Origin: an uncultured Candidatus Saccharibacteria bacterium
GTDB taxonomy: Bacteria; Patescibacteriota; Minisyncoccia; UBA11713; 2-01-FULL-45-33
Assembly (NCBI GenBank): GCA_964640425.1
Contig: CAZXFC010000001.1
Location: 46,930 to 85,167, forward strand
Length of the DNA: 38,238 nt
Reading direction: 5' to 3'
Part shown: positions 1-38,238 of the stretch, piece after piece
Position numbering within the stretch: the stretch's first letter is position 1
Layout: each line of letters opens with the position of its first letter
Made by a program: the position numbers and the translations under genes
Notes under the pieces: model-generated
The model's database searches: none
What the model saw: the letters and a program-made list of their open reading frames with translations, nothing else
What the model was told of the DNA's origin: nothing

Positions 1-179
1 AAACTTTCGGTGGTGGATGCAAGCTGTTCTTTCGTGAGAGAAAGCTCGTCTTTGAGCCGCGCGTTGTCCTTTTGTAAAACATTCCTTTGGAATCCCAACG
101 CCGCGATATAAGCGGAAAGCAAAATAACAAGCACCGGTATCAAAAAATGCGGCTTTAACGCGTAGCTTAATTTCGCCAT
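1..179 (-). CDS. Partial CDS. It starts in the window and runs off the left edge. One TM helix followed by a Leu/Lys/Glu coiled coil, an FtsB/DivIC-like architecture.
   Basis: Own translation from ATG 179-177: MAKLSYALKPHFLIPVLVILLSAYIAALGFQRNVLQKDNARLKDELSLTKEQLASTTES..., open to base 1. A TGcTATAAT box (186-194) lies 6 nt upstream of the ATG. Absent from the ORF track because fewer than 60 codons are visible. Confidence 0.35.
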   Translation of the reverse strand, partial: MAKLSYALKPHFLIPVLVILLSAYIAALGFQRNVLQKDNARLKDELSLTKEQLASTTES

Positions 180-206
180 TTTTAAATTATAGCATAAGGC
201 CCGTCT

Positions 207-419
207 TTATGGTTTCTTTAAGAGCGAAAAATCGGAGTCATCTTGTTGATTATGCAAACTGAGAACCGAAAGATTTGCCGCCGCGCCGCATCGCCCCTCG
301 ATGCTTACCGGACAATCTCCAACGGAACCCGAAAAATAATACAAAACTCCTCCGATGGCAACGGCCCAGAGTATGACAACCGAAATCTGCAAGTATTTTA
401 TATATGGCTCCAGGTTCAT
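207..419 (-). CDS. Small membrane protein (70 aa, one TM helix), translationally coupled to msrB
   Basis: The ATG overlaps the msrB stop as ATGA (416-419). Hydrophobic segment [18 protein letters not shown]. No recognisable family. Confidence 0.4.
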
Positions 420-808
420 TTTTTCCTAAAATCCAATGCACATGAATTAATACAGTACCTTTTTCCGGTCGGCGCGGGGCCATCGTCGAAAATGTGCCCC
501 AAATGCGACCCGCACTTCGCGCAATTTACTTCGGTCCTATGCATGGCCAATGAGGTGTCGTCTTTTAATTCAACCGTGTCATTATGCATAAGGTCGTAAA
601 AACTCGGCCAGCCCGTGCCTGAATCAAACTTTGTCGCCGACGAGAACAGCTCCGCGCCGCAGGCGCGGCAAGTATAAGTACCGTCTTCATGCATATTCAC
701 ATATTTCCCCGTGAACGGCGCTTCGGTTCCATTCTCCCGCAAAACATGATATGCCTCCGGAGTCAGAATCTTTTTCCATTCATCTTCTGTTTTTTGTATT
801 TTATCCAT
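416..808 (-). CDS. msrB: Peptide-methionine (R)-S-oxide reductase MsrB
   Basis: 130 aa. Two CxxC zinc pairs ([21 protein letters not shown]), a GWPSF motif and the catalytic-Cys motif RYCINS typical of the SelR/MsrB domain. Confidence 0.93.
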
Positions 809-810
809 AC

Positions 811-993
811 TTATTTATACTTTTTATAAATTTTATCATGATGGTCAAAATCTATGAATTGTAACTCACCCTTAAAAAATTCGTAAACCAAAACAAAAGA
901 ACCCATATGGAGTCTTCTGTAATGTTTGAGCGCATAACGCAGCGGTTTTCCGATATTCGGAATCCTCGCGGCCTTTTCCATTTGAACCACCAA
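811..993 (-). CDS. RelE/ParE-fold toxin-like protein, N-terminally short (60-65 aa)
   Basis: [26 protein letters not shown]...[11 protein letters not shown] resembles the C-terminal two thirds of RelE/StbE-type mRNA interferases. It starts 19 nt after the stop of the upstream small ORF and ends 2 nt before msrB. An in-frame stop lies 15 codons upstream of the ATG, so the usual N-terminal helix is missing. Confidence 0.45.
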
Positions 994-1012
994 CTGATTA
1001 AAAGTTTCTTCG

Positions 1013-1249
1013 TCACAAATTCTTTAGCCATTTCCGCATTTCCTGGACGGAGTTGAAGGTATGTCCAACCTTGCCATTATCCATTTCGCGGCTTATTCTG
1101 TCCCATCGCTTAATCACAGAAGGCCTTATTCGCTCTTCGTCTATTTCCCTATCAACAATTTCACGCATTGTATTTAAAGCCTCCTCAAGCTTATCCTGCC
1201 GGCGCGAAAGCTCTTTAATTGCCTTATCTTTTTGAGTCATTATTGCCAT
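1013..1249 (-). CDS. Putative antitoxin partner (about 78 aa, helical, charged)
   Basis: Sits immediately upstream of the RelE-like ORF. The C-terminal pattern RPSVIKRWDRISREMDNGKVGHTFNSVQEMRKWLKNL resembles small antitoxin tails. Start chosen at ATG 1249 because TGtTAATAT lies 5 nt upstream; the ORF is open to 1264. Confidence 0.4.
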   Translation of the reverse strand: MAIMTQKDKAIKELSRRQDKLEEALNTMREIVDREIDEERIRPSVIKRWDRISREMDNGKVGHTFNSVQEMRKWLKNL

Positions 1250-1283
1250 TTTCGATATTAACATAAAAAACCAATTAAGTAAA

Positions 1284-2189
1284 TTATTTTATGAATTTAA
1301 AAGTTGAGAGGATTTGGCCCAATAAAATTTCGTAGTCTCTGATTTGCTTACCACCCATCGGCGAGTGACCTAGATCTATTTGAATATCTTCCTTGCAGAT
1401 AATCTTATACCATATGCCGTTTTGCCCAGGCTCAAGACGACTGAATATAAATCCATTTGTTTCCATGTCACACGTAGTCTGCCAAATATCAAGCCACATA
1501 CCACCAGCTGGACGTCCTATCCCTTCAGCATTTTTACTTTTAGGCTTACTTGCAATCGTCAATTCCGGCAAGATTGTTGTCATATCATTTTGAATATACC
1601 AGTCCTCCGGATACTTCACCTCAAACCCGTATTTTTCGTTGCGGTATGTTTGCCAGCCCGAAATGTCGAACGTTCGAGGTTCGACATTGGATTCTTGTTT
1701 GTAGAGTTCCGGGCATGCGGTAAATTCGCAGTTGGGGCCGTTGCGGCCGACGTATACTCCGCCGGGACACTCTTTAGCCTCCAAGGTACAGGCGCGCGGT
1801 TCTCCGGGTTTTTGAATCCAGCCGGCTTCTTCCGCCAATATCCAGAGACTTGAAAATACTATGATAAAAACTCCGGCGCCGATCAGCCAGCCAATCGGTA
1901 TTTTCCTTTCGTGGTATCTTTCCCTCCAGCGCTCAAGCGCCTTTTCAATATATATTTTCCGCCACCAATAAACCCCCTCCTTGTACCCTATCCATGAACC
2001 GGCGATAAAGAAAATTACCGAAAGAATATTATGCATAAGAACCCAGGTATTCCAGCTCAACCCCAGACCGTACTTCGGAAAATCAGAAAGAAGCATACCT
2101 ATGTACCACATCTCTATCAGTGCGTGCGCGATAAACTGGAGCAACAATCCCAGCAAAGTAAAACTGGCAATATAAAAAACACGCTTCAT
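1284..2189 (-). CDS. Integral membrane protein with a C-terminal extracytoplasmic Cys-containing domain (hypothetical)
   Basis: About 301 aa from ATG 2189 (the ORF track starts at TTG 2207). Four or five predicted TM helices, then a soluble domain (CTLEAKECPGGVYVGRNGPNCEFTACPE). No family recognised. Confidence 0.6.
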   Translation of the reverse strand: MKRVFYIASFTLLGLLLQFIAHALIEMWYIGMLLSDFPKYGLGLSWNTWVLMHNILSVIFFIAGSWIGYKEGVYWWRKIYIEKALERWRERYHERKIPIGWLIGAGVFIIVFSSLWILAEEAGWIQKPGEPRACTLEAKECPGGVYVGRNGPNCEFTACPELYKQESNVEPRTFDISGWQTYRNEKYGFEVKYPEDWYIQNDMTTILPELTIASKPKSKNAEGIGRPAGGMWLDIWQTTCDMETNGFIFSRLEPGQNGIWYKIICKEDIQIDLGHSPMGGKQIRDYEILLGQILSTFKFIK

Positions 2190-2205
2190 ATATTTATGAT
2201 AACAC

Positions 2206-2234
2206 AAAAAAACGGAGCTCTGTAGCTCCTTTTT
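2206..2234 (-). terminator. Rho-independent terminator after the 2237-2698 gene
   Basis: GGAGCT-ctgt-AGCTCC hairpin (2214-2229). On the minus strand it is followed by a T7 run (plus-strand A run 2206-2212). Confidence 0.75.
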
Positions 2235-2236
2235 AA

Positions 2237-2698
2237 CTATACTTTGTATAGCCCTTCGAAATCGGCGTAAAGCCGAACTATTTTTATTTCTTTGAGAAGA
2301 AACGGGCGATCCAATAATGCGGCTTCCGCCTTAATCAATTCCTCGCTGTAAAATTTTCTTTCCTCTTCCGGATTATTAAACTTTTTTCCGTACGCTCCGC
2401 ACTCCGCGTGCGCCATAAGCGCGATTGTCGCCGGATTGTGTAATTTAATCGATTTTGCAAATTGGTTCACCGCATACTCTCTGTCGCTTTCAGTTTCCGG
2501 ACTTGCAAGATCTTTCGCTCCGCCGGCAACAAAAATCGGATCAAACCACTCCTCCTCCTGAATGTATAATAAAAATAATTTCCAAAATCTGTTATCAAAA
2601 CACCAGTTAACGGCCAATTTAGCCTTATAGTGTTCATGCGGCGATTCATACGAAATTATTTTTTGCAACTTCACCTCCATCTTCGGGTTAGTATACAT
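2237..2698 (-). CDS. Hypothetical 153-aa protein with beta-carbonic-anhydrase-like zinc-ligand motifs
   Basis: CFDNR (CxDxR) at residues 33-37 and HAECG (HxxCG) about 65 residues later match the order and spacing of beta-CA zinc ligands. The rest of the sequence is not obviously beta-CA. Confidence 0.35.
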   Translation of the reverse strand: MYTNPKMEVKLQKIISYESPHEHYKAKLAVNWCFDNRFWKLFLLYIQEEEWFDPIFVAGGAKDLASPETESDREYAVNQFAKSIKLHNPATIALMAHAECGAYGKKFNNPEEERKFYSEELIKAEAALLDRPFLLKEIKIVRLYADFEGLYKV

Positions 2699-2706
2699 TA
2701 AAACTC

Positions 2707-2943
2707 TTAATCAATCAAGAGAGAAAGCCGGTTGTCCGGAGCCATTTCCAAAAAGCCTCCGTTTATATGAATTTCCCTCTTTCCTCCAATTTCAAAAATG
2801 ATCGCTTTGCCATTTTCGAGAACGGAAATTATCGGCAAATGGTGGTCCAGCACGGTAATTTCGCCCGCCGTAGTTTTAACGTTAACGCCTTTAGCTTCGC
2901 CCTCAAACTCAACTCCTTTTAATGAAAGTATTGATAATTTCAT
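2707..2943 (-). CDS. atpC: F0F1 ATP synthase epsilon subunit, beta-sandwich domain only (78 aa)
   Basis: Last gene of the atp operon. The sequence MKLSILSLKGVEFEGEAKGVNVKTTAGEITVLDHHLPIISVL...INGGFLEM fits the epsilon N-terminal domain. ATG 2943 is preferred over the TTG 2973 used in the ORF track. Confidence 0.75.
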   Translation of the reverse strand: MKLSILSLKGVEFEGEAKGVNVKTTAGEITVLDHHLPIISVLENGKAIIFEIGGKREIHINGGFLEMAPDNRLSLLID

Positions 2944-2952
2944 ATTCTTAAT

Positions 2953-3056
2953 AAAAAAAATAACAAATTGCAACGCTCGGGGTTTGCTCTGCTGAGCAAC
3001 CCCTAAGGTCTCGGCCTCTTCGGCCTGCGAACGCGCTGCAATTTATTATTTTTTTT
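2953..3056. repeat. 104-nt branched palindromic element (copy A), A-run/T-run flanked; probable structured RNA or bidirectional terminator-attenuator
   Basis: Outer arms aaaaaaaataacaaattgcaacgc / gcgctgcaatttattatttttttt are complementary with 2 mismatches. Inner hairpin GGGGTTTGCtctgctgaGCAACCCC, then GGCCtcttcGGCC. A homologous second copy lies at 13822-13925. Confidence 0.55.
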
Positions 3057-3068
3057 ATATGCATAATA

Positions 3069-5392
<2,324 letters not shown>

Positions 5393-5393
5393 A

Positions 5394-6926
5394 TTATTTT
5401 AAATTCTTAAAATTAGTCGCCGCGGTCTTTAACGCGCCCTCGGTTTTTTCGTCAAATATTCCTTTGGCCAGGGGTTCTACTACGTCTTTTTTGTGGAGTT
5501 TCGCCAGATAATCCAAGAAATCCTTTTCGAATTCTTTGATATCGGCTTTCGGGACATCGTCCATGAAGCCGTTGATGGCCGCGTATAATACGGCGACCTC
5601 ATCCTCAACCGGAATCGGCTCACCGTCCGGCTGTTTTAATATTTCCGTTAAAAGCTGTCCTCTTTGTATTTGTTTTCTGGTGTCCTCGTCGAGGTCTGAA
5701 GCGAATTGCACGAAAGCCTGCAATTCCCTGAACTGGGCCAGCTCGAGGCGCAACCGCCCCGCAACTTTTTTCATCGGTTTGGTCTGCGCAGCCGAGCCGA
5801 CGCGGGAAACCGAAAGACCGACGTTCACCGCCGGGCGCGTACCCTGATAGAAAAGGTTCGATTCAAGGTATATCTGCCCGTCCGTAATTGAAATAACATT
5901 CGTGGGAACATACGCCGAAACGTCACCCAATTTTGTCTCAATTATAGGAAGCGCAGTCAGCGATCCTCCGCCTTTTTCTTTTGAAAATTTTGCCGCGCGC
6001 TCAAGAAGCCGTGCGTGCAGATAAAAAATATCTCCCGGATACGCCTCCCTGCCCGGCGGACGCCTCAAAAGGAGTGAAAGCTGCCGGTATGAATCAGCGT
6101 GCTTTGAAAGATCGTCATAAATAATAACCGCGTCCTTGCCCGAATCCATAAAATATTCACCGATGGCGCAACCGGCGAAGGGAGCCAGATACTGGAGAGA
6201 TGCCGGAGAAGACGCCGGCGCTGAAACTACTATTGTGTAAGAAAGCGCGCCTTTATCTTCAAGCATCTTTATTATTTTTGCTATCTTTGAATTTTTCTGA
6301 CCTACGGCCACGTAAATACACACCGTCTGCGTCCTTCCCGTACCTGCCGAATCCTGCTTTTGGTTCAAAATCGTGTCCAGCGCGATGGCCGTCTTTCCCG
6401 TTTGGCGGTCCCCGATTATGAGCTCGCGCTGTCCTCTGCCGATAGGAATCATGGCATCAATGGATTTTATTCCGGTCTGCACCGGCGTATTTACCGATTC
6501 GCGTTCAAGCACCGAAGGCGCGCGCCGTTCGAGAGGATAATCTTTCGCGCCGGAGACGTTTTTGAATATTACTCCTTTTCCGTCCAACGGAGCACCGAGC
6601 GGATCGACAACTCTTCCCAAAAGCTCTTCACCTGCTTTAATTGAAAGCACTTTTCCGCTTTTTGAAACGCGGTCGCCCACCGAAAGCACGCTTGCGTCAC
6701 CCAAAATTATTGCGCCGACAGAACCTTCTTCAAGATTAAAAGCCACCGCCGGAAGCTCGCCCGTGGCGCCCTTCACGGCCAAAAGTTCCTGGGCCAAGGC
6801 GTTCCTTAGCCCCGAAATTTTGGCAATGCCGTCGCCGACTTCGGAAACTATTCCCACATCGGAGAATTCCGCTTCGTCCTTGAAACCTACTATATCCCTT
6901 TTTAATTTTTCTATGATCTCCTTCAT
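5394..6926 (-). CDS. atpA: F0F1 ATP synthase alpha subunit
   Basis: 510 aa. Walker A GDRQTGKT, plus YDDLSKHA and [19 protein letters not shown] motifs. Confidence 0.97.
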
Positions 6927-6950
6927 ATTATTTATAGTGAGTGTATCGAA

Positions 6951-7325
6951 CTATGTAAACAATTTATTTATTTTTTTTATCAGAGTGGAGTCCAGTTCCT
7001 TTTCTCCGTTTATTAATATGCGTACTCCCGCCACCAGCTCCGGGCGAACCTTGAACTCAACATAGTCTTCCTTTGAAAAGCTATATCGCAGCTTATCGGC
7101 CGTTTTCATCTCAGGCGCCCGACCGAATTCCACAGAAATGAACCTTCCTCCGCGCATTACGGCCGTTTTCCCGGCGATAGAATCGAATATTTTATTTATC
7201 TTTCCCCAATCGCCGTTCTTTTTGACCGCTCTTAAGAAATTCTTTATCAGCGCTTCGTCCTTGCTCTTCTGCTCTTTTATAGCTTCGGAGAAAGCGCGCG
7301 CGTATGCTTCTACCGGATATTTCAT
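6951..7325 (-). CDS. atpH: F0F1 ATP synthase delta (OSCP) subunit, short form (124 aa)
   Basis: Position between atpF and atpA. The C-terminal ELVAGVRILINGEKELDSTLIKKINKL matches the delta C-terminal motif. 4-nt overlap with atpF. Confidence 0.7.
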   Translation of the reverse strand: MKYPVEAYARAFSEAIKEQKSKDEALIKNFLRAVKKNGDWGKINKIFDSIAGKTAVMRGGRFISVEFGRAPEMKTADKLRYSFSKEDYVEFKVRPELVAGVRILINGEKELDSTLIKKINKLFT

Positions 7326-7825
7326 GCGGCGCTTTTTATCTCCCTTAAAGCCTCCTCGACCAATGCTTCGTCTACTGCTTCGGGGCGCAAATGGACGGTT
7401 TTAATAATAGCAGCCCTTACCAGCTTCTTCGCCTCTTCCATCATTTCGATATCGGCCTGCTTTTTCTTCCTTTCCGCAATTTCTGCGGCCTGGCGTTCTA
7501 TTTCCTGCGAACGCGCCGCCCCCTGCGCCATGAGCTTTTCGGCGTTCTCTTTCGCGGCGAGTTCGCTTTTTTTCATAAGCGCCAGCGCCTCCTCTTCGGC
7601 GGACGCTAAAACCGTGATTTTTTCCCGGTCAATTTCGGCTAACCGCCTCCCGGCTTCTTCTCCGGCGTTAAGACCCAATTCTATCTTCCTGCGGCGTTCT
7701 TCTGTTATTTTTAAAAGCGGTTTCCAAAGGACGAACGTAAGAACGGCAAGCAAAATAAGAAAATTCGCTCCTTGCGAAATAAGAAGCCGCCAATCTATTC
7801 CGAGATTTGTAAGAAGTTCGCTCAT
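7322..7825 (-). CDS. atpF: F0F1 ATP synthase subunit b
   Basis: 167 aa. One N-terminal TM helix followed by a long charged Ala/Glu/Lys/Arg coiled coil. Operon position fits. Confidence 0.75.
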   Translation of the reverse strand: MSELLTNLGIDWRLLISQGANFLILLAVLTFVLWKPLLKITEERRRKIELGLNAGEEAGRRLAEIDREKITVLASAEEEALALMKKSELAAKENAEKLMAQGAARSQEIERQAAEIAERKKKQADIEMMEEAKKLVRAAIIKTVHLRPEAVDEALVEEALREIKSAA

Positions 7826-7837
7826 TAAAAAGCCTTG

Positions 7838-8074
<237 letters not shown>

Positions 8075-8102
8075 TTAATTGTTAATTCTAATAAAGAAGG
8101 AA

Positions 8103-8831
8103 TCAATGTTCGACCTCCCTTACGGCCATTCCTAAAAATACCAGGGTTAGCATTGCGAAGATGAAAGCTTGTATGAATCCGACAAATATCTCCAGAAACA
8201 AAAAAGGCAAAGGAACTATCTGCGGAACCAGAAACCCGACTATCATCAGCAGTACTTCTCCGGCAAAAACGTTTCCGAACAGCCGAAATGAGAATGATAC
8301 TATCTTAATGAATTCAGATAAAAATTCAAGTAGTCCCACAAACGAGAATATCGGATTCTTTAAAGTGAAGAATTTCGAAAGATGCCGCCCCACGCCAATT
8401 GCGACCGAACCCAGTAAATTTACCGAAAAAACCGATATTATGGCGAGGGCGATGGTAAAATTGAGATCTGAAGCGGGAGAGCGGAACAGCGGCAAAATAT
8501 GGCCGTGTTCGCTCACGTAAAACGCTGAGAGCGGAAGAAGCCCCAGCCAATTGGATGTAACAATAAATAAAAAAATGGTGCCGATAAGCGGCAGATAGCG
8601 CTCCGAGAGGCGCCGTTCTCCGAGAATCGTATCCATAAGCGACAAAAGTTCATCCAGCAAAAATTCGAAAAACCCCTGCAAACTCCCCGGCACAAGCGAC
8701 AATTTTTTACTTAACAAAAATGCCGCTGCCGCCAAAACGATGAGCGCGATTGTAGAAAGCAGCACCGCGTTCGTCACCGGCCACGAACCGATATGAAAGA
8801 TCTTTTCTGCTGCGATGGTAATTTCAGGCAT
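8103..8831 (-). CDS. atpB: F0F1 ATP synthase subunit a
   Basis: 242 aa, polytopic. FRLFGNVFAGEVLL contains the conserved Arg of subunit a. Confidence 0.88.
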   Translation of the reverse strand: MPEITIAAEKIFHIGSWPVTNAVLLSTIALIVLAAAAFLLSKKLSLVPGSLQGFFEFLLDELLSLMDTILGERRLSERYLPLIGTIFLFIVTSNWLGLLPLSAFYVSEHGHILPLFRSPASDLNFTIALAIISVFSVNLLGSVAIGVGRHLSKFFTLKNPIFSFVGLLEFLSEFIKIVSFSFRLFGNVFAGEVLLMIVGFLVPQIVPLPFLFLEIFVGFIQAFIFAMLTLVFLGMAVREVEH

Positions 8832-8843
8832 AAAATTAAGCCC

Positions 8844-8872
8844 ATTTTAACGGCATTTCTCAAGTAAGTCAA
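8844..8872 (-). promoter_or_regulatory. Sigma70-type promoter of the atp operon
   Basis: Minus strand TTGACT (8872-8867), 17 nt, TAAAAT (8849-8844). The atpB ATG lies only 12 nt downstream of the -10 box and has no SD. Confidence 0.65.
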
Positions 8873-8879
8873 TTTTTTC

Positions 8880-8911
8880 AAAAAAAATCCCACCGGCACA
8901 GGCCCGGTGGG
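8880..8911 (-). terminator. Rho-independent terminator after the 8914-9543 gene
   Basis: CCCACCGG-cacaggc-CCGGTGGG hairpin (8889-8911), followed on the minus strand by a T8 run (8880-8887). Confidence 0.8.
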
Positions 8912-8913
8912 TT

Positions 8914-9543
8914 TTATTCGAACCCAAACTCTCTGTCCATTTCGGCTTCCACGGACTCCCAATACAATTCCTCCATATTGCGATTGAATTGCGTTTTGCG
9001 CTTCGTGAGCTCGGCGGTCGTTTCGAGGTTACGCGACGCGTTCTGCAATACCCATCGCCGGAAAGGCTTGATGTGCACACGGACTGCGCAACCGCCGTAT
9101 TTTTTTACAAGACCCGGCCGCTGTTTTTCAAAGAGACGATGAAGTTTTTCGCCGTCTATGGCGTGCGGAATGTGGAAGGTCGCCTGCCGCAAAAAATATT
9201 CCGCAAGAATATCCAAAGATCCCTGAGCCGTTCCTTTGCGTGTTCTTACGGAGGAGATGCGCGAAAACGTCTTAAAAATATTGAACGGCAACGCAGAGGG
9301 CCTCTTAGGCCGCTCAAGGACCTTTACCACCCAGGCGGCGTCCAAATGATCGATTTCTCCGCCGGCTTTTTCAACTTGGATCAGCGGATTTTGCTTGGTT
9401 CGCCCGCGATTGATGAATCCGAGACGCGGCCTTACCTCCCGTACAACTGCTTCAAACTCCGGATTCTCATGGTGCGAAGAAAGACGGATGAAGACCCTGT
9501 CTCCCGGAAATACAGGAATATATTCGGACTTCGCTTTTTTCAT
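8914..9543 (-). CDS. Hypothetical protein (209 aa)
   Basis: Long ORF. Start placed at ATG 9543 (MKKAKSEYIPVF...) because AAGGAG lies 8 nt upstream; the ORF track extends to 9618. No family recognised. Confidence 0.6.
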   Translation of the reverse strand: MKKAKSEYIPVFPGDRVFIRLSSHHENPEFEAVVREVRPRLGFINRGRTKQNPLIQVEKAGGEIDHLDAAWVVKVLERPKRPSALPFNIFKTFSRISSVRTRKGTAQGSLDILAEYFLRQATFHIPHAIDGEKLHRLFEKQRPGLVKKYGGCAVRVHIKPFRRWVLQNASRNLETTAELTKRKTQFNRNMEELYWESVEAEMDREFGFE

Positions 9544-9630
9544 CTTCAAATCTCCTTTTGAGTCAATTTGGGCAAAAATATCTGCTGCAACTATAGCATT
9601 TTGGAAAGAATATGTCAAATTTGAGCGTTT

Positions 9631-10929
9631 TTACCCTGCGACGGGTTCTTCGAGATTCGGGCTTTCGAACGGGGCAACGGGAATTTTGGAATGCTCCGCA
9701 ATTACTGCTTTGACGGCCGAATACAATGAGGCAGGGTCGTTCTTTTGCGCTTCAACGGCTTTCCAGTCGAATTTCCCTCTCATTACCCTTCTCATATCTT
9801 CACCCGCTGATATTTCTTCGTTTTCCATCCCTATCTCGTCCCCGTAATAAATTATGTGCGCGCCAGGCACCTCAAAAAGCCACTCAAAAGCTCGTTTTAT
9901 TTTTTCTTTGTCGCCTTTAAATATTGAAGCCAGTCTCATTGCAACGAACGCTTCGAACCTGTATTTGCCGTCCGGATCAAAACCGTTGACCACTTCCAAC
10001 CTTTCGGAATCGGTTAAGCCCGCAAGCGAAATTTCATCATGATTCCTCAAATAGTTCGCCCATGCGGTTGATTCCGGTATCAGGGCGCAATCAACGCAAA
10101 CACTGGAAAAAATGAATTTATCTTCCCGTGCAAAAGCCAGCATCATGCCGGCGTTCGCATAAAAATTATAAGTAAGGTGGCATTCATGGCCGTTGTCGAA
10201 ATATTCTTTCATTTTCGGCAGCGTATCGTGTACTTCCGCAAACAATATGACATCCGGGAAGTTCTCGTCGATATATTTCCTTATTTTCATAAGGACTTGA
10301 TGAGTTTCGGGGACTCCTTTGCAGTTGGTCCCTTCCTTTTTTATCAGGTGCGATGCCGCATCGAGCCTGAATCCGCTTACCCCTTTTTTGACCCAAAAAT
10401 CCATTATGTCGGTAAAAATATCGAATACTTCCGGATTTCTCCAGTCAAAATCGGCCTGGTCCGGATAAAAAGTAGAAAAATAATAATCACCGGTCGGTGG
10501 ATTGTAAATCCAGTTCTTTGGCTTAATCGTCGGAAAAGCGTTAATTGCGGACTGGTATTCTTTGCCTGTCCCGCTCCATAAAAACAATTCTCGAATTGCA
10601 CCGGATTTGTTTTGAGACGCCTCCAAAAACCAAGGGTGCTTGGTTGAAGCATGGTTTAAAACAAGGTCAACAATAACCTTTATATCCATTGCGCCTGCTT
10701 TTTTTGCGAAAATCTCAAAATCTTCAAAGGTACCAAGTTCGGAGCGCACCGATTTATAATCGGATACATCATAGCCGTCGTCTACCATCGGTGACGGATA
10801 ATGAGGCAAAATATGGACAGTGTTTACGCCCAGATCTTTAAGATAATCCAATTTTTGCGCAAGACCCTTAAAATTCCCGGCAAATTTATCCACATAGAGC
10901 TCGTATATGACCGCGTCTTTCCACCACAT
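9631..10929 (-). CDS. GH13 alpha-amylase-family glycoside hydrolase/transglucosidase (TreS/amylosucrase-like), catalytic domain only
   Basis: All four GH13 signature regions are present: VDLVLNH, GFRLDAASH, FAEVHD, YLRNHDE. N-terminal WWKDAVIYELYVDKF. Confidence 0.88.
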   Translation of the reverse strand: MWWKDAVIYELYVDKFAGNFKGLAQKLDYLKDLGVNTVHILPHYPSPMVDDGYDVSDYKSVRSELGTFEDFEIFAKKAGAMDIKVIVDLVLNHASTKHPWFLEASQNKSGAIRELFLWSGTGKEYQSAINAFPTIKPKNWIYNPPTGDYYFSTFYPDQADFDWRNPEVFDIFTDIMDFWVKKGVSGFRLDAASHLIKKEGTNCKGVPETHQVLMKIRKYIDENFPDVILFAEVHDTLPKMKEYFDNGHECHLTYNFYANAGMMLAFAREDKFIFSSVCVDCALIPESTAWANYLRNHDEISLAGLTDSERLEVVNGFDPDGKYRFEAFVAMRLASIFKGDKEKIKRAFEWLFEVPGAHIIYYGDEIGMENEEISAGEDMRRVMRGKFDWKAVEAQKNDPASLYSAVKAVIAEHSKIPVAPFESPNLEEPVAG

Positions 10930-10980
10930 TGATTTATTATAGCGTGCGTGTAAGTATTTTGACAGAAGGAGGTACCAAGA

Positions 10981-11223
10981 ATGTTTTTTCGTGAATTTGT
11001 TTTTGGGATATTTTTGGCGATAGCTGGTGGAGTTTTGGGGTCTTTTGCCCAGCTCTATTTGCTGGTTGTGGTAACGGCGGCAATGCTTATCGCTTCGTTG
11101 TTAGTTGCCCTTATCGATAATCATCCGCAAAGAAAATCTGACGGATTAAGTTTCTTATTCTCTAGCGTATGCATGGCTTTTTGCGCTTTAATACCGATGT
11201 GGATTGTTTATTTAATTAGATGA
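10981..11223 (+). CDS. Small membrane protein (80 aa, 2-3 TM helices)
   Basis: AAGGAGG lies 8 nt upstream of the ATG. Hydrophobic throughout. Followed by a terminator. Confidence 0.6.
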   Translation: MFFREFVFGIFLAIAGGVLGSFAQLYLLVVVTAAMLIASLLVALIDNHPQRKSDGLSFLFSSVCMAFCALIPMWIVYLIR

Positions 11224-11230
11224 TTATAGC

Positions 11231-11257
11231 AGAGGCCAAATGACCTCTTTTTTATTT
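11231..11257 (+). terminator. Rho-independent terminator
   Basis: AGAGG-ccaaatga-CCTCT hairpin followed by TTTTTTATTT. Confidence 0.6.
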
Positions 11258-11266
11258 CCCCATCCC

Positions 11267-11293
11267 GCACTTGGAAGCTTAGCTTCCAAGTGC
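11267..11293. repeat. REP-like perfect palindrome, family 1, upstream copy
   Basis: gcACTTGGAAGCT-T-AGCTTCCAAGTgc: 13-bp arms around a single central base. Confidence 0.95.
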
Positions 11294-11306
11294 TAGTATA
11301 AGCCGC

Positions 11307-11951
11307 ATGAGAAAAGAGGTTTTCACAAACGGTGAATTTTATCACGTGCATAACCGTGGAATAGATAAAAGGGTTGTTTTTGCGGATGCCGATGATTTTG
11401 AGCGTTTCCTGCAAAGTATGCAGGAATTTAATGTTATCGAACCAATCGGGAGTCTTTATGAATATTCGTTTTTAAAAGACAAGGTTTATAACCGTCGCCG
11501 CAAAAAAGGCAAATTGGTAAATTTTGTCGCCTACTGCTTAAACCCAAACCATTATCATTTTATTCTTGAACAAGCAGCAGAAAAAGGAATTGAAAAATTC
11601 ATGCAACGATTAGGAACCGGCTATTCAAACTATTTTAATGTTAAATACAAGAGAAATGGATCGCTGTTTCAGGGTACCTTCAAAGCCAAACACATTGATT
11701 CAAATGAATATTTGCTCCATTTAAGCGCTTACGTGAATTTAAATAACCGCATTCACCGACTTGGAAGCTTAGCTTCCAAGTCGAGTTGGAATGAATATGT
11801 AAATGAACAAAACGAGTTTTGCAATAAAAAGATTGTTTTAGATCAATTTAAAAATATAAACGAATATAGAGATTTCGCGGAGAGTTCCCTGAAAGACATA
11901 TTAGCCCGCAAGCAACTCTATAAAGAACTGGAAACAATTCTGTTTGATTAA
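11307..11951 (+). CDS. HUH/Y1 tyrosine transposase-like protein (REP-associated tyrosine transposase / IS200 TnpA family), 214 aa
   Basis: NPNHYHFIL (HUH motif), GEFYHVHNRG, and the SNEYLLHLSAYVNLNN helix carrying the candidate catalytic Tyr. Paralog at 23323-23964. Confidence 0.75.
   Translation: MRKEVFTNGEFYHVHNRGIDKRVVFADADDFERFLQSMQEFNVIEPIGSLYEYSFLKDKVYNRRRKKGKLVNFVAYCLNPNHYHFILEQAAEKGIEKFMQRLGTGYSNYFNVKYKRNGSLFQGTFKAKHIDSNEYLLHLSAYVNLNNRIHRLGSLASKSSWNEYVNEQNEFCNKKIVLDQFKNINEYRDFAESSLKDILARKQLYKELETILFD
11757..11783. repeat. REP-like perfect palindrome, family 1, intragenic in-frame copy
   Basis: cgACTTGGAAGCT-T-AGCTTCCAAGTcg, encoding RLGSLASKS within the transposase-like ORF. Confidence 0.95.
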
Positions 11952-11973
11952 CTTGGAAGCTTAGCTTCCAAGT
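11951..11973. repeat. REP-like perfect palindrome, family 1, downstream copy
   Basis: ACTTGGAAGCT-T-AGCTTCCAAGT. Its first base is the last base of the TAA stop. It lies between two convergent stop codons (11951 and 11977) and probably also acts as a bidirectional terminator hairpin. Confidence 0.95.
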
Positions 11974-11976
11974 CGG

Positions 11977-12720
11977 TTAATCATATGAACGTTCGCGCTC
12001 TTCAACCTCGCGGGCGGCGCAGCGATATCCGCAATAATCGCAATCATCGGACGGGCGCGGCATCTCGCCATCCAGACATTTTTTGATTTTTTGGAGCGTA
12101 GGCTCAATCCAGCCCGTATCGCCCGTGTAAGAGATTAGATTTATATAAAATTCCAACTTGCCGTCAAAGGCCTTTGCATCAACTTTTCCGGTGCAATAAA
12201 CAAAATACCCGGTTTTAGAAACTTCGTAACCCTTCTGGCGGAGAAGCCACTGATATATTTCCATCTGCCGTTTGTATCCGTCTTGCCATTCTTTGTCCAG
12301 CACCACAACCTGTTCTGCTTTCGCGGTCGCCTTGTAATCGACAATCATGTATTCTTTTTTTGAATCCTGCCAAAGGTCGTCTATCGCGCCGGTGATCAAG
12401 AAATTCGTCGGCTCGTGCAAATACTGAATGCCCTTGAAATTTTCACGCCAAATATCGAGTTCATTATGGGCCGCGGGCACAGCATCAATGCCATATCTTT
12501 TTTGTAAAGGATGCTGTGACCCGTTGGCGCGGTGAATATCGAATTCCGCTTTCAATAGCTTATCCACCGCGGAATTGAGCGAAAAAGGAAAACCCGGAGG
12601 ACGGCCTATGCCGAGCTTTCGGTCCAAATAGAAACACCTGGGGCATTCTACATATAGGTCTATCTTGGAACGGGATAGCTTAAAAGGCTTATCCGAGCTT
12701 TTATCGTAGCCGTTTTTCAT
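11977..12720 (-). CDS. PD-(D/E)XK nuclease, Cas4/RecB-like, with a Cys cluster
   Basis: GAIDDL (D), MIVDYKAT (D/ExK) and QMEIYQW (QxxxY) motifs. N-terminal CPRC plus C-terminal CDYCGYRC are consistent with a Cas4/AddB-type Fe-S cluster. Confidence 0.75.
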   Translation of the reverse strand: MKNGYDKSSDKPFKLSRSKIDLYVECPRCFYLDRKLGIGRPPGFPFSLNSAVDKLLKAEFDIHRANGSQHPLQKRYGIDAVPAAHNELDIWRENFKGIQYLHEPTNFLITGAIDDLWQDSKKEYMIVDYKATAKAEQVVVLDKEWQDGYKRQMEIYQWLLRQKGYEVSKTGYFVYCTGKVDAKAFDGKLEFYINLISYTGDTGWIEPTLQKIKKCLDGEMPRPSDDCDYCGYRCAAREVEERERSYD

Positions 12721-12753
12721 TTAAGAATATTGTAGCACCAAATAGAGCTGCGT

Positions 12754-13017
12754 TTATGTAAGCAATATAACGGCAATGTAAATCATAAGAAAAGCTCCTC
12801 CGTACAATGCGAGATCACGATTATCCAGATCGGCTTTGCCTTGCGGCGCCCGGGGCGCTTCTGCAAAAATTTTTCTGAAAAATGGGCTTTCCAGGGTATA
12901 ATTGAGCGCATCAGCAGACTCGCCCCAATATATATCGCATGTGGCGCAAAAAATCAGATCATTTTTTAGATCCGTTGCACTATCGCATATTTTACAAATA
13001 AATGGAGTCTTCATCAT
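12754..13017 (-). CDS. Small zinc-ribbon protein with a C-terminal TM anchor (87 aa)
   Basis: CKIC...CATC pairs, and the C-terminal hydrophobic helix GGAFLMIYIAVILL. A canonical promoter sits directly upstream with the ATG 6 nt after the -10 box. Confidence 0.55.
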   Translation of the reverse strand: MMKTPFICKICDSATDLKNDLIFCATCDIYWGESADALNYTLESPFFRKIFAEAPRAPQGKADLDNRDLALYGGAFLMIYIAVILLT

Positions 13018-13023
13018 GCGTTT

Positions 13024-13051
13024 ATTTTATCATTTTACTATAATTTGTCAA
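13024..13051 (-). promoter_or_regulatory. Sigma70-type promoter driving a leaderless transcript
   Basis: Minus strand TTGACA (13051-13046), 16 nt, TGaTAAAAT (-10 at 13029-13024), then 6 nt to ATG 13017. Confidence 0.7.
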
Positions 13052-13078
13052 GATACCTGATTTTTAGCCTTATAAGAC

Positions 13079-13107
13079 TTGACATTAAAGCTTATTCATG
13101 ATAAATT
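13079..13107 (+). promoter_or_regulatory. Sigma70-type promoter of the SLT gene
   Basis: TTGACA (13079-13084), 17 nt, TGaTAAATT (-10 at 13102-13107). Followed by a 20-nt leader with a GGGAGG SD. Confidence 0.7.
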
Positions 13108-13127
13108 TGTGAAAGAAGGGAGGACTC

Positions 13128-13787
13128 ATGAAAAGGATATTTATTAGAAGTATTTTGACATCTTCTCTGATACTCGCGTTCACATATCCTCAAGTGTTGT
13201 CCGCAAAAGAAGACCCGATTGAAAAATCGGTTGAGAATTTAAGGACCAGAGTCAGAGAACGCAAGGAGCTTGCCGCAATGCAGCGGGATATTTTGAGAAA
13301 AAAGTTTTCGGAACAGTATTCAACCCCGAAAAGAAAAATATCTCCGCGAAAAGCGTCCGGTCCGCCTAAATCCGCCGCCAAAGATCCGTGCCGGGAGCTT
13401 CGGCCAACCATTTCTGAAATTGCTAAACAATACAAGTTTGATCCCATCGACATTGAATCAATGATCCGCACGGAATCAAGCTGTAATGTTAAAGCCAGCG
13501 GTACCAAGGGCGAGATAGGCCTGACGCAAGTCATGCCTTCAACGGTATTGGATAAATTGAGAAAAGATCCTAAATTTAACATACTTGTCGGGACCCATAT
13601 ATTGGCCGAAAATAGAAAAAAATTCGGCGATACAAAAAAGGCAATTCTGGCATATAATAAAGGCGAAGGCGGAGCTCGAAAAGCGCTTGCTGCAGGGAAA
13701 AAACCCGAGCAAATTGAACACGTCAAACGATTTTTGCGGCACAAAAAAAGTTTGGAAATCATTGAAGTCAGCACCCCGATCTATTAA
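13128..13787 (+). CDS. Lytic transglycosylase (SLT domain) with signal peptide
   Basis: The catalytic Glu context ESMIRTESSCN, GEIGLTQVMPST and AYNKGEGG are typical of family-1 SLT domains. N-terminal signal sequence. Confidence 0.8.
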   Translation: MKRIFIRSILTSSLILAFTYPQVLSAKEDPIEKSVENLRTRVRERKELAAMQRDILRKKFSEQYSTPKRKISPRKASGPPKSAAKDPCRELRPTISEIAKQYKFDPIDIESMIRTESSCNVKASGTKGEIGLTQVMPSTVLDKLRKDPKFNILVGTHILAENRKKFGDTKKAILAYNKGEGGARKALAAGKKPEQIEHVKRFLRHKKSLEIIEVSTPIY

Positions 13788-13820
13788 CCCCGCAGTCCTT
13801 GTACTATGGGGTTTTATTTT
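13786..13820 (+). terminator. Rho-independent terminator
   Basis: AACCCC...GGGGTT stem followed by TTTTATTTT. Confidence 0.65.
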
Positions 13821-13821
13821 G

Positions 13822-13925
13822 AAAAAAATAAACTAAGAGGCTTTTTGCGGGTTTTGCCAGCAGGCAACCCTGAGCGAGCAGTAGCGAGGCGAAGAAAGCA
13901 AAAAGACTGCTTAGTTTATTTTTTT
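13822..13925. repeat. 104-nt branched palindromic element (copy B)
   Basis: Outer arms aaaaaaataaactaag-agg-ctttttgc / gcaaaaag-act-gcttagtttattttttt pair with each other. Inner hairpin GGGTTTTGCCagcaGGCAACCC. Same length and architecture as copy A (2953-3056). Lies between convergent gene ends. Confidence 0.55.
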
Positions 13926-14538
13926 ACTTCTCCGCTACGCTTACGCTCGTGATTACCGCGCCGGTCAGCGGCTTATCGTTCGGATCTGTTTTCAGCAAGC
14001 CGATCTTGTCCACGACGTCCTGGCCGTTCGTCACCTTTCCGAAAATAGTATAATTGTTCGGCAAAGGATAATCTTCAAGCATTATGAAAAATTGGCTGCC
14101 ATTTGTATTCGGACCGGCGTTCGCCATCGCCACTACTCCTTTTTTATAACCGGCTTTGTAAGAATCCGTCGCAGGATTTAATTCATCTTCAAAAGAATAA
14201 CCCGGACCTCCCCTTCCTGTTCCGGTCGGGTCGCCCCCCTGGATCATGAAACCCTTGATGACGCGGTGAAATATTACTCCGTTATAAAACCCCTTCTTCG
14301 CCAGCGTAATAAAATTGTTTACGGCTTTCGGCGCGTCGGCTTCGTAAGTCTCAAATGTTATTTCCCCAAAATTCGTGAATAAAGTTATCATATGTTTTCC
14401 GCTGTTATCGGCTGATAATATATTTTTTTCCTGAGACTCAACTGGGCGATTAGCAGTATAGAACCAAAATACGCCTACGCCTAGACCCAGGGCGAAAAGA
14501 ACGAAAATTAACGATAAAATCTTTGAAAATCCCCTCAT
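13924..14538 (-). CDS. Cyclophilin-type peptidyl-prolyl cis-trans isomerase with N-terminal membrane anchor
   Basis: FHRVIKGFMIQGGDPTGTGRGGPGY and GPNTNGSQFFI motifs. Confidence 0.92.
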   Translation of the reverse strand: MRGFSKILSLIFVLFALGLGVGVFWFYTANRPVESQEKNILSADNSGKHMITLFTNFGEITFETYEADAPKAVNNFITLAKKGFYNGVIFHRVIKGFMIQGGDPTGTGRGGPGYSFEDELNPATDSYKAGYKKGVVAMANAGPNTNGSQFFIMLEDYPLPNNYTIFGKVTNGQDVVDKIGLLKTDPNDKPLTGAVITSVSVAEK

Positions 14539-14583
14539 GACTTAATTATATTACATAAAGAATCTTAACGCAAAAACCGCAAA

Positions 14584-14606
14584 GAAAAAACCCGCGCTGG
14601 GGTTTG
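14584..14606 (-). terminator. Weak rho-independent terminator after the PhoH-like gene
   Basis: AAACCC-cagcgc-GGGTTT followed by a T run on the minus strand. Confidence 0.45.
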
Positions 14607-14608
14607 TT

Positions 14609-16033
14609 CTAAAGTTTTGCCGACATTTCCGCGAGCCGGCCTCTGTAAACCTTTTCTTTTAAAATAAGATGGGCAAACTCTTCTTCACCCTTATAAGTAT
14701 TTATGAGGTGAACAAGTCCGTTTGATTTGGAATCAAGCCGAGCGGCCGGCGGAATTTGGTCTGGGTCTCCGGTAAAAACTATTTTTGCCGGATCCGCCGG
14801 GCGGGAGGCAAGCATTTTAATATCTTTCTTTTTAAATAATTGCGGCTCATCAGCTACGATGAATCGGTTCCGCAAATTGCCTCCCTGCTGATAATTTATC
14901 GGCAATATGTCCAAATGTCCCTGAGCAATATAACTATTTACTATATTTTCAACCCCTTCGGGTTTTTCGCTCATAATCGGAACGCCTCTTCTGTCGAATT
15001 TAGCCGGCATGGCATGCGATCCGTCCAAATTTAAAATTATTTCAAAGGCGTCATAGACGGGTTGTTTCCATGGCCGAAATTTAGTGGAAGCGTCACCCGG
15101 CAAAGAACCTTGTTTCTCGCCGTATTCGATACTGGGCCTGAAAAAGAGGAGCTTTTTAAAAATATCCGGTTTTGCAAATCTTTGCTGCCAGCCGACTGCG
15201 GCGGCAAGCAGCGTCTTTCCGGTGCCCGCCTGGCCCATAAGGGACACGGCAAGAATTTCCGGGTCCAAGAGCAAGTGGCACGCAAATAATTGCTCGGAAT
15301 TTTTAGGCTCGATACGCAAGTTAATATTTCCCAAATCCTGCACGACCCTGAAAATTCGGGCCTTTTTTTTATAAATTGCCAACGCTGTCTTGTCTCCGCA
15401 GCGGATATAGCAGCAATGATTTGGAAAAAGATCTTTGCTTTTAAAGTTTAACGCAGCCGATAATATCAGCGAACTTTCGACGCGTTTTTCAGAATAGAGC
15501 TTATCGATCAGATCGGCGCCCGCCGGATCCAAATTTATATCCATCATGCCGGAATAAAGATGTTCAATCTGATCGTACTTATAATCTTCCGCCTTAAGTC
15601 CGCAGGCGTTTGCTTTCAAACGCGGAGCTTTGTCTTTACTGACAAAAATCACTTCTCTTCCGGGATTGGCTTTTTGCAGCTGATAAGCAAGAAGTATCAT
15701 GCGATTGTCATTTTTGATATCAAGCCCGGTCGGCAATTCCGTAAAATCCTTGTCCAAAGTAAAACGGACGAAAAACTTTCCGCCTCCGGGAGTAGGTATC
15801 CCGTCGACAAATGAACCGCGCGCCTCGCATTCAATCAGCTTCCGCAATGCTTCTCTGGCATCAAACTCTTTCTCCGGACGACCGGCAAGATTATCAAGTT
15901 CTTCATACATGCAACCGTGCGCGACGACTATATTTTCCGCAAAATTATCTATCGCGGTCGCGTCGTGCATCGCGACACTAGTATCGGGAACTATGATCTT
16001 GGCTGTTTCTGAATTTAAGAAGATATTTTTCAA
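14609..16033 (-). CDS. PIN-domain / PhoH-like ATPase fusion (YlaK-type)
   Basis: 474 aa. PIN-like N-terminus (IVPDTSVAMHD), Walker A GQAGTGKT, C-terminal PhoH-like GDPDQI. TTG start with a GAGGGAAGG SD. Confidence 0.85.
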   Translation of the reverse strand: MKNIFLNSETAKIIVPDTSVAMHDATAIDNFAENIVVAHGCMYEELDNLAGRPEKEFDAREALRKLIECEARGSFVDGIPTPGGGKFFVRFTLDKDFTELPTGLDIKNDNRMILLAYQLQKANPGREVIFVSKDKAPRLKANACGLKAEDYKYDQIEHLYSGMMDINLDPAGADLIDKLYSEKRVESSLILSAALNFKSKDLFPNHCCYIRCGDKTALAIYKKKARIFRVVQDLGNINLRIEPKNSEQLFACHLLLDPEILAVSLMGQAGTGKTLLAAAVGWQQRFAKPDIFKKLLFFRPSIEYGEKQGSLPGDASTKFRPWKQPVYDAFEIILNLDGSHAMPAKFDRRGVPIMSEKPEGVENIVNSYIAQGHLDILPINYQQGGNLRNRFIVADEPQLFKKKDIKMLASRPADPAKIVFTGDPDQIPPAARLDSKSNGLVHLINTYKGEEEFAHLILKEKVYRGRLAEMSAKL

Positions 16034-16077
16034 CGGCCTTCCCTCTTGCTGTCAACGTGCGTTTGCTAATGTAAAGA

Positions 16078-16108
16078 TAAAATAAGAAAGGCCTCTTGTC
16101 TAGAGGCC
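16078..16108 (-). terminator. Rho-independent terminator inside the 16034-16280 spacer
   Basis: GGCCTCT-agaca-AGAGGCC followed by TTTCTTATTTT on the minus strand. Confidence 0.55.
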
Positions 16109-16149
16109 ATAAAATATATAATTTTTCTCCTTATGTTTGATTTCAATAC

Positions 16150-16246
16150 GCTTATGGGCACTTGTGGTCCGCCGCGTAAACTGATCGGTCCGACCTGAGT
16201 CGTGACCGGCAGGCGCAAGCTTGTGGGCACTTTTGGTCCGCCGCGT
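16150..16246 (-). repeat. Two 28-nt direct repeats (2 mismatches) spaced 69 nt apart, flanking a strong hairpin
   Basis: gcttatgggcacttgtggtccgccgcgt (16150-16177) and gcttgtgggcacttttggtccgccgcgt (16219-16246). The central hairpin GGTCaCGAC-tcag-GTCGGACC is seen on the minus strand. Confidence 0.8.
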
Positions 16247-16280
16247 TGCGCAAAATCAAAATAAGTAAGAAAAGGAATTG

Positions 16281-17153
16281 CTAGAGCGATGCCATCTTGG
16301 CACTTTCTTCTTCTTGTTTTCTTTTTTTAAGATTTTCTTTAACATGACTCCGGATGTTTTCAGCCGGATACGTATCAACGGAAGACATATCATAAGGGCT
16401 TTGCCAGATGCCGCACGGCACCTCAATTCCCTTTCCGCTGCGCTTTAATTTTGAACCGATATTCTTAAAAACTATTTCTGCGCTCCCAAGTTCAGGATCA
16501 TCATACGCGTAGATGACCGGACTGCCCGGCTTCCATTTACTGAGCTCCGCGTGCAGTGCGGTAACCGACTTTTCAAGCTCATCTTCTCGGCTTGTCTTTT
16601 TGTTCTTGCCGGACCGCCGTTCTCCTCTTCCGTAAACCATCCATAACGCAAGTAAAATGAGCGCTGCACCACCCATTACCATAAGCGTCATAGTTATTTT
16701 CCACCAAGCAAGATCCATTTCTGCTTTCCCAAGAATATTCACAGTTTCTGAATGCTTCTTATTCAGTACTGCAAACTTTTCATTTGCGCTGATTTTATCC
16801 TTTATCGATCGGTCTATTTTCGCAAGCCAAAACTCTTCGTATTCAGCGCGTGATTTGGCGGGAAAAAAGAGGTTATCTCCGGTTCTTATTTGTTTCGCCC
16901 ATGCCAAAGCTACTTTCATGTCCTCGCTTAAATTTTTACGCAGCACGGCGGTCATGCAGCGGCCCGTTGTCATTCCGGAAGGAAGCAGCTTTTTAGCATA
17001 ACGATCCGCGCATATCCCCGAAATAGTATCGCCTTTCTCGATCACGATCAGGTCGGCGCCTTCTTTTTCGGAAAGTTTATGCGCGGGAGCTTTGTCCGAA
17101 AATGCGATAATAAACAAAGTAATAACCAATAAAGATATTTGAAGTTTTGTCAT
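16281..17153 (-). CDS. Hypothetical bitopic membrane protein (290 aa)
   Basis: Signal peptide, a central TM helix (WWKITMTLMVMGGAALILLALWMVYG) and a charged C-terminal half. Last gene of a long minus-strand operon. Confidence 0.6.
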   Translation of the reverse strand: MTKLQISLLVITLFIIAFSDKAPAHKLSEKEGADLIVIEKGDTISGICADRYAKKLLPSGMTTGRCMTAVLRKNLSEDMKVALAWAKQIRTGDNLFFPAKSRAEYEEFWLAKIDRSIKDKISANEKFAVLNKKHSETVNILGKAEMDLAWWKITMTLMVMGGAALILLALWMVYGRGERRSGKNKKTSREDELEKSVTALHAELSKWKPGSPVIYAYDDPELGSAEIVFKNIGSKLKRSGKGIEVPCGIWQSPYDMSSVDTYPAENIRSHVKENLKKRKQEEESAKMASL

Positions 17154-17729
17154 TTACTTACCCCATCCTTTCATCTTCGGCCGGCCGCGCTCGTATTTTC
17201 TGCTGTTATTGCTGTTGGGCTGATTGTTGTTGTCATTATGATTTTCAGCATTAGAACTCGACGAGGATGAAGCGGCAGTTTTTGCAACCTGTTCTTGAAC
17301 TTGCTGCTGACCGCCCTGCAATTGATTCGTTTCGGTATTTTGATTTAATTCCGGACTTTGATTTTGCGAACCCGAAACACTGATGTTCGAATTGTACTTA
17401 TTCGGCTTGAATTGGCCCGCGGTAACCGCTTGAAGCCCCCCTTGGACGCCTGTATTCACAATTCCCAAACCGAGATTTTTTGTGCTGCCCTCGGAAGCAA
17501 AACCCGTATCAAGTGAAGATACATATTCATTGCCGTCGGAATCCTTTTGCAGCACAAAACCTCTGCTGATTGTTAAACCTGGCCGGATATCGCCTCCGTC
17601 GCCGCAACCTACCAATAATATTTTACTGGTAAAACCGTGCGGCTCTTCCAAGTGTGACTTGCACGCAAGCTGGCCTGCGCATCCCGAGAAAAATAAAGCT
17701 CCGAAAACAAAAAAGCATTTTCTAAACAT
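17154..17729 (-). CDS. Putative lipoprotein with a Gln/Asn/Ser-rich tail (191 aa)
   Basis: Lipobox-like FFSGC at residues 13-17. Low-complexity C-terminus. Confidence 0.6.
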   Translation of the reverse strand: MFRKCFFVFGALFFSGCAGQLACKSHLEEPHGFTSKILLVGCGDGGDIRPGLTISRGFVLQKDSDGNEYVSSLDTGFASEGSTKNLGLGIVNTGVQGGLQAVTAGQFKPNKYNSNISVSGSQNQSPELNQNTETNQLQGGQQQVQEQVAKTAASSSSSSNAENHNDNNNQPNSNNSRKYERGRPKMKGWGK

Positions 17730-17756
17730 CGCTGCCTCCTTTTTTGGTCCACAGAT

Positions 17757-18074
17757 TTAATTGCACGTGTTTACTGTTTGTATAACTGTCGGATTAACCA
17801 AGCCTCTGCTAAAAATATATGCTCCCGAAGATCCGCCGATGCCTGAATCATTATTATGCAGCCCATAAGACTGCGTAACGATCGTACTTTTGTCTCTGCA
17901 GGGCAACATAAACACTTTGAATTTTTTCTTCTCTTCTATTGCTTCCAATTTTTCCTTTAATGTTTTTTCACCGAACATGCGCGGCGATTTTCCGTTCGCA
18001 AGCGCATATCCATGGAAAACAAATAGCGCCAAAAGTAAAAGTGCGCCTAAAATCACGCTGAATTTCCAAAGCAT
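17757..18074 (-). CDS. Small secreted protein (105 aa)
   Basis: AAGGAGG lies 7 nt upstream of ATG 18074 (MLWKFSVILGALLLLALF...), so I shortened the ORF-track start at 18122. Signal peptide present. Confidence 0.55.
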   Translation of the reverse strand: MLWKFSVILGALLLLALFVFHGYALANGKSPRMFGEKTLKEKLEAIEEKKKFKVFMLPCRDKSTIVTQSYGLHNNDSGIGGSSGAYIFSRGLVNPTVIQTVNTCN

Positions 18075-18156
18075 AAAGAGCCCTCCTTTATTCTTATTTA
18101 ATCTTACTTTTTTATATAGCAAGCAAATAAAGTAATCATGAAGTTAATTCAGACGC

Positions 18157-18191
18157 AAAAAACCCGTCCCGGCAATGAGCCGAGGCGGGTT
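18157..18191 (-). terminator. Rho-independent terminator after the PG-binding protein gene
   Basis: Long imperfect GC hairpin (AACCCGCC...GGACGGGTT on the minus strand) followed by T6. Confidence 0.65.
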
Positions 18192-18218
18192 ATTTATGCC
18201 AATTTCTGAAAAATCAGA

Positions 18219-19004
18219 TTATGTAGGAGTTGGTGTCGGTGTCGGCGTTGGCGTTGGAGTAGGTGTGGGTGTTGGAGTTGGAGTTGGTGTAGGAGTTGGC
18301 GTTGGTGTCGGGGTAGGAGTTGAAGTCGGGGTTGGTGTGGGAGTAACAACTGGTGGAGTGCTGGTAGCGCTCTTGCAAGGCATAACTATGGTTATATCTC
18401 TGATATTACCATGTCCTCGATTTCCACCTTTATGATCGTCATTATCTTCCCGCTCTATTTTTCTAAGCCATCCCGGAGCGATAAGATGCCCCGGCGGCAC
18501 GCAAAATCTTTTATCTCTACGGTTACCGTGTCCGCGATTATCTCCGTCATCATCGTCATCGTCTTCTTCTTTAAGATTATGTTTTGCCAGCTCTTTATTT
18601 AACTGTTCCAGGGTTTTAGGGCCAACTCGTCCGACTTGTTCAATCCCGAACTTTTTCTGGAATCTCTTAACCGCTTTTTCTGTAAGCTTGCCGAAAAATC
18701 CGGTTATCATACCCTCCGGGAAAATCGTCGGGTCGGCGGCAAGCAGGGTTTGCAATAACGCCACCTGATCCCCGGTTGAACCCTCATGCATTTGTCCTAT
18801 GAGCTTTATTGTACTTCTGATATCTTGCTGAGTTTGTACCACCTGATTCTGCGCGGCTACGAGCGCTTCGATTTGCGCTTTTAGAGCCGTTATTTGCGCC
18901 TGCAATTTTGCCACCAGTTCCGCTGAGGTTTCGGCGAATACCGGAACGGCCACGGCGAGAGCAAGAGCTGAAATAACCGCGAATTTTGCTATTTTTGTTC
19001 TCAT
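18219..19004 (-). CDS. Secreted protein with a coiled coil, a PG_binding_1-type peptidoglycan-binding domain and a C-terminal (Thr-Pro)n tail
   Basis: GDQVALLQTLLAADPTIFPEGMITGFFGKLTEKAVKRFQKKFGIEQVGRVGPKTLEQL fits PG_binding_1. Signal peptide present. A 41-residue TP tail runs up to the stop. Confidence 0.75.
   Translation of the reverse strand: MRTKIAKFAVISALALAVAVPVFAETSAELVAKLQAQITALKAQIEALVAAQNQVVQTQQDIRSTIKLIGQMHEGSTGDQVALLQTLLAADPTIFPEGMITGFFGKLTEKAVKRFQKKFGIEQVGRVGPKTLEQLNKELAKHNLKEEDDDDDDGDNRGHGNRRDKRFCVPPGHLIAPGWLRKIEREDNDDHKGGNRGHGNIRDITIVMPCKSATSTPPVVTPTPTPTSTPTPTPTPTPTPTPTPTPTPTPTPTPTPTPTPT
18222..18344 (-). repeat. Imperfect hexanucleotide (ACN-CCN)n tract encoding 41 residues of Thr-Pro repeat
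   Basis: Counted codon by codon from the stop at 18219-18221. The plus strand reads (GGNGTN)n. Confidence 0.95.
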
Positions 19005-19078
19005 AATTTTGATTATAAACTTGATTGAATTAATAATAATTTCTCGACTTTTATAAGTTTTTAATAATTTCTATTATA

Positions 19079-19903
19079 TCACAGACCGAGATTGGATTTA
19101 ATATTCTCGAGTAAGCCGTTATCCACAGAGCCTTTCCCTTCGCTTTCTATTTGCATTTTTTCTCCCTTTTCGTCTTCTTTATCATCTTCGTCATCTTCTT
19201 TTTTATCATTTTCATCCCTTTTTTCTAAAGTGGTTGTAGCCGCCTCTATCTCCATCCGCAGAGAAGCCGCAGCTTTCTTTTTTGCCTTGAGCTTCGGCAA
19301 AAACTTATCCATCTCTTCACCGTCCAATTTTTCCAAGATTTGCGCGTGCGCTTCCAGGGAGGTTTCAAATCTTGCGGAAAGATCAGCGGCAACCCTTGAC
19401 CTTCCTTTCTTTTTCAATTCTTCTATGCGAACCTGAACTTTACCGGCATGGCGAAGAAAATTGTCTTCGATGCTTGTCCTATTCTCATCAGTGAACCGAT
19501 TTTCTTCAACGAGCTTCGCCGCCTCAAAAAGGCGCGCCTCTGAAATATCAGCCTCAACTTCCGCTTTGGATTCGATGGAAAAAGCAAGTACTTCCTGTAT
19601 TCTCTCGTTCACTCCGATCTTTACCGCGTAAAGAGCATCTCCCGGCAAGGCACCCTGTGCCGCGTATGATGCGGCGCTGCCAAGCCCTATTGAAAGCAAT
19701 ATTGCGGCGTAAACGCCTGCGGCTGCCGGTTTCAAATTGATATTAAATCTGCTAAAAATGCTATATCCCCCCTCCAATATAGGTCGGGCTGGCGCCTTAT
19801 CTCTTACCGCGCGCAAAATATTTCCGCGCATTTCGGATTTTTCCTCCGCGCTCATGCGGACATTTCTTGTAAGCTCGTTTATTTTATCCAAGTCGTTTAT
19901 CAT
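19079..19903 (-). CDS. Putative anti-sigma factor / membrane-anchored helical protein (274 aa)
   Basis: ATGA overlap with the upstream ECF sigma gene. Short cytoplasmic N-terminus, one TM helix (AAGVYAAILLSIGLGSAASYAA), and an extracytoplasmic helical domain with an acidic tail. No HxxxCxxC zinc motif. Confidence 0.5.
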   Translation of the reverse strand: MINDLDKINELTRNVRMSAEEKSEMRGNILRAVRDKAPARPILEGGYSIFSRFNINLKPAAAGVYAAILLSIGLGSAASYAAQGALPGDALYAVKIGVNERIQEVLAFSIESKAEVEADISEARLFEAAKLVEENRFTDENRTSIEDNFLRHAGKVQVRIEELKKKGRSRVAADLSARFETSLEAHAQILEKLDGEEMDKFLPKLKAKKKAAASLRMEIEAATTTLEKRDENDKKEDDEDDKEDEKGEKMQIESEGKGSVDNGLLENIKSNLGL

Positions 19904-20409
19904 TGAATTAATTTTTGTATTTTTGCTATGGCGCGATTAAGCCGTACTGATATGACGTTAGCAGACGGCGCATCTCCCGCAAAACCGGCCCGCTCCTCAA
20001 ACACTTTGGCGATCTCCTCGGGGCCGAGGCCGTCGATATAGCGCAGAATAATTATCTCGCGCTCGTTATCTTCAAGAGCATTTAAAAGTTTTATGAAATT
20101 TTTTGCCTCTGCGTTCAGCATTACTTTTATGTGTTCAGAGTCGGATGGCTGCAGACCCTGCTCAAGCATTTCATCCAGAGAATAGGTTTTTTTCTTCCGC
20201 CATTTATCCGCCATTATGTTGCCGGCAATTCGATAGAGCAGTGCCCGCATATTCTCGATCTGATTTTTTTGCGAATAATTCCAGGCGCGCAAAAACGTTT
20301 CCTGCACCGCATCCTTTGCCTCCTCACGGTCATACAGCCTGAAATAACAATGCCTGAAAAGCGCATCGGAATAAGCGTCATATGAAGCCATGAATTCTGA
20401 TTCGATCAT
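19900..20409 (-). CDS. ECF-type RNA polymerase sigma-70 family factor
   Basis: 169 aa. Region 2 (DAVQETFLRAW) and region 4 (REIIILRYIDGLGPEEIAKV...VISVRLNRAIAKI). Confidence 0.85.
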   Translation of the reverse strand: MIESEFMASYDAYSDALFRHCYFRLYDREEAKDAVQETFLRAWNYSQKNQIENMRALLYRIAGNIMADKWRKKKTYSLDEMLEQGLQPSDSEHIKVMLNAEAKNFIKLLNALEDNEREIIILRYIDGLGPEEIAKVFEERAGFAGDAPSANVISVRLNRAIAKIQKLIQ

Positions 20410-20448
20410 TTGGCCACTATACTAGAAGACGTTAAAAGCGCCAAATAC

Positions 20449-21276
20449 TTACCTAATTTCGTAGCGAAGCGTAACGTTGATGATTATATCCTGTGAGCCG
20501 GGTTCGATGGCTGGCGCGGGAGCGCTTTCCGGCGCGCCGCCTCTGCCGTCAGCCATCGTAGCTTTGTAGTATATTGGTCCTCCGTAGCCTTCGTCGATGG
20601 TCAAAAGGCGGCCCAACCCAAAACCGCCCGCGCGTGCAATCGCCAGCGCTTTTGCTTTTGCTTTTTGTATGGCTTCCGCGCGGGCTTGCGATTCAACTTT
20701 GTCGCGGTCATCAATATCAAATAAGAGCCGGGAAACCGAGTTTGCCCCATTCTTAACTGCGCCGGAAAGTATTTCGCCGGCTTTAGCGAAATCACGGATC
20801 TTTACCGAAACAGTCTGGTTTATGCCGTATCCGGAAATCTCCGGTGGAGGACAAACTTTTCCGTTTGACGGATAAATCGCAGGCATTGACTGCGCACCGC
20901 CTTCCATCATCGGCACAGGATAATCCCTGCACGTATAATTTGTGTATTTTGGGTAAACCGAATATCCTTCGGTTTTGATATCTTTTTTATCAACTCCGTT
21001 GGATTTAATAAAATCAATTATCTTGTTGGTTTTAACAGTATTTTCTTTTTGCAAAGCGGCGAGATCCTTGCCGCCTTCGGTAATAACGCTAAAAGTAAAT
21101 GCCGCCACATCGGGCACGGCAACTACCTTGCCCTCACCCGAAACGGAAAAGCTCCGATAAGTGCCGGGTTCTATGGAATTGGAATATGTTCGCACATAGC
21201 TCAAAACAGCGTAAGAGAGTACGCCTATAAATACAATCCCGACCCAAGCAAAATATTCTTTTATGTGTTCATTCAT
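20449..21276 (-). CDS. SIMPL/DUF541-family periplasmic protein
   Basis: N-terminal anchor. VVAVPDVAAFTFSV and ARAEAIQKAKAKALAIARAGGFGLGRLLTIDE are characteristic of SIMPL domains. Confidence 0.75.
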   Translation of the reverse strand: MNEHIKEYFAWVGIVFIGVLSYAVLSYVRTYSNSIEPGTYRSFSVSGEGKVVAVPDVAAFTFSVITEGGKDLAALQKENTVKTNKIIDFIKSNGVDKKDIKTEGYSVYPKYTNYTCRDYPVPMMEGGAQSMPAIYPSNGKVCPPPEISGYGINQTVSVKIRDFAKAGEILSGAVKNGANSVSRLLFDIDDRDKVESQARAEAIQKAKAKALAIARAGGFGLGRLLTIDEGYGGPIYYKATMADGRGGAPESAPAPAIEPGSQDIIINVTLRYEIR

Positions 21277-21280
21277 ATCT

Positions 21281-22309
21281 TTATACTATCAATACCCTGC
21301 CGGAAAGCAAATGAAGATTCAGGAATATAAGACTTTCTATCAATATAAGCAAAAGAAGCCCGTATAATATATGACGCGGATGCTGGACTTTTATTTCAAT
21401 AATAATCATCAGCATCAAAGCCAGACTCACAAAGGCACTAAAGATAACATATAAATAAGATAGCGATCTGATAGGCGAAGTCAGTATTCCATAAAATTTG
21501 TCGGTGAATTTATGCGCGGCATTCTCCGAACTTGCCTGTGGCAAAGCAGAGGATTCTTGCGCTGGCTCTGCGTCCGCATTCTTCACTTCTATATAAAGGC
21601 TGTTTTCGCCGGCACCTTGAGAAGTTGCTTGCACCTCCTCTCCGGCGACTTTAGGTTGGACAACTATTTTTAGCGCTGTCTTGGGAGTCGGCGTTGGCAC
21701 AAACTGCGGCGAGGGCGCCGCATAAACAGGCAGCGGTGTGCCGAATAGCTGTACTACGAATGTCGTCTCGTGCCCTTGATAGACGCCTTTTGCCGTGGCA
21801 ACTCCTATCTCAATAAAATTTTTATTTAAAATATTGGCTCGATGCCCGATAGAATTCATCCAAGCGGTATTAACGTCAGCCGACTCCGAAAAATCTATTG
21901 CCAAGTTTTCTCCGGCATAGGAAAATAAGTAACCGGCCTTACCAAACCAAAACCACGGCGTAAGCCCTTCGGGACTGGTATGCGCAAAATAACCTTTCGC
22001 GGCCATATCGTCGGCTTTGTACTTTGCGGCCAAAACCAGGAGCGGATTACTCTTCAGTTCAGGAAGTTTATTCTCGGTGCGATCAGAATTGGCAAGTCCT
22101 ATCAAGGCGGGGGGTAAAACTTCCGCCAAAAAATTGTAATTGCCCAGAATTACGGATGAATAAACCGCGGATAAAGCGGAAATAAGCAATAAAAAAGCCG
22201 CAAATCCGGACACCACATGCGCCCTGAAAAAATGCGGTATATACTCATTTCCCTTATGCGGTATGAAGTATTTTCTAAACACCTCTTTCATTTTACCATT
22301 ATACTCCAT
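21281..22309 (-). CDS. CAP/SCP/PR1-like domain protein with N- and C-terminal membrane segments
   Basis: YFAHTSPEG and NTAWMNSIGHRANILN motifs of the CAP superfamily. Confidence 0.75.
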   Translation of the reverse strand: MEYNGKMKEVFRKYFIPHKGNEYIPHFFRAHVVSGFAAFLLLISALSAVYSSVILGNYNFLAEVLPPALIGLANSDRTENKLPELKSNPLLVLAAKYKADDMAAKGYFAHTSPEGLTPWFWFGKAGYLFSYAGENLAIDFSESADVNTAWMNSIGHRANILNKNFIEIGVATAKGVYQGHETTFVVQLFGTPLPVYAAPSPQFVPTPTPKTALKIVVQPKVAGEEVQATSQGAGENSLYIEVKNADAEPAQESSALPQASSENAAHKFTDKFYGILTSPIRSLSYLYVIFSAFVSLALMLMIIIEIKVQHPRHILYGLLLLILIESLIFLNLHLLSGRVLIV

Positions 22310-22398
22310 TTTTAGGCAAAATACAATAGCACATGAATAACTTTATTTGTCAAGGCTATAATACTATATACGGGAATTTTTTCATATATACTGGAAAC

Positions 22399-22917
22399 AT
22401 GGAAAAGCCCCCGTCACCGAATGAAAAACCGAATTTTACCACCGAAGAGGCTGCGAATGCCGAAAAAAATCTCGATTCCCTGGTCGAGACAATGAAGGTT
22501 TTGGGATTTTCTTATGCTGAAATTCAATTATCTTCCGAAGAACTTATAAGTGCGGCAAGAAAGATCGCCCCGGAAAGGCTTAAACTTGTTGAACAAAAAT
22601 TGAAAACCGGAAACATCAGCCTGGGGGAAATGCCCGCAAATGTAGTTTTGGACAAGCTCTATGGCGTTGATAAAATAATCGTATTCAGCGGGCGCACTTT
22701 TTTTATTGACGCCACAACAGCAAAGACAACCGCAATTAAAAACAAAATTAATAAATTTACCGAATTAGAAAAGCTGCTTCGTTCAGCCGGAGCCGACCAT
22801 GCCGTAATCTTGAGCTTGAGAAAAAATGATGTCAGCGAGGATGCGGCCATTAAATTTGCCGCCGCGCTTGCGGACGCCGCAGAGTTCGTGGTGGATGTAA
22901 GATTGCACAACCTATAA
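22399..22917 (+). CDS. Hypothetical protein (172 aa)
   Basis: Start moved to ATG 22399 because a TATACT box lies 6 nt upstream; the ORF track starts at 22333. No family recognised. Confidence 0.5.
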   Translation: MEKPPSPNEKPNFTTEEAANAEKNLDSLVETMKVLGFSYAEIQLSSEELISAARKIAPERLKLVEQKLKTGNISLGEMPANVVLDKLYGVDKIIVFSGRTFFIDATTAKTTAIKNKINKFTELEKLLRSAGADHAVILSLRKNDVSEDAAIKFAAALADAAEFVVDVRLHNL

Positions 22918-23238
22918 AGTTCCGTTGCACTCGCAAAGACTGGCCGAGAGATAACCGTCCTCGTTCAGTGAATATTTTGCGAGGTTGCCCTCGTACCCGC
23001 AATGCGGGCACTTTACGTAATAGTCCCAGACGCACCAGGGTTGGTGAGTCGTAGCTTCCACAACTTCCCCATTGAATGTTTTGCATCCCCATAAACAAGC
23101 AAAGCCGCCCAAGGTATGGCCGGTTATGGTCTCGTTCTGTTTTATTTTTTCCTTAAGGCTTTGTGCTGCGGCTATAGCCGCCAACAACTCCTTTGAAACC
23201 CTTTCCTTTCTTTCGGACTCTTTCGATACGAAAGTCAT
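22912..23238 (-). CDS. Hypothetical Cys-rich small protein (108 aa)
   Basis: CPHCGYEG and CECNG motifs. TGaTATAAT lies 5 nt upstream of the ATG. 6-nt tail-to-tail overlap with the previous ORF. Confidence 0.45.
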   Translation of the reverse strand: MTFVSKESERKERVSKELLAAIAAAQSLKEKIKQNETITGHTLGGFACLWGCKTFNGEVVEATTHQPWCVWDYYVKCPHCGYEGNLAKYSLNEDGYLSASLCECNGTL

Positions 23239-23300
23239 TTATAATTATATCAAATATCCGGGCGCCGCAACGCGCGACTGTGGATAAACTCTTTCCTTCC

Positions 23301-23323
23301 ACTTAGCTGTCGGACAGCTAAGT
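23301..23323. repeat. REP-like perfect palindrome, family 2, downstream copy
   Basis: ACTTAGCTGTC-G-GACAGCTAAGT. Its last base is the first base of the stop codon (23323-23325). Confidence 0.95.
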
Positions 23324-23964
23324 TAATCTAAAAGCATAGTTTCTAATTCTTTTTGCATAGCTTTTTTTTCCAGAATTGATTTTAAGGAATTTTCAGAAAA
23401 ATCCTTGTATTCAATAAGGTTCTTGAATTGTTTTAAAACAATATCTTTAGTACATAAAGATTTATCAATATTATTTAAATATTCATGCCGGCTTGAACGG
23501 AACTCATCACCTCTTATTTGATGAACCAAATTATTAAGATTTACATAAGCACTGACATGCAACAAATATTCGTTTGAATCTATATGCGCGGCTTTAAATT
23601 TTCCCTGGAACAGAACTCCGCTTCTTTTGTATTTGAAATTGAATCCCTGGGTATATCCGCCTCCCAGCCTTTTCATAAATTCGCTTATCCCGTTTTCCGT
23701 GCGCTGCCTTAAGATAATATGATAATGATTCGGATTAAGGCAGTAACAAACAATATCTACCAGCTTAGCTGTCCGACTGCTAAGTAGAGACTTATCTCGA
23801 AAAGAGTTTTCAAACAGGCTACCGATTGGATTTTTTGTATTAAATTCGGCCATACTTTGCAGAAATCTGTCAAAATCATCGCGATCAAGAAATACCGGCC
23901 GTTTGTCCGTACCTCGATTATAAATATGATAAAATTCCCCATTGGCAAATCTGACTTTTCTCAT
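23323..23964 (-). CDS. HUH/Y1 tyrosine transposase-like protein, paralog 2 (213 aa)
   Basis: NPNHYHIIL (HUH), GEFYHIYNRG, SNEYLLHVSAYVNLNN. Collinear with the 11307-11951 protein. Confidence 0.75.
   Translation of the reverse strand: MRKVRFANGEFYHIYNRGTDKRPVFLDRDDFDRFLQSMAEFNTKNPIGSLFENSFRDKSLLSSRTAKLVDIVCYCLNPNHYHIILRQRTENGISEFMKRLGGGYTQGFNFKYKRSGVLFQGKFKAAHIDSNEYLLHVSAYVNLNNLVHQIRGDEFRSSRHEYLNNIDKSLCTKDIVLKQFKNLIEYKDFSENSLKSILEKKAMQKELETMLLD
23763..23785. repeat. REP-like palindrome, family 2, intragenic in-frame copy (21/23 match)
   Basis: GCTTAGCTGTC-C-GACTGCTAAGT, within the codons for LLSSRTAKL. Confidence 0.85.
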
Positions 23965-23980
23965 GGTGCCAATATATTAG

Positions 23981-24005
23981 CACTTAGCTGTCCGACAGCT
24001 AAGTG
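23981..24005. repeat. REP-like perfect palindrome, family 2, upstream copy
   Basis: cACTTAGCTGTC-C-GACAGCTAAGTg, 16 nt upstream of ATG 23964. Confidence 0.95.
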
Positions 24006-24065
24006 TGAGATGTGGATAAGCCGCCATTCATGAAAAGAACATGTGTGTCTGATAATTTCTTTGGG

Positions 24066-25094
24066 ATGAAAATTGCACAAATTGCGCCTATCGCGGAACG
24101 TGTGCCTCCGAAAAAATATGGGGGTACCGAACGTGTGGTTCATGCGCTCACCGAAGAACTGGTACGCCGCGGCCACGACGTCACTCTTTTTGCATCCGGC
24201 GACTCTTTGACTTCAGCAAAACTTGTTTCAGTCTATCCGCGCGGTTTAAGAGAGGCGAAACTTCAGGATATTTACGGACTGAATTCTTTTACGCTTCTTA
24301 ATATAGGCGTCGCTTACACGCTTCAGAATGAATTTGATATTATCCACGATCACAACGGAACATACGGTCTGCCGACAGCCAATATTTCGAATACTCCGGT
24401 GCTTCAGACAATTCACGGACCGTTCACAGCAGAAAACAGGCATATTTACAGACGTTTAAAGAAACCATATCTGGCAACTATATCAAAATCGCAGGCTACA
24501 GTTTTGGACCTAAATTACGCCGGCAACGTTTACAACGGACTCGCAATGGAAGACTTCCCTTTTTCCCGCGAGCACGACGGCTATCTGATTTTCGTCGGAC
24601 GAGTGTCTATGGAAAAAGGCGTGCATATCGCAATAGACACCGCGCGGGAACTGAATCTTCCTCTGCTTATCGCCGCCAAAGTTGACCAGAATGACAGGCC
24701 GTATTTCCATGAATACGTTGAGCCTTATCTTTCCGAGCAGATACAGTGGATAGGCGAAGTGGACGAAAAAAGAAGAAATGAACTTTTTTCGCGTGCTATG
24801 TGCTCCTTGCACCCAGTTACTTGGCGGGAACCCTTCGGACTCACAATAATTGAAGCGATGGCAACAGGCTGCCCAGTCGTGGCGCTCAACAAAGGCTCGA
24901 TTTCGGAGCTTATTAAGAACGGCGAAACAGGATTTGTTGTCGAAGACCTTGAAGAAATGGTTGACGCGGTTGAGAACATTCACACTATTGACAGGGAGGC
25001 TTGCCGCATACACGCGCTATCAAAATTCAACGCCGTAAAAATGACGGATGACTATCTCAAGATCTATAAAAACATATTGAAAAAACAAAAATGA
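24066..25094 (+). CDS. GT4-family (GT-B) glycosyltransferase
   Basis: N-terminal MKIAQIAPIAERVPPKKYGGTERVV and the C-terminal EPFGLTIIEAMATGCPVVA...GETGFVV (EX7E region). ATG 24066 is preferred because TGaTAATTT lies 7 nt upstream; the ORF track starts at GTG 24012 inside the palindrome region. Confidence 0.85.
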   Translation: MKIAQIAPIAERVPPKKYGGTERVVHALTEELVRRGHDVTLFASGDSLTSAKLVSVYPRGLREAKLQDIYGLNSFTLLNIGVAYTLQNEFDIIHDHNGTYGLPTANISNTPVLQTIHGPFTAENRHIYRRLKKPYLATISKSQATVLDLNYAGNVYNGLAMEDFPFSREHDGYLIFVGRVSMEKGVHIAIDTARELNLPLLIAAKVDQNDRPYFHEYVEPYLSEQIQWIGEVDEKRRNELFSRAMCSLHPVTWREPFGLTIIEAMATGCPVVALNKGSISELIKNGETGFVVEDLEEMVDAVENIHTIDREACRIHALSKFNAVKMTDDYLKIYKNILKKQK

Positions 25095-25104
25095 AGAATT
25101 TTTC

Positions 25105-25133
25105 TTGACTCGCACCCCCATTTAAAATATAAT
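25105..25133 (+). promoter_or_regulatory. Sigma70-type promoter
   Basis: TTGACT (25105-25110), 17 nt, TATAAT (25128-25133). Followed by a 30-nt leader containing GGAG. Confidence 0.7.
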
Positions 25134-25163
25134 ACACTCTTAGATCTGGAGAAATTGATCATT

Positions 25164-26450
25164 ATGAATGAAGAACAAATAAAATATTTATGGAACTCCG
25201 GCATCAATACGCTTCATGAGTTGGAAACGGATGAAGGAATTTTGGCTTCAGGAAGAAATGAAAAATTTGGCGCTATTTTCGGCAGGGATTCATTGATTGT
25301 CGCTCTGAAGCTTATAAATGCTCATGAAAAAAAAGGAGGGGATGCGTATTTTTTATCCGTCGCAAAAAAAATCCTTTTGAATTTGCAAAATCTTCAGGGT
25401 AAAGAAATAAACATTGAAAGCGGAGAAGAGCCCGGTAAATTCATTCATGAATTCAGGCCAGACAAACATGATTTCCTGACCAAAGAGCCCGAACGACCCT
25501 GGTATTCCTATCCCGATGGTACTATGAAAAACTACGACTCCGTTGACTCTACTGCCCTTTTCCTTATCGCCACGATTAATTATTTCAAAGCGTCTGGGGA
25601 TCATGTATTTTTGAAGCAAATATTGGGCTCGGCGGACTTAGCTCTCGACTGGCTACTTATATACGGCGACAAGAACGGAGATGGATTCATTGACTATGAA
25701 TTCCCCGTCAAGCGAGTTTATGGCGGACTTGTTACGCAAAGCTGGATGGACAGCGCAGAATCAGTCTTTCACGAAGACGGCGAAAAAGTTGAGTACCCTA
25801 TCGCTCCCGTCGAAGTGCAGGCATATGCTTACCGCGCTTTGAGACTTTGGGCGGAGCATTTAAAAGATTCCTATCCCGCGAAAAGCAAAAGATTATCTAA
25901 GCGCGCGAATAAACTCAAAAAGTTATTTAACAAAAAATTCGCAATTAAGGATGAGTCCGGTACGTGGACATTGGCTTACGCGCTGGACGGCAACGGAAAA
26001 CCGCTTGTCTCGGCACGCTCAAGCATAGGACATTGCTTATGGGCCGGAGATCAAAACGGGGATTGCGTTTTAAACAAATTATCCGTTCCAAAGCTCGTTC
26101 GACGGCTTATGTCTCCGGATCTTTTCGAGCCGAACGCGGGAATACGCACTTTGTCCACGCTTTCCGTGGGGTACGGAGCCATGAGCTATCATAACGGCTC
26201 AATCTGGCCACACGACACCAGCATGATAATCGAGGGCCTCGAAAACTTCGGATATAAGAAAGAGGCCGGAAAAATAAAGGATACCCTACTAAAGTCGCTG
26301 GTGCAATTTGAGACTCCTGTGGAACTTTACGCCTACGACGGCAAACTGATGGAATATTATACACCTGAATTTGCCGCGTGCAGGAAACAAGCCTGGAGCG
26401 CGGCCGCTATGGTATCGGAGCTCGCACCCCTTATGGCTAAAATGGCATAA
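25164..26450 (+). CDS. Amylo-alpha-1,6-glucosidase / glycogen-debranching-enzyme C-terminal-domain family protein
   Basis: FGRDSLI, TQSWMDS and YHNGSIWPHD motifs of the (alpha/alpha)6 GDE_C fold. The start could be TTG 25155 or ATG 25164. Confidence 0.8.
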   Translation: MNEEQIKYLWNSGINTLHELETDEGILASGRNEKFGAIFGRDSLIVALKLINAHEKKGGDAYFLSVAKKILLNLQNLQGKEINIESGEEPGKFIHEFRPDKHDFLTKEPERPWYSYPDGTMKNYDSVDSTALFLIATINYFKASGDHVFLKQILGSADLALDWLLIYGDKNGDGFIDYEFPVKRVYGGLVTQSWMDSAESVFHEDGEKVEYPIAPVEVQAYAYRALRLWAEHLKDSYPAKSKRLSKRANKLKKLFNKKFAIKDESGTWTLAYALDGNGKPLVSARSSIGHCLWAGDQNGDCVLNKLSVPKLVRRLMSPDLFEPNAGIRTLSTLSVGYGAMSYHNGSIWPHDTSMIIEGLENFGYKKEAGKIKDTLLKSLVQFETPVELYAYDGKLMEYYTPEFAACRKQAWSAAAMVSELAPLMAKMA

Positions 26451-26478
26451 AAAAAAGCCCGGACTTATCGCCGCGGGC
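26449..26478 (-). terminator. Possible terminator of the small minus-strand transcript
   Basis: GCCCG...CGGGC 5-bp stem followed by T8 on the minus strand. Confidence 0.4.
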
Positions 26479-26659
26479 CGGAGGGAAAAAATTTATTCTT
26501 TCCCTGCACCTCCTTTTGTTGGCTCATCTGCACACTTCTTTCATACTCTAAAATTCGCGAATTTAATGGCAGACTTTCGTCAAATATTTTTATCGAGTCT
26601 CCCTCCTTTCTAGGCTCATTACTGCCTGCGGATTGATTCCCCTTAGTGTTGTGCGGCAT
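26465..26659 (-). CDS. Hypothetical hydrophilic small protein (64 aa)
   Basis: GGAGG lies 5 nt upstream of ATG 26659 (MPHNTKGNQSAG...). The stop is embedded in a hairpin plus T8. It lies downstream of the terminator of the 702-aa gene, so it would be its own transcription unit. Confidence 0.35.
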   Translation of the reverse strand: MPHNTKGNQSAGSNEPRKEGDSIKIFDESLPLNSRILEYERSVQMSQQKEVQGKNKFFPSGPRR

Positions 26660-26775
26660 GAGACCTCCTTCTGGTCTTGAGTTTAAACGATGCGACATGA
26701 ATTCTTCATGAATACTTCTAGGTTTTCTCACTTCTTAACCCATGGTAAACTTTTCTCATTAAAGTTCTATTAAAC

Positions 26776-26805
26776 AAAACTCCCCGCTTAACAAGGGAGT
26801 TTTTT
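26776..26805 (-). terminator. Bidirectional-looking rho-independent terminator after the 702-aa gene
   Basis: ACTCCC-(10-nt loop)-GGGAGT flanked by A4 and T6. Confidence 0.65.
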
Positions 26806-26851
26806 ACCTCCCCCAAATCCCCTCTTTGGTAAGGAGGAGTAGGGGTGGTGT

Positions 26852-28960
26852 TTAAGGCAGCTGCGGCATCGGAAGGTTGAGGGCAGGGCAATTTAACATG
26901 TTGATCCAGCGCTTGGTTGTTTTGTAGACGTAACCTGTGCCGGTTTTATCAATATTTCCGGTTTGCTGTTCCCACGGCGTCAAAATCTGTTCAGCTGCTT
27001 TTACCTGAAATCTTTTTACCGCGCCAAACGAGAGCTGTCCGTAGAATCCGGTTACCGGCAGACTTTCGCCGAGAGTGTTTAAAAAGCTCTGCAATTTTTT
27101 AACTTCGTCGGAATTATTTTTCCTTCCAAGTTTTATATAATCGCCCAAGTATGCCGAGCAGCTTGAAGGTAATCCGTCCGTGGTTGCGCCCAAAACCTGG
27201 CCCTGCGAGACTACAGATCCGTTACCGGGCGCCGTGAATGCTCCCGAAACTTGCCCCCCGCTCGGAACCAAAGGTCCGTTGCCGGGAGGAACAGAAGTCG
27301 GTGCAGGCGCGGAAGTCGGGGCCGGAACCGGAGTAGGAGTTGGGCCGGTATAAGTATAGGCCATAGGTCCGGCAACGGCGGTATTTTCCGGATTACCCGC
27401 ATTATCAACGGCGCTCGCTTCAAAACAATATGCGCCGCGGCCGTTTTCCGGCACCCAATTTGTTTCCGGCGCCCATGGGACATTCAACGGATCCGCACTT
27501 TGAAGATTAAGATGGATGATCTCTATCGGAATTTCTTCGCTGTTGCGGCCCGAACAATCCAGTTCCGTAAATACGTCAAAGAAGCTGTCAATGAATTGAG
27601 TATCCTTAATTTGAAATGCTTTAAGCGTTACTTCGGCCACGCCAGACATGTCGTCCGTTGAATGGCCGCTTAACAATTCCAAAGAGACCATTTCGGTATC
27701 GATCGACGGATGGTTATTCAATTCATTTTGATCGTCAAAAAATGACTGGGGAGGAGTCGTATCTTCAGGAGTCGGTGTTGGTTCCGGAGTTGGAGTCGGT
27801 TCCGGATCCTCATTTTCCTGATTCCCGAAATTCACATCCTCGGCGTCCGAACCTTCCAATTCGACAACATGACAGCCGTCATTTTCTTCAGGATATGTTT
27901 GCGTCCAGTCATCCTGATGCTGCTCACACAGCATATAGTTGTCAGCATCCAGTCCGCTGAACTGATAAGCTCCATTTTCATCGGTTTCACTTTCATCCAA
28001 TAACTCGTCACCGGCCCAAAGCTCGATAGTCCAACCAAAAAGCCCATCCTCGCCGAAATCCCATACGCCGTCTCCGTTCAGGTCATTGAATTTATATCCT
28101 GAGATCGAAAAACCGTATGGAGATTCATCGTTGTCGTCGAGCGATTCGCAGTTATTATCGTCAGAATCTATCATTCCGTCTCCATCATTATCTGCACCAT
28201 CGCCGCATTGAGTAGTTACATTAATAGTGACGGTAGCAACATTGCTGTCATCCGTACCGTCATTGACATGATAAGTGAAAGAATCGGTTCCGTTGAAGCC
28301 CGAATTTGGGGTGTAATTTACTATATTATCAAGTATTTCACCGATTATATCGTCCAAACTTCCGTTCGCCGGGAGCGAGTCTATGAAGTATGTTAATGGG
28401 TCGCTGTCCGCATCTGTTCCCAGCAAGGTGATAGGATTATCCAGACTATTCATATCAACCCAAACCTCCGTGTCTTCCGCGGCCGGAGATGCGTTGGGAG
28501 TCGGCGCAGCGCATCCGGTCACTTCAAGAGTTGCTGATTCTTGTATAGAACCATCTGAATCCGTTATCACTTTCGCTGTCCAGGTCCCGCACTCATCCGG
28601 AGAGAAAGGCACTTCGGCGTTGCCTGCGTTATTACTGGCCGAACTAACAAATGGAGTAACCGAGTCAGACGGACTATAAATGCTGATATGATGAATATGG
28701 TCCATACCCAATCCTGTGCTTTTCGCACAAGTATCGTTTAAAACAACAAGCGATGTTATATTGGATCCGGTGCACGCTACATTTGTTTTAAAACTTAAAT
28801 TAATTGCGGCTGAAGCTACGCTTGGCACTAAAACCGCCAAAGGAGCAATTAAATAAACGACCATTGCCGCGATGGTGACAACCGAGTTCGCGGTCCTGCC
28901 TACCGGCAGGCAGGCTTTGAGGACTGACATATGTGTTTTGCTTAAAACATTCATTTCCAT
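26852..28960 (-). CDS. Large secreted surface protein: cadherin-like/VCBS-type Ig domain, DNDGDG metal-binding motif, SdrD-B/Cna-B-like domain, TP linkers, C-terminal peptidoglycan-binding domain
   Basis: DADSDPLTYFIDSLPANGSL...FNGTDSFTYHVNDGTDDSNVATVTINV (cadherin-like), CGDGADNDGDGMIDSDDNNC, GYKFNDLNGDGVWDFGEDGLFGWTIELW...DENGAYQFSGL (SdrD B-like), and the C-terminal [43 protein letters not shown]. The start is uncertain: ATG at 28960, 28954 or 28930. Confidence 0.8.
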   Translation of the reverse strand: MEMNVLSKTHMSVLKACLPVGRTANSVVTIAAMVVYLIAPLAVLVPSVASAAINLSFKTNVACTGSNITSLVVLNDTCAKSTGLGMDHIHHISIYSPSDSVTPFVSSASNNAGNAEVPFSPDECGTWTAKVITDSDGSIQESATLEVTGCAAPTPNASPAAEDTEVWVDMNSLDNPITLLGTDADSDPLTYFIDSLPANGSLDDIIGEILDNIVNYTPNSGFNGTDSFTYHVNDGTDDSNVATVTINVTTQCGDGADNDGDGMIDSDDNNCESLDDNDESPYGFSISGYKFNDLNGDGVWDFGEDGLFGWTIELWAGDELLDESETDENGAYQFSGLDADNYMLCEQHQDDWTQTYPEENDGCHVVELEGSDAEDVNFGNQENEDPEPTPTPEPTPTPEDTTPPQSFFDDQNELNNHPSIDTEMVSLELLSGHSTDDMSGVAEVTLKAFQIKDTQFIDSFFDVFTELDCSGRNSEEIPIEIIHLNLQSADPLNVPWAPETNWVPENGRGAYCFEASAVDNAGNPENTAVAGPMAYTYTGPTPTPVPAPTSAPAPTSVPPGNGPLVPSGGQVSGAFTAPGNGSVVSQGQVLGATTDGLPSSCSAYLGDYIKLGRKNNSDEVKKLQSFLNTLGESLPVTGFYGQLSFGAVKRFQVKAAEQILTPWEQQTGNIDKTGTGYVYKTTKRWINMLNCPALNLPMPQLP

Positions 28961-29029
28961 ATTATCGTCGAATTAAGACTTTTAACATTAATTAATAAGC
29001 TTTTTATTGGGACTTTTTTAATATGTGCA

Positions 29030-29058
29030 ATTATAGCAAATCATGAAGTCTTTGTCAA
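29030..29058 (-). promoter_or_regulatory. Consensus sigma70 promoter of the 702-aa gene
   Basis: Minus strand TTGACA (29058-29053), 17 nt, TGcTATAAT (-10 at 29035-29030). Confidence 0.75.
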
Positions 29059-29122
29059 ACCATCATTTATCCCATTGTTGCCTTCATACATGAATTGCTC
29101 ATGAAGCGGATTTGTCGCCGCC

Positions 29123-30118
29123 CTACTCTCCGTGCGGAAATGCTGATTTAAATTGGGTGCGGGCGGAAGTCATTGCAGATTTAAACGTGGAGATCACTTG
29201 CGTAAATGCGGCTTTTCTCTGAATAATAAGCGGCTGGATTGATGCAGCCATTTTTTCCGCCGCAACCTGATCGTTAATAAATTTATCATGCGCAATTTTG
29301 AGTTCGCTTTCCAGGCCCGTTCGTATATTTAAAGTGATAACCCCCGAATTGCAGGATGAAAGCGCACGGTCGAAGGCCGCCTGCGCGGAAATTTTATAAT
29401 TTATTATTGCGCTGTCGATAAGTTTGTTTTTTGCAAGAAATACCTGGCCAATACCTTGCCTAAAAAGATCTACCGCGGATTTGACGGCTTCTCTTTTTGC
29501 GAAGACGGCGTCGCTTATCGCTTTGGCGTAAACATCAACTTTATATTTTAAACTTGGATTTTTCGAAAGCGCGCCGAGCCGCGTAATATACGAATCGCGC
29601 GTCGAATTCAGATTTGCATGCAAAGAATTTTTGGAATCATCGCGCGCCTTCCGTTTTGTTTCAAGCTCGCCCGCAGCTTTCGTTCTCGCCGCATCAACGA
29701 TTTTTCCGCGCGCCTCAATTGCGCTTATATAATTTACTTTCGTATCCGTTAAGCTTTTGCAAAAATTTGAAAATGGCGGCAAGGCTATCTCATCATAAAC
29801 TCTGCCAACCGCCGATATCTCGGCGCTTTCGGCGGTAAGATAAGCCGTATCAATGTCTTCCGGCGCATAAAACGCATTTTCGGTATCGGCCTCGCCAAGA
29901 AGCTCCGCATAAGCTCCTCCGGCTGAAGATTTCGAGCCGCCACCGCCTGCAGGAACGGTCGGATTTGCCGAATCCGTAGGCGTTGCCGGCTCGCCCGCGG
30001 GCGGCGGAGGCATCAACGGGCCGGGAGATGCGGGCATTTTAAATACCATATAAAATAATCCTACGGAAAGCAGAACTGCTCCCAGCAAAACAAGGATAAT
30101 TTTTGCTATTGTATTCAT
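29123..30118 (-). CDS. Hypothetical membrane-anchored helical protein (331 aa)
   Basis: N-terminal TM helix, Pro-rich spacer, long Ala/Lys-rich helical region. TGtTACAAT lies 7 nt upstream of the ATG. Confidence 0.6.
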   Translation of the reverse strand: MNTIAKIILVLLGAVLLSVGLFYMVFKMPASPGPLMPPPPAGEPATPTDSANPTVPAGGGGSKSSAGGAYAELLGEADTENAFYAPEDIDTAYLTAESAEISAVGRVYDEIALPPFSNFCKSLTDTKVNYISAIEARGKIVDAARTKAAGELETKRKARDDSKNSLHANLNSTRDSYITRLGALSKNPSLKYKVDVYAKAISDAVFAKREAVKSAVDLFRQGIGQVFLAKNKLIDSAIINYKISAQAAFDRALSSCNSGVITLNIRTGLESELKIAHDKFINDQVAAEKMAASIQPLIIQRKAAFTQVISTFKSAMTSARTQFKSAFPHGE

Positions 30119-30168
30119 AAAGCTAATTGTAACACTCTGCGTACTTTTTCATAAGATTAATGATACCA

Positions 30169-30200
30169 CAAAGATCCTCGATGCTTATCGAAGATCTTTG
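30169..30200 (-). terminator. Strong 14-bp hairpin downstream of the 1029-aa gene (3'-end hairpin/terminator)
   Basis: CAAAGATCCTCGAT-gctt-ATCGAAGATCTTTG. The single mismatch is C.A on the plus-strand RNA but G.U on the minus-strand RNA. Confidence 0.5.
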
Positions 30201-30251
30201 TTTTTCCGGGCACTTGCCAATTACGGCAACATCGGTGCTCCTTCGCTAAAG

Positions 30252-33200
30252 CTACGGAAGCATAGGTATCGGAAGGTTGAGGGCCGGGCAATTTAACATG
30301 TTGATCCAGCGCTTGGTCGTTTTATAGACGTAGCCTGTGCCATTTATATCAATTTCTCCGGTCTGCTGTATCCACGGCACAAGAACCTGGTCGGCGGAAC
30401 GCACTTGGAATCGTTTTACGGCCCCGTACGTAAGCTGTCCGTAAAATCCTGTTACCGGCAGATTCTCTCCCATTTTATTCAGGAAGATCTGCAGTTTGAT
30501 AACTTCATTAGGATTATTTTTTCTTCCGAGCTTGATGTATTCGTTCAGATATACAGTACAGCTTGGAGGAAGCTCTGTGGCCTCACCCAATACCTGGCCG
30601 GGCGGATTTGCCAACGGAGGTCCGTTCGCAATGATCGTCGGGGTCGGCGTAGGAGTCGGTGTCGGGCCTCCCCCGCCGGTATTAGTTTCGTCGTTATCCA
30701 TCGGAACATAACTTCCATCATTGGAAGCATTGCCGTCTGAGTGACAACCGGGATCGGCGGCGTCTTTCAATCCATCGCCATCGTTGTCTTCGTGATCCGA
30801 ACAAGCCGGAATAGGACTGCCGCCGCCTGTCACAGTAGGAGTGGGCGTCGGAGTAGGTGTCGGTGTCGGAGACGGACTCACAACATGGACATTCCTGGTA
30901 ACTTCGGTCGCGGCAAGTCCGTCTGTGTCGGTATAATTGTATTTAACAACAAAGTCGGCTGGAGCAGTTGTAACAACAGTGTCTCCGCTTACGAGAGCCG
31001 GATGACTGCCGTCTTCAACGTCGCTCGCTACTGCGCCGGGTTCGGCGTATGTATCGCCTACGTTGAGATTTACAGGATTCGCGCCATTTAAAGTTATCGT
31101 CGGTGGAGAATTTTCATTATCATCGGTAGGACTATCGCATCCGGAATCCGAAGCGAAAGCTATATCATCCTCTACGTGACCTGTGAAATCTATTTTATTA
31201 TCCCCGTCATTGTCTATTCCATCTGAACATTGAGGAGTGGGCGTGGGAGTAGGAGATGGCGTCGGCGTAGGGGTCGGTGTCGGTGTCGGAGTTGGCGTAG
31301 GAGTCGGAACCGGCGCGTTCCAAGCTACGCAATGATACGTGTTGCCGGCAATAGGATGAAGAATGAAATCATAGTTATCGTAATTCAATCCGTCCTGGTA
31401 ACATGATAATTCCGCGCTCACCTGAACGCCCGACGGATGGACAGCGCCAAGAAAAGGAACGTATCCATCCCTGAAAACTTCGCGAACCCATAGCCGATCT
31501 CCGAATGATGCTACATTTATATCCGCAGTGACAACGCCCGAGCCGTTGGTAAAGCCGGTAGTTGTCCACGGAGCCTCCGCAATACCGTCTTCATCTCCGG
31601 GATTTGGAGTACTTGAAGGAGCATATTGAAATTGCCAGCCTGACGCCAAGTGACAATTTTCATTCTCCGCCAAGAAATTATCTGCGGTTGAAGCGGTTGT
31701 GTTGTGGTGAACGGACATTGCGTCCGGCAAATCAGCTTCGCGGTCACAAACTATTTTTGTAAATACGAAAGTTGCGGAGCCCGGAGCGGGTGTCGGAGTA
31801 GGCTCGGGAGTCGGTGTAGGAGATGGCGTCGGCGTAGGGGTTGGTGTCGGTGTCGGTGAAGGAGTCGGAGTGGGCGTGGGAGTTGGTGTAGGACAAGGGA
31901 CTGTTTCAGGGTGGAATGTAATTCCATTAACGGAAAAGTCCATGTATGACTGTACGACATGGCGTTCCGCGAAGAATATTTCAAAATGATTTATTCCTTC
32001 GGGAATATGCAATGTTCCGGTTTTGGTAAGAGGAGCGTGAACTCCTGAGTTGTCTATGACCAATTCTCCATTTATGTATACCCAAGCGTCATCGTCGGAG
32101 GTTAGCGTGTAGCTATAATTACCGGCGGACGCCGTAAAGGTTTTCGCACGCCAATGAACACCGAAATGATATTCATGTCCGTTATCGATCTCTTCTGGCG
32201 TCGCATCAAACGGAAAGAAATTGCCGCCGAAATTGAGGTTTGAGTCAATTCGCGTGAAGCGCGAAAATTCACTATTATACCAGACCGTAGTCCAGACAGC
32301 TTCGGCTGAAAGCGGGTCTCCATTGGAAACCGACCATTGGGAAGACGGAAGATTCATTCCTTCAGTAGTGCGGGAGTAGTTGAAATACTCTCCGTTCAAT
32401 CCAATCTGTGCTCCGCTTAGATCGCACTGTTCAGGTGTCGGTGTCGGAGTTGGCGTAGGAGTCGGAGAAGGAGTTGGCTCCGGAGCTTTAACATTATAGG
32501 CAATGCAATATGCGTCCTGAGGCAAACTATTTCCCAGGTTTACATATTCCAAATTGTCGCCGTTCAAAGCATCATTGTAACAGCGCAAAGCGCCGAAAAC
32601 TGCTTCGTCGTTATTTAAGATCTCGCTTACCCACATTGAACCGCCGCCCAAAAGAAGATCTTTCAAACCGGAAGGCAGATCATTCACGGAGATCGTGAAT
32701 TCACCATCGCCGTTTGTCGGTCCAATGTCCATTACATTTTGGGTTTGTCCGTGATCGGAAGAAATTTTGAAGTTCCATCCCGATGCGCGTTCACAGTCTT
32801 CAGGAATTTCCGACGGATTGACCGGCTTTCTGTTGTAAGGATTCGGGAAATACGGGGCATTCGAAAATTCATTAAAGTGCCCTTCTGTCGCATCGAGGTT
32901 TTGAGCCTCTGCATTTCCGGCGATGTCGCCATATGACTCGCATTCAATTTTTATGAAATGCAAAGTCGTTCCTGTAGGAGTCGGCGTTGGTGTCGGCGTA
33001 GGCTCACCTTCATTGCAGTGAGGATTACCCGTGTGTTCTCCGTGTTCGCATTCGTGTCCGGGCACATTGTCGCACGATGAACCCGAGCAGCCGTGGTGCC
33101 GGTTGCCGTCATTATCGTTTCCATTGTCGTCACCATCGTTGTCGTTTTCATCTTGATCATCGTCATGATGAGTATCTTGGTCTTCATGCAAAATTGATAC

Positions 33201-33341
33201 GGTCTCGCTGTCTCCATCGTTAGCGTAAGCTATTTGTGGAGAAAAATTGATCAAGCCTCCGGCATACGCATAAAATACGATCGCCGCGCCCACCAAGACC
33301 ATATCAAAAATATGCAAAAAACCGTTAGGTTTTCTAAGCAT
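30252..33341 (-). CDS. Giant secreted surface protein (1029 aa): two paralogous Cys-containing beta-sandwich-like domains, PA14 domain, DUF5011-like Ig domain, DNDGD metal-binding motifs, multiple TP linkers, C-terminal peptidoglycan-binding domain
   Basis: GLNGEYFNY...[22 protein letters not shown] (PA14), [33 protein letters not shown] (DUF5011-like), [15 protein letters not shown] and [20 protein letters not shown]. The C-terminal 95 aa are collinear with the 702-aa protein. Confidence 0.85.
31233..31308 (-). repeat. (Thr/Ser-Pro)n-coding hexanucleotide tract (coordinates approximate)
   Basis: The plus strand reads (GGNGTN)n. Encodes [27 protein letters not shown]. Confidence 0.85.
31782..31895 (-). 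repeat. (Thr/Ser/Glu-Pro)n-coding hexanucleotide tract (coordinates approximate)
   Basis: Encodes [37 protein letters not shown]. Confidence 0.85.
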
Positions 33342-33506
33342 AAAATTAATAGAGTAAAATTACTTGTAATAAATTTGTCCGATAGGACTTTGTCCATTAA
33401 GGACCGCTGTCTTTTCCTAGCGTTACAATTTTTGGTTACAAGGACCAAAAGTGGTGCGATGACCCGGTTCAATGACCGATTGTATGTACTGCCTTATTTA
33501 GATGGT

Positions 33507-33535
33507 AGTGTATCACACTATATATTTACTGTCAA
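33507..33535 (-). promoter_or_regulatory. Sigma70-type promoter upstream of the 1029-aa gene
   Basis: Minus strand TTGACA (33535-33530), 17 nt, TGaTACACT (-10 at 33512-33507). This implies a 5' UTR of about 160 nt. Confidence 0.6.
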
Positions 33536-33539
33536 TATC

Positions 33540-35123
33540 CTATTCCCTGCCAAGGGCCTCGCCCGTAGGACGACCACGGCCGAGGGCCTCAAAAACATTG
33601 GCTTCATTAAAATAGATTTTCGGGTTTTCATCCGTATATCTTTCCGCCAAAACACTGCCGTAAACGAACGTATCTTCAAGGTATTTGATCATCTTGCCCG
33701 CGTCTTTTTCGCGGTCGTCCGAGCGAAGTATTATAATAGCCACAAGGCGGCTTTCTCCTTCGGAAAGCTTGACCTTGAAAACTCCCGCGAAAGTTTCTTT
33801 GGCTTCGGGAGTATACCCTGATTTGCCCGAGACCAGGTTCGTGTCGCCTTGCGTCCAATTTATATTTACCCAAGTATGCTGTTTTTTTTGATTATCAGAT
33901 GCCGCGGAATATTTCGGCAGGGCCAAAATATCGAATATGGGTTTTTTATTATTGTAAATATATTTGAGCAGCGTAAAAAGATCATTCGCATTGGAAACGT
34001 TGCGGGGGTCGAGACCGCTTGAGTCCTCATAGTGCGTTAAATTCATGCCGAGAGCTTTTGCTTTTTGATTCATCATGCCCGTAAAATTCCATCCTTCAAA
34101 CGCAAAAACGGCCGCGGCGTCGTTGGAAGAAGCCAAAAGCATCGGATACAAAAGCTTATCTGAAGAAAATATCTCACCTGCGACCAAACCTCCGGACGAG
34201 CCGTAAGTCGCGAGCTCTGTTTTGTTGATGCGGAGCGATCGCGCCTGGAAACTTTCTGCCGCAACCAGCGCGGTCATCAGCTTGGTTACCGAAGCGATGG
34301 GGTAAGTGGAAGTGGAATTTTTCTCGAATAACACTTCCCCCGTCTCAAAATCTGCCGCGAGCATTGCGTCCGCGGAAATCTTCGGGGGCTTGACGGACTT
34401 TACCGGAGCTATTTTTTTAAAATAATTCACCGCAAGCTTATCCGGCGCGCCGATCCGGTTTGCAAGCGGGTTTTCTTCAGCGTAAATGAGCACGGAAATG
34501 CCGGTTTCCGCAAGCTTGTAAAGCGAGCCGGCATCGGCAAGCGAAAGTCTTATGCATCCGCCCGAATACGCGCTTTCCACCGGCCTTCCTCCGGGATAAT
34601 AGGGCCACCCGTGAATGAAATAATTGCCGAAAATATGCATGCTCCAGGGCATCCAAACCTTGCCGATGGAAGAAAAATGGTTTTTTTCTTTGTAACCTAT
34701 CTTATAAATACCGCTCGGAGTCTCGAAAAAACTGCCGTCCCTGCCTTTGGATAAAATATTGAAGGTCGTAGTGCTTGCTTCGCCGAAGCGCTGCGAAGGC
34801 GAGGTGCCTCTATAATAAGTAATGCGCATCTCTCCCAAATCCGCGAAAATAAATTCCTTTCCGGCCGCCAAAAGCCTGTCTTTTTCGGTGAGAATTCCCT
34901 CGCCGTTGGCAAGGATAGCGTCGGAACCAGCAAGTTTTTGATAAACCGGCTTCTCAATCGGCTCCGCAAGAACCGGTAATGCTCCGAATTTGTCCGACTC
35001 GTGCGAGAGCGCGAACACTCCAATCTGCCCCGCAGCGAAACGCGCCGTAAAAACAACGACCAAAGACACCGCAATTATTTTTCCGATGTAATAAAATCCA
35101 TGCCGGTCAAATTCCAGATCCAT
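33540..35123 (-). CDS. Fusion protein: N-terminal anchor, L,D-transpeptidase (YkuD) domain and S11-type D-alanyl-D-alanine carboxypeptidase (PBP5-like) domain
   Basis: YkuD signature FIHGWP...SGGCIRL. Penicillin-binding motifs SVTK (SxxK), SSND (SxN) and KSGYT (K[ST]G) follow in the correct order and spacing. Confidence 0.85.
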   Translation of the reverse strand: MDLEFDRHGFYYIGKIIAVSLVVVFTARFAAGQIGVFALSHESDKFGALPVLAEPIEKPVYQKLAGSDAILANGEGILTEKDRLLAAGKEFIFADLGEMRITYYRGTSPSQRFGEASTTTFNILSKGRDGSFFETPSGIYKIGYKEKNHFSSIGKVWMPWSMHIFGNYFIHGWPYYPGGRPVESAYSGGCIRLSLADAGSLYKLAETGISVLIYAEENPLANRIGAPDKLAVNYFKKIAPVKSVKPPKISADAMLAADFETGEVLFEKNSTSTYPIASVTKLMTALVAAESFQARSLRINKTELATYGSSGGLVAGEIFSSDKLLYPMLLASSNDAAAVFAFEGWNFTGMMNQKAKALGMNLTHYEDSSGLDPRNVSNANDLFTLLKYIYNNKKPIFDILALPKYSAASDNQKKQHTWVNINWTQGDTNLVSGKSGYTPEAKETFAGVFKVKLSEGESRLVAIIILRSDDREKDAGKMIKYLEDTFVYGSVLAERYTDENPKIYFNEANVFEALGRGRPTGEALGRE

Positions 35124-35153
35124 TGAAAATAAGTATAACGGATTTTATTACAA

Positions 35154-35178
35154 ATAAAAAACCCGTAGCTACGGGGTT
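35154..35178 (-). terminator. Rho-independent terminator
   Basis: CCCGTAG/CTACGGG palindrome followed by T7 on the minus strand. Confidence 0.65.
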
Positions 35179-35329
35179 GATTATTTTACGATTCTTTGAA
35201 TGTAAAACACCCAATCTAATATTTCTTCGGTAAAGTCGGTAACGCCGAACATGCGAAGTTCCAAAAATTTTTCGAGCGACATTTGAGTAAGCTCGTTTGA
35301 GAAAAAGATATATGCTCGCAGAGTTTAGG

Positions 35330-35830
35330 TCAAACACGGTTTTTCTTCTTCGCAGATGGCTTCAGATAAAAAACCCTGCTTCCTTCATAAAAACAGCAAT
35401 TGCATTCGAAATCATGAAAATCAAATATCCAGCTGCCTGTAATGAAGTATTTAACTGTTAGTGCAAATAGCTTTTCCCCATATTGGATAAAAAAGATATT
35501 TGGATGCCCATTCTTTAGTAATCCCAGCGGATTTTCTCCCTCATCGCACTTGCGAAATAACTCTTCTACCTGAAGCGGATTCCATGTCTTTATGCCGCCA
35601 ATGGCAATGGCTATTCCCTGAAATATTAGGTGATCTGTGACCTCACGCCCAAACGCTTTACCCTCTTTACCCGCCGGCGACTCCCAAGAACAGTATTTGA
35701 GCCCGCTATCACGGTAATTTGGACTTATCTTTTTATAAGTGAACGGGTTTTTCTTGTTAGTTGCCGGCTTACGCGGGATAAAAACGCCGGATGATATTTT
35801 TTTCAAAGATTTGCAGACATTCGCGTACAT
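35330..35830 (-). CDS. Hypothetical protein (166 aa)
   Basis: AAGGAGG lies 6 nt upstream of the ATG. No family recognised. The start overlaps the stop of an 18-codon upstream ORF (TAATG). Confidence 0.6.
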   Translation of the reverse strand: MYANVCKSLKKISSGVFIPRKPATNKKNPFTYKKISPNYRDSGLKYCSWESPAGKEGKAFGREVTDHLIFQGIAIAIGGIKTWNPLQVEELFRKCDEGENPLGLLKNGHPNIFFIQYGEKLFALTVKYFITGSWIFDFHDFECNCCFYEGSRVFYLKPSAKKKNRV

Positions 35831-35886
35831 TATTCACCTCCTTTCATTATTTTTCTTTTTTCAATGAACTTTTCTTTTTTGGCCAT
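35830..35886 (-). CDS. 18-codon Lys-rich upstream ORF (MAKKEKFIEKRKIMKGGE), translationally coupled
   Basis: Its own AAGGAGG lies 5 nt upstream of ATG 35886. Its last codons (aaa gga ggt gaa) are the SD of the 166-aa ORF. Stop and start overlap as TAATG. Confidence 0.4.
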   Translation of the reverse strand: MAKKEKFIEKRKIMKGGE

Positions 35887-35914
35887 TTTGGCCTCCTTCT
35901 CCGGCTAGAGATAT

Positions 35915-35943
35915 AAAAAACCTCTTCCGGGAAAGAGGTTTTT
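35915..35943 (-). terminator. Bidirectional rho-independent terminator after the GATase gene
   Basis: CCTCTT-ccggga-AAGAGG flanked by A6 and T5. Confidence 0.7.
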
Positions 35944-36048
35944 GCGAAGTTTAGTTAAGTTTAACTTAGACGCAGGCAAAAACCCCTTTCTCGATGGAGG
36001 TTAAGCTTCTAAGTAAAAAATTTGAATTCATTTTACGCATGAATTTCA

Positions 36049-36798
36049 TTATACACGTGCCTCGTGATATGGCAATACAAAGTACTGCAGGAAATTGTGG
36101 ATAATTTTTTTGCCGTATTTGGAAGCATCAAACACCACGGGCGTCGGCTCATGTTTGTACCGCGCGAGCCCCTTAAGCATACTCGTCGACATCTCGGGAT
36201 GAAATTGCAAAAGGCGAATATGTTTGCCGATGGCGATGGCTTGCGGGGCGCATATTTTTGAAGATGCAAGCAATTTCCAGCCGGGCTTGAGATTCTTTGC
36301 CATACAGCGATGCGAAGACTGAGCCAAAATGCCCGGCGGAAGCCCCTTAAATAGAAGGTCTTTTTTTCCGGCGGGTTTTAGGCCGACGCTAATACTTCCG
36401 AATTCACAGCCTTTCGGGTTGATAATCACATTGCCTCCCAACGCACGCACGGTAAATTGCAATCCTCCGCAAATGCCAAAAATCGGTATTCCGTTTTTTT
36501 TAGCGTTTTTTATAAATTTAAAAGTCAGCCTCATCCAAGGCGTCTCGTTGCCGTTTATAGAATCATGCATTGAACCTCCGATGACTATGGCGTCCAAGCC
36601 GATATACGTGCGGGGCAATTTGTCATGGCTGGCGTAGGCAGTTTCCCATTCATTTTTTTGCAGGCCGAATGCAAGCATCATGACTTCGGAATAAGTCTTG
36701 CCGCCGTAAACTATTTTGTTGAATCTTTTTCTTTCTTTCGGAGAGTCGGTAAGAATATCTAAAAAAAGTATTTTTAAGTTTTTTGAGTTTTTTTGCAT
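36049..36798 (-). CDS. Class I (triad) glutamine amidotransferase-like protein
   Basis: Nucleophile elbow FGICGGLQ and LLQFHPE (His/Glu of the triad). 249 aa, stand-alone. Confidence 0.8.
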   Translation of the reverse strand: MQKNSKNLKILFLDILTDSPKERKRFNKIVYGGKTYSEVMMLAFGLQKNEWETAYASHDKLPRTYIGLDAIVIGGSMHDSINGNETPWMRLTFKFIKNAKKNGIPIFGICGGLQFTVRALGGNVIINPKGCEFGSISVGLKPAGKKDLLFKGLPPGILAQSSHRCMAKNLKPGWKLLASSKICAPQAIAIGKHIRLLQFHPEMSTSMLKGLARYKHEPTPVVFDASKYGKKIIHNFLQYFVLPYHEARV

Positions 36799-36834
36799 TA
36801 AGAAATTATTATAACTGAAAATTAAACTTAAATC

Positions 36835-36867
36835 AAATTAAAAGCACAGATCATTGCATCTGTGCTT
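36835..36867 (-). terminator. Rho-independent terminator after the 36888-38027 gene
   Basis: AAGCACAGA-(8 nt)-TCTGTGCTT followed by a T-rich run on the minus strand. Confidence 0.7.
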
Positions 36868-36887
36868 GTTAAAAAATATTTTTGCGG

Positions 36888-38027
36888 CTATTCAGCCGAG
36901 ACTTGCTGGCTCACTGTTTTGAGCCGATAGCGCAGCGCCATCGCGGGACTCAACCTCATGTAGTGCCATTCAATCCTGCCCTTCGGCGCTTTCCATCCCG
37001 CTTCCCAATGCCGGCCTATCATCCACTGCGCAACTTCGCTTTTGCCGTATTTGAAATAGGCGGCTTCGTTGGCCCGGATAGCGAACCGCACCTGCGGCTT
37101 TACCGTGTAAGTAAGGTATTTCTGCCGCTCGTAAGCTGCGACTAATCCTCTTTGAGAATTTTCTACCGACTTAAAACTTCCGGAAAACTGCGGGCGGTCG
37201 AGCTCAAATTCGATAGTCCCGACCGAGATAATTTTCACATCACCTTCAGAGACCGGCGGTTCATACGGCGCTTTGACGCCTTCGGGCAAAGTTATATTTT
37301 CGACATTCAATCGTTTCATTTCGCTGCGGTAAAAACCGGCTTCCTCGTCGAACCTTTCCACCAAAAGCAATTTCAACAGATGCTGGGCGGAGAAAACGCT
37401 TTGCCAGCGGTTCGGGTGCACATAGTTTTTAAAATACACGGTGTTGCCGGTGAAAAGGCCTTTTTCGTTCAAAAACGCATTTTCCGGCGCAGTCGGTTTG
37501 AAAACGATCTTGTCCCAGCCGTGGTACCAGTGCCCATCGCAGTCGACTATCATGTACGACCTGTGCGCGCCCATGCTCTCTTTTCCGGTCGCCGGATCTG
37601 TTTTGGCAATGGTCGAATCCCAAAGCCTGGTCGAAAAAGACAACACGTCTTTATTGGACACCATTCCGGTGATCGGCCCGAATTGGTTCGTCCCAATCTT
37701 GCGTTCGCTTTCCTTAACGACGACTTTACGGCGGTTGCGGTAGCGCGGTATTTCGATAACGGCGCCCCGGACCGCAAGCGGAACGAGAAAAGAAAAAAGA
37801 TCGAGGTCCGTGCCCTGGAAATTCCCGTCGGGATCCAAAGCCGGTGCCGGGTTTCTTCCTTCCCAGCTCATAACCGATTGCCCAAGAATGGCGCTGACCA
37901 GCTCGTCGCTTACCGGTTTTGTACGGTCAGCAATTTCCTTCACGTACTCGTCGTTGAAATTGACAATGTTCTTCACGCTCTCCGCCAATAAGATCGGCGG
38001 CCTTCCTCTGGACTTCAATCCGATCAA
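36888..38027 (-). CDS. Hypothetical protein (379 aa from TTG 38027; ORF open to 38108 = 406 aa)
   Basis: Long ORF with protein-like composition and no motif I recognise. AAGGAGG (38040-38034) lies 6 nt upstream of TTG 38027. The longer TTG 38108 start coincides with the -35 box of a good promoter. Confidence 0.65.
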   Translation of the reverse strand: MIGLKSRGRPPILLAESVKNIVNFNDEYVKEIADRTKPVSDELVSAILGQSVMSWEGRNPAPALDPDGNFQGTDLDLFSFLVPLAVRGAVIEIPRYRNRRKVVVKESERKIGTNQFGPITGMVSNKDVLSFSTRLWDSTIAKTDPATGKESMGAHRSYMIVDCDGHWYHGWDKIVFKPTAPENAFLNEKGLFTGNTVYFKNYVHPNRWQSVFSAQHLLKLLLVERFDEEAGFYRSEMKRLNVENITLPEGVKAPYEPPVSEGDVKIISVGTIEFELDRPQFSGSFKSVENSQRGLVAAYERQKYLTYTVKPQVRFAIRANEAAYFKYGKSEVAQWMIGRHWEAGWKAPKGRIEWHYMRLSPAMALRYRLKTVSQQVSAE

Positions 38028-38079
38028 GAGACACCTCCTTAAAGTGTTTGTTATTGGGAGAACAATTTCTCCGTTGGAT

Positions 38080-38108
38080 AATTTAGCATATTTATCTATT
38101 GTTGTCAA
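38080..38108 (-). promoter_or_regulatory. Sigma70-type promoter for the 36888-38027 gene
   Basis: Minus strand TTGACA (38108-38103), 17 nt, TGcTAAATT (-10 at 38085-38080). Confidence 0.6.
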
Positions 38109-38116
38109 TAACTCAC

Positions 38117-38145
38117 TTGACTCATTAGGCCCTATATGCTAAAAT
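38117..38145 (+). promoter_or_regulatory. Divergent sigma70-type promoter
   Basis: TTGACT (38117-38122), 17 nt, TGcTAAAAT (-10 at 38140-38145). Confidence 0.65.
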
Positions 38146-38200
38146 CATCAACAGGAAAATGGCATTTCGCCGTTTTGAAAACGATCCAAGGAGGAAGTAA

Positions 38201-38238
38201 GTGGTAAATACAAATAGCTCGCCAATAGTTGAAGTTTT
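38201..38238 (+). CDS. Partial CDS start (12 codons visible, product unknown)
   Basis: AAGGAGG lies 6 nt upstream of GTG 38201 (VNTNSSPIVEV...). Preceded by a 13-codon mini-ORF. Confidence 0.3.
   Translation, partial: MVNTNSSPIVEV

Follow-up and report, generated by a model that had tools for sequence, protein, structure and literature searches.

Positions 11267-11973 of the window (the whole 38,238-nt stretch of DNA that was analysed) hold a single transposase-like gene fitted between copies of a short perfect palindrome, and the question that this locus raises is whether such a unit is a minimal insertion sequence, a domesticated enzyme kept together with its own hairpins, or an ordinary gene with palindromic regulatory DNA. 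An earlier note on the sequence had weighed the first two, naming hairpin-bounded IS200-type elements and REP-associated tyrosine transposases (RAYTs). The reading that we consider probable, with considerable room for doubt, is that this stretch is one of two REPtron-like units in a Patescibacteria (Giovannonibacteria-type) genome, with self-embedded palindrome docking sites. On our best reading, this self-embedded architecture is unusual for a REPtron/RAYT-like system.

The gene of unit 1 (11307-11951, + strand) encodes a 214-aa homolog of Y1/HUH (RAYT-like) single-strand DNA endonucleases/transposases, with H82-Y-H84 as the HUH motif and Y142 as the putative catalytic Tyr; the open reading frame and both of its reported motifs, NPNHYHFIL and SAYVNLNN, are as the earlier note described them. 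Assignment to the Y1/HUH enzymes, also proposed there, is upheld by matches of the two window proteins to Pfam PF01797 Y1_Tnp (31.8 and 32.2 bits against a cut-off of 23, covering profile positions 37-119 of 121), and by the invariance of N81-H82-Y-H84 and Y142 in 106 relatives. In an AF2 model of the protein (pLDDT 83), Y142 lies within a predicted helix (residues 133-144), and the best Foldseek match of the model is 4er8_A, the E. coli RAYT bound to REP (E 3.4e-5), followed by 2vic_A (E 9.3e-4; probability 0.99-1.00 for both) and further IS608 and ISDra2 TnpA chains (E 1e-3 to 2e-2, probability 0.91-1.00), with modest TM-scores of 0.38-0.54. Searched by sequence with a family profile, solved structures gave no hit at E <= 1, and the link is at the level of the fold only. 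Placement among the RAYTs proper, for which a search with subgroup profiles had been suggested, did not hold at the equivalog level: NCBIfam NF047646 (REP_Tyr_transpos) gives 26.3 and 30 bits against a cut-off of 80. The Tyr motif reads Y-V-N-L-N-N as against Y---NP in RAYTs, with an invariant Asn (N146) and N, D or F at the Pro position. Judged from sequence and predicted structure, the protein is a Y1/HUH enzyme of class-2, RAYT-like type, and belongs to a large Patescibacteria family.

The 23-mer of unit 1, ACTTGGAAGCTTAGCTTCCAAGT, occurs exactly at 11269-11291, 11759-11781 and 11951-11973, with none expected from 100 dinucleotide-preserving shuffles. The two flanking copies seen previously are real and far beyond chance, but the unit holds three exact copies rather than two, the third lying inside the open reading frame. 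The upstream site, H0 (11267-11293, + strand), is a perfect palindrome with a 1-nt loop whose arms extend to 13 nt (11267-11279 and 11281-11293), just as had been described (-13.7 kcal/mol, z -8.2). The internal site, H2 (11757-11783, + strand; -13.6 kcal/mol, z -7.2), likewise has 13-nt arms; its 23-mer encodes L-G-S-L-A-S-K, and its full 27 nt encode R-L-G-S-L-A-S-K-S, directly C-terminal to the catalytic Tyr helix in a block (aa 151-160) where the predicted structure is less confident (mean pLDDT 69). The downstream site, H3 (11951-11973, + strand; -9.9 kcal/mol), begins with the last base of the stop codon TAA (11949-11951), in agreement with the overlap noted before. A vestigial H1 site is placed at approximately 11481-11504 (+ strand) by alignment to the orthologs at loci L084 and L080; it has kept the same length as their in-frame palindrome and has lost its palindromy. 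As single-stranded DNA, the hairpins of the two units have predicted energies of -9.2 to -13.7 kcal/mol and z-scores of -5.4 to -8.2, the decayed H1 of unit 2 apart. The earlier observation was borne out in part; the in-frame internal copies, the four-site architecture and the promoter embedded in the upstream copy had been missed.

This candidate promoter is built from H0 itself. In unit 1, the left foot TTGGAA (11271-11276) is -35-like and lies 17 nt 5' of the -10 box, and, on direct reading, an extended -10-like element, TG-C-TAGTAT (11291-11299, + strand), adjoins and overlaps H0 and ends 7 nt before the ATG. Across the family, the left foot of H0 gives a -35-like TTGG and the right foot gives the TG of the extended -10; TGnTAnnnT follows H0 directly in 38 of 58 sites versus one of 57 for H3, and the -10 box ends 6-9 nt from the start codon. 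In a simple sigma-70 promoter scan, both H0 sites of the window fell below threshold (unit 1 with 8/12 matches), and the promoter assignment draws on family-wide positional conservation at consensus positions only. Given the 7-nt spacing of the -10-like element from the ATG, the unit 1 mRNA would be leaderless or near-leaderless, and H0 would lie upstream of the transcription start.

Some 12 kb away lies unit 2, whose gene (23323-23964, - strand) encodes a protein of 213 aa. Its identity to the unit 1 protein is 61% (131/215), within the range of 55-65% previously estimated by eye. It is bounded, as had been reported, by a different 23-nt palindrome, ACTTAGCTGTC-C/G-GACAGCTAAGT, found at 23301-23323 and 23982-24004. 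The first of these is H3 (- strand; -9.2 kcal/mol), which again shares one base with the stop codon, and the second is the 23-mer of H0 (23981-24005, - strand; 12-nt arms, -11.1 kcal/mol), which is followed by TG-C-TAATAT on the minus strand (23982-23974), 9 nt before the ATG at 23964. The H2 site has been lost in this unit. A decayed in-frame copy, H1 (23763-23785, - strand; two mismatches, -4.5 kcal/mol, z -0.9), which had escaped the earlier note, encodes L-L-S-S-R-T-A-K at about aa 61-68, a different position in the protein from that of H2 in unit 1.

The possibility that unit 1 is an autonomous minimal IS200-type element, with the end hairpins serving as left and right recognition structures and the 0.7-kb unit moving by single-strand "peel and paste", can be judged from its inheritance. 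The unit resembles IS200 (IS200/IS605 family, subclass 1.1) in its size of about 0.7 kb, its single Y1 gene and its similar hairpins near both ends, and its fold is related to those of IS608 and ISDra2 TnpA; there are several paralogs per genome, and P0006, the closest relative at 72% identity, is set among different genes. However, the ortholog in L084 (also 72% identical) lies in the same gene neighbourhood and is diverged as much as its neighbours (61-81% identical), which argues against a recently active insertion sequence, and synonymous sites are saturated (pS 0.73-0.83) under purifying selection (pN 0.14-0.17). Whereas IS200 has a TnpA of about 150 aa with Y---Q, multiple near-identical copies and imperfect subterminal hairpins, none of these is found here: the window proteins have 213-214 aa and YVNLN, a class-2 type Y motif (Y---N; PMC6006769), and the contigs carrying the units hold no second near-identical copy of a whole unit, the window paralogs having diverged to 61% identity. 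Further, the unit has no tnpB, the palindrome also moves alone into other genes, and no relatives are present in viral contigs (IMG/VR), by which carriage on phages is rejected. We regard the insertion-sequence explanation as very unlikely. Comparison of orthologous and paralogous sequences establishes the unit 1 gene as a resident, vertically inherited gene under purifying selection, and the low copy number and diverged paralogs are those anticipated for a RAYT. The interpretation in the earlier note is partly supported.

The organization of the window units recurs in a family set of 79 genes from 79 genomic loci. Because the palindromes were collected for being palindromic, an analysis of covariation would be circular, and position-based counts were used instead. 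The family palindrome has 23 nt, A-CTTGG-N11-CCAAG-T, and occupies up to four fixed sites per gene: H0 in the promoter, H1 in frame at about aa 60, H2 in frame at about aa 153, and H3 at the stop codon. These sites are occupied in 64, 41, 41 and 65 of the 79 genes, respectively, and all four in 22. Both H0 and H3 are present in 58, the REPtron arrangement, which the two window units share and which agrees with the RAYT-like layout that had been proposed. Palindromes within open reading frames cluster accordingly at aa 50-69 (45) and aa 140-169 (43), with ten at the 3' end of the frame (H3) and six elsewhere. The feet, A-CTTGG/CCAAG-T or CTTAG/CTAAG, are conserved family-wide, and the GT[AG]G tetranucleotide is absent from the feet of the family palindromes. 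Between the feet lie 11 nt in 173 of the 177 unit sites with canonical feet and in 30 of 32 dispersed sites. H1 and H2 are both read as L-G-x-x-x-S/A-K, in two flexible loops. Y1 paralogs at a greater distance (28-39% identical) have a comparable layout but quite different palindromes, which lie upstream, internally (one) and/or downstream in five of the six seen and at all three places in two. A candidate deletion derivative, with the N-terminus joined to the C-terminus at a hairpin, was rejected, as the 119-aa open reading frame between palindromes in L009 is unrelated to Y1.

While the feet are common to the family, the cores are specific to each gene. The 6-nt inner arm is common to 183 of 231 site pairs within a gene (79%) versus 369 of 21924 pairs between genes (1.7%), and the earlier suggestion that each paralog has its own palindrome holds family-wide. 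Loop orientation is the same or flipped about 50:50 for each site pair. The loop is TTA at all three unit 1 sites and CGA/TCG in orthologs and in a copy in atpG (see below), a concerted change. In the L084 ortholog, the imperfect core GGAAGC-CGA-GCTCCC is found at H0 and H1, and its exact reverse complement at H2. At the protein level, the only differences between 7-mers repeated at about aa 60 and aa 154 are reverse-complement codon pairs (S/R, F/E, L/K, P/R and W/P); such repeats occur in 34 of 120 close relatives, in 12 of 137 diverse relatives and in no shuffles. As read from these aligned sites, whole cores have demonstrably been copied in either orientation. Among strains with identical genes (L080-L083 and L084-L087), no hairpin polymorphism was found, which indicates that turnover is slow and that there is no fast flip-flop. 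As signs of excision or flipping, joints between hairpins were looked for in four groundwater metagenome runs; none was found, the region being present there only as 3-5x Logan contigs that break at hairpins. Shuffling of modules at the hairpins was also considered and rejected, since mosaic proteins (e.g. P0059 and P0078) cross over in their own most conserved core stretches, YCLNPNHYHFILEQ and GTGYTKYFNNKY, and not at H1 or H2. These mosaic proteins may be chimeras of metagenome assembly.

Copies of the palindrome are also found away from the Y1 genes. The exact unit 1 23-mer, described earlier as private, is so within the window, but it occurs in at least 100 metagenome stretches. Among the matches listed, 124 are exact 23-mers in metagenomes, 80 of them away from any Y1 gene, and 44 of these 80 lie inside open reading frames, including those of SHMT, EF-G, GluRS, TGT and GDH, many of them in frame; the copy in SHMT forms an 11-aa insertion. 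Within the window, a dispersed relative of the unit 1 palindrome lies in atpG (4700-4738, - strand; -20.3 kcal/mol) as a doublet, GGAAGC-CGA-GCTTCC/GGAAGC-TCG-GCTTCC, with opposite loop orientations, in frame inside an insertion of roughly 27 aa. These in-frame housekeeping insertions are similar to Rickettsia palindromic elements (RPEs) and intragenic REPs (Di Nocera 2013, PMC3733652), which likewise add 9-30 residues in permissive loops; RPEs, however, have 100-150 bp and no linked transposase, whereas the unit here, 23 nt long or 33-39 nt as a doublet, goes with a specific Y1 gene family. Family-type palindromes occur at 2.6 per kb inside units and at 0.028 per kb in 1.15 Mb of flanks, a roughly 95-fold difference. 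Their density falls off away from the gene and reaches 0 at 8-10 kb, and 18 of 31 outside copies are cognate. A 649-kb contig has one exact copy among the matches listed, far below classical REP families, and the copy number per genome looks small. The numerous dispersed REPs predicted by the RAYT interpretation are borne out only in part: dispersed copies are real and many are in frame within genes, but they appear to be few per genome.

These distributions bear on the proposal that the hairpins are selfish or neutral repeats whose spread and homogenisation need only host processes, namely short-tract gene conversion, replication slippage and template switching at quasi-palindromes, with a merely historical link to Y1. 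Loop flips and palindrome perfection are classic outcomes of template switching. They would fit this proposal with no need for an enzyme, as would the nearly equal frequencies of the two loop orientations, the lack of turnover among identical strains, and the recurrence of the core GGAAGC..GCTTCC in many lineages and organisms. It does not account for the enrichment in and around Y1 genes, the decay of density with distance, the cognate cores within genes, or the other palindromes of the distant Y1 paralogs in their comparable layout; the same kind of association defines RAYT-REP pairs (PMC6006769). We consider host processes alone an unlikely explanation.

The hairpins could instead be ordinary cis-regulatory DNA, with H0 as an operator and H3 as a terminator or stabiliser of the mRNA end, the double-stranded symmetric sites being bound by the protein or a host factor, with no cleavage or mobility, and the internal copies as by-products. 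This would suit the location of H0 between -35-like and extended -10-like boxes, the contact of H3 with the stop codon in both units, and the dispersed intergenic copies, which lie mostly at 3' gene ends; the catalytic activity of the enzyme is itself putative, being read from sequence. It leaves unexplained the occupation of two fixed loops of the gene by in-frame copies, the in-frame insertions in SHMT and atpG and the in-frame copies in EF-G, GluRS and other housekeeping genes, as well as the compensatory change in an inner 11 nt that is strictly palindromic and the copying in two orientations. The flanks of H3 are usually not T-rich, and the invariance of the HUH motif and Tyr under purifying selection argues for retained catalysis. 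A purely regulatory role therefore appears distinctly unlikely.

Action of the hairpins in mRNA (in translation or stability), with selection on RNA structure, appears highly improbable. H1, H2 and H3 would be transcribed with the gene and have stable predicted stems, but there is no G.U-compatible excess on the sense strand and no match to an Rfam family, and copies are found in both orientations and on both strands with respect to host genes. The near-equal counts of G.T (20) and A.C (22) mismatches, and the location of H0 upstream of the probable transcription start, indicate constraint at the level of DNA and not of RNA.

The REPtron-like reading assigns the hairpins to the enzyme. On this reading, the enzyme would bind the hairpins when the DNA is single-stranded, in replication or transcription, and cut and rejoin at the conserved feet, by which the core could be copied or swapped among nearby docking sites; such copying would explain concerted evolution within a unit. 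New copies would occasionally be seeded, as singles or doublets, in intergenic DNA and permissive loops of other genes, as proposed for RAYT/REPIN, and protein bound at H0 could sense or repress its own promoter. A bolder form, which we offer as speculative and improbable, is that the in-frame hairpins are not passengers and constitute a built-in self-referential device, the gene keeping copies of its enzyme's substrate in its own promoter and in two coding loops. In a weaker form, processing of hairpins within the gene may switch it off or on.

Several known systems can be compared with this arrangement. REPtrons (E. coli YafM/TnpA_REP, PDB 4ER8, and Pseudomonas RAYTs) are similar in their Y1/HUH enzyme (4er8_A being the best fold match), low copy number, vertical inheritance under purifying selection, flanking of the gene by its own palindrome family with different palindromes for different paralogs, REPIN-like doublets in inverted loop orientation, and dispersed copies mostly at 3' gene ends. 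Unlike them, the family has ACTTGG/CCAAGT feet on both sides and no GT[AG]G guide tetranucleotide, a constant unit length of 23 nt, dispersed copies that are very few in each genome (the criterion for REPs being typically >100), an upstream copy built into the promoter, a score below the NCBIfam RAYT cut-off, and a protein with about 50-60 additional aa, a helical insertion ahead of the HUH strand and a long helix at the C-terminus. TnpA_Y1 subclass 2.4 (Quentin et al. 2018, PMC6006769) comprises RAYTs whose tnpA_REP gene carries "double-foot" REPs inserted in frame, and thus shares double-footed palindromes, frame-keeping REPs inside the transposase gene and insertions in peripheral loops; in contrast, the family described here has two fixed sites, one preceding the HUH strand and the other following the Tyr helix; they are conserved throughout the family, decay does not alter their length, and their sequence is kept identical to that of the flanking copies. 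Subclass 2.1/TIRYT (Quentin 2018; Di Nocera 2013) is similar by its published motifs, NH[YF]H, FQ and Y[IV]HLN-, which resemble NHYH, LFQG and YVNLNN, and by longer proteins with a C-terminal extension; it has been reported without REP-like hairpins, or with terminal inverted repeats. No prior report of a system such as this was found in the literature searched, which is not proof of absence.

Among domesticated transposases that persist together with short hairpin repeats of their own, RAYT/REPIN systems are the principal known example, and how the repeats are copied is still unclear. The family would represent a stripped-down version in the tiny, gene-dense genomes of ultra-small Patescibacteria from groundwater, with a fixed 23-nt unit, conserved feet, a gene-specific core, and four docking sites, all within about 700 bp, that visibly stay matched to one another in both orientations. 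With so compact a layout, enzymatic copying is testable with two short oligonucleotides and one small protein. If the self-referential reading were true, any change of core would immediately reach the promoter, the ends of the gene and two surface peptides (L-G-x-x-x-S-K) beside the catalytic Tyr helix. A single copying step would then couple the identity of the substrate, autoregulation and perhaps recognition of the substrate, and each paralog could keep a private "address". Beyond the units, short palindromes have been written in frame into housekeeping proteins of the candidate phyla radiation (ATP synthase gamma, SHMT, EF-G, GluRS and others), which affects the annotation and interpretation of insertions in these proteins, in parallel with the palindromic elements of Rickettsia.

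The Y1/HUH gene of unit 1 (11267-11973, plus strand) is a 214-aa ORF at 11307-11951 (plus strand) with the motifs NPNHYHFIL and SAYVNLNN, as the earlier note had read it. The note placed this gene between two copies of a palindrome; both flanking copies of the 23-mer ACTTGGAAGCTTAGCTTCCAAGT are exact (11269-11291 and 11951-11973, plus strand), and a third exact copy lies inside the ORF (11759-11781, plus strand). The upstream copy has the 13-nt arms ascribed to it, as does the internal one, and base 11951 is indeed common to the stop codon and the downstream copy. The chance expectation is 0 copies (100 dinucleotide-preserving shuffles). The paralogous unit 2 (23301-24005, minus strand) encodes a 213-aa protein (23323-23964, minus strand), whose identity to unit 1, guessed at 55-65%, is 61%. 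Its ORF is flanked by its own palindrome (23301-23323 and 23982-24004, minus strand) and contains a decayed copy with 2 mismatches (23763-23785, minus strand). Folded as single-stranded DNA, the intact copies in both units give -9.2 to -13.7 kcal/mol (z -5.4 to -8.2), and the same folding predicts no stable structure for the decayed copy. Both internal copies are in frame, at different protein positions: the unit 1 copy encodes R-L-G-S-L-A-S-K (aa 152-159), C-terminal to the Tyr helix, and the unit 2 copy encodes L-L-S-S-R-T-A-K (aa 61-68), N-terminal to the HUH strand. Neither is an insertion when set against the other paralog: at both places the two align almost without gaps. The first description was thus right but incomplete, having overlooked the in-frame copy in each unit.

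The Pfam Y1_Tnp profile, which had been proposed as a check, gives 31.8 and 32.2 bits for units 1 and 2 (cut-off 23), while the NCBIfam RAYT equivalog gives 26-30 bits for them, far below its cut-off of 80. N81, H82, H84 and Y142 are invariant in 106 relatives. The AlphaFold2 model built from their alignment (pLDDT 83, pTM 0.82) has the expected strand-helix order, with an extra helical pair N-terminal to the HUH strands; its C-terminal helix is 30 residues long. Model confidence is lowest near the first palindrome-encoded site (aa 61-65, pLDDT <50; 51-70 blocks, mean 63) and dips too at the second (151-160 block, mean 69). The top Foldseek match of the model is the E. coli RAYT with its REP hairpin (4er8_A, E 3.4e-5), followed by IS608 and ISDra2 TnpA; comparison of the family profile with solved structures by sequence found none.

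A word-indexed search returned 2951 relatives, the named ones belonging to Giovannonibacteria, Parcubacteria, Kaiserbacteria and other Patescibacteria, and an exhaustive profile search returned 1014 clusters (50% identity) at E <= 1e-30; no relatives were found in IMG/VR. The protein consensus contains the motif L-G-x-x-x-S-K twice, at ~aa 60 and ~aa 153, as the coding product of CTT-GGN-...-NCC-AAG. The variable residues of the two copies co-vary per protein (e.g. LGHRVSK twice in family protein P0013, LGDLVSK twice in P0076). At 79 genomic loci, each species being represented by a single genome, every gene was scanned with 150 nt on either side for perfect palindromes. The palindrome has the form A-CTTGG-N11-CCAAG-T, sometimes with CTTAG/CTAAG, and consists of conserved outer ends (feet) and an 11-nt core. 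It occupies up to four canonical sites: H0, ~10-25 nt 5' of the ATG (64/79 genes); H1, at ~aa 57-63 (41/79); H2, at ~aa 145-160 (41/79); and H3, at the stop codon or just 3' of it (65/79). All four are filled in 22/79 genes. Palindromes within ORFs fall at aa 50-69 (n=45), at aa 140-169 (n=43) or, as H3, at the ORF 3' end (n=10), with only 6 elsewhere. Among 177 unit sites with canonical feet, non-coding sites included, 173 have a foot-to-foot distance of 11 nt, as do 30/32 dispersed copies. The 6-nt inner arm, present in 61 distinct forms among 211 sites, is identical in 183/231 within-gene site pairs versus 1.7% of between-gene pairs. The same loci contain six distant Y1 paralogs (28-39% identical), five of which have unrelated palindromes that are similarly arranged (upstream of the gene, once inside it and/or downstream of it); two of the six have all three.

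The cores of a gene are matched irrespective of orientation, the loops of any two sites being in the same or flipped orientation at ~50:50. At L084, the locus of a syntenic ortholog 72% identical to unit 1, an imperfect core (GGAAGC-CGA-GCTCCC) is found at H0 and H1 and its exact reverse complement, mismatch kept, at H2; whole cores are therefore copied in either orientation. A 7-mer is repeated at ~aa 60 and 154 in 34/120 close and 12/137 diverse relatives (0 in shuffles), and where the repeats differ in the middle residue they form reverse-complement codon pairs (S/R = TCG/CGA, F/E, L/K, P/R, W/P). The loop is TTA at all three unit 1 sites and CGA/TCG in unit 1 orthologs and in the palindrome copy within atpG, which indicates a concerted change across sites. 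Palindrome mismatches (20 G.T versus 22 A.C) have no sense-strand G.U bias, which argues for a DNA-level over an RNA-level constraint. Judged from these sequence comparisons, cores are evidently copied, beyond selection for pairing alone, and host template-switching could be the source of part of the homogenisation. Separately, alleles at least 90% identical in the P0016 and P0062/P0066 clusters have their amino-acid differences clustered in the peptides of H1 or H2 (KLGSSASK/QLGNRASK, with linked changes on the flanks; KIGKRTSK/KSGKLTSK/KIKKRTSK), which suggests patch-wise replacement around hairpin sites. The mosaic members P0059 and P0078 (with L025, P0052, P0020 and P0132) have parts ~100% identical to different relatives, with crossovers in the most conserved core motifs, and are either true paralog recombinants or metagenome assembly chimeras.

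The earlier note had also offered unit 1 as a minimal IS200-type element. The neighbours of the 72% identical protein P0005 match those in the window (ATP synthase operon, alpha-amylase, 80-aa ORF, Y1, PD-(D/E)XK nuclease) and are 61-81% identical to them, so divergence of the Y1 gene has kept pace with that of its surroundings. Its synonymous sites are saturated (pS 0.73-0.83) and pN is 0.14-0.17; despite this saturation, the palindromes differ hardly at all from one ortholog to another. A further relative (P0006, 72% identical) has another gene context, so occasional relocation may occur. These comparisons do not support the IS200-type reading, and the unit 1 Y1 gene is resident rather than an active IS. 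The convergent PD-(D/E)XK nuclease gene directly downstream (11977-12720, minus strand) is kept in the syntenic ortholog (81% identical) and is probably a mere neighbour, because it is missing beside P0006.

The sequence TGnTAnnnT occurs at a fixed offset 3' of 38/58 H0 sites versus 1/57 H3 sites, with 6-9 nt from the end of this -10 box to the start codon across the family, and in 25 cases the left-foot TTGG provides a -35-like element 17 nt further upstream. By direct reading, unit 1 (plus strand) has TTGGAA (11271-11276), 17 nt, TG-C-TAGTAT (11291-11299), 7 nt and ATG, and unit 2 (minus strand) has the extended -10-like TG-C-TAATAT. A simple promoter scan called neither H0 promoter in the window (8/12 matches); it is thus from family-wide conservation that we infer H0 to be part of the promoter, with the feet doubling as promoter elements. 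A hairpin with a T-run between the upstream ORF and unit 1 (11231-11248), terminator-like by sequence, is predicted to insulate unit 1 from that ORF.

Copies also occur away from Y1 genes. Within 1.22 Mb of loci, 179 family-type palindromes lie in Y1 units (68 kb) versus 32 in the other 1,152 kb (2.6 versus 0.028 per kb). The outside copies are chiefly intergenic, at gene ends; 18/31 are cognate to the local gene. Outside copies thin out with distance, from 0.084 per kb in the first 500 nt beside a unit to 0 at 8-10 kb. In metagenomes, at least 100 stretches (L088-L187) contain the unit-1 23-mer exactly; among the 124 matches listed in them, 44 are at Y1 units (H0 15, H1 2, H2 14, H3 13) and 80 have no nearby Y1 gene. 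Among the 74 assessable solitary copies of that list, 44 fall within ORFs that are 80 aa or longer, and 29 are in intergenic DNA. Nine of ten host ORFs tested belong to recognisable conserved enzyme or translation-factor families (NAD synthase, EF-G, PMT_2 glycosyltransferase, TGT, M23 peptidase, GluRS, SHMT, class-V aminotransferase and glutamate dehydrogenase); the sole match of the tenth, PsbP-like, is below cut-off. In SHMT the 23-mer forms an 11-aa insertion, H-L-E-A-K-L-P-S-G-S-L-A-S. In the window, atpG (ATP synthase gamma subunit; 4433-5392, minus strand) contains an in-frame doublet of the unit-1-type palindrome (4700-4738, 15-nt arms, -20.3 kcal/mol) within a ~27-aa insertion relative to Geobacillus gamma. 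A degenerate version is present in the L084 atpG, which dates the insertion to before the species split. Among 106 distinct sites the palindrome is longer than 23 nt in 61%, and nine are doublets. The dispersed repeats expected of a RAYT are therefore present as solitary copies, including in housekeeping genes, but sparse outside units. At L009, family-type palindromes (6287-6313 and 6820-6842) bracket an unrelated 119-aa ORF (6485-6844), which has no similarity to the Y1 protein and is reminiscent of the '23S rRNA intervening sequence' proteins, which are four-helix bundles.

The window has other repeats. Long runs of degenerate 6/12/18-nt GTNGGN repeats (18177-18374, 27296-27805 and 30631-33002, plus strand) encode, on the minus strand, Pro/Thr-rich low-complexity linkers of three large proteins (ORFs 18219-19004, 26852-28960 and 30252-33341, all minus). 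Two of these ORFs, of 702 and 1029 aa, have a 300-nt direct repeat with 76% identity (26853-27152 and 30253-30552) at their 3' ends, and their proteins have a C-terminal module in common. ORFs 14609-16033 and 16281-17153 are separated by intergenic DNA with a 28-nt direct repeat (16150-16177 and 16219-16246; 93% identical, 69 nt apart), for which Rfam gave no match.

TnpA_Y1 genes of class 2 have a low copy number, and the cognate REPs on their flanks bear a GT[AG]G foot; subclass 2.1 (motifs NH[YF]H, FQ, Y[IV]HLNP) is without REPs (Quentin et al. 2018, PMC6006769). The monomeric RAYT of E. coli recognises GTAG together with the base of the hairpin, and its cleavage site is CT (Messing et al. 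2012, PMC3479197). The in-frame copies of the unit-1 23-mer inside conserved genes of other Patescibacteria contigs are like the Rickettsia palindromic elements, described together with intragenic REPs by Di Nocera et al. 2013 (PMC3733652). The window family may work like a REPtron, but differs from RAYT/REPtron systems in the absence of the GTAG foot, a Y---NN Tyr motif, scores below the equivalog cut-off and low copy number. We found no description of four docking sites at fixed positions, two of which are in frame, of a fixed 23-nt unit, or of feet that would double as promoter elements; a literature search on RAYT/REPIN/IS200 in Patescibacteria or CPR found nothing relevant, though an earlier report may exist.

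The Y1 enzyme would bind the hairpins in single-stranded DNA and cut and rejoin at the conserved feet, which would swap cores among nearby sites and occasionally seed new copies; binding at H0 may feed back on the enzyme's own promoter. With its four-site architecture, co-variation of sites, orientation-independent copying, gene residency and in-frame dispersal, the system is real, richer than first described, and a variant of the RAYT/REP kind with new features.

Follow-up and report, generated by a model that had tools for sequence, protein, structure and literature searches.

The closest described counterparts of the locus reported here are the REP/RAYT systems, or REPtrons, in which a RAYT gene is flanked by cognate REPs or REPINs (Nunvar 2010, PMC2817692; Bertels and Rainey 2011, PMC3116915; Messing 2012, PMC3479197; Di Nocera 2013, PMC3733652). 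Rickettsia palindromic elements and other intragenic REPs form a second group; these are palindromic repeats carried in frame by functional housekeeping genes, to which they add short peptides (PMC3733652). A REP/RAYT system is usually pictured as a nuclease gene together with extragenic repeats, and the family described here places the repeat within the nuclease reading frame itself. In phiX174 gene A and pT181 repC, the nick site or origin lies within the gene's own coding sequence; these are phage and plasmid replication origins, and their function has been demonstrated.

The window analysed here, a 38,238-nt stretch from an uncultured Candidatus Saccharibacteria bacterium, holds two units, each of which is best read as a RAYT-type Y1 HUH nuclease gene of CPR/Patescibacteria with a private REP-like hairpin. 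As in REP/RAYT systems, the enzyme is a Y1 HUH nuclease with a RAYT-type active-site pattern and a predicted fold nearest to 4er8, a single gene of each type is found per genome with apparently vertical inheritance, the flanking palindromes are cognate, with one right after or across the stop codon, and the same palindromes, some of them paired as inverted doublets, are scattered elsewhere in the genome. Unlike in REP/RAYT systems, the palindrome also occurs in frame inside the nuclease gene, in two conserved loops where it evolves in concert with the flanks, and dispersed copies are scarce and frequently fall within coding sequence. In-frame cognate hairpins at up to two fixed loops of a RAYT-like nuclease are, as far as we have found, apparently new for such enzymes. 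A preliminary description of this DNA was not aware of such a property in RAYT genes, and the RAYT and REP papers searched indeed contain no description of it. Literature searches yielded no specific report of intragenic REPs in RAYT genes, nor of REPs or RPE-like elements in CPR, which is no proof that they are undescribed.

Two nuclease genes and their hairpins

Unit 1 comprises the following features.

11267..11293, no strand given: upstream hairpin, GCACTTGGAAGCT-T-AGCTTCCAAGTGC, identified by its core match and palindrome
11291..11299, plus strand: extended -10-like box TGCTAGTAT, identified from the sequence, 7 nt 5′ of the ATG
11307..11951, plus strand: gene for a RAYT-like Y1 HUH nuclease of 214 aa, assigned from Pfam Y1_Tnp, invariant residues and fold match
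11478..11510, plus strand: site 1 loop, codons 58-68, VYNRRRKKGKL, without a hairpin
11757..11783: site 2 intragenic hairpin, codons 151-159, RLGSLASKS, matching the flank core perfectly
11951..11973: downstream hairpin, beginning at the final A of the TAA stop codon

The 23-nt core ACTTGGAAGCTTAGCTTCCAAGT has three exact copies in the window (11269-11291, 11759-11781, and 11951-11973), which lie 14 nt 5′ of the ATG, in codons 151-159, and across the stop codon; in shuffled sequence it finds no match even with up to three mismatches allowed. The internal copy is part of a perfect palindrome at 11757-11783 (two 13-nt arms around a single central nucleotide) that is read in the ORF 11307-11951 as CGA CTT GGA AGC TTA GCT TCC AAG TCG (RLGSLASKS) and begins immediately 3′ of the codon for the invariant H150. 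This palindrome and its agreement with the flanks had been noted in the preliminary description, and both observations hold. Chance origin of the internal palindromes is rejected by the shuffles and by recurrence across related loci. The DNA folding energy is -13.7 kcal/mol for the upstream hairpin (z = -8.2) and -13.6 kcal/mol for the internal one. At the site 1 position, unit 1 has no hairpin, and its close relatives carry LGSRASKK there.

The 3′ end of the upstream hairpin overlaps a promoter-like TGnTAnnnT box. Since no Shine-Dalgarno motif precedes the unit 1 ATG, the mRNA is probably leaderless or nearly so. A simple sigma-70 consensus scan called no promoter at unit 1; a classic sigma-70 promoter was thus rejected, and the extended -10 pattern was taken from family comparison instead.

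Unit 2 lies on the opposite strand.

23301..23323: downstream hairpin, sharing one base with the stop codon
23323..23964, minus strand: gene for the unit 1 paralog, 213 aa, 61% identical
23494..23520, minus strand: site 2 loop, QIRGDEFRS, without a hairpin
23763..23785: intragenic hairpin at site 1, decayed, with 2 mismatches to the flank core, translated as LLSSRTAKL on the minus strand
23981..24005: upstream hairpin, CACTTAGCTGTC-G-GACAGCTAAGTG on the gene strand

The flanking core copies of unit 2 are at 23301-23323 and 23982-24004, and the upstream hairpin adjoins TGCTAATAT (23982-23974), 9 nt 5′ of the ATG. The internal cognate copy first reported at 23763-23785 is present but decayed, with 9 of 11 stem pairs and a DNA folding energy of -4.5 kcal/mol (z = -1.0), compared with -9.2 to -13.7 kcal/mol for intact copies. 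Alignment of the paralogs bears out the earlier statement that each lacks a palindrome at the internal site of the other. At site 2, unit 2 shares the motif xxF[RK]SSW with other homologs that have no hairpin there. The alignment indicates that unit 1 retains the hairpin at site 2 and has lost the one at site 1, and that in unit 2 site 1 is decaying while site 2 is without a hairpin. Two paralogs with differing hairpins in one genome provide ready matched substrates for biochemistry.

Both proteins exceed the Pfam Y1_Tnp cut-off of 23 bits, unit 1 with 31.8 and unit 2 with 32.2. In an alignment of 36 homologs, H82, H84, Y142, N146, and H150 are invariant, and H82, H84, N146, and H150 parallel, with the same spacing, the metal ligands H59, H61, N119, and H123 of E. 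coli TnpAREP. Unlike REP/RAYT enzymes, both units score far under the cut-off of the NCBIfam RAYT equivalog model NF047646 (26.3 and 30.0 vs. 80 bits). A family sequence profile gave no sequence match among solved structures in the PDB, and only the fold search succeeded: Foldseek returned 4er8_A (E. coli RAYT) as its top match to the PDB (E = 2.5e-4, probability 1.00, with TM-scores of only 0.41 and 0.51), followed by IS608 TnpA chains. The predicted fold of the family proteins is closest to that of E. coli RAYT.

The unit resembles IS200/IS605 elements (IS608 TnpA; PDB 2vjv, 2vic) in its Y1 HUH enzyme, its related fold, and the hairpins at both ends of a ~0.7-kb unit. Unlike in IS200/IS605, there are no identical copies of the unit, hairpin orientation is random and not that of same-strand left and right ends, and no guide or cleavage tetranucleotide is conserved. 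No second copy of either unit was found in the window. The positional ortholog of unit 1, L084, stands in the same place with the same gene order (amylase / small ORF / Y1 / PDDEXK); identity is 66% and 81% for the neighbouring genes and 72% for the Y1 gene. On the strength of this synteny, IS-like mobility of the entire unit is rejected. Judged from sequence, the Y1 HUH genes are vertically inherited, and paralogs within one genome are divergent and have differing hairpins.

Fixed hairpin positions across the family

A sample of 79 related genes or loci from CPR genomes, whose products are 47-75% identical to unit 1, carries intragenic cognate hairpins family-wide and at fixed positions. When 77 loci were surveyed for perfect hairpins with a stem of at least 9 bp, these fell into four peaks only: -60..-1 (57), +180..239 (43), +420..539 (37), and the stop region (63). 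The four places lie beside the promoter, near codon 60 (site 1), near codon 150 (site 2), and at the stop codon. Perfect hairpins reach 1.8 per kb in the coding sequences of these 77 loci vs. 0.26 per kb in the background, and hairpins flank the gene on both sides in 69 of 80 cases (the two window units plus 78 related loci). A single reading frame is used by 71 of 75 internal hairpins, and at site 2 the hairpin begins exactly two codons past H150 in most loci. The preliminary description had the internal copies at non-homologous positions, matching their cognate element twice independently. This fails: the two sites are conserved family-wide, share one frame, and are both occupied in 25 of 79 genes. 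Because the in-frame architecture recurs in 79 independently assembled loci, as well as in metagenome contigs from several sources, an assembly or chimera artefact is excluded.

The hairpin of each unit is a near-perfect palindrome of 23-27 nt, in which the foot (CACTTGG...CCAAGTG) is conserved and the centre is locus-specific. The first of its places is against the extended -10 box of an apparently leaderless gene. Site 1 lies in frame in a loop ahead of the HUH strand, site 2 in frame in a loop directly past the helix that bears the catalytic Tyr and a His ligand, and the last copy across the stop codon. In the predicted structure, pLDDT is below 50 at residues 59-65 (site 1) and averages 68 over residues 151-160 (site 2). 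Both sites are the loops of lowest confidence in the model, and their peptide sequences follow the hairpin with no sign of constraint, in line with the early suggestion that the loops tolerate such sequence. The median site 1 loop has 16 residues with a hairpin vs. 11.5 without; site 2 loops are nearly equal, with 12 and 11 residues. As a sign of insertion, loop length is partial at site 1 and absent at site 2.

These positions might have arisen by recurrent independent insertion, with the nuclease dropping new copies mostly near its own gene. Since only insertions into the two tolerant loops would survive, shared positions would reflect a selection filter and not common descent with conversion. 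The hairpins are clearly mobile, being in frame in many genes, and this account also draws on the longer occupied site 1 loops and on site 2 hairpins that are shifted by 2-3 codons in some loci (e.g., L012, L014, and L015). However, the nearly constant frame of the internal hairpins differs from that in other genes, where the same hairpin is read in all three frames (24:16:3), and neither the site 2 loop lengths nor the exact start past H150 in most loci fit the proposal. We therefore consider recurrent insertion unlikely.

The family genes also share features at their start. TGnTAnnnT occurs within 30 nt of the ATG in 44 of 79 loci vs. 2.6% in the background, and in 26 of those 44 it ends 6 nt ahead of the ATG; a Shine-Dalgarno-like motif is found in only 5 of 79. 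These motif statistics suggest a promoter and a leaderless start for family genes. The upstream hairpin adjoins the -10 box in most loci, and the promoter-abutting and internal copies may serve the protein as a handle on its own gene (autoregulation). A regulatory role of the hairpins is possible.

A stronger form of this idea holds that the internal hairpins are selected cis-acting sites, kept for function, and that the nuclease throttles its own production by binding or nicking its own gene or the promoter-abutting copy. Besides the upstream copy against the -10 box, the constancy of two positions and one frame across such divergent members favors this reading, and E. coli TnpAREP has been described as auto-inhibited and strongly down-regulated. 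As in phiX174 gene A and pT181 repC, a candidate recognition site of a tyrosine nuclease lies in its own coding sequence. Unlike those sites, the family's are chromosomal, multiple, and dispensable in many members. The internal copies are dispensable because 14 of the 79 genes have neither and 40 only one, which weakens a reading of essential function, and each window unit is itself short of one. Loop orientation is random. Selected cis-acting sites are hence a possible but, on balance, doubtful explanation.

Cognate identity and probable copying between sites

The internal hairpins are specific to the gene that carries them. When the 17-nt core of the upstream copy was searched inside its own coding sequence, it was found with no mismatch in 46 of 79 loci and with at most one in 61 of 79, compared with 1.5% of non-cognate gene-probe pairs at one mismatch or fewer; the cognate probe was the best or tied in 58 of 79 loci. 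In five of eight pairs of paralogs from one genome, each gene contains its own hairpin (0-1 mismatch) and the paralog's only at 2-7 mismatches. The remaining three pairs include either a gene that lacks a good internal copy or L011, in which the start was set wrongly. These results support the earlier claim that the identity of the internal palindromes with their cognate element is far above chance and special to the nuclease genes.

Several signatures point to copying between the sites. In L084, an A.C stem mismatch is common to the upstream copy and site 1, and site 2 is the exact reverse complement of the same mismatched stem. All three unit 1 copies have a derived TTA loop; L084, L080, and the copy in atpG have a CGA/TCG loop. 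Orientation relative to the upstream copy is near random at every site, and the downstream copy is in the same orientation in 34 loci and the opposite one in 25. An identical exact 23-mer accompanies Y1 proteins that are only 46-77% identical to unit 1; therefore, protein and hairpin do not co-diverge tightly.

The constraint on these sequences acts at the level of DNA. Across loci, stem covariation comprises 163 cells with both sides changed vs. 42 in shuffles, and the pairing percentage of this set is partly circular because the set was chosen as hairpins. Stems are strictly Watson-Crick, with G.U pairs as rare as other mismatches. The Lys codon AAG accounts for 92% inside hairpins vs. 28% elsewhere, and the Leu codon CTT for 62% vs. 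21%. The peptides at site 1 and site 2 shift jointly with the hairpin (e.g., HRMSTI/HPMSTI; LGGETAK twice). The flanks of 102 distinct copies merely lengthen the palindrome by 1-2 nt (Y-C ... G-R), with no conserved cleavage or guide-like motif beside the hairpin. Unlike classical REPs, these copies lack the 5′ GTAG/CGTC tag, and unlike E. coli REPs they are near-perfect, without the bulge needed by E. coli TnpAREP.

Two further explanations bear on this constraint. Protein-level selection of the peptide LGSxASK, with the flanking hairpins derived from the coding sequence, would account for the family consensus LGSxASKSSW at site 2. The peptide is wholly different when the hairpin differs (e.g., HRMSTI, LRCPAPK, and CGGPTAT), synonymous codon choice tracks the palindrome, and other genes read the same DNA in other frames; selection of a protein motif was rejected on these grounds and is scarcely credible. 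Alternatively, the structure could act in the mRNA, with transcript hairpins controlling translation speed, RNA stability, or 3′-end formation, and the match to the flanks being secondary. The site 1, site 2, and stop-codon copies would all be transcribed, and the unit 1 RNA fold is unusually stable (z = -5.3), and contains a long-range helix between the site 2 and stop-codon copies. However, the avoidance of G.U pairs, the use of both orientations and both strands, the position of the upstream copy outside the inferred transcript, and the absence of a T-run 3′ of family hairpins make a role in the mRNA very unlikely. As intrinsic terminators the family hairpins were likewise rejected, the terminator scan calling just two stem-loops outside the family.

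We consider it probable that these are REPtron-like loci whose nuclease gene houses its own REP-like hairpins, which the loops tolerate and copying homogenises. Among the meanings offered in the preliminary description, the best fit is REP invasion or gene conversion in surface loops that tolerate it, given the loop location, the freely varying peptides, and the hairpin loops and even a stem mismatch common to copies in either orientation. On this account, the internal copies are real DNA-level hairpins in two sequence-tolerant protein loops, and repeated copying (concerted evolution) keeps them the same as the flanks. The copying agent would most likely be the encoded nuclease, cutting and replacing single-stranded hairpins in cis; replication template switching is an alternative agent. 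By analogy with E. coli RAYT and IS608, the family nuclease may bind and cleave the hairpins, and the same analogy suggests that it does the copying itself. The internal copies are a strong hint of enzyme action in cis and a built-in record of repeat-enzyme co-evolution.

Quite unlikely, in our view, is a further possibility in which the nuclease acts on its own gene via the internal hairpins, with cores cut out and replaced in cis, so that enzyme sequence is coupled to DNA target. If true, two loops near the active site would be rewritten with each change of the REP 'master', because the cores are replaced in cis. The enzyme might also limit itself if it nicked its gene or excised, in frame, the stretch from site 1 to site 2 that encodes the catalytic core. 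Among 27 metagenome homologs, no hairpin-bounded deletion variant was found, and the shortened matches all stop at contig ends.

Hairpins in other genes

The preferred explanation of resident, copied hairpins also includes a low-frequency spread of the same hairpins, in frame, to other genes. One such case lies in the window.

4700..4737: dispersed doublet of family-A-type hairpins with CGA/TCG loops, in frame in atpG (ORF 4433-5392, minus strand) and encoding 14 residues

This doublet has a DNA folding energy of -20.3 kcal/mol. In metagenome contigs, family hairpins occur in frame in EF-G, ArgRS, GluRS, TsaD, TGT, and NAD synthase. The preliminary description had held that palindromes scattered at similar density in many unrelated coding sequences would make those in the nuclease genes nothing special. 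They are indeed in frame in many unrelated genes, but at a density ~80-fold lower (~0.02 vs. ~1.7 per kb).

Like Rickettsia palindromic elements, these palindromes are in frame in unrelated, apparently functional genes. Rickettsia palindromic elements are roughly 100-150 bp, whereas the family units measure 23-27 nt (7-9 codons), and unlike them, the family hairpins have an identifiable cognate nuclease gene, which is itself the densest host. CPR bacteria thus carry short in-frame palindromes in essential genes (EF-G, tRNA synthetases, and ATP synthase gamma), a Rickettsia-like situation in a very different, streamlined lineage. Such palindromes bear on gene calling, protein alignments, and ideas of how protein loops diversify. 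The dispersed copies are of low density, with 24 in 1.22 Mb of locus flanks; of the 124 exact copies found in metagenomes, 80 lie away from Y1 genes.

Hairpins and proteins of the two window units

The two paralogous Y1 HUH nuclease genes of the window, unit 1 and unit 2, encode proteins that are 61% identical, and their hairpins share one layout with different core sequences:

11307-11951, plus strand: unit 1 reading frame, 214 aa
11269-11291: unit 1 core, upstream copy, ending 14 nt 5′ of the ATG
11759-11781: unit 1 core, internal copy, within the gene
11951-11973: unit 1 core, downstream copy, its first base being the last base of the stop codon
23323-23964, minus strand: unit 2 reading frame, 213 aa
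23982-24004 and 23301-23323: unit 2 core, flank copies
23763-23785: unit 2 core, internal copy, 2 mismatches, read as LLSSRTAKL

The 23-nt core of unit 1 occurs exactly three times in the window, and no chance matches are expected even when 3 mismatches are allowed. As reported in the preliminary description, the internal copy belongs to a perfect, in-frame 27-nt palindrome with 13-nt arms (11757-11783; RLGSLASKS, codons 151-159), and unit 2 does carry a copy of its own family at 23763-23785. This second copy is decayed: it retains 9 of 11 stem pairs and folds at -4.5 kcal/mol, no better than shuffles, whereas intact copies range from -9.2 to -13.7 kcal/mol.

In the predicted mRNA fold of unit 1 (11307-11980), the internal and stop-codon copies pair into a long-range helix, leaving the C-terminal third of the gene as a loop, an automatic consequence of one palindrome being present in two copies. 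A second nuclease gene, of the PD-(D/E)XK type (11977-12720, minus strand), adjoins this hairpin locus directly downstream of unit 1 and convergent with it. It is retained at 81% identity in L084, the positional ortholog of unit 1, and its placement is probably plain synteny.

Both Y1 proteins score above the Pfam Y1_Tnp cut-off and far below that of the NCBIfam RAYT equivalog model. Roughly 2,950 relatives were found, all named ones being CPR/Patescibacteria and one being called RayT by its source. An alignment of 36 relatives shows no variation at H82, H84, Y142, N146, and H150, which are spaced like the metal ligands of E. coli TnpAREP (H59, H61, N119, and H123). Among solved structures, the AlphaFold model (mean pLDDT 79.8) most resembles 4er8_A, the complex of E. 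coli RAYT with its REP hairpin, and next the chains of IS608 TnpA. Since a PDB search with the family sequence profile returned no match, the family is a distant, RAYT-like branch.

REPtrons, RAYT genes with flanking REPs, are already described, as are REPs abutting the RAYT stop codon (PMC2817692) and the presence of REPs and Rickettsia palindromic elements within other genes (PMC3733652). A literature search returned no account of either cognate REPs at conserved positions within the reading frame of a RAYT or coding inserts of REP type in CPR bacteria.

Four hairpin places across the family

A total of 79 related loci from CPR genome assemblies were scanned for hairpins. In 77 of these, perfect hairpins form four sharp peaks and are nearly absent elsewhere in the genes:

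Peak 1, just upstream of the ATG: 57 of 77 loci
Peak 2 (site 1), nt +180-239, about codon 60: 43 loci
Peak 3 (site 2), nt +420-539, about codon 150: 37 loci
Peak 4, stop codon region: 63 loci

Intragenic cognate palindromes are therefore present in related genes at two conserved sites, and the earlier placement of the two window copies at non-homologous positions is not upheld: unit 1 retains site 2, and unit 2 retains a decaying site 1. CTTGGAAGC-nnn-GCTTCCAAG encodes LGSxASK, the family consensus at the internal site of unit 1, which the protein alignment also places in many members where unit 2 carries its internal copy. At site 2, unit 2 has [KR]I..xxF[RK]SSW instead of a hairpin, as do some other homologs. 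When GC-rich hairpins with at least eight stem pairs are counted, both internal sites are occupied in 25 genes, site 1 only in 22, site 2 only in 18, and neither in 14; internal hairpins in Y1 genes are read in a single frame in 71 of 75 cases. Composite double hairpins (34-45-nt palindromes) replace single ones in the flanks of two loci (L016 and L059). Another, at site 1 of L077 (nt ~768-819), is broken by NN, a hint that long palindromes were difficult to assemble.

The constraint on these sites acts on DNA, not on peptide or RNA. Site peptides vary jointly with the hairpin (HRMSTI/HPMSTI, and LGSPTSK twice), including where the loop is flipped (LGNPVSK/LGNGVSK), and codon choice tracks the palindrome: within hairpins, Lys is AAG in 92% and Leu CTT in 62% of cases, vs. 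28 and 21% elsewhere in the same genes. Stem covariation is strong among 88 intragenic hairpins, with 163 cells changed on both sides vs. 42 in shuffles, and G.U pairs are not commoner than other mismatches. The 88 sequences were picked as hairpins, which makes their pairing percentage partly circular; the position profile is the unbiased measure. Placement of the insert sites on the structure prediction, as had been proposed, puts both in loops, the least confident ones of the AlphaFold model.

With its 3′ arm (...CCAAGTG), the upstream hairpin leads directly into a TGnTAnnnT box, to which this arm supplies the TG. This box is found in 44 of 79 loci, compared to 2.6% of random 30-mers, and ends 6 nt 5′ of the ATG in 26 of the 44, while a Shine-Dalgarno-like motif occurs in only 5 of 79. 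In both window units (11291-11306 and 23965-23982) it ends 6-9 nt before the ATG, with no Shine-Dalgarno motif; a simple sigma-70 scan of unit 1 found no promoter. Motif statistics, the only basis here, suggest that the Y1 gene is leaderless with a hairpin abutting its promoter, a position that would be well suited to autoregulation. The internal hairpins, too, may have been selected for a regulatory role, but such a role cannot be essential because many members do not have one or both sites.

Cognate match and copying within loci

Stem sequences diverge widely between loci and are common within a locus; for example, L076 has ATAGTAGACATCCGATGTCTACTAT at each of the four places, and ATGGACACCCGGTGTCCAT is the common stem of L062. 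When the 17-nt centre of the upstream hairpin was used as a specificity probe, it matched its own coding sequence without mismatch in 46 of 79 loci and with at most one in 61 of 79, a level reached by 1.5% of non-cognate gene-probe pairs. No other probe did better than the cognate one in 58 of 79 loci. In five of eight divergent paralog pairs sharing a genome, each gene has its own hairpin (0-1 mismatch) and not that of its paralog (2-7); in each of the remaining three, at least one member either has no good internal copy or is L011, whose start was mis-set.

Loops are conserved yet occur in either orientation, as in L021 (GGG/CCC/GGG/CCC), and orientation relative to the upstream copy is near random at every site. 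Furthermore, an A.C stem mismatch in L084 is common to the upstream copy and site 1, with its exact reverse complement at site 2. Thus, hairpin copies in a locus are related through copying, rather than through independent selection for pairing. In L084 as at unit 1, amylase, small ORF, Y1 gene, and PDDEXK nuclease follow one another in this order; identity is 72% for the Y1 gene and 66 and 81% for its neighbours. The Y1 gene is therefore inherited vertically, like RAYTs and unlike insertion sequences. All three unit 1 copies have a derived TTA loop, and the CGA/TCG loop of L084 and a further locus, L080, is still present in the dispersed copy of the window, in atpG.

In the best-supported reading, the RAYT-like gene would house its own REP-like hairpins in two loops that tolerate them, and a copying process that works in either orientation would continually homogenise these hairpins with those of the flanks. 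The most economical agent, judging from E. coli RAYT and IS608, would be the nuclease that the gene encodes, working in cis on hairpins in single-stranded DNA; alternatively, replication template switching could do the copying. Neither hairpin-bounded deletion variants of the Y1 gene nor a conserved guide or cleavage tag flanking the hairpins was seen.

Hairpins in other genes

The hairpins appear to be mobile and to have invaded other genes too. The window holds one probable case:

4433-5392, minus strand: atpG (ATP synthase gamma)
4700-4737: two adjacent hairpins of the unit 1 type in frame in atpG, with opposite loops (CGA, TCG)

Folded together, the two can give a REPIN-like stem of 18 bp (-20.3 kcal/mol). 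At a distance of more than 200 nt from the Y1 gene, the 79 loci hold 24 cognate copies, of which about 9 fall in long open frames of other genes. A metagenome scan for the exact unit 1 23-mer yielded 124 copies. Y1 genes account for 44 (upstream: 15; site 1: 2; site 2: 14; stop codon: 13); the other 80 lie away from them, 43 within open frames of 150 aa or more. In non-Y1 genes the hairpin is read in three frames (LEAKLPS 24, LGSLASK 16, TWKLSFQV 3). Among the metagenome loci (L088-L187), the hosts include essential housekeeping genes of other CPR contigs, at times carrying a doublet; six were checked, namely EF-G (L121), ArgRS (L124), GluRS (L176), TsaD (L125), tRNA-guanine transglycosylase (L138), and NAD synthase (L109). 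These in-frame hairpins resemble Rickettsia palindromic elements.

The preliminary description had allowed that palindromes scattered at similar density through unrelated coding sequences would make those in the Y1 genes unremarkable. Such palindromes do occur there, but not at similar density: Y1 genes are ~80 times denser (87 copies in ~51 kb vs. 24 in ~1.14 Mb), so only half of this objection stands.

The exact unit 1 23-mer also accompanies Y1 proteins just 46-77% identical to unit 1 (L091, L097, L108, L123, and others); either the hairpin is far more conserved than the protein, or it is common to several lineages.
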